Of a DNA stretch of 64,000 bases, positions 1 through 64,000 are shown piece by piece. Position numbers and translations under genes: made by a program. Below the pieces are notes generated by a model. The model searched no databases, was not told where the DNA came from, and saw nothing but the letters and a program-made list of their open reading frames with translations. Origin of the DNA: a virus (lineage: Duplodnaviria; Heunggongvirae; Uroviricota; Caudoviricetes). Where the stretch lies: IMG/VR virus record IMGVR_UViG_3300029605_000001; one strand, 5' to 3'. Within the stretch, counting starts at the first letter, position 1. Every line of letters starts with the position of its first letter.

Positions 1-301
1 ACATCAGTTCCTTGGACATCAATTTTCCTATGAGAAGGTTGATAATATAGGACCAATAAAAGCTATGAAAAACAGAACTAATGTCGAAAAACCTTACACT
101 GGAGGAAAGGTTGGAAGATTTGATTCCAATGGAAATCTACTTGAAACGTTTGAAACAATGACTGATTGCGTTAAGGCTGGATATAAAAACGCAAAGCTAG
201 TTGCCTTGGGTAAAAGAAATTTTTGCAAAGGCTTTGTATTTAAATATTTAGATTAAGATATAGTCTGAACAATATGGAAACATATTGATTAACAATAATT
301 G
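1..301 (+). mobile_element. 3' portion of group I self-splicing intron in the major capsid protein gene
   Basis: S/P7 element AAGATATAGTC at 255-265, P9 hairpin CAATATG-GAAA-CATATTG at 270-287, terminal G at 301, then the capsid frame resumes at TAC 302. Confidence 0.85.
2..256 (+). CDS. 3' part of intron-encoded homing endonuclease (NUMOD1-like DNA-binding repeats), truncated by window edge
   Basis: Frame open from base 2 (HQFLGHQFSY...KVGRFDSNGNLLETFETMTDCVKAGY...CKGFVFKY), which is a NUMOD1-type pattern. Its TAA overlaps the intron S element. Confidence 0.75.
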   Translation, partial: HQFLGHQFSYEKVDNIGPIKAMKNRTNVEKPYTGGKVGRFDSNGNLLETFETMTDCVKAGYKNAKLVALGKRNFCKGFVFKYLD

Positions 302-1192
302 TACTCAAAATTCTAGAGTTAGATGGAACGTCATCGTAACTTTATGACTACATTTAGAGCAGATGCTTCGTGGTCTTCTCTATATGCAATCCAGGAACAA
401 GTATTTATGAGTATTGCAGATGATAAGGACTAGACTAAGTCAGAAGGAGTATACAAAATGCTTAAGAAAGAAAAAGAGCTTCTTGATACATTTATGTATG
501 CAATGAATACTGGTCTATTATTAAATAAAGGAAATATTGATGTTAATGGTAAACCTACTATTAGTGATCCCGATACTGGTAGACCTATCTATATTGGGGA
601 AGGATATGTTCCACAAATTGAAGCTGCGGCAAATAAATACTCCTATACTGGTAAGCCTAATCTCCCATTATTCTAGATGATTATGTCTGATATGGCTGAC
701 AAGGCACAAAGTGATACTGGAAATAAGTTCGTATTTATTGTTAATAGAAAACTATGGAATGATGTAAACGTAGTGTTAGGATCTTATCTAGCAGACTATA
801 GAACTGATGCTACTTATATGTATTCTAAATCTGCTGCCGGTGGTAGAGGTGGTTATGTTAAAGTTGGGGCTACATTTGATACCTTTGAATATGCTGGTAA
901 CCAGATTTCGTTTGTATGTGATAGAGCTTTAACTAGAGAATATCCTAATAAAGGATATGGTTTATGTATAGACTTAACTGCTGATAAAACTACTGGTACT
1001 CCAGCTCTTGCTAAATTTAGTATCACAGGAAAAGACTTTATGACTAATAAAGTTATTGGTGTTGGAGGATATGATGGCCGTTCATCTGGAGAAGTTGCAA
1101 GTAATGTTGCAGGTAGTAAGTTAGTTATGATGGCTTATGCTGGTGTAGCTGCATTCACTCCACATAGATCAGTTATTTTAAGAGAATCCTAA
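302..1192 (+). CDS. Major capsid protein, 3' exon (TAG=Gln)
   Basis: One frame joins track ORFs 458 and 677 through 4 TAG codons (YSKFQSQMERHRNF...TGRPIYIGEG...VGATF...). Resembles crAss-like MCP and is followed by a terminator and virion genes. Confidence 0.85.
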
Positions 1193-1216
1193 TAATATAT
1201 AAGACAATGAAGATAA

Positions 1217-1254
1217 AGTAGGAGAAGCATTAACACCCTTCTCCTACTATTTTT
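1217..1254 (+). terminator. Rho-independent terminator after MCP
   Basis: AGTAGGAGAAG/CTTCTCCTACT 11-bp stem followed by a T tract. Confidence 0.8.
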
Positions 1255-1273
1255 AATGATAATATGAATTGAT

Positions 1274-2149
1274 ATGGATAATAAATAGGTTACAAAAACT
1301 AATTTAATTTTTAATGATAAAATATTTACTTTAAGAAGTACTTATGATAAGGCTAATATTAAGTATTTTATACAGCCCTGCAAAAATAAGTACGGATAGT
1401 ATCCAAGCTGTATTAAAAGAGTAAATTCCCAAGGAGATATGATAATGAGTGAGAAGGAAAGAAATGATTACTCTGAGGGTAAAGCTGCATTTTTCCCAGA
1501 AAATCACGTATTTGAAATAGTTAGTGGTAAAACTTTTAACTTAGATAATATTTATGATAAAGCTGAGTGGGAAGCAATAGAAAATTGTCCTTTAATTGCT
1601 AAAAGTAGAGATGAGAGAGATATAAATGGAAATTTAGTAATTGATGGTCCAAAATCAACTCCTACTAAGCCTGCTAGGAATGGTGTAGCTGAATTATATA
1701 TTGATAGACCTGGATTAGATACACAAAAGAGAGTATCCCATAAATAGCTTATTCATAAGGCTTGCTCCTATATATATGACGATCCAAAAGGAGTAGATGG
1801 ATAGTTATCAATGGCTAGAGTACTTGGTAAGGATATGAAAAATTAGCCTGCAGCCGATGTTATAGATTTCTTAATTAGAATTGCTGAAAAAGAACCTAAT
1901 AAAATTATTAATCTATATACTGGAGGAGATATGTCATTAAGATTATTATTTATCGAAGCTAAAGAGAAAAAGGTTATTTATGTTAAAAACAAATTATATC
2001 TTTATGCTGATAAAGTTGTGCTTGGTGCTACCGACGATGCAGTTATAGCATGGATGAAAGACCCAAGAAACAAAAATACTCTTGAATTAATTAGAAAGGA
2101 CACCTATCCTGACTATTATCCAGAATCAAGTAATAATACTTCTAATTGA
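1274..2149 (+). CDS. Conserved crAss-like protein downstream of MCP (TAG=Gln)
   Basis: ATG 1274 is in frame with track ORFs 1439 and 1931, separated only by TAG. TGA stop. Confidence 0.8.
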
Positions 2150-2150
2150 T

Positions 2151-3014
2151 ATGACTGTTAGGGATATATGGGAAGCCTTACTTATTGAATTAAGTAAGGT
2201 GAATGCCCCAAGTATCTTACTTGGAGATTTTAATTATTTCCTTAGTAAATCAATAACACAGTATGTAAATAAAAGATACAATGTCTATGATACTAATCAG
2301 TAGACAACTGATGATCTAAGAGTATTAAAAAAATCTAGTTATTTAACAGTAAATAAGGTGGTAAATACAGAATAGCTAGAGGACTTAGAGGACTCAATAA
2401 AATAGAGTCTTGGCACTTCTTATTAGGTTTCATTACCTAGTGATTATTTACATATTTTAAATTGCATATGTATTTATTAGTTATCTAAAAACTATAAATG
2501 CAGTTCTTAGGGGGATTATGTCTAGTTTCCTGCTAAAAAATTAACGGCAGATGCATGGCCAATGATTATGACCAACTACTATAATAGACCTTTACCAGAG
2601 AGACCATACTATTATATAGGGTAGAATGAAACTAGTGAAACTAGTGAAGGTTCTTAGTAGAATTAGTCTAATTCTATTTCATTAGCTAGTCTTAAATCTT
2701 AGGTAAATATAGCATCTACAAGTCCTATTATGGAAATTAGATTTGGAAATGATCCTAGATTTAATTTAGTAAAAGTATACATTGATTATCTAAGAATTCC
2801 TTAGACTATGGAATTAACAAGAGAATAGATTGATTTAATTGAAGATACATCTCAAGTTATGGAATTCCCAGATTATGTATGTAAAGAGATAATAAATGAA
2901 CTGAGAAACTTGGTAATGAGTAATATATCAGATCCAAGATTACAAAATAGTGCTATAGTTTCACAGTCTATTGCACCGTCAGTTCAGCAATAGACACAAC
3001 AACAATCTCAATAA
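2151..3014 (+). CDS. Virion structural protein, probable head-tail ring/connector (TAG=Gln)
   Basis: MTVRDIWEALLIELSKVNAPSILLGDFNYF...TDDLRVL...MEFPDYVCKEIINEL. Open to TAA when TAG is sense. Position fits the crAss capsid module. Confidence 0.7.
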
Positions 3015-3042
3015 AATTGAGATATTTAAATCTTTTTAAATT

Positions 3043-4203
3043 ATGTTTCAATTCACAACAACTAATGTAATTAATTCAAACAAAGACCTAACTACTGGTA
3101 AAGCTCTATGGTCAACTAAAGATGCTACAGGAGATAAACCCGCAGTTTTAAGTGTAAAAAGAGTTGGAAATTTCTCTGCTAATAATGTTATTGCAATATA
3201 TAAAGCTGCTGCAGTTGATCCTGAATTAGCTAAAGCAACTATAGATTTATCTCAAGTTAGTGGAGCTACTGGCGATCAATTCCGCTTACATATCTATATA
3301 GGACTAACTCAAGCTTCTCAAGATTCTAGATATTCTAATGATTTAGAATTAAAAGGAAAACCATTTAGTGTAGATTTTATTTGGGGAGAAGATGCATCTA
3401 AAACTGTAGAGAAACTTGTTAAAACCATTAATAAATATGAGTTACTAGTATATGGCGACAAATTACTTAATGTAACAAGCAAAACTACATTCTTAACAAT
3501 TGAAGCTACTAATGAATATCAGAGATTTGTAGTTTTAAATATAGAGAAATTCGATAAGAGTGCATACCATGGTCTTGGAGAATATAGTGTAGTTAGATCT
3601 CTAGAAGACTTGTCTAAAAAAGACACTAATGCAGAAGTTACTGATACAGCAGAAGGTTATTTTGTAGGAAAAGAAGGATTTGGAACTTATTCATTCTTGC
3701 TACATAATCTAAGAATTCCCACTTCAGCTCGTACTAGAGCTTTTGGAGTTAATTAGGATGAAACTCCAATTATTGGAGCTAAGTACAATCAATATACTAT
3801 TTATTACTGCGTTAATAGAGGCATTCTTGGTGATAATGCTGTAGGAGATTTAGTAAAATCTAGAACAACTCACGTATTCTACGTAAAACAAGACTTAGCC
3901 TCTGGCTTTGAGACAGCTTTAGCTAAGGTTGGAACGGTTATTACTGTTGACAAGGCAGGAACTTCGGATCCTGGAACAACTGCTGGAGATGTTGATACTC
4001 TACAACAAGATGTTGCTCAACTGAAGACTTAGATGGCTAGCAAGGCTGATGCTTCTGCCCTCGCTGCTAAGCAAGATGTTATGTCAGCTGGTAATGGTAT
4101 TGAAATTTCAGGCAATTCTATTGCTGTGAAAGTAGGCGACGATACAATTACAGTAGATAGTGCTGGTGTAAAAGTTACTGAAGGTAAGTTTACAGAAGTG
4201 TAA
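3043..4203 (+). CDS. Virion structural protein with C-terminal coiled-coil/fibre-like extension (TAG=Gln)
   Basis: Track ORF 3043-3756 continues through TAG 3754 and 4030 to TAA 4201. C-terminus DVDTLQQDVAQLK...KQDVMSAGNGIEIS. Confidence 0.75.
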
Positions 4204-4217
4204 TATGATATCTAACA

Positions 4218-4254
4218 AGGCGAGGGCGATTATCGCCTTCGCCTATTTTTTTTT
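4218..4254 (+). terminator. Rho-independent terminator
   Basis: AGGCGAGGGCGA/TCGCCTTCGCCT GC-rich stem followed by T9. Confidence 0.85.
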
Positions 4255-4260
4255 ACTACT

Positions 4261-4935
4261 ATGTTTAATCAAATAGAAAAATTGGCATCTGCTATTAAGA
4301 ATGATATAATATCAGGATTAAGAGGATATCATTCTAATCTATCTATATCAGACGAATAGTTATGTTAGGATATAGTAGATGAAAGACTTCAAATTTTGAA
4401 AGAATATTCTTTAAAGGGAATTTTACCTGTAAAAGATTTATATATATCAATTAACTGTATTCCAGTTGATTGCAAAAGTATAGAAAGATGTAGATGTTAT
4501 GATGATAATGATAAGGTTGCTCATTTTGAGATTCCTTAGATAGTTAATGATTATGGAAACTTATCTATAGATTATTTAGGGTCTGTTGATAGACAAATAC
4601 CATTTGTGTTTTACACATCCCCATCTACATTTAGATATCATAAATATAGAAAAAGAGGTAAAGATAGACCATATGTATGGATAGATACTACTCCTAATGA
4701 AAATGGAATGTATGATTGTTTTGTCTTCAATGCGCCACTTTTAAAATAGGTATCTATTTCTGCAATATTTAAGGACTTAAGATAGTTAGACAACTATTCA
4801 TGTTGTAATGAATTTTAGGATGATAATATGACATTTATTAATACTGAAATTAAGAAAAGATTAACTGAGAAAAAAATTAGGTATTATAGACAATTTAAAG
4901 AGTAGACTTTACCTAATGATTAGCAATACACTTAA
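4261..4935 (+). CDS. Probable tail ring protein (TAG=Gln)
   Basis: MFNQIEKLASAIKNDIISGLRG...CIPVDC. Only TAG interruptions, TAA stop. Missed by the ORF track. Confidence 0.7.
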
Positions 4936-4947
4936 TAATAATTGATT

Positions 4948-5643
4948 ATGAATTTAAATAATTTCCATTACGGACTAAGTTTATTACATACTATGTATGA
5001 TATTACTTTGTAGGAAGATGAATATGAGGAAATTGCTCTAATTGGGTGGAATTTAATAGGTAATAAAAGGGTAAAATTATATAGATATAAAACATGTGTT
5101 GATGAATGTGAACATGGAGTAGAGTTACCATGCAATTGTGACATAATAGAGGCTGTTACTACTAATTTTGAAGATTGGAATTATTCAACCAATGATACCC
5201 CAAATGGTGATTTAAATTCTGCATATGTAGAGTCTTACATTGAACATAGAAAAGCATTTAGAAACCCACTGTATATATCTGGAAAATACATAAAATATGA
5301 AAGGGTTGGAAATACTTTATACTTTGATAGGCCTCATGGGTAGATTAATATTCTATATAAAGGTGTAGTTTTGGATGATGATGGACTACCTGAAATAACA
5401 GATAAAGAAGCTATGGCATTAGCTACATATGTAGCTTATATAACTAAAAATAGGGAAGGTTTAAAGACAAATAATGCTGGATTATTATAGATTGCAGAGA
5501 CTCTAAGATAGAAATGGTTAGTATAGTGTGATTAGGCTAGAGTTGATTACTATATGTCTCAAAATGAGTGGGACTAGGTACTTGATGCCAAAACCTTATG
5601 GTGTAGGAAGTAGCATAATAAGAGCTTTAAATTCTATAATTAA
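4948..5643 (+). CDS. Probable tail ring/tubular protein (TAG=Gln)
   Basis: MNLNNFHYG...VELPCNCDIIEAV...YKGVVLDDDGLP. TAA stop at 5641. Confidence 0.7.
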
Positions 5644-5644
5644 T

Positions 5645-6688
5645 ATGAAACTAGATAGCTCTAAATCTAACTATGCTCTGGGATGTGCATTTACTTTAGA
5701 CTAGATATTAATGAATTTTCCTTATAATAAATTGTCATTAACTTGTTAGGAATGCAAGAATATCATCGGAGACAATCACAGATAGGTATTAGTAAGAAGA
5801 ATATTTACTGAATGCTTTAAAATAGTAATTGATGATATTATAAATAATAATATAACATTCTGGCTTCCACTAACTGGGTAGAAAAAATGTAATCTACATA
5901 TGAGAAGAGTATAGGGAGATGAATTTAAAAATATGAGAAAACATAATAAATGGGGAGATGTAGATATCATATAGTCTATGTTCTCTGGGTGTGAAATAGG
6001 AATGTTTATGTTAGGTAATAGAACACCGAGAGTAAAAACCGTATATGTTGATAACAATAGAAAGAATATCATAACAGATAATACTAATAAGGGTATGCCC
6101 TATGGTGATAGTAAATATGATAAAACTATTAAAGACTATTACAGTATAATGTATGAAAAATTTCCATAGGTTCCTAAAGCTGATATGAATAGAATTTTGA
6201 TTTTCTCATGGAAATCTATATATTTACACAATAGTTATGGTGGAGATGTAATCATTAAGTCAAGGGACTTATGGTGTTATATTGGAAATCTTAATTCTGA
6301 TTCATTAAAGCATTTTCATTACTATATTAAAAAGTTAATAATAAAACTTAGAGTATTATATAGAAGGAAAAAGATATAGTGGGATGGTTACTACTATTTT
6401 GCCCTAACCGAACGCTAGTATGGTGAATACATTCAACAGAGGAATAGTAGAGGCAGACCAAGAAAATATTTCAAATTTAATAATATATACTTATATCAGA
6501 TATTAGATGAATGCAAAATAAATGAATATTCAAAGAAATATATATTTAGGATTCCATATATTTCTAGGCTGAAGATAAAAGTCTTTTTGTAGTAGTTAAT
6601 AACTGATAAAGCAGAATTAATAGATACTAGAGAGCCTCTTAAGTTTAAAGATATATTAGTAAATTATAATGATTATATGTGCTTATGA
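5645..6688 (+). CDS. Conserved basic protein of the tail module, possibly IHF/HU-like (TAG=Gln)
   Basis: Joins track ORFs 5978 and 6185 in one frame, TGA stop overlapping next ATG. Function guessed from position and composition only. Confidence 0.6.
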
Positions 6689-9600
6689 TAAAGAAAGAGA
6701 CTACTAATACATTTAATAAAGGATTGCTAATGGATATTAATCCATTAGTTACTCCAAATAATGTATTAACAAATGCTTTAAATGCAACATTTGTTACAAT
6801 GAATGGGAATGAATAGGTTCTTTAGAATGATAAAGGTAATGTAGAGGTTGTTACTGAATCAGGTATTAAAGCTTAGTTACCGGAAGGATATATCCCAGTT
6901 GGAATGAAAGAATATGGAGGAATAATATATGTTGCCTCGGTTAGACCAAGTGATGGTATGTGTCAAATTGGGTCTTTTCCGTCTCCACAGTAGGTATATA
7001 ATAATAAAAATACATCTCAACTTTCTATAGTATTTAATGGAAGTACGAGCTTTATAGATAATAATTATTTACTTTGGGTATTAATACCGGAAAATATTGA
7101 TTCTTATTTACCAGGAGGAATTGAAGAATTTAATAGGCTATGGAGTAATATAGGAACTTTAATAGATTCCAATGGTTCCAATATAAAATATATAAAAATT
7201 CCATACTTAATAACTCCTAAGTTATAGTATCCCTTATATATAGATTCTAATGGAACTTAGATGCAAATTAAATCTGGGGACTTAATTAATATACTTTCAA
7301 GTGAGTTATCTAGTAATTAGTAGTCAAATTTAAGTGAATGTATTAAGTCAGGATAGTTAAAACTATCATTTGTAGCCAATACTAATTATGGTGGACAATA
7401 TACTATTACTAATGTTCCTAATTCTGAAACATCTTTAGTTAATGGAATTGGAGATTAGTGGTACTATATGGAACCTACTAGTACTCTGTATTTAGATGTA
7501 GAGTTTAATATTATTAAACCAGCTATTTATATAAATAAATCTTCTAAGTCTATTACATATACTATTAATAAAGTAGATTAGGTTAAGTATCTATCTCATG
7601 TGCTTATAATTGATTAGCATGGATATATAATTCCTATGAGTAGTAATGACGATAACTTTTCCCTTACTCTTAATAAAGAATCTAATGATTAGTATTATAT
7701 CTAGGTAGTACCAGTAGGAACATATACAGGATATACCTCTTAGGGAAGTAACCAAGTCCTTGTAAATCCTGAATATACAGATGGTTCAATAAGCTAGTGG
7801 AGATACACGTATAATAATCAAACAGCTGAATTCACTATATAGTACGATAGTGATAAATAGGAAGATCTACAACAGCTTAATATAAGTATTACTGATCTAT
7901 CAAAATTAAGTTATTCCATAATATAGTAGTTAGATAAAGTTAATATAAATAATTATATAGACTAGACTTACACTATAACTACTGAATCTCCTGGAGTGTT
8001 TAATGGAGAATTTCATAATCTTATTGACGGACATCTATACTTAGTCAAAATTTCAAAAACAGTAAATAATGAAATTATAGACATTGAATATAGGACTTTG
8101 TATGCCTGTGAGTTCTATACTAAATTCTATGATGTAGTATATGATTATAATACTCTAACTGAAGAGGCAAGAACCGCAGTTTATGATGAAGAGGATGCAA
8201 GGTTTGATATAGTATATAAAGATAATTATTCTAGTAACACTACTAATAGCTATTACTATAATTACGAAAATAATAAGTTATCAGAAAAAATATAGACTTT
8301 TGGTAGTTGGCAAGCTGAACTATCTAGCTCTAATATTAGTGGAAAGCTTAATCAAAATATTGTAAAACTTAGGTTAGACTTTACTAGAGATATAAGTAAT
8401 CAAGAATTAAATTCAAGTTTAACTAAGGTGTATGGAGGGAATTACTCTTTATCTAAGATAAAAACTTCATTAATATAGTCTTAGTGGGAAACAGAGTACT
8501 AGGCAAATTATTCTATTTCTAGCACAAATTAGACAGCAAGTTTAACCGAGCCAGCTTCAACACTATTAAAACAGATGGATGAAATTAATGAAGCTAAGTG
8601 TTCAATTATTAGTAGTACATTACAATCTCCATCAATTACTATTGATATATCATAGTCGTTTTTTATGGATCTAGAGACTAAATCAGTTTAGTATGAGCAT
8701 TTAGAAAAATGTTTTCCTCGTAGAGCTATTAATATTGTTACTTTTGCTGAATTAGGATGTACCAGTAACAGACTATATTATAATTCTGGTGCAACTATAA
8801 ACGGGTATACATTAGTTAATAATAATAGATTAAGTAATTCATTTTACAAAAATGCTACGTATTGGATTATTGGTAATACTCTTATTTCAAACAATCAAAA
8901 TGTAGAGGAAGTAAACTATAAGCATTCTACAATCTTCTAGGTAAGCCCAGTTGAAGGTATGTTAGATTCTGAATTAATAAGTGATAATACTATATTAGGA
9001 AATTAGTCTAGTACTAAAAGTACTTATATTCCACTAGTTCTATCTAAAACAGTAAATGGATATGATCATTATTTATTTCCTGTTGCTGCAAAGACTTCAA
9101 CTACACTAGTAAATATTATGAATTCAATGATAAATAATATATATCACTTAGTTACAGACCCTTCAACTTTAAAAGCTTAGTCTGAGCTAAATAATTACAG
9201 AAATACTAAAATTACTGTAAGTAATATATAGAATTTAGATGCCTTAGTTTCTGTAACATCTTATTATGATATAGATAATGAAATTACTATGTCAGATATA
9301 TTTAATATAATATCTACTAAGTTTGGAGTTAATGATATTAGTCCAATAATATCAGTTAATCTAAAATATAATAATAAAGACATTACAATCTAGTTAGACA
9401 ACCTTAATTCTGATTATAAGTAGTGCTTTGATTATGACGGAATAACTAACCCCATTAAATATTATGGTTTAACTAAAACATTATGCTCTCCTAGACTTAA
9501 AGATGATATTACTGATATAACTTGTGTAGGTTATTAGATTAGCTCAAATTTGATTATGTATGATAATCTGGGAAATGTATTACCTTAGCTTAATTCTTAT

Positions 9601-9837
9601 GATTACATATATGTAACTAAAGATTTGAATACCATGGAATAGAAAACAATAAAGTAGGTAAGTAATAAAGTATCTCCTATGGAACTAGACTAGATATTTG
9701 TTTATGATTCATCTATGGGATTGTGTATACGTAATAGATATAATACAGACGGCAATGTTACCTTTGGAAAGACACAATATTTCTCAGATCAACCTATTGC
9801 AGATATTTATATTGATAATTTAACATATCTTGAATAA
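6685..9837 (+). CDS. Tail stabilisation/muzzle-like protein, N-terminal part plus long variable region (TAG=Gln)
   Basis: Begins MIKKETTNTFNKGLLMDINP...LTNALNAT...QNDKGN...G.KEYGGIIY, typical of crAss stabilisation-protein N-termini. In frame with track ORF 7996. Confidence 0.7.
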
Positions 9838-9840
9838 AAA

Positions 9841-12800
9841 ATGGCAGATTGGTTTAAATCATTAGACGATATACATATAAGCTAGACTCTAGAAGGACTT
9901 AGAGATGAAGGAGATCTAGTTTATGAATATAATCCATTTAAAGCGTTAAGACAAGATGATGGAAAAATAATAGATTTAGAAACTCCCCTTTTGAATTTTG
10001 ATATAAATCATCCTGTAGATATTGATATATAGGTTTCATATGATGGCTCTTCTAATTTAATTATCAATGATAATAAAAATCCGCCTAGATTAATAAATTC
10101 TAGATTTATACCTACAGGACTTAATACATACAAGATAGCAGATAGAGAAGGAGATTAGGATTCTAATATATATAATAGTAATAGTTTTGAATCAGATATT
10201 TCATTATATAAAAAGGTAAAATCTATAGTTAATATAGATTTTTTAGGAATTACCCAATAGGGAAACTTAAAAGTTGGTAATTACGTATTTTACTTTAAGG
10301 GATGTGATGATGATGGTAATGAATCGGACTTTATAGGAGAATCAGGAATAGTAACTTGTTATAAAGGAAACCTAAATGATCCAAAAACTATAGATGGAGG
10401 CTTTAGAGATGAAGTTAGTTATAAAGCTGCTAGTTTTTATTTAAGTAATATAGACACATCCTATACTTATATAAGTGTGTACTATACTAGAAGTACTTCA
10501 GACTTAGATTAGTCTGAAACTACTACTGCTGTAAAGATTGATAGAAAATTCCCAATATATAATGGAGAATGTAAAGTCTATATTTCTGGATTTGATTCTG
10601 AGGATTAGATTTCTCTTAATGATATTAATGCATCTTACACATACATTAATAAATGTTAGTGCTAGGCTATAAGTTAGAATAGATTATTTTTTGGAAATTT
10701 CATTTAGGATATATAGAATTATAAAATTTTTCAAGATTTAGCATTACGTATGTTACCATATGCAATATATGAAAAGGCAGAGTTAATGACAATTCATTAC
10801 AATGCTATTAATGGTAATTTTATGTACTATGACCCAAATAACATTTACTATCGACTAGGATACTGGGACGAAGAAATATATAGATTTGGAATAGTATTTA
10901 TTTAGAATGATTATTCTCTATCTCCAGTATTTAATATAAGAGGTATTAATAAACTTCCTATATTTGAATAGATTAATGATGTCTATACTAGTTTTAATAT
11001 GTATAATGAGAATGGAGAACTAGACTATATTCAAATAAATAAGTACACTGATAAGTTATCAACTACAGAAAACTCAGCAGGAGTGTGTAGATTCTAGTAT
11101 TCTGGAGGGGGATGTGGATCGTTACCAATAATTAGTTTAGGTATCTATATAGATTAGAATGTGCTTACTGAATTAAGAAAGATTTCTAAAGGATTCTTTA
11201 TAGTTAGACAAAAGAGAATTCCTACAATTCTATGTTAGGCACTGATTACTGGATACGATGAAATTAGCCACTTACCTGCATTGAAAATTTCAACTTAGTA
11301 TGGAAGTAAATATATGATAGAGTCTTTTCTGTCTTAGAACTCCGATACTAAATAGTAGCTAGTGCATGATTTTAATAGTAGAATTTATACTTTTAATAGA
11401 AGTATAAATAATATAGGTAAGGCTTGTACAGCAATTTGTCCTGAGTACGAACTTAGATAGCCATATTTTAATTCTCTATTTACTGGAGGAGAATTTATGC
11501 TAACACAGCCTAGCTTTAAGCCTTATGACAATTATCTACATCATACTACTGGATCTGGAGAAGAGAATCATTTTTATCTAAAATCTTATAATTCTAGTTA
11601 TGAAAACAACTACTACCAGTATGATAATATCTAGAAATAGTATAAAGCATATATTATAGGAGTTCCAGATAATACTAAATACTTAAGTACAGTAAATACT
11701 ATATATTCAGCTAGAGCTGGGGAAGCTGAAGAAGCTTGGAGAGTATCAGAAATTAATTATGAAAATTCTGATGTTGGATCAGCTGCTTTAAATCTAGCTA
11801 GAGGGTCATTCGGATCATATCTTGGAATAGAAACTCTTCCAGGATATACTTTAGAAGATTGTGATATTCTTAATATTAGAATACCCGGATATGATGATAG
11901 TTTATTAGAAGAGTATTTCTAGTTGAGGTATTAGGATGATTCTGCATACTATGCTGTTACAGATAGACTTTCTTGGGACTCTGATAAATTAGAGAAATAG
12001 GATAATTCATATAAACTAGAAAACATTTATAGAGGAGACTGTTATATATGTCAATATACTCATAGAATGAATAGAAATTTCTAGGATCCTGATACTCCTA
12101 CTAATGATGATATTGTGAATAAAAATACTTGGAAGGATAATTATCAAGGATTAAATCCAGATTATACTGATGATCTAGATAATAGTAAAATTAATAGAGG
12201 AGATGTTAATGCTGTTAAAATAGGACATTGGGTTACGTTTACAGTAAGAGCAAATATAAACTTATCCATAAGAAGTACTGATAGTTCTAATACGTAGGAA
12301 GTATCTTTAACTGGTATTAATAGATCTTTCTATCCTATTAGATAGATGTTTGCTAATGGAAACGAAAAAATTCCAGAATCTCATGGATATAATAAAGGAA
12401 TAAGTTCTACTACTTCTGACAAATACAATTATGTGACTCCAGATGTTCCTGCATTTAAATAGAATTTCTAGAATAGAATTATATATTCTAATATAACAGC
12501 AAATGATTCATTTAGAAATGGATTTAGATTATTTTTACTAGATGATAAATAGGATTTTCCAAGTACTTATGGAGCAATAATTCAATTAATAGAACTATAT
12601 GGTTCTTTATTATGTGTATGTGAACATGGAGTACTTCTAATTCCAGTTAATGAAAGAACAGCAGCTGGTAGTGGAGCTGGAGGTACTGTATATATTAACA
12701 CAGATAAGGTATTACCTTAGAATCCAAAAGTACTATCTGACACATATGGGTCATAGTGGTAGGAAAGTGTTATAAAAACATAGACAGGGACTCATAGTAT

Positions 12801-14505
12801 GATTTATGGAATTGATACTGTAGCCAAAAAAATATGGAGAACAGATGGTAATTCATTTGAAGTTATTTCTGATTTTAGAATTTAGGAGTTCCTAAATAAT
12901 AATATAAATTTAGGAGAATAGGATGTAGAACCTACAATAGGACTAAGAAATGTTAAATCTCACTATAATGCATTTAAAGGAGATGTAATGTTTACCTTTT
13001 ATAATAGTATTAATGCTAAACAAGAAGTAGCATGGAATATATGTTATAATTAGATATTAAATAGATGGACTACATTTTATTCATGGATTCCATCATATTC
13101 TGCAAACATTGATAATATCTTTTTTAGTTTTGATAGAAATACTTCTAAGATAATAGCATCTAATTATAATAATATATCTATTCAATCAGATGGATTACAA
13201 AATAGCTTAGATAATTATGTACATAAAGCAAATACTGAAATATATATAGGTAAAATTAATGTTAATTGTTAGTACTATTCTAAATAGCTATCTATATCTG
13301 ACTTATATAAATCATAGTTTAAGATACATAACAATGATGGAGAAGATTACTTAATATGGGCTCCTACTAGTTAGTTCAAATCTGAACAAGAAAAAGTGGA
13401 ATTTATAAATAGTAATCCTTATATTTATGTTGGAATAGAGGCCAAATTAATTTTAGATGATAAAGTAACTGCTAAGTATATTAATTAGATATTAATAATT
13501 CCTAACTATACATTTACATATGAATACCCACATGTAATAAGTGAAACTCCTGTATAGGTAACTACTTCATTTTGGAAACATGGACAAGCTGGATTAATGC
13601 AAACCTTAGGTACAGTTAAACCTACTAATTGGTATGGTAAATAGCACCCATTTGAATTTGAATTTGTTGTAGCTGATAATCCTAACCTACATAAAATATT
13701 TGATAATCTACAAATTATAAGTAATAATGCAGAACCCGAATCATTTCATTATGAAATTATTGGAGATTGTTATAACTTTGCTAATGATAAGAAAAATATG
13801 TATATTAGATAGGAAGCTACTAAGGAATTATACAATTATAATGGTAGTGATATAACGTATGACACTAATTATTTAAGCCAAGAATCTGAGCATAGAAAAA
13901 TTAGTAATACAGATAAATACGATAAATCTACTATTTTACCATTATATTACTCTAGATAGGATAAGGCTAATGAAATTGAAGATTATTACCATTTAAAGGA
14001 TGGAGCTCCCACTAAAGACTTTTCTGCTCTATCTGGAAGTGAAATAGTTTACTATAATAACCTAGATGAATATAGACTATGGGAACATAGTAAAGCTGTT
14101 GATATAAGTAAATATGGTAGATTACGGGGAAATATGCAGTATAAAGAAGATTTATGGGATATACAAATTAATCCTATTAATATTGTATAGTGTAATGAGG
14201 ATGACTGGGTTGACTCTAATAATAAAAGTACGTCTAAAGTACCTGTAGAATTAAGACAAAGTCCTATCCCAAGTGAAGTTTTAGTTGATAGTGATGGCAA
14301 TCCAAAATAGGAAATTTTAATTCCTCAAAGCTTTAATTAGAATAACCCAGATAATAGAGGATATACTATCTGGCAACCTAATAAAGTATAGATTACTGAA
14401 GCTAAATTGAAAGATAAATGGATTAAAATTAGGATAAGATATAGTGGAACATAGCAGGTTATTATTACTGCTATAAAAACATTATATTCAATAAGTTATT
14501 CTTAA
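9841..14505 (+). CDS. Tail stabilisation/muzzle-like protein, main part (TAG=Gln)
   Basis: About 1554 aa with motifs NPPRLINSRF, GYWDEEIYRFGIV, YRGDCY, W.TFYSWIP, K.FDNLQI and K..DKWIKIRIRY. In frame with track ORF 12115. Confidence 0.75.
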
Positions 14506-14506
14506 T

Positions 14507-17407
14507 ATGGGAAATTATAATTATTCTAGTAATTTATAGTAGAATCTTATGCCTGATTACTCTCAGAAATTTTTGGAATCTACAACTCCAGATATGAATA
14601 GCATCAATCTAATTACTGGATTATTAACAATGAATTCATCTAATCCATAGACTGCCTATAATGGATTAAATATGGCTGAAAATGCTTATTAGTCTAGTAT
14701 TAGTAATCCTTTTTAGACTGATTCTATTCCATCTGAGATAATCCCTATTAATACTGATAATACTTCTTTTGCATAGAAGTTTTCTAACTCTACATTTGGT
14801 AAAGATTATAATGTTTGGAGTACAGGCTTAAATTTAGCAAATAATCTTGTTACTGGTGTCCTAGGATAGAAGAATGAATACTAGGGAAGCAGTGGTTAGA
14901 TAACACAGACTATGGATAGTATATATGATACTATTTAGACTGGGGCTGCCGCCTTTGGTCCAATAGGATAGGTAGTATCTCTTATTATGGGGGCAAATAA
15001 ATTTTTAGGAAATATTGCAAATAAACTAGGAGCAGGTACTGATGGAATGTGCGTATGTGCAGGGACTAAGGTGTTTAAGGCAGATGGAGAAATAATAAAT
15101 ATAGAAGACTTAAAACAAGAGGACGGCATTATAGGATGGAATGAGAAGACAAAGTAGATTGTACCTCAAACTATTCATAATATAATCGAACCTAGATAGA
15201 AAGAATGTTTAGAGATTACTATAAAGTCTGGATTTACATTAAGATGTAGTATAGACCATCCAGTGTTAAGTGATAATAGCCCTAAAGCAAGATCTCATAG
15301 GATAAACGGATAGCGTATAGCTTACAGAGATTGGAAATTCAGAAGGGCCGATGAACTCAAAGTAGGAGACTTTGTGGGAGTTGCTAATAATATTGATTAT
15401 TGGGGAAATATTACTTTAGATAAAGCCTACTTAATAGGTCTTCTTATTGGAGATGGTACATATACCAAAGGTAACTCTTGTAGGCTCATTTCAGCTGATA
15501 GATCTACATGGGATTATATAGAATCTAATGGTCTTGGAGTTATTAATCACTGTGATGATACTAGATCTGACAAATATAGTACTGAAGTTCGTACCTATCG
15601 TATAATAGATGGAATGGATCTAATGAGATAGGTTGGATTAGTGTACTAGAGTGGAGAAAACAAAATTTTACCTAAGAATATAGGATAGTATACAAAAGAT
15701 TCTATATGTTAGTTATTGGCTGGGTTGTATGATACTGATGGTAGTATTTCTGTGAATGAGGATAAGAATAATTGGTCTATTACTTTATATCAATCAAACA
15801 AAAACTTATTGCAAGAGGTAAAAGAACAATTACACAAATTAGGGATTTTTACAAGTATAAGTGCAAGAAAGGCTGCTAAGTATCAATTAGGAGGGAAAAT
15901 AATTAACTCCAATCAGAGCTACAGACTTGAGGTTGGAGATATAACTTCCGCTATTAAGTTTACTCAGCTTATTCCTCTAAACATAGATTATAAAAAAGCT
16001 AACTTATACAGAATTTATAATCTATTGAAAGATAAAAAGGCTTAGGAACATCCTGAATTATCAGGAGCTAAATAGTTCAAAATTGTAGATATTAAACCTA
16101 TAGGTTTACAAACTGTATATAATTTGCAAGCAAATAATGACCACACCTATCTTGCAAATGGTATTATCACTCATAATACTACTACAGATGCTGTGCTTGG
16201 TAGTGCATTTATGTAGATGACTCCTTTAGGATTAATAAACGGTGCATTTGGGAAAAAATCAGATAAATTTAATAAAGATTATGAGACATTTGAAAAAATA
16301 GGAAGTTCCTATTCTGGGTCTGAATACTTAGCTGATTAGGCCTTAAGTAAAAGTAATAAGAAATACGGATTATTTAGTAGTGGATCTAGGAGAAATGCAA
16401 ATAATTAGATTTCTGAAGCTAATAGGTAGCAAAATCTTCTATCTGGTATAGCAGATGAAGCAACAACTAGATTTTTATTAGCAGATTCAATGGCAGCAAT
16501 TAATAATAATAAATATGCCCTAGATATGTAGGGAGGCTATAACTAGGCAGGAGTTTAGTATGGTAGATTAGGTCTAAAATTAACTCCTATATAGGCAAGG
16601 AAAATTTTAAATAAATTTAAAACTGGAGGATAGGTTGATCCATTTTAGGAGTATATAAATAGTCTTCCTAAAAATCAATAGAATTTTACTAATTTTAGAG
16701 TTAAAGAGTATTGGGAATATAATGGCAGACCTAAAGATTTTGAAGAAGCTAAGTAGAAGAATATGTTTAAGTTATAGGAAGATTTTGATTAGAATGGAAA
16801 ATCTTTAGGATGGTCATGGCATGCCAATAGTGTTGCTGAAAATCCTATTACTGGAGAAATAGAATTTATGAAGTCTCCAGATCACCCAACTATTAAATAT
16901 GAAATAGAGTGGTATAATTCTCCAGATGCAGTGGAGTTTAGAAAAAATTATGAATTACAAAAATCGTTACCTTATTGGAAGTATGTAAAAAGAGTTACTC
17001 CTCTTCATAAAGAGGGTGGAACTATCATAGAATTAGTTATAGAGCCTACAGAATTTATACCAATTAATGATACTCCGGAATTTTAGGAAGGTGGAGAAAT
17101 CAATGTAATTCCTGATGGAGCTTTACATGCAAGAAAGCATCATATGGACATGGAGGGAATTACAAAAAAAGGAATTCCAGTAGTATCTGAAACTGATGGT
17201 AAAATTCAACAATAGGCAGAAATAGAGGTAAATGAAATTATATTCAGACTAGAAGTTACGAAAAAGTTAGAAGATTTAAAGAAGATATACTATTCTGACA
17301 CTGCATCTAATAAAGAAGATGCAGCTTTAGAAGCTGGTAAACTTTTAACAGATGAGATTTTGCATAATACTCAGGATAATACTGGGTTAATACAACAGGT
17401 AGAATAA
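14507..17407 (+). CDS. Putative virion cargo protein containing an intein (TAG=Gln)
   Basis: Single frame containing track ORFs 15374, 15716 and 16868. Gly/Ala-rich hydrophobic segments and three [FH]xxGG motifs. Confidence 0.75.
15050..16177 (+). mobile_element. Intein with LAGLIDADG homing endonuclease (376 aa)
   Basis: GTDGM|CVCAGTKV start, block B CSIDHPV, LAGLIDADG motifs LIGLLIGDG and LAGLYDTDG, C-terminus VYNLQANNDHTYLANGIITHN|T. Confidence 0.93.
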
Positions 17408-17425
17408 TAAATAAATTTAAAGTTA

Positions 17426-18526
17426 ATGGCAACACTTAAAGACATTCGTTACGATTATAATAAAAGACGTCAGTAGATTCTTAGGGATGCAGGTTATGAT
17501 ATTCCTGTTGATGGCTCATGGGGACCATGGTAGGAAGAATAGTATAGAAAGATAAACTAGAAACAGAATAAAATTAATACAGGAAAATAGAGTAAAGCTA
17601 ATGTAGGTGTATTAGCTCTCCCAGCTGCTGGAATTGGAGCAGCAGAATTATTAGGTGGATTAGACATAACAGTACCTACTATATCTGGAACTACAGCCGC
17701 AACAGCCTTAGGCCCAGCATTAATACTTAGTGGTATAGCTTCTACTATATATTCAGGAGCTACAGGAAAACTTACACATCCATCTAATCTATCTGAAGCT
17801 AATAGATAGGCTATGGTATACGCACCAGATGCCACCAGAGTTAAAGTACCAATTCCTATTAGACTTATTGAAGAAGAAGCTACCTCAGAAGAACCTTAGT
17901 CAGATACTAAATCAGAAGGATAGGCTAGCGAAGAACCAGCAGCTAAATCAGAAGCTGCCTCTGAACCTACTCAACCGGCACCAAATCCCTAGGATAGTAA
18001 TCCTAAAAAAGGATTTAGAGATAGACTAGCTGATAAAGTTGCTGATAAGATCAGAGGTAAGAAAAGTACTAAAACTACTGAAAATACTACTCCTTAGTAG
18101 AATACTAGAGATGGTGGATTTTGGAAGGGAGTAGGAAGAACTCTCTGGGAAACTTAGGGTAATAATTTTGCTAACGGTTGGAGATGGAGAAATGCCGCAA
18201 GAGCTATAAATGGTCTATTTCTTCCTTGGGAACTAGGTGTAGTAAGATCCTCAATTCCAGTATTAGGTAAATTGGCATCTGATCAATATAATGCAGGTAG
18301 AGGACTCTTTAATACTGATAATAGCAGTAATAATCCAGTACTTCAAAATGAAATAAATAGATCAGATAGTTTAACTAATGCAATAAAATTATAGCAAATA
18401 AAGCGTAAAAATGATTCCATTGAAGCTATACTAAATGGAAATCTTCCTTAGGTAACAGTTCCTGATAGAGATATCTAGATTAATGTTGATTCATTATTAT
18501 AGACTCTTGGGCAGTCAAAAAGATAA
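17426..18526 (+). CDS. Protein with N-terminal peptidoglycan-binding-like motif, hydrophobic segment and acidic linker (TAG=Gln)
   Basis: QQILRDAGYDIPVDGSWGPWQ resembles the PG-binding-1 consensus. Frame spot-read through to TAA 18524. Confidence 0.65.
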
Positions 18527-18531
18527 TAACT

Positions 18532-19095
18532 ATGACTGATATAAAAATTGGTGATAAAGAATATAAAGTTAAAGTAGTAACCTCTGAAGAAGATAAAACC
18601 ACTGGATTACAAGGAATAAAAGAATTACCAGAGAATGAAGGAATGCTATTTGATTTCTCTGATGATCCTAAGGAAGTAAGCTTTTGGATGAAGGATACAC
18701 TAGTACCTCTAGATATTATATTTATAAATGATGAAAAAGAAGTAGTTTACGTATATGAAGGGTAGCCCCTAGATGAAAAGAAAGTTTCTGTAGGGGAAGT
18801 ATCTTATGTACTGGAGGTAAATAGTAATTCTGGAATTAAAAAAGGAGATGAACTATAGTATGATGATGATGGTCCAGTAATGAAAGTTTTAGCTCAGGAT
18901 GGATCTACATAGATGCCACTATGGGGAGGAGAAAGAATTGTATCTAGAAGGGAAACTAAGATTCTAATAAAAAAAGCAAAAAAGGCAGAACTTTCCTAGA
19001 AAGATTCTGATTTTAAATCACTTGGGAGATATATGTTTAAAGTGATAAAGGGTCAAGATTCAAGATCTCCAGAGTATGTTGACTCTCCTTCTTAA
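18532..19095 (+). CDS. DUF192-family protein with C-terminal extension (TAG=Gln)
   Basis: GL...EGMLFDF...FWMKDTLVPLDIIFI...YVLEV...GIKKGD. The domain is only complete if the TAG at 18763 is read through. Confidence 0.85.
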
Positions 19096-19181
19096 TTATT
19101 ATTTTTTTGAGTAGATAAAAGGTTATTATATAAAATATAGCATAAAATAATATATAGATAACATAAATTACTACTTATTTC

Positions 19182-19212
19182 TTTGTAGAAATATAATATT
19201 TAAGTAAATTTG
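19182..19212 (+). promoter_or_regulatory. Bacteroidetes primary-sigma promoter (-33/-7)
   Basis: TTTG (19182-85), 19-nt spacer, TAAATTTG (19205-12), matching TTTG-N19-21-TAnnTTTG, in one of the few sizeable intergenic gaps of the arm. Confidence 0.65.
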
Positions 19213-19250
19213 GAATTATAGAAAGTTTAAATTTAAACAATAAAAGAATT

Positions 19251-19571
19251 ATGAAAATTACACCAAAAGTTAAAAAACACCAAATGGGAGGAGAAATGAA
19301 TCCTCAAGGAGATACTACTGGATAGCCTATGACTTAGGATGCAACGCAAGCAGCACCAGAAGAGTCTCAAGCAGCAGAACAAGATCCTATTACAATATTA
19401 GCATAGATGTCGACTCAAGCAATTCAATCTCAAGACTGTTAGATGGCGATGCAAGTATGTCAAGCATTTCTAGAGATAGTTGCACAAATGTAGGGAGGGG
19501 CTCCTGAGCAACCATAGGGTGAACCAGTATACAAAAAAGGAGGAATCCTAGTTCGAATAATTAATAAGTAA
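19251..19571 (+). CDS. Small Gln/Met-rich virion protein (TAG=Gln)
   Basis: MKITPKVKKHQMGG...EPVYKKGGILVRIINK, 106 aa, lying between a promoter and a terminator. Confidence 0.75.
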
Positions 19572-19585
19572 TTTATTTAATTTAG

Positions 19586-19625
19586 ATGGGAGCATATAAT
19601 CTAATATGTTCCCATTTTTATTTTA
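19586..19625 (+). terminator. Rho-independent terminator
   Basis: ATGGGAGCATAT/ATATGTTCCCAT stem followed by a T-rich tract. Confidence 0.7.
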
Positions 19626-19638
19626 ATACTAATTTAAT

Positions 19639-22608
19639 ATGGCAAATAAAGAGAATACTATATTATATGATATATACGGTAAATAGTATAATTATAATGA
19701 TTTATAGAAATCATATGATTCAGGACTCCAATAGTATATCAAAGGCTTAAATAAAGGGGATAAATATTATTAGGAATTAATATCTGCAGGAAATGATATA
19801 ATGTAGGGTATTAAAGATGGGTCAGTAAAATTTGAAAATGGAAGATTTATAGATTCTAAAGGTAGATATACAAATAATGAAAATAAAAAGAAAGACTTTT
19901 ACGGATTAATGGCCAACTATATATACGGTATGATGGGTAAGTCCGATGAGTATATACCGCCAACTGACTAGTCAAAGATTAAATGGAATGGTAGCGATAG
20001 TTTAGCTAGAGCTATTAATTAGGAGTTATTTAATTCTGATTCTGGAAATATATAGGATTTTGTAGATTTAGACCAATATAATGAAGATACAAAATCTAGG
20101 GGTATGACTAATAGGATAAATGAAATTAAAAGAGTATTTGGTAATATTAAGAATAATTTTGGAACAAGATTTTCTGGGTACCAAGACTCTGACTATTAGG
20201 ATACAATCTCTAATATTGATAACATATTAAATAATGTATTTAGTGATAATAAAATTACTCCTAATGAGTATATATTGTTAAATAGATTAACAAGTGGCAT
20301 TGATTGGAGACAAATGTTTGGAGATCATCCTATACAATAGACTTCTAATGAATAGTAGCAATAGAGCTAGGTATAGGACTAGTTAACTAAGAAAAGATAG
20401 GCATTTATTTAGTGGATGAAGAATAAGTATCTAAATTATAACGGGTAGTTATACTCCCCTATAAGTATGTAGTATTCTAAATCAATGTCTCAAGATACTA
20501 CATCTAAGTTATCTCAGGCATTCTAGAGTGTAAGTAATAAAGACTTAGCTACTGCTTTTGCAAATTCATTAAAATATGACAATTATTCATTATATAATGA
20601 ACCTTTTATAAAATAGTTATTTAACAATAATCCAAATTTCGAATCTGGATTTAGTAGAGCGGCTATAATTTCTGCATTGAAAAATAGAGGATTACTATCA
20701 CAATTTGATGAAAATTCTGACTTATATTATGTAACTCCTTCTTTTGATAGTGCCAGAAATACTGGTTGGGTATATGATTCTAAGAATTAGACATTAAATG
20801 AATATAGAAGATGGGACATTCCATTCTTAAGATAGTAGATGATTGACGAATTTAATTCTGTTTATAATCCTGAATCTAATACAATTGATGATTCTAATTT
20901 AGAATGGGTAAACGACTTCATATATAGAGATGGCGGTATCATTAAGGCTTAGACTGGATTGAAATTATGGTATCAAGATTTATAGGATATAGATCCAAAT
21001 AGTTATACCTCTGAATATAACGTTTCTAACTTAATAAATGGCGATCTAAGAGATAATGATAGAACCCCTTGGGTTTCTAATAAGCATGGAAATGCTTCTG
21101 GTAGGTATCTACCATCAGAGGGTAATGATAGAAAATTAATGCAAGAGGTAGAAGCTCAAGAGTACTATAATACATTTGGGGCAGACTTATTTGATTAGAA
21201 TGGTAACTTAACTCCAATGGGTGTACAATGGGCTAAATTAACTGATGCACAATTACCGTCTGGATCATTAGCTACATTTTATGATGAAAATGGACAGCTT
21301 AGAAAATCATGGACAGTAACTAATAATGATATATATGGAAGAGAGCCTCATACATTTAATAATGTATATGATTATGTTAACTATGTTAGGAATGATTAGA
21401 TAAAAGGAGGTAGACATAATGTATTTGGTAAAGTTGGGAATAGATACTTCTATAAAGATTAGGATGGAGTTAAACATTATGTAGATCCATCAGTAATTAA
21501 TGATTATGTGGTATCAGAGTCACCTGTTGAGTAGATACTTAGTGATGATCATACTACACTATGGAATGATTATGAATTGACTGGATTAAAATCCCCTAAT
21601 CCTAGTACAGAAGATACACCCAAATAGGAAGAAGATATCTAGGATGACTCGGTAATATACCCTTGGTAGCAAAATAAGTCAGATAATAAAAGGTCTGGAT
21701 CTAAACTTAATGATGTATTATCTTGGCTTGGACCCGAAATGTTAGGAGGAAGTAGATTATTATTATCTCTAGACACTAATAATAGAATTGCAAAGGTTTT
21801 AAGAAATTCTTTACGACCTATGCTATATGATACGTATGAACGATTTTCTCCTGTAACAGGAGCATTTAGTGAAATGCAATTCTTGAATAATCAAGCCTCT
21901 GATCTATAGAGACAGTAGAGTTAGCCTACTACATCTGATTCTTCTCTACAACTAGCTAGATAGCTAGAGGCTTCTAGGTACGCTAATAATATTAGACATT
22001 AGGGATTTATTGCCGATGACAAGGAAATAAGAAGAACAAAATAGGAATCTCTAGCTAGACAAGAGGATAATATGGCTAGAAGATCTGCTGTTTCTAATAA
22101 GAATAGAGAGTCACTAAATTAGAATGAACGGGAAAAAGCACAATTAGAAGCATCTAGGTTAAATAGAAACTGGATTTCAATTGATAATTTTTTAAAAGGA
22201 GTGGAGTAGAGAGCTAGACAAGAATATGAAACTAATAGAAATAATAAACGTAATTTTATGTTATAGACAGCTACTTCAGATATAGAGCAACAATATTAGG
22301 ATGCAATATCTAAGCCTACTGAAGAAATATAGAGATGGTAGAATGATCCTGAAAATTCTGGAAAGCCTATTACATAGGCACCTGGTTATTAGACCTACTA
22401 GGAGTTTTTAAGAGCTATGTCTAGATGGAAATTAGCTCACTTATATAAAACTCATGCTAATATATATGGATACTCTTATGATAATGATTTACTTGAAACC
22501 CCAGTAGAAGCAATATAGAGAAAATTTGGATATAAGCTAGGAGGAACTCTTAAACCTAGTATATAGTATCTAATTAATAAAACAATAAGCAATGAAAATA
22601 ACACCTAA
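19639..22608 (+). CDS. Putative internal virion/ejection protein (about 989 aa, TAG=Gln)
   Basis: One frame containing track ORF 21217, with a coiled-coil-like Q/R/E-rich C-terminal third. TAA at 22606. Confidence 0.7.
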
Positions 22609-24499
22609 ATTTTAGAGAGGAGGAGGATTTGATTAGTTTTTCACAACTTATACCCCTGTTGAGATATAGTCTCAATAGGGGAGATCCTCTCAATAGTCAA
22701 GTAGATAGACTGATAGATCAGAAGAATCTACTAAAGGAAGACTAACTGAAAAAGATTTTTTTGAAATGATAAAAGATATTGACGGTCTTCCAAATGAGAT
22801 GAATGCATTAGTCACTAACTTAATGAATACTTTTCAACTAGATAGAATGTCTGGGCAAAGTACTGGAGATCTAGCTACTAAGTATTTATCAAATTTATAC
22901 TAGATTAAAACTTTAGCTTAGAATAAGAAAAAATATGACGAAGCTGTAGCTACTGCATAGAAAAATGGAGCTATGGCTGAGCCTGCTATTTCAATGGATG
23001 GAAAACTAATTGTATAGAATAAAGAAAATGGAAGTTTAAATGCAATTAGTATTGATAAATATTATAAAAATAGAGATGACTATGCTATTATCACTGTGTC
23101 AAACCTTGCCAATATGAGAGCATATAGTCCAAGTCTTGCAAGGTCATAGGAAGCTATAGACATAATTAATAACAGCATGGGATATGAAGCATTTTAGGAA
23201 CTATTAAGTAAATCTACTTAGTCACTAGGATCATCAGAAAATTCAAGGAATGGATTTTTCTCAGCAGAGGGTTAGGCTTCTAAAGGACTTGAATTACTAT
23301 AGTAGCTTAGTAATGATGATAGAGTTTAGGATTTAGGATCAATTACAGCTCAAGGATTATATGAATATAAAATTATTGATAAATCATAGTTAAATTAGAT
23401 AAATGCATTAACTTCATATATAACTACTTTGCTACCAGATAGAGCAAAAACATGGGCTGCAATCAAGACGGGTCAATCTGATAAAAATTAGGCTACTAAA
23501 GATCTAGTCTTTACTTATTTACTAGGAAGGTCTAATAATACCCATACAGTTAATATTTAGTATAAAGAAAGTAAATAGTCAAAAGAATCAAATTCATCAA
23601 ATAATTCTAATGAAGATACAAAAATGACCTATTTAACAGCTATATAGAATGGATATGGAGGAAGAAAGGAAACTAAATCTATAAACTTTGGTAATAATAC
23701 TAGCTTTAATGTAACTGGAACTTCTTATGGGGCATTTCTTGATTAGGATGGTAAGACATTAATAAATACAAATTTATTAGACTTAATATCTAAAACTGGT
23801 ATTTCAAATTTAACAAATCCTCAATCTATTACATTTGGGGACAACTTAATTAACTCTAATTCTTTACAAAAAGTTGCTGTTGAAAACAATGGAGGATTTT
23901 GGGCAGTATTGCCATGTATTAAGTAGGGTAATAAAGTAATTCCTAACTTCCCTTTAATATCTAAATTCAGTGATGTTGTACAGGAAGTATTAAATGAATC
24001 AAATGATTCCACGTCTCCAGAAGATAAATAGCAATTATTAGAGAAGAAATTACAAGAATATCCAGAATTATAGGAACTTCTTAATATGTCTGGTAATCTA
24101 GACCCTAGTAAAGTATAGGCATTCTTTATAGTAGATGGACTTGCCTCAGATAATAATTTTACTTTTAAAAACAATGATGGAAGTGAGATTTCAGGACAAT
24201 CAAATCCATTAATATAGCCTACCGATAATTAGAATGATTTGGATTATTTTAAATCAGTTACTAATGATAAAGATTTTGATGAAAATTCTTTATGGATGAG
24301 CGATTGGTTTGGAATGTATGATACATTATATAAAAGTAAGGTATTTATACCAATATAGACTAATAATAGACTAGCTGCAATTATATTTTCTGGATAGAAA
24401 ATAAAGGACTCTAATGCTAGATTAATTGAATAGGAATACTAGAAATTTTAGATGTCAAATAAAATGAATACTCCTTCATCTAAATACTTATATGAATGA
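22592..24499 (+). CDS. Putative internal virion/ejection protein (about 635 aa, TAG=Gln)
   Basis: MKITPKFQRGG...DGLPNE. TGA stop overlapping the next ATG. Absent from the ORF track. Confidence 0.7.
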
Positions 24500-27400
24500 A
24501 ATAGAATGATTGGTTAATTGCTGGTATACTTAATCCAGAATTTAGTACTAAGGACTTTCTTGTTTCTGGATTAACTCCAGATAATACTTAGTTATTAACA
24601 CTTGAACAATATAAAAATAGTTCTTTTATAAGAGATAAATTTACTGAGAATGGAGCTTTTAATGAAAAAGCATTTGAAGACTTTTATAAAAATAGAGTAG
24701 AAGAATTTGGTAAACTGCAATCAATAAGTATAAACGATACTTTTACATATAGCCCATTTGATACTAAAGCACAGAATGACTCTAATAAACAGTTACCAAA
24801 TTATTCTGTAGATATAGTAGCAAATCCTAATAGAGATATTAATATTCTTGGAGATATATATAGTAATAATCTTTCATAGAGAGAATTAGCATAGTAGAGT
24901 AAAATTTGGGATACTGAGAAGGGAGAGTGGAGTAAAGATACAGTAAATGATCGTGCTCTTTTTAGTAATCCAATAAAATGGCTTAGTACAGTTCTATCTG
25001 AGCCATTAGTATATGCCACTTATGATTCAGAAGGTGAACATTACGACCCTTTTACGGGATAGATGGTTTAGCACAAAAAGGGGGAATATAAGTTAAATAA
25101 ATATGGTCTTCCATATACTGAAACCTTAAATGGTAGGTCATTAGTTAATAAAGAAGTAGTGTCTGGATTCGATTTTCTTACTGTTGACGGGAAGGGAATA
25201 AATTAGTATGATTACTTTGACTCTGACGGACTAAATAAGAGTGTTACTGGAACAATAATGAAATCAGTTACTGCTATAGCCCCAATGTTAATGGGGCCAT
25301 ATGTCGCTCCTATATATTCTGGAATATTAGTTGGTAGAGAGCTTATGAAAACGTTTCCTATGTTATATGGTCTTACTACATCTTGGTTTAATACGCCGGC
25401 TGAGAATTCAACTCTTAATAAGTTAGCAGGAATCGGATAGTCTCTTACTACTGGAACATCAGAGTAGGGAAAATCTTCTCTTTTGAATATAGAAGTGCTT
25501 AGTGATTTAATTACTAGTGTTGCTTTACAATGGGGGCAACAGAAAGTCATTGCAACTAGTATTAATAAGTTAAGAGGTAGTAAAGATCTAGTTGAGGACG
25601 CGTATAAAAAGGCTGGAGTTGAATATTCTATCTCTAGAGCTGCATTATAGTAGTAGGTTGATGAAGGAATTATAACTAAAGAAGCTCTAGAAAGATATGT
25701 TGGAGATCCTACTAACTGGCAACAAAGTGCTATAGGAAGATCAGCAATATAGAAATATATGAAGGATGTCCAGCCAATAGTAGATAAAACTAGAAGATTA
25801 GGAGCTGATGCCTCACTAGTATATATGGCATTAGTGTCTAATACTGATGTGTATCAATCAATGCTTGAATCTGGTGCTACTAGAAAGGAAGCTGCTGCAG
25901 TAGCTCTTGGTAGTACTTTAGGTATGTTTTCAGTTGATAGATTTTTACATCTTGGGGAATTATTCTTTGATGATTTAACTGCCGATTATGAGAGGTAGTT
26001 AAGAAGAACACTAAATAAGGAAGCTAAAAGCTGGTATGATACAACTATTAAATAGACTACACAAGAGTAGGGTAAATCTAAATTAGATAAATTTAGAGGT
26101 TTATTTAAAAGTGGAATAGATTGGGGAAAGAAGAATACTAATAAATTTATCGATGATCTAAAATATCACAGTACTGGATTTGTAGGTAAGTCTCTGGGAG
26201 AAGGTTTAGAGGAAGTTGGGGAAGAATTTGTCTCTGATATCTCTAAAGGATTATATGAACTTGCTTCAGACTTTGGTTTTGATACTGCTGTTAATAATGT
26301 CGGAGCTTTTGAAAACTGGAAAGAAAGATATGGAATGTCTTTTCTTGGAGGTACCCTAGGAGGTGGTTTATTCTATGGAGTAAATGTATATTAGAATGGA
26401 AATTTTCATATTGACCAAACTCAAGATGAACTTATATATTTAGTAAGAAATGGAAAGACAAATGATATCTTAAAAACTTTAGATAAATGGAGAGATTAGG
26501 GTAAATTTGGAAGTACCTCTTTGTCTATTAATACCACTAAAGATTCAAAAGGAAATAATGTTTTCTTGACAGCTAGTAGTCGTGCAGATTCATAGAATGA
26601 TTTTATTTATAACAGAATAAAAGAAACTGTACTTCAATTACAAAATATTATTGATAATAATGATGCTAATTTAAGTGATGACTAGTTGTATGACAAAATG
26701 ATATTATCTGAAGCTAGATTCTAGGATCTCTAGAAATATTTATAGGGATAGTCATATACTACTAGTTATCAATAGGATTATTAGAGAGTTTTAAATAATG
26801 TAGTAAATTTGGAAGCCGCACTTAAAAGAGCTAATTAGACTACAACAGGATTACCATATCAATCTGAAGAGGAATACTCTAAAAATATAGCTACTGACCA
26901 ATAGCTTAGAAATATGACTGAGCATGAAAAATAGGCTAGAGATAGGAACATCAAGAAGGTAGAGGAAGACCTAAAGAGTGCTAAGGAGGAATTAGATAGA
27001 TTCTTGTCTGGAGAGTATTCAATGGAATATACTGAAAAGATGTTATTTGCACTAGATGAGAATCTAAATAAGGAGTTTGTAACTATGACTTATGATCAAT
27101 GGTTAAAAAGAGCTCACGACGGTAAAACTCCTGGAGAACTGTCTCCTGATGAAGCTATTCAATATAAGGAAGAATATTTAACATATAAGGCTAATAAATA
27201 GAAAGAGGACCTAACGAAGCAATTTGAATTATATAAAGCTATCAAAGCGTAGATGGATCCAATTTTACTAGGTCTATCTCAGAACTAGGATAAATTCCTA
27301 AAATTCAATCAGGAATTCCAAGCCTTACAAGAGTCTGACATATTTAATGTTGCTCCTTATACATTTGATTCTGTATTAGATATTTACGGAGAAACTGAAG

Positions 27401-30400
27401 AAAGTGATTCCTATAAAAACAGAAATAATCCTGAAAGTAGGTTGGCTAGACAAGAGCAGGTTAAGTAGGCTAATATGGAATATGCTAACTAGCTAAGAAA
27501 AGAGATTTTAAAAGTAATTGATAAGGCTGGAGGATTTATAGATCCGTTAGCAAGAAGAAAACTTAAATTGCTATTACAAACTCGTAATAAAGATCTTCTT
27601 AAGAGCTTACAGGAAGAACTTAAAAATCAAATGATCCTTAGCAATTCTACTATAGATACTAACACAGGACAAATACTTTAGAGAGGAACATTATCAGAGC
27701 TTGATAGAAGCGTGTTATAGTTGTTAAGTAGTATAGATTTAGCTCACTTAGATAAAGCTAATAATGTATGGGATTAGATTAAATCCCTTGTTGAATCTAG
27801 TTTTGTTGCACCAATTAGGCAGCGTAATGAACTTTACGGAAATATAAGAAGTTATATAAGAGATGCCCGAATTGGAGATAATTATGATCCAGAAGAACCA
27901 GAACTTACAGGAAGAGCCTTGTATGATATGATACAATATCAAATTGACCAAGGCAGAACCCTAGATGAAGTCTTTGACTTAAATAATACTGAACTATATC
28001 CTGATAATACTGAGACTTATGGAGGTCTTACGAGAGCTTAGTTAGCTGCATTCTTAAATGATTTAAGAGCTAGGTATGAAGCAGAAACTAGAAGTGATAA
28101 TCCGATTGCCGGAGCTCTGACTGACACTAATGAATATCTTACTAGAAGTTTACAATAGTCTCTGGACGATAATGAGAATGTTCAAAGAGAGCTTTCATAC
28201 TATAATGGGATATTCTAGGATTATCTTAGAAGTGTTAAAGAGAATCCTTTAATTAATTTAAATAAAGAATTGGATGCTAGAGTATCTAGTATTAATCCTG
28301 TTATTGAATTAGTTAAGAACCTTGGTCTTCATCTAAATACAAATATGGATAATCTAGAAAAGATACTTACCAATCTTGACTAGAAGTACGATCAGGTGGA
28401 AGACATTCATGATCTAATCTTATCTCCAGAAGAGAAAGAAAGTTTTGAGGAAGCTACTCAAATAATTAGATTGGCATAGTCTTATCTGTATGCTGCTTCT
28501 AATACTCCAAATATCTTACATCCATTTGGACATAATGCTACTTTGAACGAGTTTGCAGAAAATCATAAAGATATTTATAAAGATTTTTAGCCACTTCCCA
28601 TAATATCTTAGGAGTTATTCAATGCGTTTGATTATTAGCTTTCTAATTATCTACTATAGATGGGAGTTTAGGATCCTAAGAGCAAGGAATACAATGTTGG
28701 AAGCTGGTTATACTTATCTAATCATAACGAAGTTGATAAGGCTGGTTAGTTTATACGTGCAGAGAAAGCATGGAATAAGGCTTGTTATGACGTATTTATG
28801 AATCATCCAGAGTCATTTAAGTTTGAATATAATGGAACTTCTTATAACTTATTAGAAGGTGCAGAGTCTGTTCCTGAAGTAGGAACTGATACTCCTGATG
28901 CTATAGTATACTTGAATCAGCTATTCAATATATTCCATAAGAATATTGACAAGTTAGTAAAACAAGGATGGACTTATAAATAGATCTGGGAACGTTCTGG
29001 AGTACTCGATAAACTCTTGAAAATTAATACTGTACCTCAGCAAAAGACAGTATCTCTAGATCAGAATGTTACTGAGGGAAATATGACTTATTACGATAAG
29101 GCTATACTCCTTGCTACAGTAGCTGCAATGGACTCTACTAAATTCTATGTATATCTTAGAGGGAGAGTTGAAGAGGAGAATGGAATTGTACCTCTAACCA
29201 TACAAGAATGGGTATCTAGAGTGGGTATAGCTGAACTAGAAAATCCTGAAATTTTCAATCAAACTCTTGAGTACGTGAAATAGAAGACTGGAGATCCAAA
29301 GCCTATATTGTATAACACTGTATATATTCCTGGAAATGCTGGAGCTGGAAAGAGTAGAGTTGTTGCTAGGAATATTGTTAAGTACCTAAAAAGCAATAAT
29401 ATTTGGTTATCTGCTCCTAAAGAATCTCAAATAATAACATTATTTGAATCTACATCAAAGGGAGTTAAGATGCTAAACAGAAAAAGTTCAGAAAGCGAAT
29501 CTAGCGAGTTTCCAATACTTATGGAGCAACTCGGAATAGACTAGAAAGCCTATAAAGAAGCGCTAGATATTATGTCAGATGAAAACGTCCTGAGTAAGAT
29601 AGAAAAAGGAGAATTTCCTTAGTCTCCAAACTTTATGATCAAAGAAACCAATGAGGCATATGTAGTAGAAATTAATCCTGATAAGTTTGGTATTAAGAAA
29701 ATACAAAATGCTCCTGAGGTAATAGTAATTGATGAAGCTACACATTTAAGTAACCTAGAATTACAAATTCTAAGTCAATTTGCTAGAGTTAATAATTCTA
29801 AGCTAATCTTACTAGGAGATAGTAAACAAAAGGGATGGAATGGATTGGGAAAGAATATTGATAGAGAGTAGTGTTTAACTGTAAGAGCTCCCAATCTTGG
29901 AATATCTTTAAGAGATGATAATGTATAGCATCAATTTAACTTACGTATTCTAGAAGATTTAATTAACTAGTTGTCTAATTTAGACGAAGAGGATCCTGGA
30001 TATAAATAGCAAGTTGCTACTATTAAGGCTATTCTACATAATATATAGCTTAAGGTATACAATCAAGATGAAATAAATGGAGAATAGATACTAACATCGC
30101 TAACTCAGCCATACGTAAATAAACTTCATGGTACTGTTGGTTATGTTGGAAGGTAGCCGTCGGCTACTTTAGATCTCCTAAAGAACTCTGATCTCGAAGT
30201 TACTGTACTTCCAGAAGTAGATATACAAGGTCAAGAATTTGATTATGTCGTAATAGATAAAGACTTTAGTATTCCTAATAAGGAGACTTCAGATTTTAGA
30301 CTATTAGATTTTCTAAGAGATCTTTATACCATGATTTCTAGAGGTCGTAAAGGTTCTATTATCATAGACCCAACTGGAAAGCTATAGACAGCTATAGGAA

Positions 30401-33400
30401 ATAATAGGGTAGAGTTTGTAAAAGCACAAGCTCCAAGGATTATTGAGTATGCTGATCAATTTAGACGTTAGAAGCTAGATGTTCTAGATAAGGCTCTGGG
30501 AACTAAGTAGAAATCAGAAGAACAACAAGATCAAGGAGGAACTGAACAAGGAACTAATCAAAGAGGGACTTAGGAAGATCAAACCACTCCAGAAATAATA
30601 CTTGATAAGGATTTTAGTGTTAATGACCTTGATTTTAATAATAACTATTATGTGATATGGCAGATTCCATTTGCTCAAGCAGGTAATATTCAACAGGTTG
30701 GTATTACTGATGCTAAAGGTCTTGAAGGAAATGTAATATTTGCCACTAGAGATTTAATCAATCAAGTTATTACTACACAGAAAGAAGGAAGAGGGTATAA
30801 TGGAGCTGATGCTATTGTGTTAATGTAGTTCCCAAAGGATACATTTGGTACAGGAATTAGTGACATCACTACAATTACTTCTAAAGTAGAAGAACTTGAT
30901 AATACTGATAACAATATTCCTACTAAGTATATAAAGAATATAATACATACTACTCCCCTAGATACTAAAGATGATATAAAGACAGATCCTAACGATACAT
31001 TACAACCTCCTACTCCAACTGAAGCTGATATAAAAGAATAGGCTATAGATGAAGACGATCTTCCTTCCACAGCTGAAGATGTAGACTCTGATACTCCGAG
31101 CAACCCTATATTGTGTTTCGGACAGGCTACATTTACAGGAATGAAAGTAGAGCAGAGAGAGGAAAAGCAAGTTTGGATAAATCCTTAGACCGAAACTAAG
31201 AGAGATATACAAATATTTACTGATAAAGAAGAAATAGTCGATACTCAGGAGCAAATAGATTTAAGTCGTAAGATAAGAGCTCTTAAGAATGCTATTCTTT
31301 ACAGGAGAGATTATAATTCTCTTCCAGACTATGTTACTAAACTGATAAGTAAAGATCAGTTTGATAATATTAAATGGCACATTGAAGTTAGAAAGACTAA
31401 CGATCAAGATAACTTTATAAGAAACATTAGATTCAAAGAAAGTGAAATTGGTATAAGTTCCAAGAATTTAATGTTTGCAGTAGTTGGCGAAATAGAACTT
31501 AATGATGGAACAAGAGCCTCTGTTACTTTAGGACTTCTGAGCAATCCTAAGAACTGGATTAATTAGATTGGAAAGGAAGGAGGAATACGTGACAGAATTA
31601 AGAGGAAAATAGAAAAACTTGAAAGTAGATTAAACGGAAAGGTAGTTCTTACATAGAGACAAAAGGATAATATCTAGAAAAAGATTGATAAGTATAGAAC
31701 TCAACTGGATAATCTAGATATTAATAACCCTCAATCAGAACCAATACAGTATAGCAACTATATTGAGAAGTTAGCCAATATGTATGATGGAGAGAATCCT
31801 GTCATTGTACCAATTACAGGATTAATCAGACCTGGACTAACAGATTTACATAGACAATAGAAACCTGTGAGATTAGCTAGAATAAGTAAGGCACTAATTA
31901 GGAGTGCTGAAAATAGACTTAAATTGTTAAATTAGAATCTAGCTAAGGTAAAAGGAGCTTCCATTATAAGAGCTAGAATCGAGGAAGAAATAGAACAAAC
32001 AAAGAAGAAACTAGAAGAATTTAAGCAAATACAGGACGTAAGTTTCAGATCTCTGAATCCTTATACTGTTGTTTCTCCTATGTACATTTATACTCCTTCT
32101 AGTGCTATTAGAGGAACTGCCGATATTGATGATTCTGTAGTTGGTAAATGTAATGTAGTGTTTGTTACTAATGAAGAAGGAGCAGATCCTAATACATTAG
32201 TTGATAAATATATAGCATAGAAAAAAGCTACTGAGGCTGAGAGACAGACTAATGGAGTAGTGGATTTGAGAAACTCTAATGTAGTTCCTACTGTCAGAAT
32301 GATAGTATTGAACAATTTAGGTGTATCTTTCTAGGATATGTCAAATCCGTACCTCGCAGAATCTATGATGGGAGAGGTTTCTTATGAAAACGAAGGAGGT
32401 GAAAGAGTTGCTCATAAATAGATTTACCCATTCAGAACTAACTACATGGGAGTTAGAACGTATGTAGGATTATGGAATTTTAGAGCTAATTTGTTGAATT
32501 TTAGAGATAAGTTTAATACTTTTGTAGAAAGTCTTCCGATAGACCGATCTCTATTAGATGACTATTTGAGGGTTAAAGACCTACAATGGAGAAGAGATAA
32601 TGGAAGAACTCTAAGTGGTACCGAAATAGACTATCTAAGCAAGCATCAGAACCTAGACAAATTTGATGAGGTTTCTAAGTTAGTTGATGATTTTAATGAT
32701 TCACTTAGTAACTAGGTAAAAGAATTTAGGCTCGGAAGTGATTTAGCTAATGGAGCTTATGTTAGATATTTAACTGGAGATGTTAGCGCATTATATAACA
32801 CTAATGAGAAAGTTAGTGGTATTTATATTAATTCTGCCACATTTGAAAATTATCTAAATTTAGCTGAGAGCTTATTTACTAATGTACTTGACTAGATAAT
32901 TACTTGTGAGTATCCAAAAGATAGGCTGCTTAGTGCAAAAGAAGGAGTTAGAAATTCTTTTTCAGGATATACTAAGACTCTTGCCAATACTAATGGAGTA
33001 TTAGAAATAAAAGATTATGATGAAGAGGGAAAGGTTGTGACAAAAGATACTATACGTTTTGGTTCTGCTTATGGAGCTACAGGCGTAATGAACTCCTTCT
33101 CGCATATTCCAGCAGTATTGTCTAAAGTATTTAAATATACTAGCCTTCGTCAAACTCATCTATCTGGAAGAAACTTTGACACTCAAGATAGATATAGTAT
33201 AAGAGTATAGGGAACTATTGAATAGAATGGAAAAGAAGTTAAGATTGATAAAGTTCTTCCATACTGGAACATTTGGCAATACGTTAGTATGGCTAATGGT
33301 CAGGATGAGTATGACTTGCACGCGCTTGACAACTATACATGGGATAATAATTTCTCAAACTTCTTTTCATTTGCTTTTCATGGAACATTGGAGGATGTTC

Positions 33401-34338
33401 AAGATTCTAATGCTTAGAGAGCCACTGATGCTTTTGCTCCTAAAGGCTTCTTTGCTGATCCTCTTTCTACTACTGAAAGAGTGTATGATGGTAAAAATAA
33501 AATGTTTACCAAGGCTGTACAATAGCAAGTCTTCTTTGGTTCGGATGTTACAGTTGGAGATCCAACTTTCTTTATTACATTGGGAACTTTAAAGTAGGCA
33601 GTGAATAATGTTGAAAAACAACCAGTAGTTCTTGATGCTGATACTACAATATAGCAATGCAATGACATAGTAACAGATGTCTCAGCTAAATATTCTCAAT
33701 TAGCTGAAAATTTTAGAGAAGTTCTAAATGGAATAGATACCATCGAAAGTTCACAAAGAGTGGAAATTGTATAGAATTTAATTGGAGATATTATTGAAAG
33801 TGAAGTTACTAGTAACTATAATTCTTTATTTGATAAAGCATATAATGTTGCTACCATTATACCTAATATGTTAATTAAGAAAGTATCTAATACTGAGGCT
33901 GCTACTTTACAAGAAGTGCTTAAGCAGTAGTATATGGAGAAATACAATGAGGATCTACCTGATATAACAGGTCTTAATAGGGATGGAAATAAACTAGTAA
34001 TTGATGCAGGAGATGTATCTCTATATGTGTCAAGGCAACTTGATGGTAGTATGAGTATATCTAAGATAGGAGGGCCTGTTGTTCAAGAGTCTATTGTAGT
34101 TTCTGAAATTAATAACCTACTTAATGCCTTAGATAAAGTACTTAAACAATCTGATAAAGACCACCTATAGAAAAATATTGCTGATTATTAGGCTGTATCA
34201 GACAACTTAAAACAGTAGCAGAAATAGACAATTATAAAGACTCTTAAAAGATTTTCTTCTACTTACATGGGAAAGAGAGAAGCCTTTAAGTTGATTAAGA
34301 ATACGATTAATAAGATTAGTGAACCTAACTGTATATAA
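24496..34338 (+). CDS. Giant virion protein (about 3280 aa) with SF1 helicase-like P-loop domain (TAG=Gln)
   Basis: Nine track ORFs (25258 to 33934) share this frame. Motifs GNAGAGKS, IVIDEA, LLGDSKQ, IQGQEFD and LYTMISRG. Confidence 0.8.
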
Positions 34339-34340
34339 TT

Positions 34341-37300
34341 ATGGGATTTTGCAATAACAAAAGTTTTTTTAATAGAAGTACTGACTCAGACGATTTAGCA
34401 TATCTAATTAGTGATTCTTATTGGGATACGTAGGATCTTGCTAGAAGTGAGAAGAAGAAGTTTACAACTTAGGACTTCTATAATACTTTAATTTCAAAGT
34501 TGAAATCTGAGGATACTCCATTTATGATGGAGTATTCCTCTGATTTAACTTAGTCTTAGAAAAATGCTTTTAAGAGAGCATTCAGACAAATTAAAGATTC
34601 AATTATAGATTTAATACCAAACGAATTTAGAGATCGAATTAAAATATCTGAACTTAGAGCATTATTAGATAACAATCTTCAAGATGATTTAGGAGCTAGT
34701 CGACTAAAAATCGTTGGGGAAGATGAGGATGAGTCATTTAATATAGAAGCTGAAGGAGCTCATGATGATGACACCCCTATTAGGGAATTAAAGTTTAGAG
34801 ATTTTATAGAATAGACTTATGGAGGATGTATTGGTGCGGTGAACCAAATGAAACACATATTCTCCAGAGAAATATTTACAAATACTCTATGCAACTTTAA
34901 GAGGGGTACTATTGTGACTAATAATACCTAGCTCAATGATAATATTGCTCTGTATAAGAATTAGTTACTATAGAGGGTTACTGATTTATTGCACGAGGTA
35001 AATCCAGAAACTGATTATCCAACTAGTATATACACAGAAAGCGGAAATGTACACTTAGGTTACTATAAGGTACTTTCTGATATGAGAGAATATTTAGAAA
35101 GTATAAAAGGCAGTGATACAGTTAATGAAGAGTACAACAAAAATCTCTTTGGAAATGAGAGTACAACTCTAAATGCTATTCATGCTTATACTATTCTAAA
35201 ATATTTTGATTCTCTGTTACAAGAATCAATAGGTAAAACAATCAAGTTTAATAAACTTTATAAAAATCAGGAAGTAACTCTTGATGTAAGAAAGTATGCC
35301 TTTTCTAAGGATACTGAACATTAGAGAAAATCATGGACAGACTCTGAGAATAGAACAGCAATATAGAACTCTTCTAGATTTTCTAAGTTTGTCCTAGATT
35401 CTATTCCATTAATTGTAAATGGAAAAGACACTGGAAAAAATATAGGACAATAGTTCTATATGACTATGACCAAGTTGTTTTCTAATGTGTCAATATTGGC
35501 AGAAAACGATGATAACTCTGTACAAGATTTAGTTTAGTATATCTATGCATTTCACGGATCTCCTACTCTATATTCTTACAAGATAATAAGTCTTATAAAT
35601 TCTAGTAGCACTGTATAGGATGCACTCAGAAAAATGAAATCTCCTGACAAGGGAATTTCTATACAATTTACTGATAATGACTTCGGAGTAATACAATCTC
35701 TCTATAAATATGTATTCTCTTATGATACAGACATGAATCTTAAGAGTTATGCTAATTATAAGAACAAGTCCATAAGATCTATGGAATACAATTAGCTTAA
35801 GACTTCCTATAATCTTGGTAAATATTCTATACTTAGTGACTTAGTTAGCTTAATGGATGATGTCATGGCTTCAAGTTATATCTACAGTGAGTATGGACTT
35901 GAAGGAGGCTTTAATATATAGAGACGTGTATTGTATAAAGATAGACGTGGTTCTGAGAAGTTTAAGGATACAATTAATGCAGCTAATATTTCATACTCTT
36001 AGCTAGAAAGAGAAAGACTAAAAACTGGATGCCAAGTAGAATTTGAAACTAGTGTTTCAACCTAGAAAGCGACTGTCACTATCAGTGTTGGAAATAATAA
36101 GGTTCTAAGTTTTGATGTTGTATCTTCTAGCGATCTTGGTATACTTGGACAGAAAGGAGAAATTTCTATCCTAAAAAATGATGAAAGCCCTGAGCTGCTA
36201 GATAGACTGCAAGTTCTATTTGGGGAAAATAGCCCTATTGACTTGTCTTCTGCTGAGCAGAGAGCAAGACTCTTGGCAGATGGTGTAGAATTAACTCCAG
36301 ATGAATAGTTGTTCAAACAGGTTCTATAGTTTATAGATGATAGATTAAAAACTAGATTCCTGATTGATGATGATGGACTGAGGAAATTACATTTCTACAA
36401 AACTTTATAGTTAGATAGTGGTGCTTAGAAGTATTATGAAGATCTGCTAGTATATGCAGTGAGATCCCAAGTAGTATCCAACATATATTACGACTTTAAT
36501 GCTAGAATGTTAGATCCAAATGATAGAATTAAGAGCAGGAAACAGTTCTTATCGTTTGTAGAAAGACACGCATACCCTGCTTTTGCAAATTTGAGTAATG
36601 ACTAGAAGAAAGTCTATTATATTACTAATAATGGAATAACTAATCTTAGAACAATACCTAGTTCAACTCAATGGGTTGATGTTTATGACCAAGCTACTCT
36701 TATTCTATATGGAGAGAATATGGCTAGTACTAGTAAGAACTAGAGTGGGAATAACGATGCTAACTACGTAACCTCATTCTTAGGAGGATAGATATTTAAT
36801 GTTCTCTATAAAGCAAGATAGACTGCAAGAGCTAGATAGGTAATTCAAGACCAAGCTCTAGGAGATATTACAGAATAGGCCTTTATGATAGCTAATACTG
36901 ATCCTGAGTTTGAGAATTTGTCTGAAAGTGATAAGAAGGCATATCTTGATAGATTAGTATCTTAGTTAGAAGACGGTGTATCTATACCTCCTCAAACAGC
37001 AGCTAGTAAACTACTGTTTACTAACAATTCTGGGGCAGTTAAACAATGTGTTATCAATTCTGATGTTAAGAATAGAGCCGGAACTGTTAAGAGTCTAAGA
37101 GACTTAAAAACTTCTGAACTATTCTATAATGCAATTATACACAACTTCTGGTCTAGCTTCGTCAAAACTGGTGAGTACTGTATACAGCCAACTACATACT
37201 CTGATAAGGTAAAACTTATTCAGTATATGATTGATGGTAAGAATTATCGTAGATTTGGAGGAAAGAGTTTATCTTAGTTAACTAAGGATGAAACAATTGA

Positions 37301-40300
37301 ATTGTATAGAAGTTCAATAGGAGAGGCTTCGAAGCTAGCATTAGATAATGTTATATATACCTATGAACAACTATGGGGAGAGAAATTAACTCTCCAAGAA
37401 ATAAATAGAAGATTAAAGAATTATACAGAGGATAGACTAGTAAAAGAAGCATAGGCTAAAGGGTTGCGAGTACAAGTAGACCTACATTATAGAGTAAAAA
37501 AGATAAATGGAAAAGAAGCTCTATTAGTCAGTGAGAATTTAGCACATGAGGCTAAATATGCTGATGCTGCTTACTTGAGAAAAAAATTCGCAGAAGAAGA
37601 AGTGAAATTCATAAATTAGCTAGTAAACTCTGGAGTTCTCTTCTATGTTGATTATCATGATACTTCACTATACGATAGAGACTTTTCAAAACTATCAGTA
37701 CAAGATTAGCTAAGAAAATCTTCAAATCCTATAGCTAACATTATTACGTCCTTGTATACTACTGAAGCAGCAGTAGAGGAATATGCTAATAAGTGGATTA
37801 AGAACGGTAAATTAGTGCTAGCCTACGATAAAGATGGAAAAGCTATATAGTTTACTAATACTAATAGTGTATCTGAAATAAACCCACTATTTGAAAAATA
37901 CTTCTATATAGACTCTCTAGTATCTAATAATCTTAGATTATCTCTTACTGGATTTGAAACAAACCATCCTGATAAGTCTAAGTTTGTTAAAATGTGGGGA
38001 AACGTAGCTAAGATTAATAATGTTAAGAACTAGCTTCTCTATAACACTACATGGGCTAATGAAGAGGGGAAGATAGAAGCTTAGGGAAATATTGAAAGGT
38101 TATAGGATGCGAAGATTATTTGGGGGCATCCGGCACTAGGAAAGACCACATATTTGTATGCTAATCCTGATAGTATTATTGAATGGGATAATGAGTTTAA
38201 TCCAATAAGAAATAAATTCATTGCTGACACACTTGGCAATGATAGTCAAGAAGCTAAGCAACAGTTCTTATTTGAAGCCCAGAATTATATAACTGGATCT
38301 GGTGAATATAATGCTAATCTAACAAAGGCTTACGAGCAATATAAATAGATGTTAATTGAGAACTGGGAACTTGCTAAATAGAAAGCTAGGAGTCAAGGAA
38401 AGAAGCTATTCGCATCTCCTGCTATATTACCTATTCTGTTTAGGGACGATTTTGACTTGTTCCTTACTATGGATGAACAAACATTCTTATAGAGGAAGCC
38501 CAATGGTTTAGATTGGAAGTAGAGTATAGACAGAATATTAAACTCCGATCAATCTATAGTTAATAAGACTATAAATGTCGGAGATCTATATATGTCGGAT
38601 ATAATGGCATTAAATGATTCCTTCGATTTATATTCTATGAGCCTATCTAGTAACTCTGAAATGTAGAAAATGGCAGAAAGTCTGTCTACAATAATTGAAA
38701 ATGTATCTCAAGGTACTCAATTAAAACGTAATGTTATTATCCCTGCTACTTTGCACTATATGCACAACGATTTAATGAATGGTGTAACAAAGAAGATAAA
38801 AGTGGCAATTATTAAGGATATGCCTGCTCAAGTGTTCAATTTTAGAGGCGATAAGGATAAGATTGACTCTATGGATGGTTCTGCATTTACTACTGCTTTA
38901 TAGAGTATATTGGAGAATATGTCTCTTGGTTCTCAGGAAGTAGGTCCAGATAAGAAACCTATTTGGCATCACTACGACTAGGAAACTGGTACTGCTGCTC
39001 TTATGAAATTCGCGTCATTTGAAATCAACAATGAACGTATGCTATTGTCAATGAATAGTAGAGTTCCGTTGATTAGAATGTATAAGAAAATGACTAATAT
39101 GCAGTGGTCTACTTTAGATGAGAATGGAGTCCCAGTACAATGGAATACATCAGTTCCTATAGAGCTAGGTAAAGGAATTACATTTGGAGGCATAAACAGA
39201 TCATATAGAACTCTTAAGTTCTAGGATGATATTCTTGATGGAAGACCACTTTATTATAGAGATTATGCCCCGGATGGTTCTGTTATATATAAGCAGATAG
39301 TAGGATTTGGAGGAAACTCTACAGACGGATACTATACTATTGAGTCTTACGTTGATGAGTATGGTGACGTTGATGTAACCATGCCATAGAATTAGCAGGT
39401 TTATCACTGGTTTAATTCTAATAGTGATCATCACACTACTAAACAAGAAGGTGATCATACTATAAACTCCTTATATGAGCTATGGCAATCTCTAGGAGGA
39501 GTGTATTCTCAAGAACTTGGTGAGGGTGGAACAATGACTGCTTCTGAGTCCTCTCATTATGCAGTTGTTGGCTTTATGAATAAAACTGTTAGGGCAAAAA
39601 ATGGTGCTGGAACTGATAGGTTTGATGTATCATAGAACTCCTATGAACAGCCATTAAAAGACATGATGATTGGTTACTTGACTAACAATTCAGGTATGAA
39701 GAATGGAGCAGCTAATCGTAACAGTGTTAATAGATGGTTTGATGAAGAACCCCTAACTTACATGGAAATGGATTCAGACGGTCTTGGTATTCAGATGGAT
39801 GCTGACCATGATGTAGAGGAGGCAGCAACAATGACTGAGTTCTCTCAGGTTATATCTGCTCTAGAAGCTGGAGGGTTCTTACATAAGTATGCTAAACAAG
39901 TATATAGTGATCTTGGTAGAGTAGCTGCTATAGCTTCTCAAATGGAAATAGACGCCGTAACTAAATTCTTGGCAGGAGAAGAAAGTAATTATGATGCCGT
40001 AAAGGATCAGTTGTACGATGTTCTCGGAAGAACTCTTCTTAATGGGATTAAAAGTAGAGATGATTCTGCAAGTTTAACTGATTCCATCTTAAGAGCTATA
40101 GAAAAGAGCTTTAATAAAAATCTTAACCACAAAAATGATATATTTAAGATTCCGTTCTCAGACTCTAATATATATAGTTAGATATTACCTACACTAGTAT
40201 CAATAATTAATAAGAAATCCATTAAGCGTAAATACCCTGGATCTGGATGTGTTATGATTCCTGGATATAATGTTATTCAGTATTTTAATATTGGTGGCAG

Positions 40301-43300
40301 TAGATATACGTTTAATGATCTAGTAAGAATGGCTCTTGCGGACATTCAAGAATCTGGAGAAGCATTACCTTAGGTAGAAGATAGAGCTTTCTTAGAAAGA
40401 ACTATAGTTCAAAACTATTTAAATAAGAGACAATCTGACCCATCACTCTATACATTGGGTGTAGAAGAATATATACCTACCGATGTAGTAGATATCATGT
40501 CTGGGGATGAAGTGCTTGGTACTATTACTCTAGACGAACTAAAGACTTACTATAAGTTTAAGGACCAGGATTGGTCTTACTTCGGAATTGATGGAAGTAG
40601 AGTAACTGGATTTAGATATAACATTAGACAGGCTAGAAATCTGGCTCCAGTTAAAATTACCTTCGAGACTGAAACTGGAAGAAAGATGAATGTATTTGAC
40701 CTTCCTCAGTTTAGACAGGCATATGAAAATCCTAACAGTCTTAATAGGGAAGCTGTTAGTCAACAGTTCTTGAACCTAGATAAAGGATTCTATATAGATG
40801 AAAATGGAAGAAGGATAAATATAAAAAATCTTAACAAGAGTGCTGCCGAACTTGTTATTTCCAATATGTACAAGTCTAAGTTTGGTATTGGAGACAAGTC
40901 AGTAGCTGAAATTAGAGAATAGGGAGTAGATGCTTTTAGGACAGAATATGAATCTCCAAAGGAATCTAAGTACTATGATATGATCTTTACTAGAAATAGT
41001 GGAGATGGGGTTTATATTTCGTTTGAATCTCCTAAGAAGAACCCAGAAAATACATATGAGGCTTATGACCAATCTAAGTTAATAACAGAAAGAGACAATC
41101 GCGGCAACATTGATGTTTTCTTAATCTCTGAAGATAATAGAAAGCAATTCAAGGTTGGTAGGTATGTATTAAAAACAGGTTATACTTACAAGAGTCATTT
41201 TACAGATGTGGATGGAAATGACGTGTCAGAGGTAGATGCTCTTAAAGCTGGGTATATACACTCACTTGGATCTTTCTATGACGCAACTGGAGGCGTTGTA
41301 AGCAGTAGTGAAGCATTGAAAAACGGATTCAAATACGAATCTCCTTCATTCTATGATGATAAAGGTAAGAAAGTAACATCTAAAGAAGCTAGAAATTTGA
41401 GAGCAGACAACTCTACTGTATATGAATATGTAGAGTTTGTATCTAGGTATAGAGTTGCAGAAAAGTTTAATGATGGTGACGATGTATATCATATAAACGA
41501 GTATGAAAAGTATTATATAAATACTTATAATGCCAAGTTAGCTATGGGCATAACAGATGATCCTAATAAAAGCCCCGAGTAGAGAAAGAGAGAACAAGGA
41601 GAACTTAACGCCTTTATTGCTAATATCTTGGATGATATTTATGCTATTCAACAATTTTCTGGAATCCAAGTAAATTCAGCGTTAACTAGAAATGCTGCCG
41701 CTAGTATAGTTAAGTATGCTGCTAGAATGGAGAATGTAGATTGGGACTTTAAACAAGAAGTTCTAAATGGAATGATCCAGGAACTAAATAGAGTAATGAA
41801 AGAGCCTGGAGAAACAATATCTATAGAGGATAAACTTATTGATAGTTATAATAAATACTATGACAAGTTGGCTTAGGAAAGATATAGTTCTTGGGAACAA
41901 TCACTATACTTTACTGCTGCTCGTATTCCTGCTCAGACATTGCAATCATTCATGCAGATGGAAGCTATTGCATATTCTGGTAATAGTCGTAATATAGTAT
42001 ATGTAAGTCACTGGCAAGCATGGCTCCAAGGTTCAGACTACGACATTGATAAAGCATATATCATGGGACAGGAGTTCGGAGATGATGGAAGATTAGTTAA
42101 GTGGAGTAATCTATTTGATTATAGTTCTCCTGAAATGCTAAGAACGTCTTTATGGCTACCAACTCCTAGAAAGGTATTTATAGATAATAACAGCGATACT
42201 AGTTCTGCTAAATAGATGAATATCAATAGGCAGCTTGCTGATATTTCCTATTACGCCAGTCCTGCTACAGAATAGGAGAAGGTTGCAAGGTTAGGTAGAA
42301 TCGCCAATCTAATTATAGACATCTATGATTACATGGATAGAAATAATATAAAGGATAGAATAAACCTTGTCTATGATGAGAAATATTCTGGAATAGCTGG
42401 ACCAATTATAGATGATATTATTAAACACGAGAGAACTACAATATCTCCTAACTTGGAAGAATCTGCTTATAAGAACTCTATTTCTGCTAATATTAGAAAC
42501 ATAGTTCAGGATCTAAAGAATATGAACTTAGCATATTCTCCTATTACTATGAGTGACTTACAGGATCTAGCTGCAGACTCTCCTAAAGGAGCTATGACAG
42601 CAAGTATGTCTTTAATCAATCCACTTACTAAGTATATTATGTAGGTATAGAATATGGTTGGTAAGAAGGTTATTGGTATTGCCGCAGTAGCAGAGAAAGT
42701 ATTCTTTAACCTAAGTTACTATTATAACGAAGGTATTAGGAGTGGTAATGAGGATTGGATACGTAATATGCAATTTAGTAGAACGTTCAATAGAATACAA
42801 AATAGATATAATAGTACTAAGCTAGGACACGGCTTGAGCGACCTACAAAAGACTATTAAATCTAGTTTGGCTAATATTAACTTCTATGGTTATGATTATG
42901 TAAGATCTCGTTTTATCACCATAAACTAGATTGTGGATGCTGCTAGAAAGAAGTTTAACATAACAGACAGTGATATTGAAAATCATACAGGTAAATGGGA
43001 ACAATATAGTGAAGAAGTGGAAAGTCTAACTAGAGAACTATCCTCTAGAGATCAAAATGGTCTTATTGACCTACACAGAAGACTAACTAATACTGCTCCT
43101 GTTGACTTAATGATTTCTTAGATTCTTAGTGCTGCTACTGATAATGCCAAGGAGCTTATTCTTGCAAAGATTAACTGTGGTGATAATCTAGCAGGATGTC
43201 ACTTATATCTACTAATGCTTGGATTTGACATTAAGGACGTAGTTACATTTATGACTAGTCCATGTGTTAACCTAATAAATGATCTATCAGAAGCCGACAT

Positions 43301-45434
43301 GATGGATAGCTATATCCCTCAGTTACGAGTATAGGATGCTATTAAGATAGCTAAGGGAATAATTGATTCAAATAAATTCTTGCCTGGTTCAGTTCCTTCT
43401 GTAAACGAATATGGAGAAAGAGATACTATATCTAGGTCTCAAAGTGTTCTTAGTATATTTACAGAGCCTGGAACAAGTGCTAACAAGGTATATAATTTAT
43501 TAGTAGATAGGGTTAAATAGATAAATCCTGACTTTACTGGATTTAGTAATCTCCAAGATTTAATATAGCAATATATAAATGCTAGACTAGATGGGGAACA
43601 GCTAGAAGTGCTTGAAAACTATGCTAAGTCTAGTGACTATGAAACTGAAAAAGGAATACAGAGATTGTCTGATTATATAGAAAAGATTATCTATTCTCTA
43701 TAGAAAACTAGAAGTGACCACGGAAACAGAGAAGACTTCGATAAAGACCTAGCTGAATTTGAGGAAGTTTATTAGTTAGCTAATGAAACAACCACACTTG
43801 GAGGTCCATTCTTAGGATTAAACCAAGGATTACCTGGAAGTAAGGTAGACTTACAAAGTGAGTTAAGAAAGATTAAGTCAGCTGTTACTACTAGAGAGGA
43901 TTTATTTAATATACATTCGTGGGAACTTGTATTTAGTGATGATACAAAAGATAATACCAAGAAGTATAGACTCAATAAGTTTGCAACTCTTCTAGGAAGC
44001 ATATAGCAAAATAACTCATTTATAGTAACAGATATTAATCCTGAAGATACAAATCCAAATTATAAGGATGCTAAGTCTATTATTATGAGAGCTTCTGCTC
44101 TAGGTATAATAAATAATTTTGACGTAGAATCTTGGTTATATGATAGAAGGTTAACTGCTAATGATATAGTCACAGATAATTTCTTGGGAGAAGATGTTGA
44201 TATTAACAGAGTAATGGGAGAGAATGAGAGTCTATCCTATAGAGAAGTAATATCTGATTACTACAATCTTATAAAAGGAACGTGGAATATATTTGATATT
44301 ATCAATAGAATACCACAATATAGAGAAATTATTAACCTGCTAAAAACTGTATATGTATTTGATAAGCATACTTCTGCTAAATCTAATTTAACTAATATAA
44401 TCTATGATAAGGTATATGAAACAACTAACTTCATAGATGAGAATTAGAACAAGGCTATTATTAAATACGTAGATGACTTACTAATAACGTCGTTCTTCAG
44501 AGATAATAATTTTAGTTTCCCTATATACGAGAACATGGAGTATTTAGATACTTCGTATAAGACTAAGATTGCTAGATTTAACTAGAAAGTAGACTTAAAT
44601 AATGCCCCTAGTAGAGCAGCCTTTAAGAAAGTATTTGAATCAATTCTTCCTCAACTATAGAGAACTGGTAGGTATGGAGATGTTGTTATTCCAGATTATA
44701 AAAACAATGCCTTCTTATAGGGACTTAAGATAGTCTACGATAAGTATGAAGTTCCAACTATGGCAACTGAACTAGATATGATGAGAAAAGATGCCACTCC
44801 TAATTCCTAGAGAAGATTCCAAGAATACTTAAATGGATTAAATAGTTTAAAAGATGTAATCATAGGAGGAGTACCATTATCAGACTGGTTTATGTTGTAT
44901 AATTTATATGTTAATCAGAACTCATACGGTTCAGATAAATTAACTACTATATTTAAGAACGCTCTTATAAATAGAGGTTCTGTCCTAGAGACATACTTTA
45001 AATACATAGGAAATATAGATTATAATAATATTAATGATGATGTTTTACAGGAACTTGGATATAATCTAGAAGATCTATTAATTAGGACTGCCCCTTATGT
45101 TTCAAGATCTCAGGAAAGTACAGCTAGGGCTCCTTACATTAGAACTACTCTTATGAGTGGTGAATTAGTTTATAAGAAAAAGAATCCTGCTACAGGAGCT
45201 TATAGAATAATATCTGTATTTCCTGATAAAGATTTAAGAGCAATAGATGATAGTTAGATTAGTGAAGACTAGAAGTCCAATTATCAACAATATCAGATGA
45301 TGCCTATGAAGAATCAAGATTTTAATGTATCTTTGCGTGAAGGATTAATGTCTACAGATATTAATGTTTTAGTTGATACATTGATAGCTTATTCAAGAAA
45401 GGGTATATTAGAAATACTAAAAGAAAACTGTTAA
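34341..45434 (+). CDS. Virion-packaged DNA-dependent RNA polymerase, giant polypeptide (about 3697 aa, TAG=Gln)
   Basis: Fourteen track ORFs share this frame. RIPAQ motif followed by the catalytic GSDYDIDK (42030-42053), characteristic of crAss-like double-psi-barrel RNAPs. Confidence 0.9.
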
Positions 45435-45435
45435 T

Positions 45436-48093
45436 ATGGGAAAAATAGGAAGCGGATGCGATATTGTCTTTATGATAAATGGTGATTATGAAAACGCTAT
45501 TCGGATGGGGTCTAGTATCTCATCCGAATAGGTTTCATATAGAGCTATTGCCCAAACTCTTATAAATGAGATTGGAAAGAAAGAGTAGCTAAAAAATGCT
45601 CTTAAATTATAGACAAGAACTAAGCAAGTTACTTTGGAAGATATAAATAGAAATGGAATAACTAATAATTGTACTGTTGCTGATATAGCTAAGATGTACT
45701 CGGATCGTGATTGGTCTGATATTGATCAGTCTACAAAGATATTAGCTACTGACTGGTTCTAGTATTATGGGAAAGATTTTAATAATATGATCATTAAGTA
45801 GGATGGTAGCACTATAATCATAGTAGACCCATCTGACAAAGATTAGATAAACACCTTATATAATTATTTAAAGGCTAGAAGTAAGCTAAGGTAGTTGAGT
45901 GATGATACTAGAAGCATTATACAACAATCAAAGATTGGAAGTATAGTTCAGCAACTTCCAGATATTGTAAAATCAATAGCTAATGTTTCTGATGAAATAG
46001 CAAAGATTGAAGAAAGGGCTAAGAAATAGGAATTATCTAAGCACTATAAAGATAAATTAGCAAAGCTTAGAAATCAATAGGAAAACTATGAAAAATTAAC
46101 AAAGAGTATTCCAAAAGATGCGATTTCTTTGTTATATGATTATTTAGATGATTCAATGAAATACTTTGGATTATCTTATAAGGATGGAAATAAAACTAAG
46201 TCAGTAACTACTGAACTAGATAACATTATCAACACTTTACTTGGAAAGACAGTTAGAGAATATACATATAATGATGTATTCGCTAACGAAGTGTCTGGGA
46301 GAGCTAAATATAGCTCTAGAACTGGATTAAGTGCTATTACTAAACATGACTTTATAGAGGCACTAAACATAAAATTAGCTGATTTGAATGAGAAAATAAA
46401 TTCTATGCCTTCTTATGGAGAAGAAGGAGAAATGAAGAAATAGTTAATGGCTCTTAGGAATATTATAAATAGCTTCTTGAAAAAGCAATCTAAATCTGGA
46501 AAAGACTGGAATAATATAGTAAATACGCTAATAGACTAGACTGATGATGAGTTTTCCTATAGTCTATAGGAAATGGATGATACCTATATTTATCTAAAGA
46601 ATGTCCCTATGCTCTTAGAAGATAGGTATGACGATTTCACTTATAAGTCTATTGAGGTAATGAAACCTGTCGAAACTTATAAAGGACATACCATCTATAT
46701 AGATCCGACAGGCGAGAAATACTATTTTAGTAGACATATTCTTACTACAAGGAGTTATGGAAGGGCTTATAAAACGATTGATGAGTGCAAGAATAGGATA
46801 GATTTTAGTGTCTTTAATAACCCTATAAGCTAGCAAAGCCTTATTGAATTTAAATATAAAACTAATGATGCTGTTTGGCTTCCGAACAGATTTATTCCTG
46901 GATAGGTTATTAAGGTCTTATATAATCCAAAATGGGACTTCAGCGCGTACTAGCATCTAAATGAGTTTGAATAGAAACTTATATACGATACTGGGATAAG
47001 AAATGGGAATAATTTAAGAGCTTTCTATAGATATGTTGCTGGAATCACAGACTTTAACACAGAGATAATTATGAATTCCTTAGAAAAATATATAGATACT
47101 GCTGAAAAGGCCGCGTGCTTTATTTATGAGCTGAACTAGGAACTTGGAACTACTAGAGGAAAAATAACTCATGAGTAGTTTAACAACATATTAAATACTA
47201 TCAAAGAAGCTACTTATAAGTATTACGTGGTCGAGGATGTTAGTGGTCCATATAAAGGAGGGCAGAAGAAGGGATTTAAGCAATACCGTAAAAATACTGG
47301 AGATAATGTATTAGAGAAAGGAACTTATAGGACAATAGTAACTGAAGTTTAGCCTGCTGAAATAACAAATCAGATAGTCCAGTATGATGCTAACTCTGGG
47401 AGATTAATGCCTACTATTAGATTACTTCGTGATTTAGCTAAGAAAATACAAGATAAGCTAGGAGTTACTATCCATATAGAAACACAATCCACTCTTGAAG
47501 ACCTATTCAAGGAATGGAATGAGGAAATGCCAAGTTAGGTAAATGGATTTATTAAAAATGGAGAGATTTACATAAATTCTAGTGTTGCTCCTACCGATAC
47601 ATTACTTCACGAATTTACTCACATAATGCTAGGTGTTCTAAAGGCTAAGAACTTTGATAATTATTATGAATTGGTAAATCTTGTGGGTAACCATAAAAGT
47701 TCTACACATGAAAAAAGTAGAATGAAGAAATTATATCCTAATAGAGCAGAATCAGATATAAATGAAGAAGTTTTTGCAAATAAATTTGCTGCTCATATGA
47801 TGGGAGAAGACTTAGGAGAATTTCTAAATGGAACTATGGAAAGTGCTAGGAGAGCTATAGATGATAAAATGGGAAGTATTTTCGGAAAGGAGAGATTATC
47901 AGAAAATTTTTATAATGGAGAACTTTCCAATATATTCCAATAGTTTGGCTATGATCTTGGAGAATTAATAAAGCAGGGAAATGGTCTTGAGATAGGTACA
48001 TCAAGCTATAGAGAAGCTAGTAACTGGATTGAATCGCAGATAACTGAGCACAGAGATAATGATAATGTTGGAATTTTAGAACAATGTGAATAA
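45436..48093 (+). CDS. Large virion protein with C-terminal zincin metallopeptidase motif (about 885 aa, TAG=Gln)
   Basis: GFIKNGEIYIN...TLLHEFTH (HExxH at 47608-47622)...EEVFA. Joins track ORFs 46129, 46573 and 47626. Confidence 0.8.
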
Positions 48094-51000
48094 TGTCTTG
48101 TATATATATATTATATGATAGTAAAACTGGAGAATAGAAACAGTATACATATAAAGAGCTAGTTAAACTATACAATGATGGTAATTATAGAGATGTTTCT
48201 GATATAATTTATAGTAAAGGCTCTAAACAAGATGCTGTTATTTCTCAAGTGTTATAGTTAAATAAGGAATGTAGAGTTCAAACTAGTAAAGATATAAACA
48301 ACGGAGAACCTGATTATACCAATGGTTCTAAATATACTACTCAGACATTAATTGATAGTGGTTTATTCAGGGTTTAGGGAGAAAGAATAATACCTGAGCA
48401 GAATGATGAAAACTATATTGAAAATGCTGCTAGAGCGTTTATATAGGAACAAGGTCTATCTTGGGATTCTGCATCAGAAGGATAGAAGGCAGAAGCCAGG
48501 CAAAAAGCTGAAAACATTAGACAAAATTGGGAAATTATTAATGAAGATGCTAAGGAATTACACGCAGCTTTGAACAGCTTCAATTTTTCTAAGCAAGATA
48601 GATACGACTTCATTAATAAATTAAAAGGTACTAGATTTGAAAACTTTGCTTCTTCAATATATGATGAGATAACAAAGAAGAATGGTTTACTAACCATGTT
48701 AAGAAGTACTAACAAGTTGTCTAATGATACTACTGTAAAAATCCTACAGAACATAAATCTTTTAGGTAAGTTGAATACTACAGGAGATGATATACTTGGA
48801 CATATTGACAATCTCGTGATTGATACTGATGGAATACTTCATATATATAACTATAAAGTTACAAGCACTCCTATTTCAGAATGGAATGCTGTAAAAATAG
48901 AAAAGTATAAGTATTAGATGGCATTGTTAAAACAGCTCTTGGCTTATCATGGATTTAATGTTTCTGGAACAGAGTTACATATAATTCCAATTAGGCTGAA
49001 TTATTCTGAAGATTTTTCTACTATTACAAATGTTATTCCTTATTTATGGGATAAACACATTAAAATATCCTAGGGGCAGTCTTTTGAGAAATATGAGAGA
49101 GCAGCTAAGTACTTTATAAAATCAAATATTAAACTGGAACCAATTAAGAGTGTTTTAGTACAGAAAATAAATAATAATCTACGTTGTTTCTTCCCGGATA
49201 GAAATATTAAGCTCGAAGGTATATCTAAGTCAATAGATGATTGGATTAAACATGAGTTTACTACTAAATGGCAGGGAAGAATAAAGAAAGTAGATGCTCC
49301 TGATCATGCTTATGAGGTCTATCTTGATGATGAAAGAGTTGATCCAATATTTATTACTAGTTCTAAGCAGCCCTTAGAAAATGAAGAGCTTAGGGAAGTA
49401 GTAAAAAAATACTTTGAAGACACTTAGGAAGCTACAAATAAGTTCATAAGTAGCGTCGTAAGAGATATTAGAGCAAGTAGAAGAGCCGGAAGGTCTTTAC
49501 TTGGAAGAGGTAGTATGGAGAACAGAAATCTGCAGATCGCCTTATCTTATATTGGAAGAAATCTCTCTAAATATATCACATCTTATAAAGAAGTATAGGG
49601 AGTTAAGATATTTGACTGGGATCTGATTTCTAATGACACACTATTAAATGCTAATATCTTAGTATTTAAAAATAATACCACAGACTAGATTGATGTTGTA
49701 TGCTTAAGCAATTATAATCTAGAATAGAAGGTAAAGTTCAATGGATAGAATAATATAATGGGATCTTACATTAATGATGGATCAACCGATACGAAGGGGT
49801 TAATAAACTTTCCTGCTAATTTTGCTAACATAGAAGCAATGAGAGTGATGACTATACTAAATGAGGTATTACCTTAGATAAATTAGTCTAAACTCTTACT
49901 TGGAGAATTACGAGTTCTCACTACTTTTGGTGCTGGTGATGAAATCAAATATGACATGGAGTCTCTAAATAGGGATTTGTTCCAAGAAGCTGCTAAAATT
50001 GTTAGGAAAAATAATGCTGATTTCAATTTTACAAATAACTTTACTAAAGCTAAATATGTAGACCCATTAGATGTTTTACTGAGAGATTATCAAGGAATCA
50101 TATCTACATCTACTATGAGTGATGCTGAGAAGTAGGATTTAGTGGATATAGGACTTAATAATCTCGAAAATTTAAAAACTAGAGAAGCAAAGAAGATAGA
50201 ACTACGTGCTATAATATAGAAAATATATAAGATAGATCCAACTATAGAGGTTATGACTCCAACTGCTATATTATAGTGTGCTAGAAGTGATAGTAATCCA
50301 GAGAGAAAGGCATTAGCCAAGTTATATATACTATGTGAGAATGCTTTCTGTTATTATAGTGGAATCTAGGTAAGAAGAGAATATAAAATTAGTAAGATTT
50401 ACGAATATGCTATGGCCTAGAACAGAGTTCCAAATAAAACTTATTAGGGTGTAACTAATATGTTTACTAAAACTGTCGATGATGTTGCTGCTAGGGTGAA
50501 GAAGGAATATAATCATATTCGAGACTTTACAGAGCAATTTTATAATGCTATGGGATACGGACATTTATAGGCTAGTGTAATTGGAAACCAAGCTAAAGCA
50601 TTTAGAAATTTATATCGCAGAGATGATTCTGGAAAACTACTAATGGAATTTAGAAATCCTTATGAAACTGATCCTCTTCCTCCTTTAAACTAGGCAGAGT
50701 CAAAATATCTAAAACAGGTTTTATTTGAGTTTGCTAAGATACGAAGCATGATTTATGGTTTTGATTTCAAGTTCAATGGGTATAATGACCCTGAATTGTT
50801 GAAATTCATAAACTAGAACAAAAGTTGGTATTTTAATCCACCTCTTGAAAAAGCATCATAGGCAACAATAGCTTCTAATGGTTTTTCCTCTACTATAGAC
50901 GAGTGGTCTCGTAGAGCAAAAGATATAATCAAGAATCCAAAACAAACCATTAACGAATTAATTAATGGTATTGGTACAGAACAGGAATCTGAATTAATAG

Positions 51001-52805
51001 AAAAGTCATTTAATACTCTGCACTTAACCAACTCATTTATAGTAGGAGATGGATACAAAGGAGGAGAGAGTTCAAGAGCAGAAATGATTAATTCTCATCC
51101 ATAGGGATTTTTTGAAACAAATGTAGAAAACCTATTAGCCCACTATCTAGAAAGATAGATATAGGTAGAGGAGTTTAATAAAACATTAATAGCAGTTAAA
51201 GGTATTCTATTATAGTTAGAAATGATAGGAGAATCAGCAGGAGAAAATAATAGGGTAGGACTAATATAGACCACTAAAATGATTCAAGACTTTGTTAAAT
51301 AGAATATATTTAATTAGTCTATAATGGAACCTGAATCTTAGAAATTAATGGCATGGATGTATCCTTTCAGGTAGTTAGTATCAAAAGCATATATAGCAGG
51401 AAATATAGTATCTATGTTTCGTGATACATTTGAAGGAATGTGGTAGAATACTGCAAGGATGCTAACTAAATATCAAACAGACATTGATGCTAAAAGTTTA
51501 ACTAATGCCTATAAAGAAGTAACTAAGGCATCATTCACTAGTACTAGAGGAATTACTATCATTGATGAATTATGTAAGACTTATAGATTATCTAACCTAG
51601 ATGTTGCAAGAATTTCGGAAGGATTAACTACCTCCAGTAGTGGATTATTAAATCCGGACAAGTGGATGTACTATACTTTAAGAGCTCCTGATTTCCTAAA
51701 TAGAATGGTATTATTTGTTGCAAAATGTATGAAAGATGGATGCTGGGATGCATTCGACCTTGATTAGGGTAAATTAGTGTACAATTGGAGAAAGGATAAG
51801 AGATATAGTGTATATGCTGATAAAAGTAAAAAAGGAACTAAAGAATACGAAGAGCAAAGGATCTCTTATTATAATGCCATAAGATCTTATAATTAGGAGC
51901 ATCCAGAAAGCACTATAGGATTTGATGATGATCTTCCAACTGCATATTCTAATAACTAGATATAGTAGATGAGGTAGTTGTCTAATAGTATTTATGGAGC
52001 CTACGATAGGAGTATGAGAGCAAAATATGAGAATACTGCTTTAGGACTTACATTTGCAATGTTTAGTACTTGGATGAATGGTATGGTATCTAATTATCTT
52101 ACTAAGCCTGGGTAGTATGCTGGGGGGCCAACAACAATAGAATAGGATAGAGACGGTTCTGGCAACCTACTTTATATGGATAGAAATGGTATAGTAGTAG
52201 TAGAGCTAAATAATGGCACTAGTAAAACTTATATATATGAAGAAACAGGAGAAATAGTCCAAAATCTAGAGGGGATGGTTCCAATTATGAAGGAAGTACC
52301 ATTAGTAGTATAGGGGATTATGTACACATTGTGGGATAGTATAGTAGCTCTAAGGAAAGGAGGAAAAGAATAGTTTATAAAAGATATATTAAATAATCCA
52401 GTATAGGCTGCTAATTTAAGGAAAGCTATCAGTGATCTTATAGCTATCTTATTATTTTCAACACTGTTTAAGTTTGCTATTACACCTATGTATAAAGAAT
52501 TTAAAAATAATAGTAGTGATCATAGTGTTATAGAAAATGCATTTGCAGAATTACTATATAAAAGTACTTCTAGATCTTATGATGGATTCATGGGTCCAAT
52601 TTCTATTATATAGTTTTTAGGAGAGAATACTAATCCTCCAGCTTATTAGCTATCAATCAAAATACCAAGTGATTTAATGAAATTTGTACTTGGAGATAAA
52701 ACATTTGGGGAATTAATGACAGGTAATATTCCATTATTTAGAGCTGTCTAGGATACTTACAAAGGAATTCTTAAACAAGAAAAATTAGAAAGTAATGATA
52801 AATGA
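48093..52805 (+). CDS. Large virion protein with PD-(D/E)xK-like domain (about 1570 aa, TAG=Gln)
   Basis: GHIDNLVIDTDGILHIYNYK...YKYQMALL. Joins track ORFs 48570 and 51459. TGA stop. Confidence 0.75.
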
Positions 52806-52984
52806 CCTATAGTGAAATAATAAATATAGCTAAGAATGGGAAATTAATAAAACTCCCAAATTTCAATAGATACTTTAAGTGGGATTATTCCATAAATGAC
52901 CTTATGTTTTATAATTAGTTATTTAAATGTAGAGCTTCAGATTTAGATATAAAAGCTAGAACAGATTTTTATTATATAATATAA
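52802..52984 (+). CDS. Small hypothetical protein (60 aa, one TAG)
   Basis: ATGA overlap with the upstream gene. MTYSEIINIAKNGKLIKLP...RTDFYYII, ending just before the terminator. Confidence 0.6.
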
Positions 52985-52987
52985 AAA

Positions 52988-53031
52988 ATAAGGCCAGTAA
53001 CCTAGGATTTCCCCTAAGATACTGACCTTAT
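52988..53031. terminator. Terminator hairpin 1 at arm convergence
   Basis: ATAAGGCCAGTA...TACTGACCTTAT imperfect stem with an A tract on the left (U tract for - strand transcripts). Confidence 0.65.
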
Positions 53032-53035
53032 AAGT

Positions 53036-53089
53036 AAAAAAAAATAAGGGAGAACATAGATTATTATCTACGCTCTCCCTTATTTATTA
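53036..53089. terminator. Bidirectional terminator hairpin 2
   Basis: AAATAAGGGAGA...TCTCCCTTATTT stem flanked by an A run and a T-rich tract, between convergent gene blocks. Confidence 0.8.
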
Positions 53090-53097
53090 TAGTTTTA

Positions 53098-53400
53098 TTA
53101 AGTATTGTCCTTTAATGTATATTCTAATTGTCTTAATCGTTCTTTACAAATATGAATAATTTTCTGATAATCTAGCATTCTTGATTCCACATCTGATAAT
53201 CCAGGTTCTTTCTTAGTTCTTAAAATCCTTTTAACAATATCTGCATCCCACGGGTTTAGATTGTAATCCTGCCAAATAGCCCAGGGTTGAATTATATGTT
53301 GGGCATAATTACTAGCTCCAATATTACCATCTCTTACCTTTGTTTCATCAATTATGCCTAGGTGTGTTAGCACTCTATATAGATCATCATTAATTTCCAT
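53098..53400 (-). CDS. DUF3310-like protein
   Basis: IGASNYAQHIIQPW..W....LNPWDADIVKRILR...DYQKIIH pattern. Confidence 0.65.
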   Translation of the reverse strand: MEINDDLYRVLTHLGIIDETKVRDGNIGASNYAQHIIQPWAIWQDYNLNPWDADIVKRILRTKKEPGLSDVESRMLDYQKIIHICKERLRQLEYTLKDNT

Positions 53401-53639
53401 TACTTATTATTTATAATAACTAAATTATCAGAATCTATAGCTTTTCTGATATATCTCATAAGAGTAATAGGTTTATATGAGGACACAAATGTAGTAGTAC
53501 CAACATCATCCTTATTATTCATATCTATAGGGAATATAATTTCTATGTCTTCGTGAGCTATTTTATAGTATAATACTCCTGCTATAGCATGAGAAAACAC
53601 TGCAGGGTCGTCAAGTTTAACTATTTCTTTTAGAGTCAT
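53400..53639 (-). CDS. Hypothetical protein
   Basis: Track ORF, translationally coupled to both neighbours. Confidence 0.75.
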   Translation of the reverse strand: MTLKEIVKLDDPAVFSHAIAGVLYYKIAHEDIEIIFPIDMNNKDDVGTTTFVSSYKPITLMRYIRKAIDSDNLVIINNK

Positions 53640-53932
53640 AATACCTCTTTCATAAATAACGTAGTAATAACATCTATATTCATTCTAATCTGGGAATAGA
53701 TATCCCATTTTTCCTCTTTCCTTTGATTAGGCCAATCAGATAATATTATTTCGTATTCACATCTAGCCCACCATCTTGCCGCACTAAATCCAAGTATGAA
53801 GTTAGCAAATGAATCAAAAGTAGTAGGCTTATTCTCTCTTTCATTATAAGCCTCAATCAAGGGAGGCATTATATTATATGGCTCAAATTTATTTGCATTT
53901 ACGTTATATATAATCACATTAAATGGTGTCAT
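53636..53932 (-). CDS. Hypothetical phage protein
   Basis: Track ORF with W.RCEYEIILSDWP motif and ATGA overlaps. Confidence 0.75.
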   Translation of the reverse strand: MTPFNVIIYNVNANKFEPYNIMPPLIEAYNERENKPTTFDSFANFILGFSAARWWARCEYEIILSDWPNQRKEEKWDIYSQIRMNIDVITTLFMKEVL

Positions 53933-54423
53933 ATTACATATTTTTTAACAATTTCAGAGATCATTTTACCATCAGCTTGAGGGAACTGAACTTTTATAGC
54001 TTTATCTATAAACTATTGAGTAGTAAGTAGTTTAGATTCCATATAACATTTTGGACAACCTTTCCCCTGTAATAAATTGTTTGGAGTAGTCTCAAAATCA
54101 CCGTGTGCAGGGCAAGTGATTATGACCTTAGTATGCTGGTTTACATACTTAACCTTACTGTAATTACTATTGACCTGTTTTGCTTTCTCTATAAAAGTTT
54201 CCTTAGAATCACTGAGTTTATCAGATTTAGATTTTGCAGAGCATTTTGGACATTTTCTTCCTGCTAAAAAATTATTTGGAGATATTAGAAATTCCCCATG
54301 TTCAGGGCAAATTATACAAACCTTATTTTTAGCTGTTGTATAATCTACTTTATCATAACAGTATTCAGGATGTATGGATATTGCCTGTTGTATAAATTCC
54401 TAAGTTGTTTTTCTTTTACTCAT
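53929..54423 (-). CDS. Chimeric ORF: homing-endonuclease-type Zn-ribbon repeats fused to YqeY-like C-terminus (2 in-frame TAG)
   Basis: Two CPxHGxF...CPKC repeats, then KVQFPQADGKMISEIVKKYVI. ATGA overlaps at both ends. TAG at 54400-02 and 54013-15. Confidence 0.7.
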
Positions 54424-54710
54424 ACTTCATTCCACCCCTCATTATTACATATCCATAAAGCATGATATAAGCACCCGTACTCAACACTTAAGCATCTCAT
54501 ATAAATGTCGTCCTTATTAGGGAGAGAATCAAATAACTTTTTCATTTCTTCCTCCGGAAATACCCATCTAGACTCAAAGTAAACATCTACACTTGTATCA
54601 CCGTCTTCTATCTCAGCGTAGGGCCAATCATGGAAGAAGTTAATTATCGTATCAATGTTTTGTCTGTCTTCAGAGTAGGCGTACAGCGTATTATCACATA
54701 TGTTTGCCAT
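54420..54710 (-). CDS. Hypothetical protein, possibly YubB/ferredoxin-like fold
   Basis: MANICDN...FESRWVFP...EYG pattern. Confidence 0.65.
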   Translation of the reverse strand: MANICDNTLYAYSEDRQNIDTIINFFHDWPYAEIEDGDTSVDVYFESRWVFPEEEMKKLFDSLPNKDDIYMRCLSVEYGCLYHALWICNNEGWNEV

Positions 54711-54903
54711 TCTTAAAATTGTCTATATCATTACGGTTTGTATTTATCATATCTCTATTCTTAGAAATATTATTAGCATTCTTATTAATAGATTCTTTTA
54801 ATTTTCTAAACTCTTCCTGAGTTCTATGTAGATCTTTTTTTAACTGAAACTCGACAAAAAATATAAAGAAAATGAGACATAATATTGGAACTACATGTGT
54901 CAT
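54694..54903 (-). CDS. Small membrane-anchored coiled-coil protein
   Basis: N-terminal hydrophobic helix followed by a heptad-like segment. Confidence 0.6.
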   Translation of the reverse strand: MTHVVPILCLIFFIFFVEFQLKKDLHRTQEEFRKLKESINKNANNISKNRDMINTNRNDIDNFKNGKHM

Positions 54904-54915
54904 AATAAATTTTAC

Positions 54916-55449
54916 TTAAATAAAATCATACAATGCTATATCTTCATGCTCTGTACTTATCTCATCTTTCTTTCTATATAAAAATGGAAATATTTTCTCA
55001 TATAACTTAGAACTATTTGAATACTTATTAGAGTAATTTATAATTCTTAAATTATTATATGTAATACTTCTATGATTTACTTTAACTAGTAATACATTTT
55101 TATATCTATCTTTTAGTGCATTACATATATTGACAAATTTTTCTTTTTCATACTTATTTCTAAAATCACCTGCGTATGAAAAAATTATATAAGTATTATC
55201 ATTACATGATTTTTCTATTATTGACTGTATTATCTCAAATACATCTCCTCTTAATAGTAATGGGCCATTTGCAAATGTAATAATATTATCTAAATAATCA
55301 AATTTAACTTTAATATCAAAACACCTAACTCCTGTTAAATATTGTTTATACCATGATTTCCTTTGACATCTAAAGAAAGGTAATAAAAAGTATCCCCACC
55401 AGTATTTAGGCTTAAGATATGTCATTGAATTATTAGTACCAATAATCAT
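54916..55449 (-). CDS. PI-PLC X-domain-like phosphodiesterase homologue
   Basis: IGTNNSMTY...RCQ...QY..GVRCFDIKV, compared with the PI-PLC consensus GTHNS...Q...QL..GVR.FD.R. Confidence 0.65.
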   Translation of the reverse strand: MIIGTNNSMTYLKPKYWWGYFLLPFFRCQRKSWYKQYLTGVRCFDIKVKFDYLDNIITFANGPLLLRGDVFEIIQSIIEKSCNDNTYIIFSYAGDFRNKYEKEKFVNICNALKDRYKNVLLVKVNHRSITYNNLRIINYSNKYSNSSKLYEKIFPFLYRKKDEISTEHEDIALYDFI

Positions 55450-55593
55450 ATATTAGTTTAAGTTATTAATTACTTAGGTTTTTCAGGTTTATTAAACCTA
55501 AAATTCCATGTTATTGTTATAATAAATAATCCAAGCATTGGAATAGCTAGGATTATCCAATATAAAGTACACTTAATATAGTACCATATCAAT

Positions 55594-55839
55594 TTAATAT
55601 AATACAGAATATATTTTAAAATAGTAATGTAGTTGCACATAGATAATATCCCAAATACCTACAACTAACCACGAGTAATTAATCCATGGTATATTTACAA
55701 CAGTATCTAGGATAGATTCATTAAATACTGATTTCTTATTTTTATATCTAGCATACATATATACTATAAAAGCATATATATTTAGTATGATAGAAATTAA
55801 TTGGAATTCCAATGTATAAAAGTGAATCATATAAAACAA
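55594..55839 (-). CDS. Hydrophobic hypothetical protein
   Basis: Track ORF on the coding strand of this arm. Boundaries uncertain. Confidence 0.35.
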   Translation of the reverse strand: MFYMIHFYTLEFQLISIILNIYAFIVYMYARYKNKKSVFNESILDTVVNIPWINYSWLVVGIWDIIYVQLHYYFKIYSVLY

Positions 55840-55857
55840 GATTTAGCATGCATAAGT

Positions 55858-56133
55858 TCAACTATTAATTTCCTTAATTTCCTCATCAGTATACCAGTAT
55901 TTTAACTTTAACGGTCTAAAACTAAGTACCATCCTTCCATAGCTATATTTATCTAGAAACCAGTTAAATGATAGATTATCAGGATTATAAGTTCCATTTT
56001 CTATTTTTCTTCGTTCATATTCTGAACAAAGCTGACATATATTCAATCTGAATCTTAAAACATTGTCATTTCTAATCATAAAATATAATAGAAATACAAG
56101 CAATATAATTATAAATGCTAAAAGAATATCCAT
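55858..56133 (-). CDS. Hypothetical protein with N-terminal transmembrane helix
   Basis: Track ORF with a SY.RM..SF.PL...W motif. Confidence 0.7.
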   Translation of the reverse strand: MDILLAFIIILLVFLLYFMIRNDNVLRFRLNICQLCSEYERRKIENGTYNPDNLSFNWFLDKYSYGRMVLSFRPLKLKYWYTDEEIKEINS

Positions 56134-56181
56134 ATCAAAAAAGAATTTAATTAGTAAAATCCAATTATCTCTATATATTAT

Positions 56182-56481
56182 TTAAACTAGCTTATGTGCT
56201 AGACCATAAACATTTTTAGTCCACCCATTCATATATCCCTGGTTATTTCCTATTAAGCAACCTTTCTTAGAGGAAATAGAATATACTTTATGAGTTACAC
56301 ATACCCCATGAACCTTACAAAATACAATATCCCCTACCTTACATTTATCCCAGGTTATTGGAGTTAGTAAGTGTGGTTCATTACTTTTGTATATTGGAAG
56401 CATAGAGTTTCCAGGTTCTTTAGTAATGAAAGACTCTCCTTTCAAGAGTCTTTCAATTTTCTTAAAAGTATTAGGGTTCAT
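56182..56481 (-). CDS. S24/S26 peptidase-like protein
   Basis: GNSMLP...GDIVFCKV...THKV...GNN. Start taken at MNPNT. Confidence 0.7.
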   Translation of the reverse strand: MNPNTFKKIERLLKGESFITKEPGNSMLPIYKSNEPHLLTPITWDKCKVGDIVFCKVHGVCVTHKVYSISSKKGCLIGNNQGYMNGWTKNVYGLAHKLV

Positions 56482-56749
56482 ATACGTATACTCTTCCAGA
56501 TTTAACAATCTCTATCGGGGTGTCAGGTTCTATACTTGGGAAGTTAACATCTCTATAATCAAGGTTAGTTACTACATCTTTATCTTTATAAGTGTAACCG
56601 CTACTGTCTAGACATAGCCATCCCATACCATCCCCAGATCGTATAAATCCTCCACTATCAGAATGTGTAGGTTTATTACCTTGGGTTATCCATCTTTTCC
56701 CAGCATTAAGAACATACCAATATGTTCCGACAACTTTATCTTCTACCAT
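56471..56749 (-). CDS. Hypothetical protein
   Basis: Track ORF overlapping both neighbours. Confidence 0.65.
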   Translation of the reverse strand: MVEDKVVGTYWYVLNAGKRWITQGNKPTHSDSGGFIRSGDGMGWLCLDSSGYTYKDKDVVTNLDYRDVNFPSIEPDTPIEIVKSGRVYVYEP

Positions 56750-56910
56750 ATTCCTAGTATATTATTTTCTTTATTATACATTTGCTTTTGGAAACCTTGT
56801 ACCTGATCATTTGTTAGGTTCGATATCCATTCTTCAAACAAATGCTTATATTTTGGTAGGTTACTACTATAAAATTCTTTTCGTAACCATTCATACAATT
56901 TCTCAGACAT
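56743..56910 (-). CDS. Small hypothetical protein (55 aa) ending in TAG
   Basis: MSEKLYEWLRKEF...KYKHLFEEWISNL fills the gap between ORFs. Its TAG overlaps the next gene start (ATGGTAG). Confidence 0.65.
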   Translation of the reverse strand: MSEKLYEWLRKEFYSSNLPKYKHLFEEWISNLTNDQVQGFQKQMYNKENNILGIW

Positions 56911-56927
56911 ATTTACTTAATTTTTGT

Positions 56928-57596
56928 TTATTCTTTATAAGCTTCGTCTGGAGTAATATGACTTTTTAAAGTATATTGTATACTATTTTTCTCCTGAAGC
57001 TTTATTATTTCTTTGACTTTCTCCCAAGACATTGGAGTATAATTATTATTGTCAACCCCTACATCATATTGATATGGAAATCTATACCGAAGTCTTTCTA
57101 TGTCTTTTCCAGTAGCCCCAGGGTGCTCATGTACATGTCCGTGCAATTGTATTACACAATCTTCAGGATTTCTATAAGTTCCAGCATAACAAAGAAATGG
57201 ATAATGATTAAGTATTACTTTGTACTTATCATCAATCTTTAACAACATTTGATAATGCACACTTTCAAAAAGTTCTATTATCTTATCTCCAGGCCATCTA
57301 GTAGTATCATGATTGCCAAGTATTAAATGATGTTTGCCATTTAATTGAGATAGTATTTCTTTCCATCTCCAATTAGGAGCAAATGCAAAATCTCCTAAAT
57401 CAAATACTATATCATTTTTACCTACAACAGAATTCCAATTTTCTATTAAGGCTTTATCCATCTCTTCTACAGTTTCCCACGGTCTATTACAAAACTTAAT
57501 GATGTTTTTGTGGCCAAAGTGCAGTTACAGGTCCGAGGTAAAATAAATATTCACCTCGGACGATTTTAATTTTAATGGTTTAACATTTTCAAACAT
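56928..57596 (-). CDS. Calcineurin-like metallophosphoesterase with in-frame CTG-TAA-CTG interruption
   Basis: IYFTSDL*LHFGH, LGDF, LGNHD, HYP, LHGHVH and DVGVD all in one frame from ATG 57596. TAA at 57525-57527. Confidence 0.85.
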
Positions 57597-57610
57597 ACTT
57601 ACTATAATTA

Positions 57611-57820
57611 TTATTTAGTACTTTTATAATCGAGAGTCATGGTTAAATAGGTTATAGCATCTAGTTCTCCTCTACTTAGAGAAATAAGTTTATCACCTAT
57701 ACTAATATCCCATCCTTCTCCATTAGCCCATTCTGTAGCTTCAATATATTTATCATCATTTATCAGACAATCATATAACTTTAAATTATCTGATACTGAT
57801 TTTCTATTTGACATTTCCAT
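57611..57820 (-). CDS. Hypothetical protein
   Basis: Track ORF with TEW.NGEGWDI motif. Confidence 0.75.
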   Translation of the reverse strand: MEMSNRKSVSDNLKLYDCLINDDKYIEATEWANGEGWDISIGDKLISLSRGELDAITYLTMTLDYKSTK

Positions 57821-57821
57821 A

Positions 57822-58244
57822 TTATAATTTCAATACAGTATAGCACCATTTGATATCTGCAAATTCAATGTATATTTCAGATTCCCCAGAATGTCTTTGG
57901 AGGAGTCTCATTGTTCCTCTATCATTATCTTGATCTGTAAATTTAAATACCATGTGATAATCATTATCTGAGTCATAATAATTACCTTCAGACTTATAGA
58001 TGGAATAAATCTGAGTTACTGGAGAATATACAGTAACTACACTAGTATCAAAATTTATAGTTAATAACATGTTTGACTTTTCCCAACTAGACCATCCAGT
58101 CCACTTATGGTAGAGTTCGTCATATTGATTAATAGAAAATGCAACAGTTTTATAATTAATAATCTGTGAAAATACAGTTTGACTTGTAAACAGTAATACT
58201 ATAATAAGCATTACCTTAATTATAAGATTTTTAACATGTCCCAT
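57822..58244 (-). CDS. Secreted/periplasmic hypothetical protein with signal peptide
   Basis: Hydrophobic N-terminus ending VFSQ, followed by a beta-rich body. Confidence 0.7.
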   Translation of the reverse strand: MGHVKNLIIKVMLIIVLLFTSQTVFSQIINYKTVAFSINQYDELYHKWTGWSSWEKSNMLLTINFDTSVVTVYSPVTQIYSIYKSEGNYYDSDNDYHMVFKFTDQDNDRGTMRLLQRHSGESEIYIEFADIKWCYTVLKL

Positions 58245-58911
58245 AGTCTGTTTCTATATAAAAATTTATTGATTCATTATACAAACTTTTTAATAAATTA
58301 TTCATTGAGATAAATAAAGTTGGTGACATCTTCTCACCCCTTCTAGCATAATATGCTGGATGATATTCTTCAATAATGTGCTGAGGACCTATAATATCCT
58401 CTTTAAATAGCTTAGCTTGATTTCCAAAAAGAACAAAAATCAGCCCGCAATTCACTTCACATAAATTTCTAATTAAAGAAGATATAAATGGTTTCCATAT
58501 TGTAAAGTGAGAACCTACTTTATTTACTTCACAAGTTAAAGCTGTATTAATCATTAGAATACCTTGGCTAGCCCACGATTCTAGAGTATTGTCAAATATT
58601 ATTCTATTGTGGGGTACCTCATAATTAATAGCAGCTTCTTTTATAACTCTTAAAGAAGGAGAAATATTAATAGTATTTACTGAATTACCAAATAGTATAC
58701 CAGTAGCTACTCCCTTTTGAGGATATGGATCTTGTCCTAGAAATATGGCCTTACATCTACTATATGGGCATAACCTAAATGCCTTAAAAATGTTATTAAT
58801 AGTAGGGCAAAGTAAAGACTGGTCTACTGTCTTTAACCATCTAATTATTTTATATAACTCAGACTTGTCAATTACATTAGACCAATCCCCAAAGTATTCA
58901 TCAATGGTCAT
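58231..58911 (-). CDS. ung: Uracil-DNA glycosylase (family 1)
   Basis: LGQDPYP, SPSL, WASQGILMINTALT and HPA motifs. Confidence 0.93.
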   Translation of the reverse strand: MTIDEYFGDWSNVIDKSELYKIIRWLKTVDQSLLCPTINNIFKAFRLCPYSRCKAIFLGQDPYPQKGVATGILFGNSVNTINISPSLRVIKEAAINYEVPHNRIIFDNTLESWASQGILMINTALTCEVNKVGSHFTIWKPFISSLIRNLCEVNCGLIFVLFGNQAKLFKEDIIGPQHIIEEYHPAYYARRGEKMSPTLFISMNNLLKSLYNESINFYIETDYGTC

Positions 58912-59062
58912 CTACTTCTTTTATCCATATTGTTAAAGCATCATCTTCTATTAATTCCACTTCATCAACAGTGTAATCTTTAGTATCATCTGGATTTAAC
59001 ACTTCTATTTCTAGATTTTCGTCATACCTACTAAGTACTTTAATTAATTCTTTTATTGTCAT
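58901..59062 (-). CDS. Small acidic hypothetical protein (53 aa)
   Basis: MTIKELIKVLSRYDENLEI..., coupled overlaps on both sides. Confidence 0.65.
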   Translation of the reverse strand: MTIKELIKVLSRYDENLEIEVLNPDDTKDYTVDEVELIEDDALTIWIKEVDDH

Positions 59063-59393
59063 AGTTTGTTATTATTTAACCATTCAACACTTACAAAATA
59101 GGCTGAAGATCCAAAATCTTCTATACCTTTCTCATCATTTATGAGATAAGAATTATCTCTAAATCCTTCTATTTCCATTTAGCAATTGCTATATAATCAT
59201 CCTGATAATCCCACCAATATGCAGAAATAAAATCTCCATCATCGCATTGAAAGCCTACTCTTATTCCTCTTGGATTAAAATCCCCATTAATTCACTTGTG
59301 ATTAAAAGCTATTACTTCTACTCCAATAGGAGGTAGACACTCTTTACTATATTTATGCCAAACAGTATTATTGATAATTACATCATTAGTCAT
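59059..59393 (-). pseudogene. Two gene remnants fused by deletion, with an internal TGA
   Basis: MTNDV...PPIGVEVIAFNHK*INGDFNPRGIRVGF...WW continues in frame past the TGA at 59292. A second frame then gives MEIEGFRDNSYLINDEKGIEDFGSSAYFV (59059-59178). Confidence 0.55.
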
Positions 59394-59559
59394 TAGGATC
59401 ATGAGTTTGATAATATAGTACTTCATCTGGATGATATTTATGTTGGTATTCACAGAAAGCTTCTTGCTCGTTTGCAGAAGTTTCCTTATCATAGTCTTCA
59501 AGTGATAAGGAATTAAGATATCTCTCTTCTGTCATTTCTACTTTATTTTGTACCTTCAT
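59386..59559 (-). CDS. Small hypothetical protein (57 aa)
   Basis: MKVQNKVEMTEERYLNSL...HPDE. Better codon fit than the overlapping track ORF 59292-59501. Confidence 0.55.
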   Translation of the reverse strand: MKVQNKVEMTEERYLNSLSLEDYDKETSANEQEAFCEYQHKYHPDEVLYYQTHDPND

Positions 59560-59577
59560 ATATCATAATTTTTATAG

Positions 59578-59871
59578 TTATTTTTTCTTTATATAGTCTT
59601 TAACAACTACAGTACGTTCTACTTCCTCTACTTCATAAGGTTGCTCCTCAAAATAATTATCTTGACATTCGGTAAGACCTTCTTCCCACTCAATACAGAA
59701 TAATTTATCCTTTATTTTAATAATAGTACTAGCAGATCTAGACCATCTGAGATTTTCTCCGTATTCTGTAGTTACTTTATCACACTCGAACACAGCTGCT
59801 CTGAGTTCTTTCTCAGTAAGATGTTCTCCATTATAGATTTTCTTCTCTAATTCTGTCATTGATGTACCCAC
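59578..59871 (-). CDS. Hypothetical phage protein
   Basis: Track ORF with RWSR...GLTECQDN...QPYEV. Probable start at MTELE. Confidence 0.75.
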   Translation of the reverse strand: MGTSMTELEKKIYNGEHLTEKELRAAVFECDKVTTEYGENLRWSRSASTIIKIKDKLFCIEWEEGLTECQDNYFEEQPYEVEEVERTVVVKDYIKKK

Positions 59872-60730
59872 GTTTAATAAATTCTTGTCTTAATGGTTCT
59901 ACTAATTCTACTACAGTAGGATGAGGTTTACCAGTCTTAGCTATTTCACTCCTTAAATCAAAGAAATGTTCATAATCAGAAACAAATCCAGTCATAATTA
60001 CTTCAGCTTTAGTGCCTTGAATTAAGAAATACGCTGCTTGCTGTGGTTGCCATCCCTTATTAATCCATTTAAAATAAATAGATTCAATAGTTTTCAAATC
60101 CTCTTCAAATTCTTCTTGTTCTTCATCCTTTAACCATATAGGAGTAGCAAATGATACACTAGAGCCAAACTTCTGTTTAATATAATTACAGAATCTTGTA
60201 GACTCAATAGCCCAGGAGAATACCCTATGTCTTGTAATATCTTTATAGAAGTGAATATCAGATATATATCTTACACATATTCTCTTTTCATGATATTCTG
60301 TAGGTTCACAAAGATATTTCAAATCATCCATCCAACCATTTTCTACTAGTACACGTAAATTGGTAGTAATTGCATATTGACTTAAGCCTAAACCATCTTC
60401 TCCATAAATATCTTTAAAGTCATTTTTGCTTTCATCATCTAAACCTATACAAATAACTTTAGAATACTTATTCTTTTTATATTTTTCTATAAATATGTTA
60501 TCTTGTTTAGAATAGCAATTATGTTTAAAATATAAATACACGGTACCATGTTCCAACATAGCACCATGTCCTGATTTAATCATTCTCTCCACAAAGCCCT
60601 TAGCTGAATCTTCTGTAATCTTATCTTCTGAACGGTAGCAGGTCCTCCCCGCCAATTCTATCATTTTATAGATACCGTCTATACCTGGTTGTTGCTCTAA
60701 AATTTCAAGCGAAGGCTTAACTAACTTCAT
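59831..60730 (-). CDS. thyX: FAD-dependent thymidylate synthase
   Basis: AGRTCY, GHGAMLEH, RHRVFSWAIESTRF (RHRx7S) and FFDLR...HP motifs. Confidence 0.92.
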   Translation of the reverse strand: MKLVKPSLEILEQQPGIDGIYKMIELAGRTCYRSEDKITEDSAKGFVERMIKSGHGAMLEHGTVYLYFKHNCYSKQDNIFIEKYKKNKYSKVICIGLDDESKNDFKDIYGEDGLGLSQYAITTNLRVLVENGWMDDLKYLCEPTEYHEKRICVRYISDIHFYKDITRHRVFSWAIESTRFCNYIKQKFGSSVSFATPIWLKDEEQEEFEEDLKTIESIYFKWINKGWQPQQAAYFLIQGTKAEVIMTGFVSDYEHFFDLRSEIAKTGKPHPTVVELVEPLRQEFIKRGYINDRIREENL

Positions 60731-61293
60731 ACTTCAATAACTTCAATTCTAGTAGTACATGCACAATCTTCACACCAACATTTATTGTCATCATTACCAC
60801 CAATATACTGGTTAGTGTTTGGGTCTACCCAATCTAGTACTTGAATATTAGTTCCTCCACATTGTGAACATACATATTTCTGTACTTTAGAAGTTTCTAT
60901 AAATCCATTCTTTATTAAAAGTACAAACATATTATATACAGCAAGTAATAAATCACTTTCGCTTTCCACTGTAGTACCTTTATAATTTTCACTAATTGGG
61001 TCATAAGTAACTTTATAATTACCATTAGTAGGGTCTATTCGGATTTCAAAGAAAGCATTAGTATCATCTTTTATTATTCTCTTAGGAAGTTTATTAAATA
61101 AATCCTGGAGAGTATAAATATACCCTGCGAATTCTGTATTAGATCCTATTAGTTTATATTTAATATCATTAGGAACAATAAACTTATCCCCATCTTCTAG
61201 ATCAAAAAAAGCTGAATGACTCGCATCACTAGTATCTACTCCTAGTTCAAGTAGATACTTCATTTGCTCAAAACTTAGTACTTGATTATTCAT
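60727..61293 (-). CDS. Hypothetical protein with C-terminal Zn ribbon
   Basis: Track ORF with CSQC...CEDC at the C-terminus. Confidence 0.75.
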   Translation of the reverse strand: MNNQVLSFEQMKYLLELGVDTSDASHSAFFDLEDGDKFIVPNDIKYKLIGSNTEFAGYIYTLQDLFNKLPKRIIKDDTNAFFEIRIDPTNGNYKVTYDPISENYKGTTVESESDLLLAVYNMFVLLIKNGFIETSKVQKYVCSQCGGTNIQVLDWVDPNTNQYIGGNDDNKCWCEDCACTTRIEVIEV

Positions 61294-61332
61294 TATTTTA
61301 TATATTTATTTATAATACACCAGCGTGGCGTC

Positions 61333-61416
61333 TCATATCATACTTGCCTTACTTGTATTTAATCCAAGTTCTTGCAAGTGTTCCATTTGTTCTATTGATA
61401 ATATCTGCTTACTCAT
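61333..61416 (-). pseudogene. Truncated paralogue of the N-terminus of 60727-61293
   Basis: MSKQILSIEQMEHLQELGLNTSKAS versus MNNQVLSFEQMKYLLELGVDTSDAS. Stops after 27 aa. Confidence 0.65.
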
Positions 61417-61420
61417 AATC

Positions 61421-61642
61421 TTAGTAGCAATAAGGTTTATTTATTTCCATTTTATCACCACAATATTTGCACATAGAAGTCATCGGAGAATAAACTCTTC
61501 CACACTTAGGGCATATCCATCCATATTGAAGGAATACAGGAGTATCTTGTTTATTTTCAGTTATTATAGAGGAATAATGCTCATTAAGAGATTTTAAATT
61601 ATTAGTTTTATTCATAGCTATCTGGATAAAGTATTTGATCAA
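61421..61642 (-). CDS. Small Zn-ribbon protein
   Basis: GWICPKCGRVYSP...CKYC. Probable start at MNKTN. Confidence 0.7.
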   Translation of the reverse strand: MIKYFIQIAMNKTNNLKSLNEHYSSIITENKQDTPVFLQYGWICPKCGRVYSPMTSMCKYCGDKMEINKPYCY

Positions 61643-61895
61643 TTATGTTTATTAACTTATTTTTAAATATATCATCATAAAAATTACTATCTTCTAGTAT
61701 TATCATAAGCTTTTCAGCCTCAAGATTTGCTTTAGCCTCTTCGATTTTAATTCTTCTATTTTGTTCAGCTTCTGTAAATTGAGCTTTACCATTTTGTTCG
61801 GCTTTCCATACTTTATACTTAGGATACCCAAATAGAATTCCAAATATAATAGCTAAAAATACAACTACTGATAATATAATTTCTCTAATTTTCAT
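61608..61895 (-). CDS. Membrane-anchored coiled-coil (SPFH/flotillin-like) protein, probably truncated or chimeric
   Basis: Transmembrane helix, then YPKYKVW...AEQNRRIKIEEAKANLEAEKL, then an abrupt change in composition. Confidence 0.55.
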   Translation of the reverse strand: MKIREIILSVVVFLAIIFGILFGYPKYKVWKAEQNGKAQFTEAEQNRRIKIEEAKANLEAEKLMIILEDSNFYDDIFKNKLINIIDQILYPDSYE

Positions 61896-61902
61896 AATAC
61901 TA

Positions 61903-62250
61903 TTAATTTTCATAAACGACTTCAAAATCATCTACATTCCATCCTTCATATTTTTCTGCCATTGCTTCAGCCACATCAAAATTTCTTAATACATATTCAA
62001 TATCTTGTGGGAGATAAATTTGATTATTTACAGCAGATTTTAAATCACAACTTGAAATATCAATGTCTTCAAATGTATTTCCATCTTCATCTACTCCAGA
62101 GTCTATAACAGTATAATCAGATACTTTTATTTTAACTGTCTTACTTAGAGTTACGGAGACACATACTTCAATCTCCTTACTTTTCTTATCCTCTTCATTC
62201 CAGGGAGCTGATGAATTATCAGCCCCTTCTGGATAATCATAGTTATTCAT
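61903..62250 (-). CDS. Acidic hypothetical protein
   Basis: Track ORF with YPEGAD..APWN motif. Confidence 0.75.
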   Translation of the reverse strand: MNNYDYPEGADNSSAPWNEEDKKSKEIEVCVSVTLSKTVKIKVSDYTVIDSGVDEDGNTFEDIDISSCDLKSAVNNQIYLPQDIEYVLRNFDVAEAMAEKYEGWNVDDFEVVYEN

Positions 62251-62277
62251 TTTTACTAATTTAAATTATAGCACTTA

Positions 62278-62522
62278 TTATTTTAAACTAAGAACTAATT
62301 TTGTATGAGTATTATATTTCATAGTAATGTCTAGGTCTTGTAGTACCTTATCTCTTATAAATGGTACTACAAAATTCTCTGAATATATGACTTTATATTT
62401 ATTTGGAATTAAATCTATCAAATCATCATACAATTATTTACTATATTTACAAAGAATAATTTGTCAATAATGGATTTTCTTAACCCATTTGTGTATACAT
62501 CATAATTTTTAATATCTTCCAT
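62278..62522 (-). pseudogene. Internally deleted gene, possibly a SAM-dependent methyltransferase remnant
   Basis: N-terminal piece MEDIKNYDVY...KSIIDKLFF is joined out of frame to a C-terminal piece ...VLQDLDITMKYNTHTKLVL*. Confidence 0.45.
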
Positions 62523-62537
62523 TTTATCTAATATAAT

Positions 62538-63317
62538 TTAATGAATCCAATAAGTAGGCAAAGGACCATTGTCATCTAAACATTCTTTATAGCTTTTTGG
62601 TAAGTCCTTTATTTTAAGAGTAATATTCTTATTCATATTAAATAAATAATCCTCTCCCTCAGTAGCTATAGTGTCCCCTTTAGACATAACTAACTCACCA
62701 TTAAAAATAAAATCTTTAGTGCATATTTTGTGTCTGGAGATATCAGCATCTAAAGTACATCTAGTACAAAAATATGATCCTGCTTTAACCATACATTTAT
62801 ATAAAATATCAGCTACCTCTTCTGCTATTTCCTCTGGAGCTTCACAATTAATTTCATCATATGGTATAATAGTTATTAATACTTTAAATAACCATCCTTT
62901 CTTTTTTAAAGTATTAAAGAACATAACTAAAGAAACCATACTACATAATGCCCCTGCATGTTGTATCGGATAATTAATAGACTGTCTATCAGAATCTGAT
63001 ATTCTAGTATAATACTCTTTTCTATTAACTACAGTATCACACTCTGGATTAGTCTCTTTCATTTCATTATAATATGCATTATATTCTGGAGAAGACAATT
63101 GATTACTAAATTCAGCTAAATAAGGGAAATCATATATAAAAGCCTTAAATCCAAATGTGGGACTTAAATCTATATATCCTTTTCTTTTCCAATCCATACG
63201 TCTATAGTCTTGATATTTCTTCAATCCATAAAAACCAGACATATATGAATTATAAATTTCTTTAGCTTTTTGTCTAGTTAATCCAAAATTACGCATAATA
63301 GTAAAATCATTTCCACC
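62538..63317 (-). CDS. polA: DNA polymerase family A, 3' exon
   Basis: Exon begins GGNDFTIMRN (second half of motif B YGG), then RQSINYPIQ and motif C PYDEINCE. Confidence 0.88.
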   Translation of the reverse strand, partial: GGNDFTIMRNFGLTRQKAKEIYNSYMSGFYGLKKYQDYRRMDWKRKGYIDLSPTFGFKAFIYDFPYLAEFSNQLSSPEYNAYYNEMKETNPECDTVVNRKEYYTRISDSDRQSINYPIQHAGALCSMVSLVMFFNTLKKKGWLFKVLITIIPYDEINCEAPEEIAEEVADILYKCMVKAGSYFCTRCTLDADISRHKICTKDFIFNGELVMSKGDTIATEGEDYLFNMNKNITLKIKDLPKSYKECLDDNGPLPTYWIH

Positions 63318-64000
63318 CGCTTGTATTAACTCCTGGCTCTTTATCCAAGACTCTATATATTACTATATAGGCTAGACTATATCATTACCATATTAAATAA
63401 AAAATATTTAACTTAGGTATTGGGCGCTCGTGTCAGTATTATATTCTATCTAAGATAGTTTCAACTGTTAGTCGTTGAACCTTCTAGAGTTGTTAAGCTC
63501 TAGCTTGGTTGCTGATTGTCCTTTACGTTCCAGCAGTTCACCCAATTTTCATCTACTGATTTCTCTAGTAGTGCTACAAAAATATCATATTTTCTAGTTA
63601 AATACACTGTAGAATTCTCATATAAAAACTTAAATAAATTAGTAATATTCTTCTTATTATAGATATGTATATTAGCAGCATTACATTCTTTGCGTTTTAT
63701 AATAGAGCATTGAACTTCATTTTTATTCAGTTCATTCTTTATTTTTTCTAAAAAGATTAAACTCCCAGATGTAATAGATGCTTCATATCTAGTTTTTTCA
63801 TGAGGGCTTCTAATGCAACCATCCCCATCAAAATACCCCCTAATAAAATCAGAAGTGTATTTTACATTAGGATCTAAAGTCAGAGATTTATTTGGAACTA
63901 TGTTTAATTCATTAATAAAATATTCACATAATTCCTTGCAACAAATACTGGCTTCTAAAATACCGTTTTGTTTTCTAGTATATAATTTAACTATATCGGA
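63318..64000 (-). mobile_element. Group I intron in polA (5' part outside window)
   Basis: On the - strand: P AACTGCTGGAA (63538-28), Q AATCAGCAAC (63517-08), R GTTCAACGACTAA (63480-68), S AATGATATAGTC (63386-75), P9 CTATATA-GTAA-TATATAG (63370-53), terminal G at 63318. Confidence 0.9.
63500..64000 (-). CDS. Intron-encoded LAGLIDADG homing endonuclease, 3' part
   Basis: IVPNKSLTL...DFIRGYFDGDGCI. Open from the window edge to TAG 63500, or to TGA 63461 if TAG is read through. Confidence 0.85.
   Translation of the reverse strand, partial: SDIVKLYTRKQNGILEASICCKELCEYFINELNIVPNKSLTLDPNVKYTSDFIRGYFDGDGCIRSPHEKTRYEASITSGSLIFLEKIKNELNKNEVQCSIIKRKECNAANIHIYNKKNITNLFKFLYENSTVYLTRKYDIFVALLEKSVDENWVNCWNVKDNQQPS

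Follow-up and report, generated by a model that had tools for sequence, protein, structure and literature searches.

A stop codon between synonymous codons in the catalytic motif of a viral metallophosphoesterase gene and its probable bypass by hopping ribosomes

The metallophosphoesterase gene in the 64,000-nucleotide stretch of viral DNA analysed here (the window) contains an extra 6 nt with an in-frame stop codon, which interrupt metal-binding motif I of the enzyme as SD-L-stop-L-HFGH (CTG TAA CTG). Ribosomes probably hop over this insert from the first leucine codon to the second, which would restore the exact Asp-Leu-His motif. The element is most likely a natural, conserved in-frame stop-hop, a miniature counterpart of the bypass in phage T4 gene 60. 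The original prediction, made from the window alone, had placed CUG-UAA-CUG inside a catalytic motif and read it as a stop-hop. The window sequence confirms the arrangement, and comparative sequence data support the interpretation through matched codons that are conserved among relatives, a covarying hairpin and a low rate of replacement changes. The features of the site are listed in Table 1.

Table 1 Features of the window, with positions counted from its first letter.
Feature	Position	Strand	Basis or remark
Metallophosphoesterase gene with in-motif stop	57596-56928	minus	window translation
ORF1	57528-57596	minus	23 codons to Ser-Asp-Leu; first strand and Asp of motif I; start position as in homologs
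Hairpin 5' arm	57550-57561	minus	fold; 7-nt loop follows
Hairpin 3' arm	57531-57542	minus	fold; the Ser and Asp codons at its end (six bases) form the conserved stem base
Predicted take-off codon CTG (Leu)	57528-57530	minus	sequence; role inferred, covaries with landing codon
Stop codon TAA	57525-57527	minus	sequence
Predicted landing codon CTG (Leu)	57522-57524	minus	sequence; role inferred from covariation
His codon after landing codon	57521-57519	minus	sequence
ORF2	56928-57521	minus	remainder of calcineurin-like metallophosphoesterase from HFGH; GD, GNHD, H and GHxH intact
G/C-rich recoded segment	57501-57563	minus	likely cassette-derived; third-position composition and boundary of the relatives' match
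69-aa upstream gene	57611-57820	minus	also precedes uninterrupted relatives L009 and L041
Virion block with TAG read as Gln	299-52805	plus	gene lengths under this reading
164-aa zinc-ribbon ORF	53929-54423	minus	DUF723, DUF4379, CapR
Group I intron, 3' part	63353-64000	minus	Rfam RF00028, 75 bits

Read across the site, the gene encodes 22 residues up to FTSD, then Leu, stop, Leu and HFGH, and is otherwise a complete enzyme. With X at the stop position the translation matches phrog_547 with an E value of 4.5e-53. A profile of 61 uninterrupted homologs matches PDB entry 1xm7 (aq_1665) with an E value of 3.7e-30, and the same entry is the top Foldseek match for the model of a homolog; ORF2 alone had no match in Pfam, and a single-sequence search of the PDB found nothing. 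Among the motifs shared with phrog_547 and aq_1665-like proteins, DxH is intact only if the 6 nt are skipped. All 14 columns that are invariant in the 61 uninterrupted homologs are present in the window gene, in line with the earlier statement that the remaining motifs are intact. In several relatives (L161, L163, L133, L159, L120, L157, L166, L169 and L130) genes for RNA ligase, polynucleotide kinase, tRNA-His guanylyltransferase or CCA-adding enzyme lie near the phosphoesterase gene, a neighbourhood that hints at a possible role of the enzyme in RNA end repair.

The insert is present in contigs from two sequencing runs. The contig of run X1, which is possibly the window's own source, covers positions 57462-57640 with 0 differences and 0 gaps. 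The contig of run X3, from another study, crosses the site without a 6-nt gap and with no difference listed at 57510-57601, and differs from the window at 62 other letters over 901 nt. The site itself is covered by these two contigs and not by those of runs X7, X8, X9 and X10, the X7 and X10 pieces being short. An assembly artefact is an unlikely source of the 6 nt, given that the gap-free contigs come from two different studies; the original prediction had looked to raw reads for this point, and the presence of the insert stands, on the evidence of contigs and not of reads.

The site also differs from its surroundings in composition and folding. The third codon position is G or C in 14 of the 21 codons from 12 to 32, against 36 of 190 elsewhere in the gene, and CTG accounts for none of the 15 later leucine codons; the GC-rich codons noted originally are thus unusual for this gene. 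A survey of the window for TAA or TGA codons inside long open frames with flanking codons sharing two letters gave 16 sites, and the upstream fold is most stable at the metallophosphoesterase site (-19.8 kcal/mol, followed by -15.6).

The window genome looks crAss-like from its gene layout. TAG is read as Gln in the virion block, where genes of up to 3697 aa are open only under this reading, and the minus-strand genes around the phosphoesterase gene contain few or no TAG codons. No tRNA genes were found within the window. The element is independent of the TAG reassignment, as originally proposed, since its own stop is TAA and all three stop codons are used among relatives. Elsewhere, the window end cuts through a group I intron; its 3' part, together with a LAGLIDADG-like ORF, lies immediately before the 3' part of a family A DNA polymerase gene. 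The 164-aa ORF with repeated zinc-ribbon units resembles the binding part of mobile endonucleases; no nuclease domain was seen in it.

A peptide-seeded search, in which the best 80 of 157 relatives were all uninterrupted, would on its own have suggested that the insert is a private mutation. A scan that admitted any 9 nt between the Asp and His codons found phosphoesterases at 10 of 33 viral loci, each of the ten with Leu-stop-Leu. When metagenome contigs were scanned with the flanking codons left free, phosphoesterases made up 27 of 34 loci, and the same amino acid flanked a true stop in all 27 (22 Leu, 4 Pro, 1 Gln); a third scan gave 13 phosphoesterases among 15 loci, including one Thr-stop-Thr. 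By comparison, the flanking amino acids agree in 4 of 41 chance matches. No phosphoesterase from the any-9-nt and free-flank scans has a sense codon in the middle position.

The 74 records obtained were reduced to 29 non-redundant phage versions at 90% identity. The flanking pairs are synonymous in all 29 (26 Leu, 1 Pro, 1 Gln and 1 Thr, two of the scan patterns having favoured Leu). Fourteen pairs are identical and the other 15 differ at the wobble position only, as tRNA re-pairing predicts; pairs such as CTA/CTC would require re-pairing beyond standard wobble. The stop is TAA in 14 versions, TGA in 8 and TAG in 7, a stop having been demanded by some of the scan patterns and not by the any-9-nt, ACC or ACT variable-gap scans. 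Rather than being unique to one genome, the insert is therefore shared by 29 non-redundant versions, and the matched codon/stop/matched codon arrangement that the original prediction expected among relatives is conserved, the two codons changing together across four amino acids and three stops. One narrow pattern applied to bacterial and archaeal genomes gave 49 loci, none of them a phosphoesterase, and no cultured phage with the insert was found among 7 regions examined.

Inserts of other lengths were recovered by a variable-gap scan anchored on ACC, in which 23 of 85 loci passed the filter. Five of these were excluded, two because they are not phosphoesterases (L376 and L397) and three because a chance upstream site had matched an uninterrupted gene (L404, L422 and L438). 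The resulting 18 interrupted phosphoesterases comprise five known 6-nt cases and 13 others, with net inserts of 5 nt (six loci), 8 nt (five loci), 11 nt and 12 nt. A stop directly follows the first codon in all 18, and the codon before His is synonymous with the first in 12 of the 13 other-length loci, the exception being L393 (Ser/Ala). The 61 loci of an ACT-anchored variable-gap scan yielded one case already known and one chance pass.

The original prediction had described a perfect 9-bp inverted repeat, extending to about 12 bp and ending before the first CUG. The hairpin indeed has 9 perfect pairs, or 12 with one G-U, extends to the third base of the Asp codon and folds with a z score of -2.87 (121 nt). 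A six-pair stem base just 5' of the first matched codon is found in 27 of the 29 versions and in none of 95 uninterrupted homologs; in its strict form it is missing in L120 and L133. This base, whose 3' side consists of the Ser and Asp codons, is constant, whereas the upper stems vary in length and sequence. The Ser wobble position shows each of the four Watson-Crick pairs, so that the covariation anticipated for relatives is observed. The median folding z score is -4.8 for the versions with insert and +0.25 for the uninterrupted controls. The take-off codon lies 3' of the entire stem or, in a few versions, forms part of its 3' arm. The hairpin matches no Rfam family.

Two uninterrupted close relatives, L002 and L003, have a weakened form of the hairpin (z of -4.4 in L002); the L002 stem may be a relic of a lost insert, a possible reversion. 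The 5' arm in L130, L140, L163 and L178 covers the overlap between the stop codon of the nuclease and the start codon of the phosphoesterase, where the stem may also gate initiation. A Shine-Dalgarno-like GAGGUG in the 5' arm of the window hairpin was set aside because its sequence complements the Thr-Ser codons and it is some 20 nt away from the take-off codon.

In the proposed hop the ribosome would pause when UAA enters the A site, its peptidyl-tRNA-Leu paired with the first CUG. The P-site pairing would be released and the stem would zip up behind the ribosome, its last six pairs, which involve the Ser and Asp codons, pulling the mRNA forward. The tRNA would then re-pair on the second CUG, six bases on, and decoding would resume at His; some ribosomes would terminate and release a 23-residue peptide. 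A long nascent-peptide signal appears dispensable in the L130 and L163 groups, because their ORF1 has only 9 codons.

The insert probably originated as the immunity mark of a homing cassette. A homing nuclease would cut the DNA of the invariant motif, and the insert would block cutting of the nuclease's own site. This origin is argued from relatives, since the window shows only the new start with hairpin and insert and contains neither an endonuclease upstream of the phosphoesterase nor a stranded old start. Thirteen of the 29 groups have a nuclease-like gene, or what is left of one, immediately before the phosphoesterase gene, with its end 26-163 nt short of the take-off codon. Six of these are LAGLIDADG genes (with Pfam scores near or below the cut-off in several groups), two are HNH genes, and five are NUMOD3-bearing genes with an HNH-like motif, which are named endonucleases from the Pfam NUMOD3 match and motif likeness, with no catalytic-domain match. 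A nuclease gene or remnant also lies directly upstream in 7 of the 13 loci with inserts of other lengths. Among 85 control upstream ORFs, a PHROG scan assigned two HNH labels and one other nuclease label, and it is a fairer comparison than tblastn with nuclease queries, which were drawn from the hop loci and hence biased toward them.

Eight of the 29 groups, and none of the 95 controls, carry the uninterrupted start of the old gene, stranded ahead of the nuclease or nuclease remnant; these stranded starts end at or shortly after the motif Asp. In the relatives' layout a LAGLIDADG or HNH-type gene occupies the beginning of the phosphoesterase gene, and a new start, hairpin and insert come after it. 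The filled allele L160 and the empty allele L244 are 97% identical up to the motif, where about 1 kb is inserted in L160; beyond it come the new start with its hairpin and insert, roughly 120 nt that are 67-77% identical, and a further 360 nt at 87-100%. Further filled/empty pairs are L127/L285 and L420/L039. In L122 and L127 the frame stops just after GNH, about 250 nt past the landing codon, and similarity to L285 returns some 200 nt past that stop, which marks a second insertion in the same gene.

In the window itself, the loose ends of the X8 and X9 contigs at 57500 encode uninterrupted SDLHFGH, and these contigs match the window only from 57500 downstream. Because the match of these uninterrupted relatives begins where codons 12-32 end, the G/C-rich codons are likely the cassette's recoded copy, and the window lineage likely lost the nuclease afterwards. 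No ribozyme core or group I or II intron was matched in Rfam at the site or in five nuclease-bearing loci, while the same search does detect the group I intron elsewhere in the window. The scar of a lost intron, named earlier as an alternative, is therefore unsupported, since no Rfam intron is present in five loci that still hold the nuclease. In the Streptomyces phages Karp and Francob (L505:1140-1835 and L510) an HNH gene is present and the first 45 nt of the phosphoesterase gene are replaced, with neither insert nor hairpin; the hop would thus be one solution among others. Stigma (L511) carries the empty allele of this site, which provides a cultured filled/empty pair suited to the study of immunity by recoding alone.

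The gene appears to have been maintained after the insertion. Replacement changes are far fewer than silent ones on both sides of the stop, the comparison by which the original prediction proposed to detect selection. Downstream of the insert pN is far below pS in all 12 hop-bearing pairs, where the low dN of distant pairs may predate the insertion. Better evidence for function of the product comes from a well-supported six-member clade with no nuclease found upstream, which keeps insert and stem at pS of 0.68-0.97 and pN of 0.05-0.13. Silent divergence over the 20 codons before the stop is 0.00-0.38 in six pairs, compared with 0.58-0.97 downstream, and is similar to the downstream value in the four most distant pairs. 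A quick tree, built after removal of 3 hop and 15 control rows for their short length, shows the insert scattered, with 15 changes of state of which at least 6 are forced by strong branches; the tree cannot tell gain from loss, and the scatter is as homing with losses would give.

The same data bear on the possibility that the cassette is real but the gene effectively dead here, hopping being too rare and an accessory gene decaying. The enzyme is presumably accessory in phages, and three hop-bearing versions have short downstream frames (76 codons in L122 and in L154, 33 in L159). Nevertheless, a dead gene is improbable in view of the intact invariant residues, the second strain that keeps frame, insert and hairpin across 62 other differences, and the nuclease-less clade that keeps insert and hairpin at near-saturated silent divergence and low dN.

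It is more doubtful still that translation is normal and the 6 nt are lost from the RNA, whether through protein-assisted micro-splicing or because the hairpin drives RNA polymerase to realign. Such removal would be consistent with a hairpin adjoining a short direct repeat and with the RNA ligase, kinase and tRNA-repair genes that are frequent beside the relatives' genes. However, the repeat tracks the amino acid (CT, CC, CA or AC) and is loose at the wobble base only, the stop always follows the first codon, insert lengths run from 5 to 12 nt, and the five nuclease-bearing loci lack an Rfam intron. A match of 2-3 nt is also short for realignment of an RNA-DNA hybrid. The ribosome is favoured over RNA polymerase or a splicing enzyme because of the wobble-only looseness and the constant stop.

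Just as unlikely is a split protein. Ribosomes would in that case terminate at TAA and reinitiate at the second codon or beyond it, and the short first peptide, or the stranded start of filled alleles, would complete the active site in trans, as in phage Aeh1 with its split nrdA. CUG is able to act as a weak initiation codon, and the stranded old starts encode D-x-H in several relatives. Rescue of split genes by endonuclease elements has also been described (10.1101/2022.08.31.505936). A restart would, however, leave the codon matching unexplained; the landing codons CCG, CAG, ACT and CTA are not starts, and the window has no stranded start to supply the motif.

Readthrough of the stop, with an enzyme tolerating two extra residues (D-L-x-L-H), is the least credible alternative, for although 6-nt and 12-nt inserts preserve the frame and the window genome reads TAG as Gln in virion genes, the window gene uses TAA and relatives use each of the three stops, no sense codon occupied the middle position in the any-9-nt and free-flank scans, 5-, 8- and 11-nt inserts break the frame in a way that readthrough cannot repair, D-x-H spacing is constant in 61 of 61 aligned homologs (selected on that motif), and model confidence for residues 21-30 falls from 97 in an uninterrupted homolog to 78 in the read-through version, a weak sign from fold models that provide confidence values only and no Asp-His distances.

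Ribosomal hopping over the insert, as the preferred reading, has several implications. Natural bypassing is known from very few systems, and the phosphoesterase family offers about 40 natural variants of an element of about 40 bases, whose take-off codon, stop, gap length and stem change independently of one another. These variants make it testable whether a stem forming behind the ribosome suffices to push it forward, a question discussed in 10.1101/2024.12.09.627546. The element would also represent a further route, besides introns, inteins and split proteins, by which homing nucleases enter invariant catalytic motifs. Gene callers will report hop genes as truncated, with the first motif missing. 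A tentative extension is that hairpin, matched codons and stop form a self-sufficient bypass module reused by unrelated homing nucleases, which might be kept after nuclease loss because it is useful, either as standing immunity to the nucleases of co-infecting phages or as a switch tying phosphoesterase output to release-factor activity.

The phosphoesterase element resembles programmed bypassing systems in its synonymous take-off and landing codons (29/29 for 6-nt inserts, 12/13 for other lengths), in the stop as a slow A-site codon after take-off (29/29 and 13/13) and in a conserved mRNA structure (stem base 27/29 vs 0/95) with a putative stimulatory role. A literature search that covered largely openly accessible papers and much of the 2016 review by Atkins et al. 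(PMC5009743) gave no report of the element. In that review, synthetic +5 and +6 stop-hops (Weiss et al. 1987) are described and in-frame stop hopping is said to have no known natural occurrence. The synthetic stop-hops share the anatomy of the phosphoesterase element; they are laboratory constructs, whereas the phosphoesterase element is natural and conserved, with a covarying hairpin. In E. coli, a 10-nt bypass in the terminase gene of Streptomyces phage Hau3 was demonstrated by mass spectrometry after UUA had been changed to UAA (Antonov et al. 2023, PMC10732093). Hau3 likewise has a short gap, a slow A-site codon and a proposed 5' stem-loop, but its natural trigger is a rare sense codon with a proposed regulatory role; the passages considered link the bypass to no homing nuclease, and the main text does not mention phosphoesterase. 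The byps of Magnusiomyces mitochondria, as described in those two papers, are also short inserts, present in many copies, that ribosomes skip between matched codons. They differ in being mitochondrial, in their length of 27-55 nt, in an unused sense codon in the A site and in a spread like that of GC clusters.

The closest comparison is with phage T4, where the bypass cassette of gene 60 lies within a MobA homing-endonuclease element and is called unique in the parts of the account by Manning and Atkins (10.1101/2022.08.31.505936) considered here. As far as these describe it, a free-standing nuclease has in both cases entered a conserved gene close to where metal-binding residues are encoded, and a coding gap arrives together with the cassette's own version of the target sequence. 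Both elements have matched codons, a stop after the take-off codon and a 5' stem-loop; in both the gap outlasts the nuclease, and unrelated nucleases carry the same cassette. In contrast to the 50-nt gap in the T4 topoisomerase gene, that of the phosphoesterase is 6 nt (5-12 in relatives), and its N-terminus is wholly regenerated, so that one protein would result. Unlike in gene 60, there is no take-off stem-loop around the stop, the stem does not hold the take-off codon on its 5' side, and no internal Shine-Dalgarno sequence or long nascent-peptide signal is apparent. The phosphoesterase nucleases include LAGLIDADG as well as HNH-type enzymes, and the hop, unlike that of T4, is predicted from sequence. 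The phosphoesterase element thus appears to work like the T4 MobA/gene 60 element without being a member of it.
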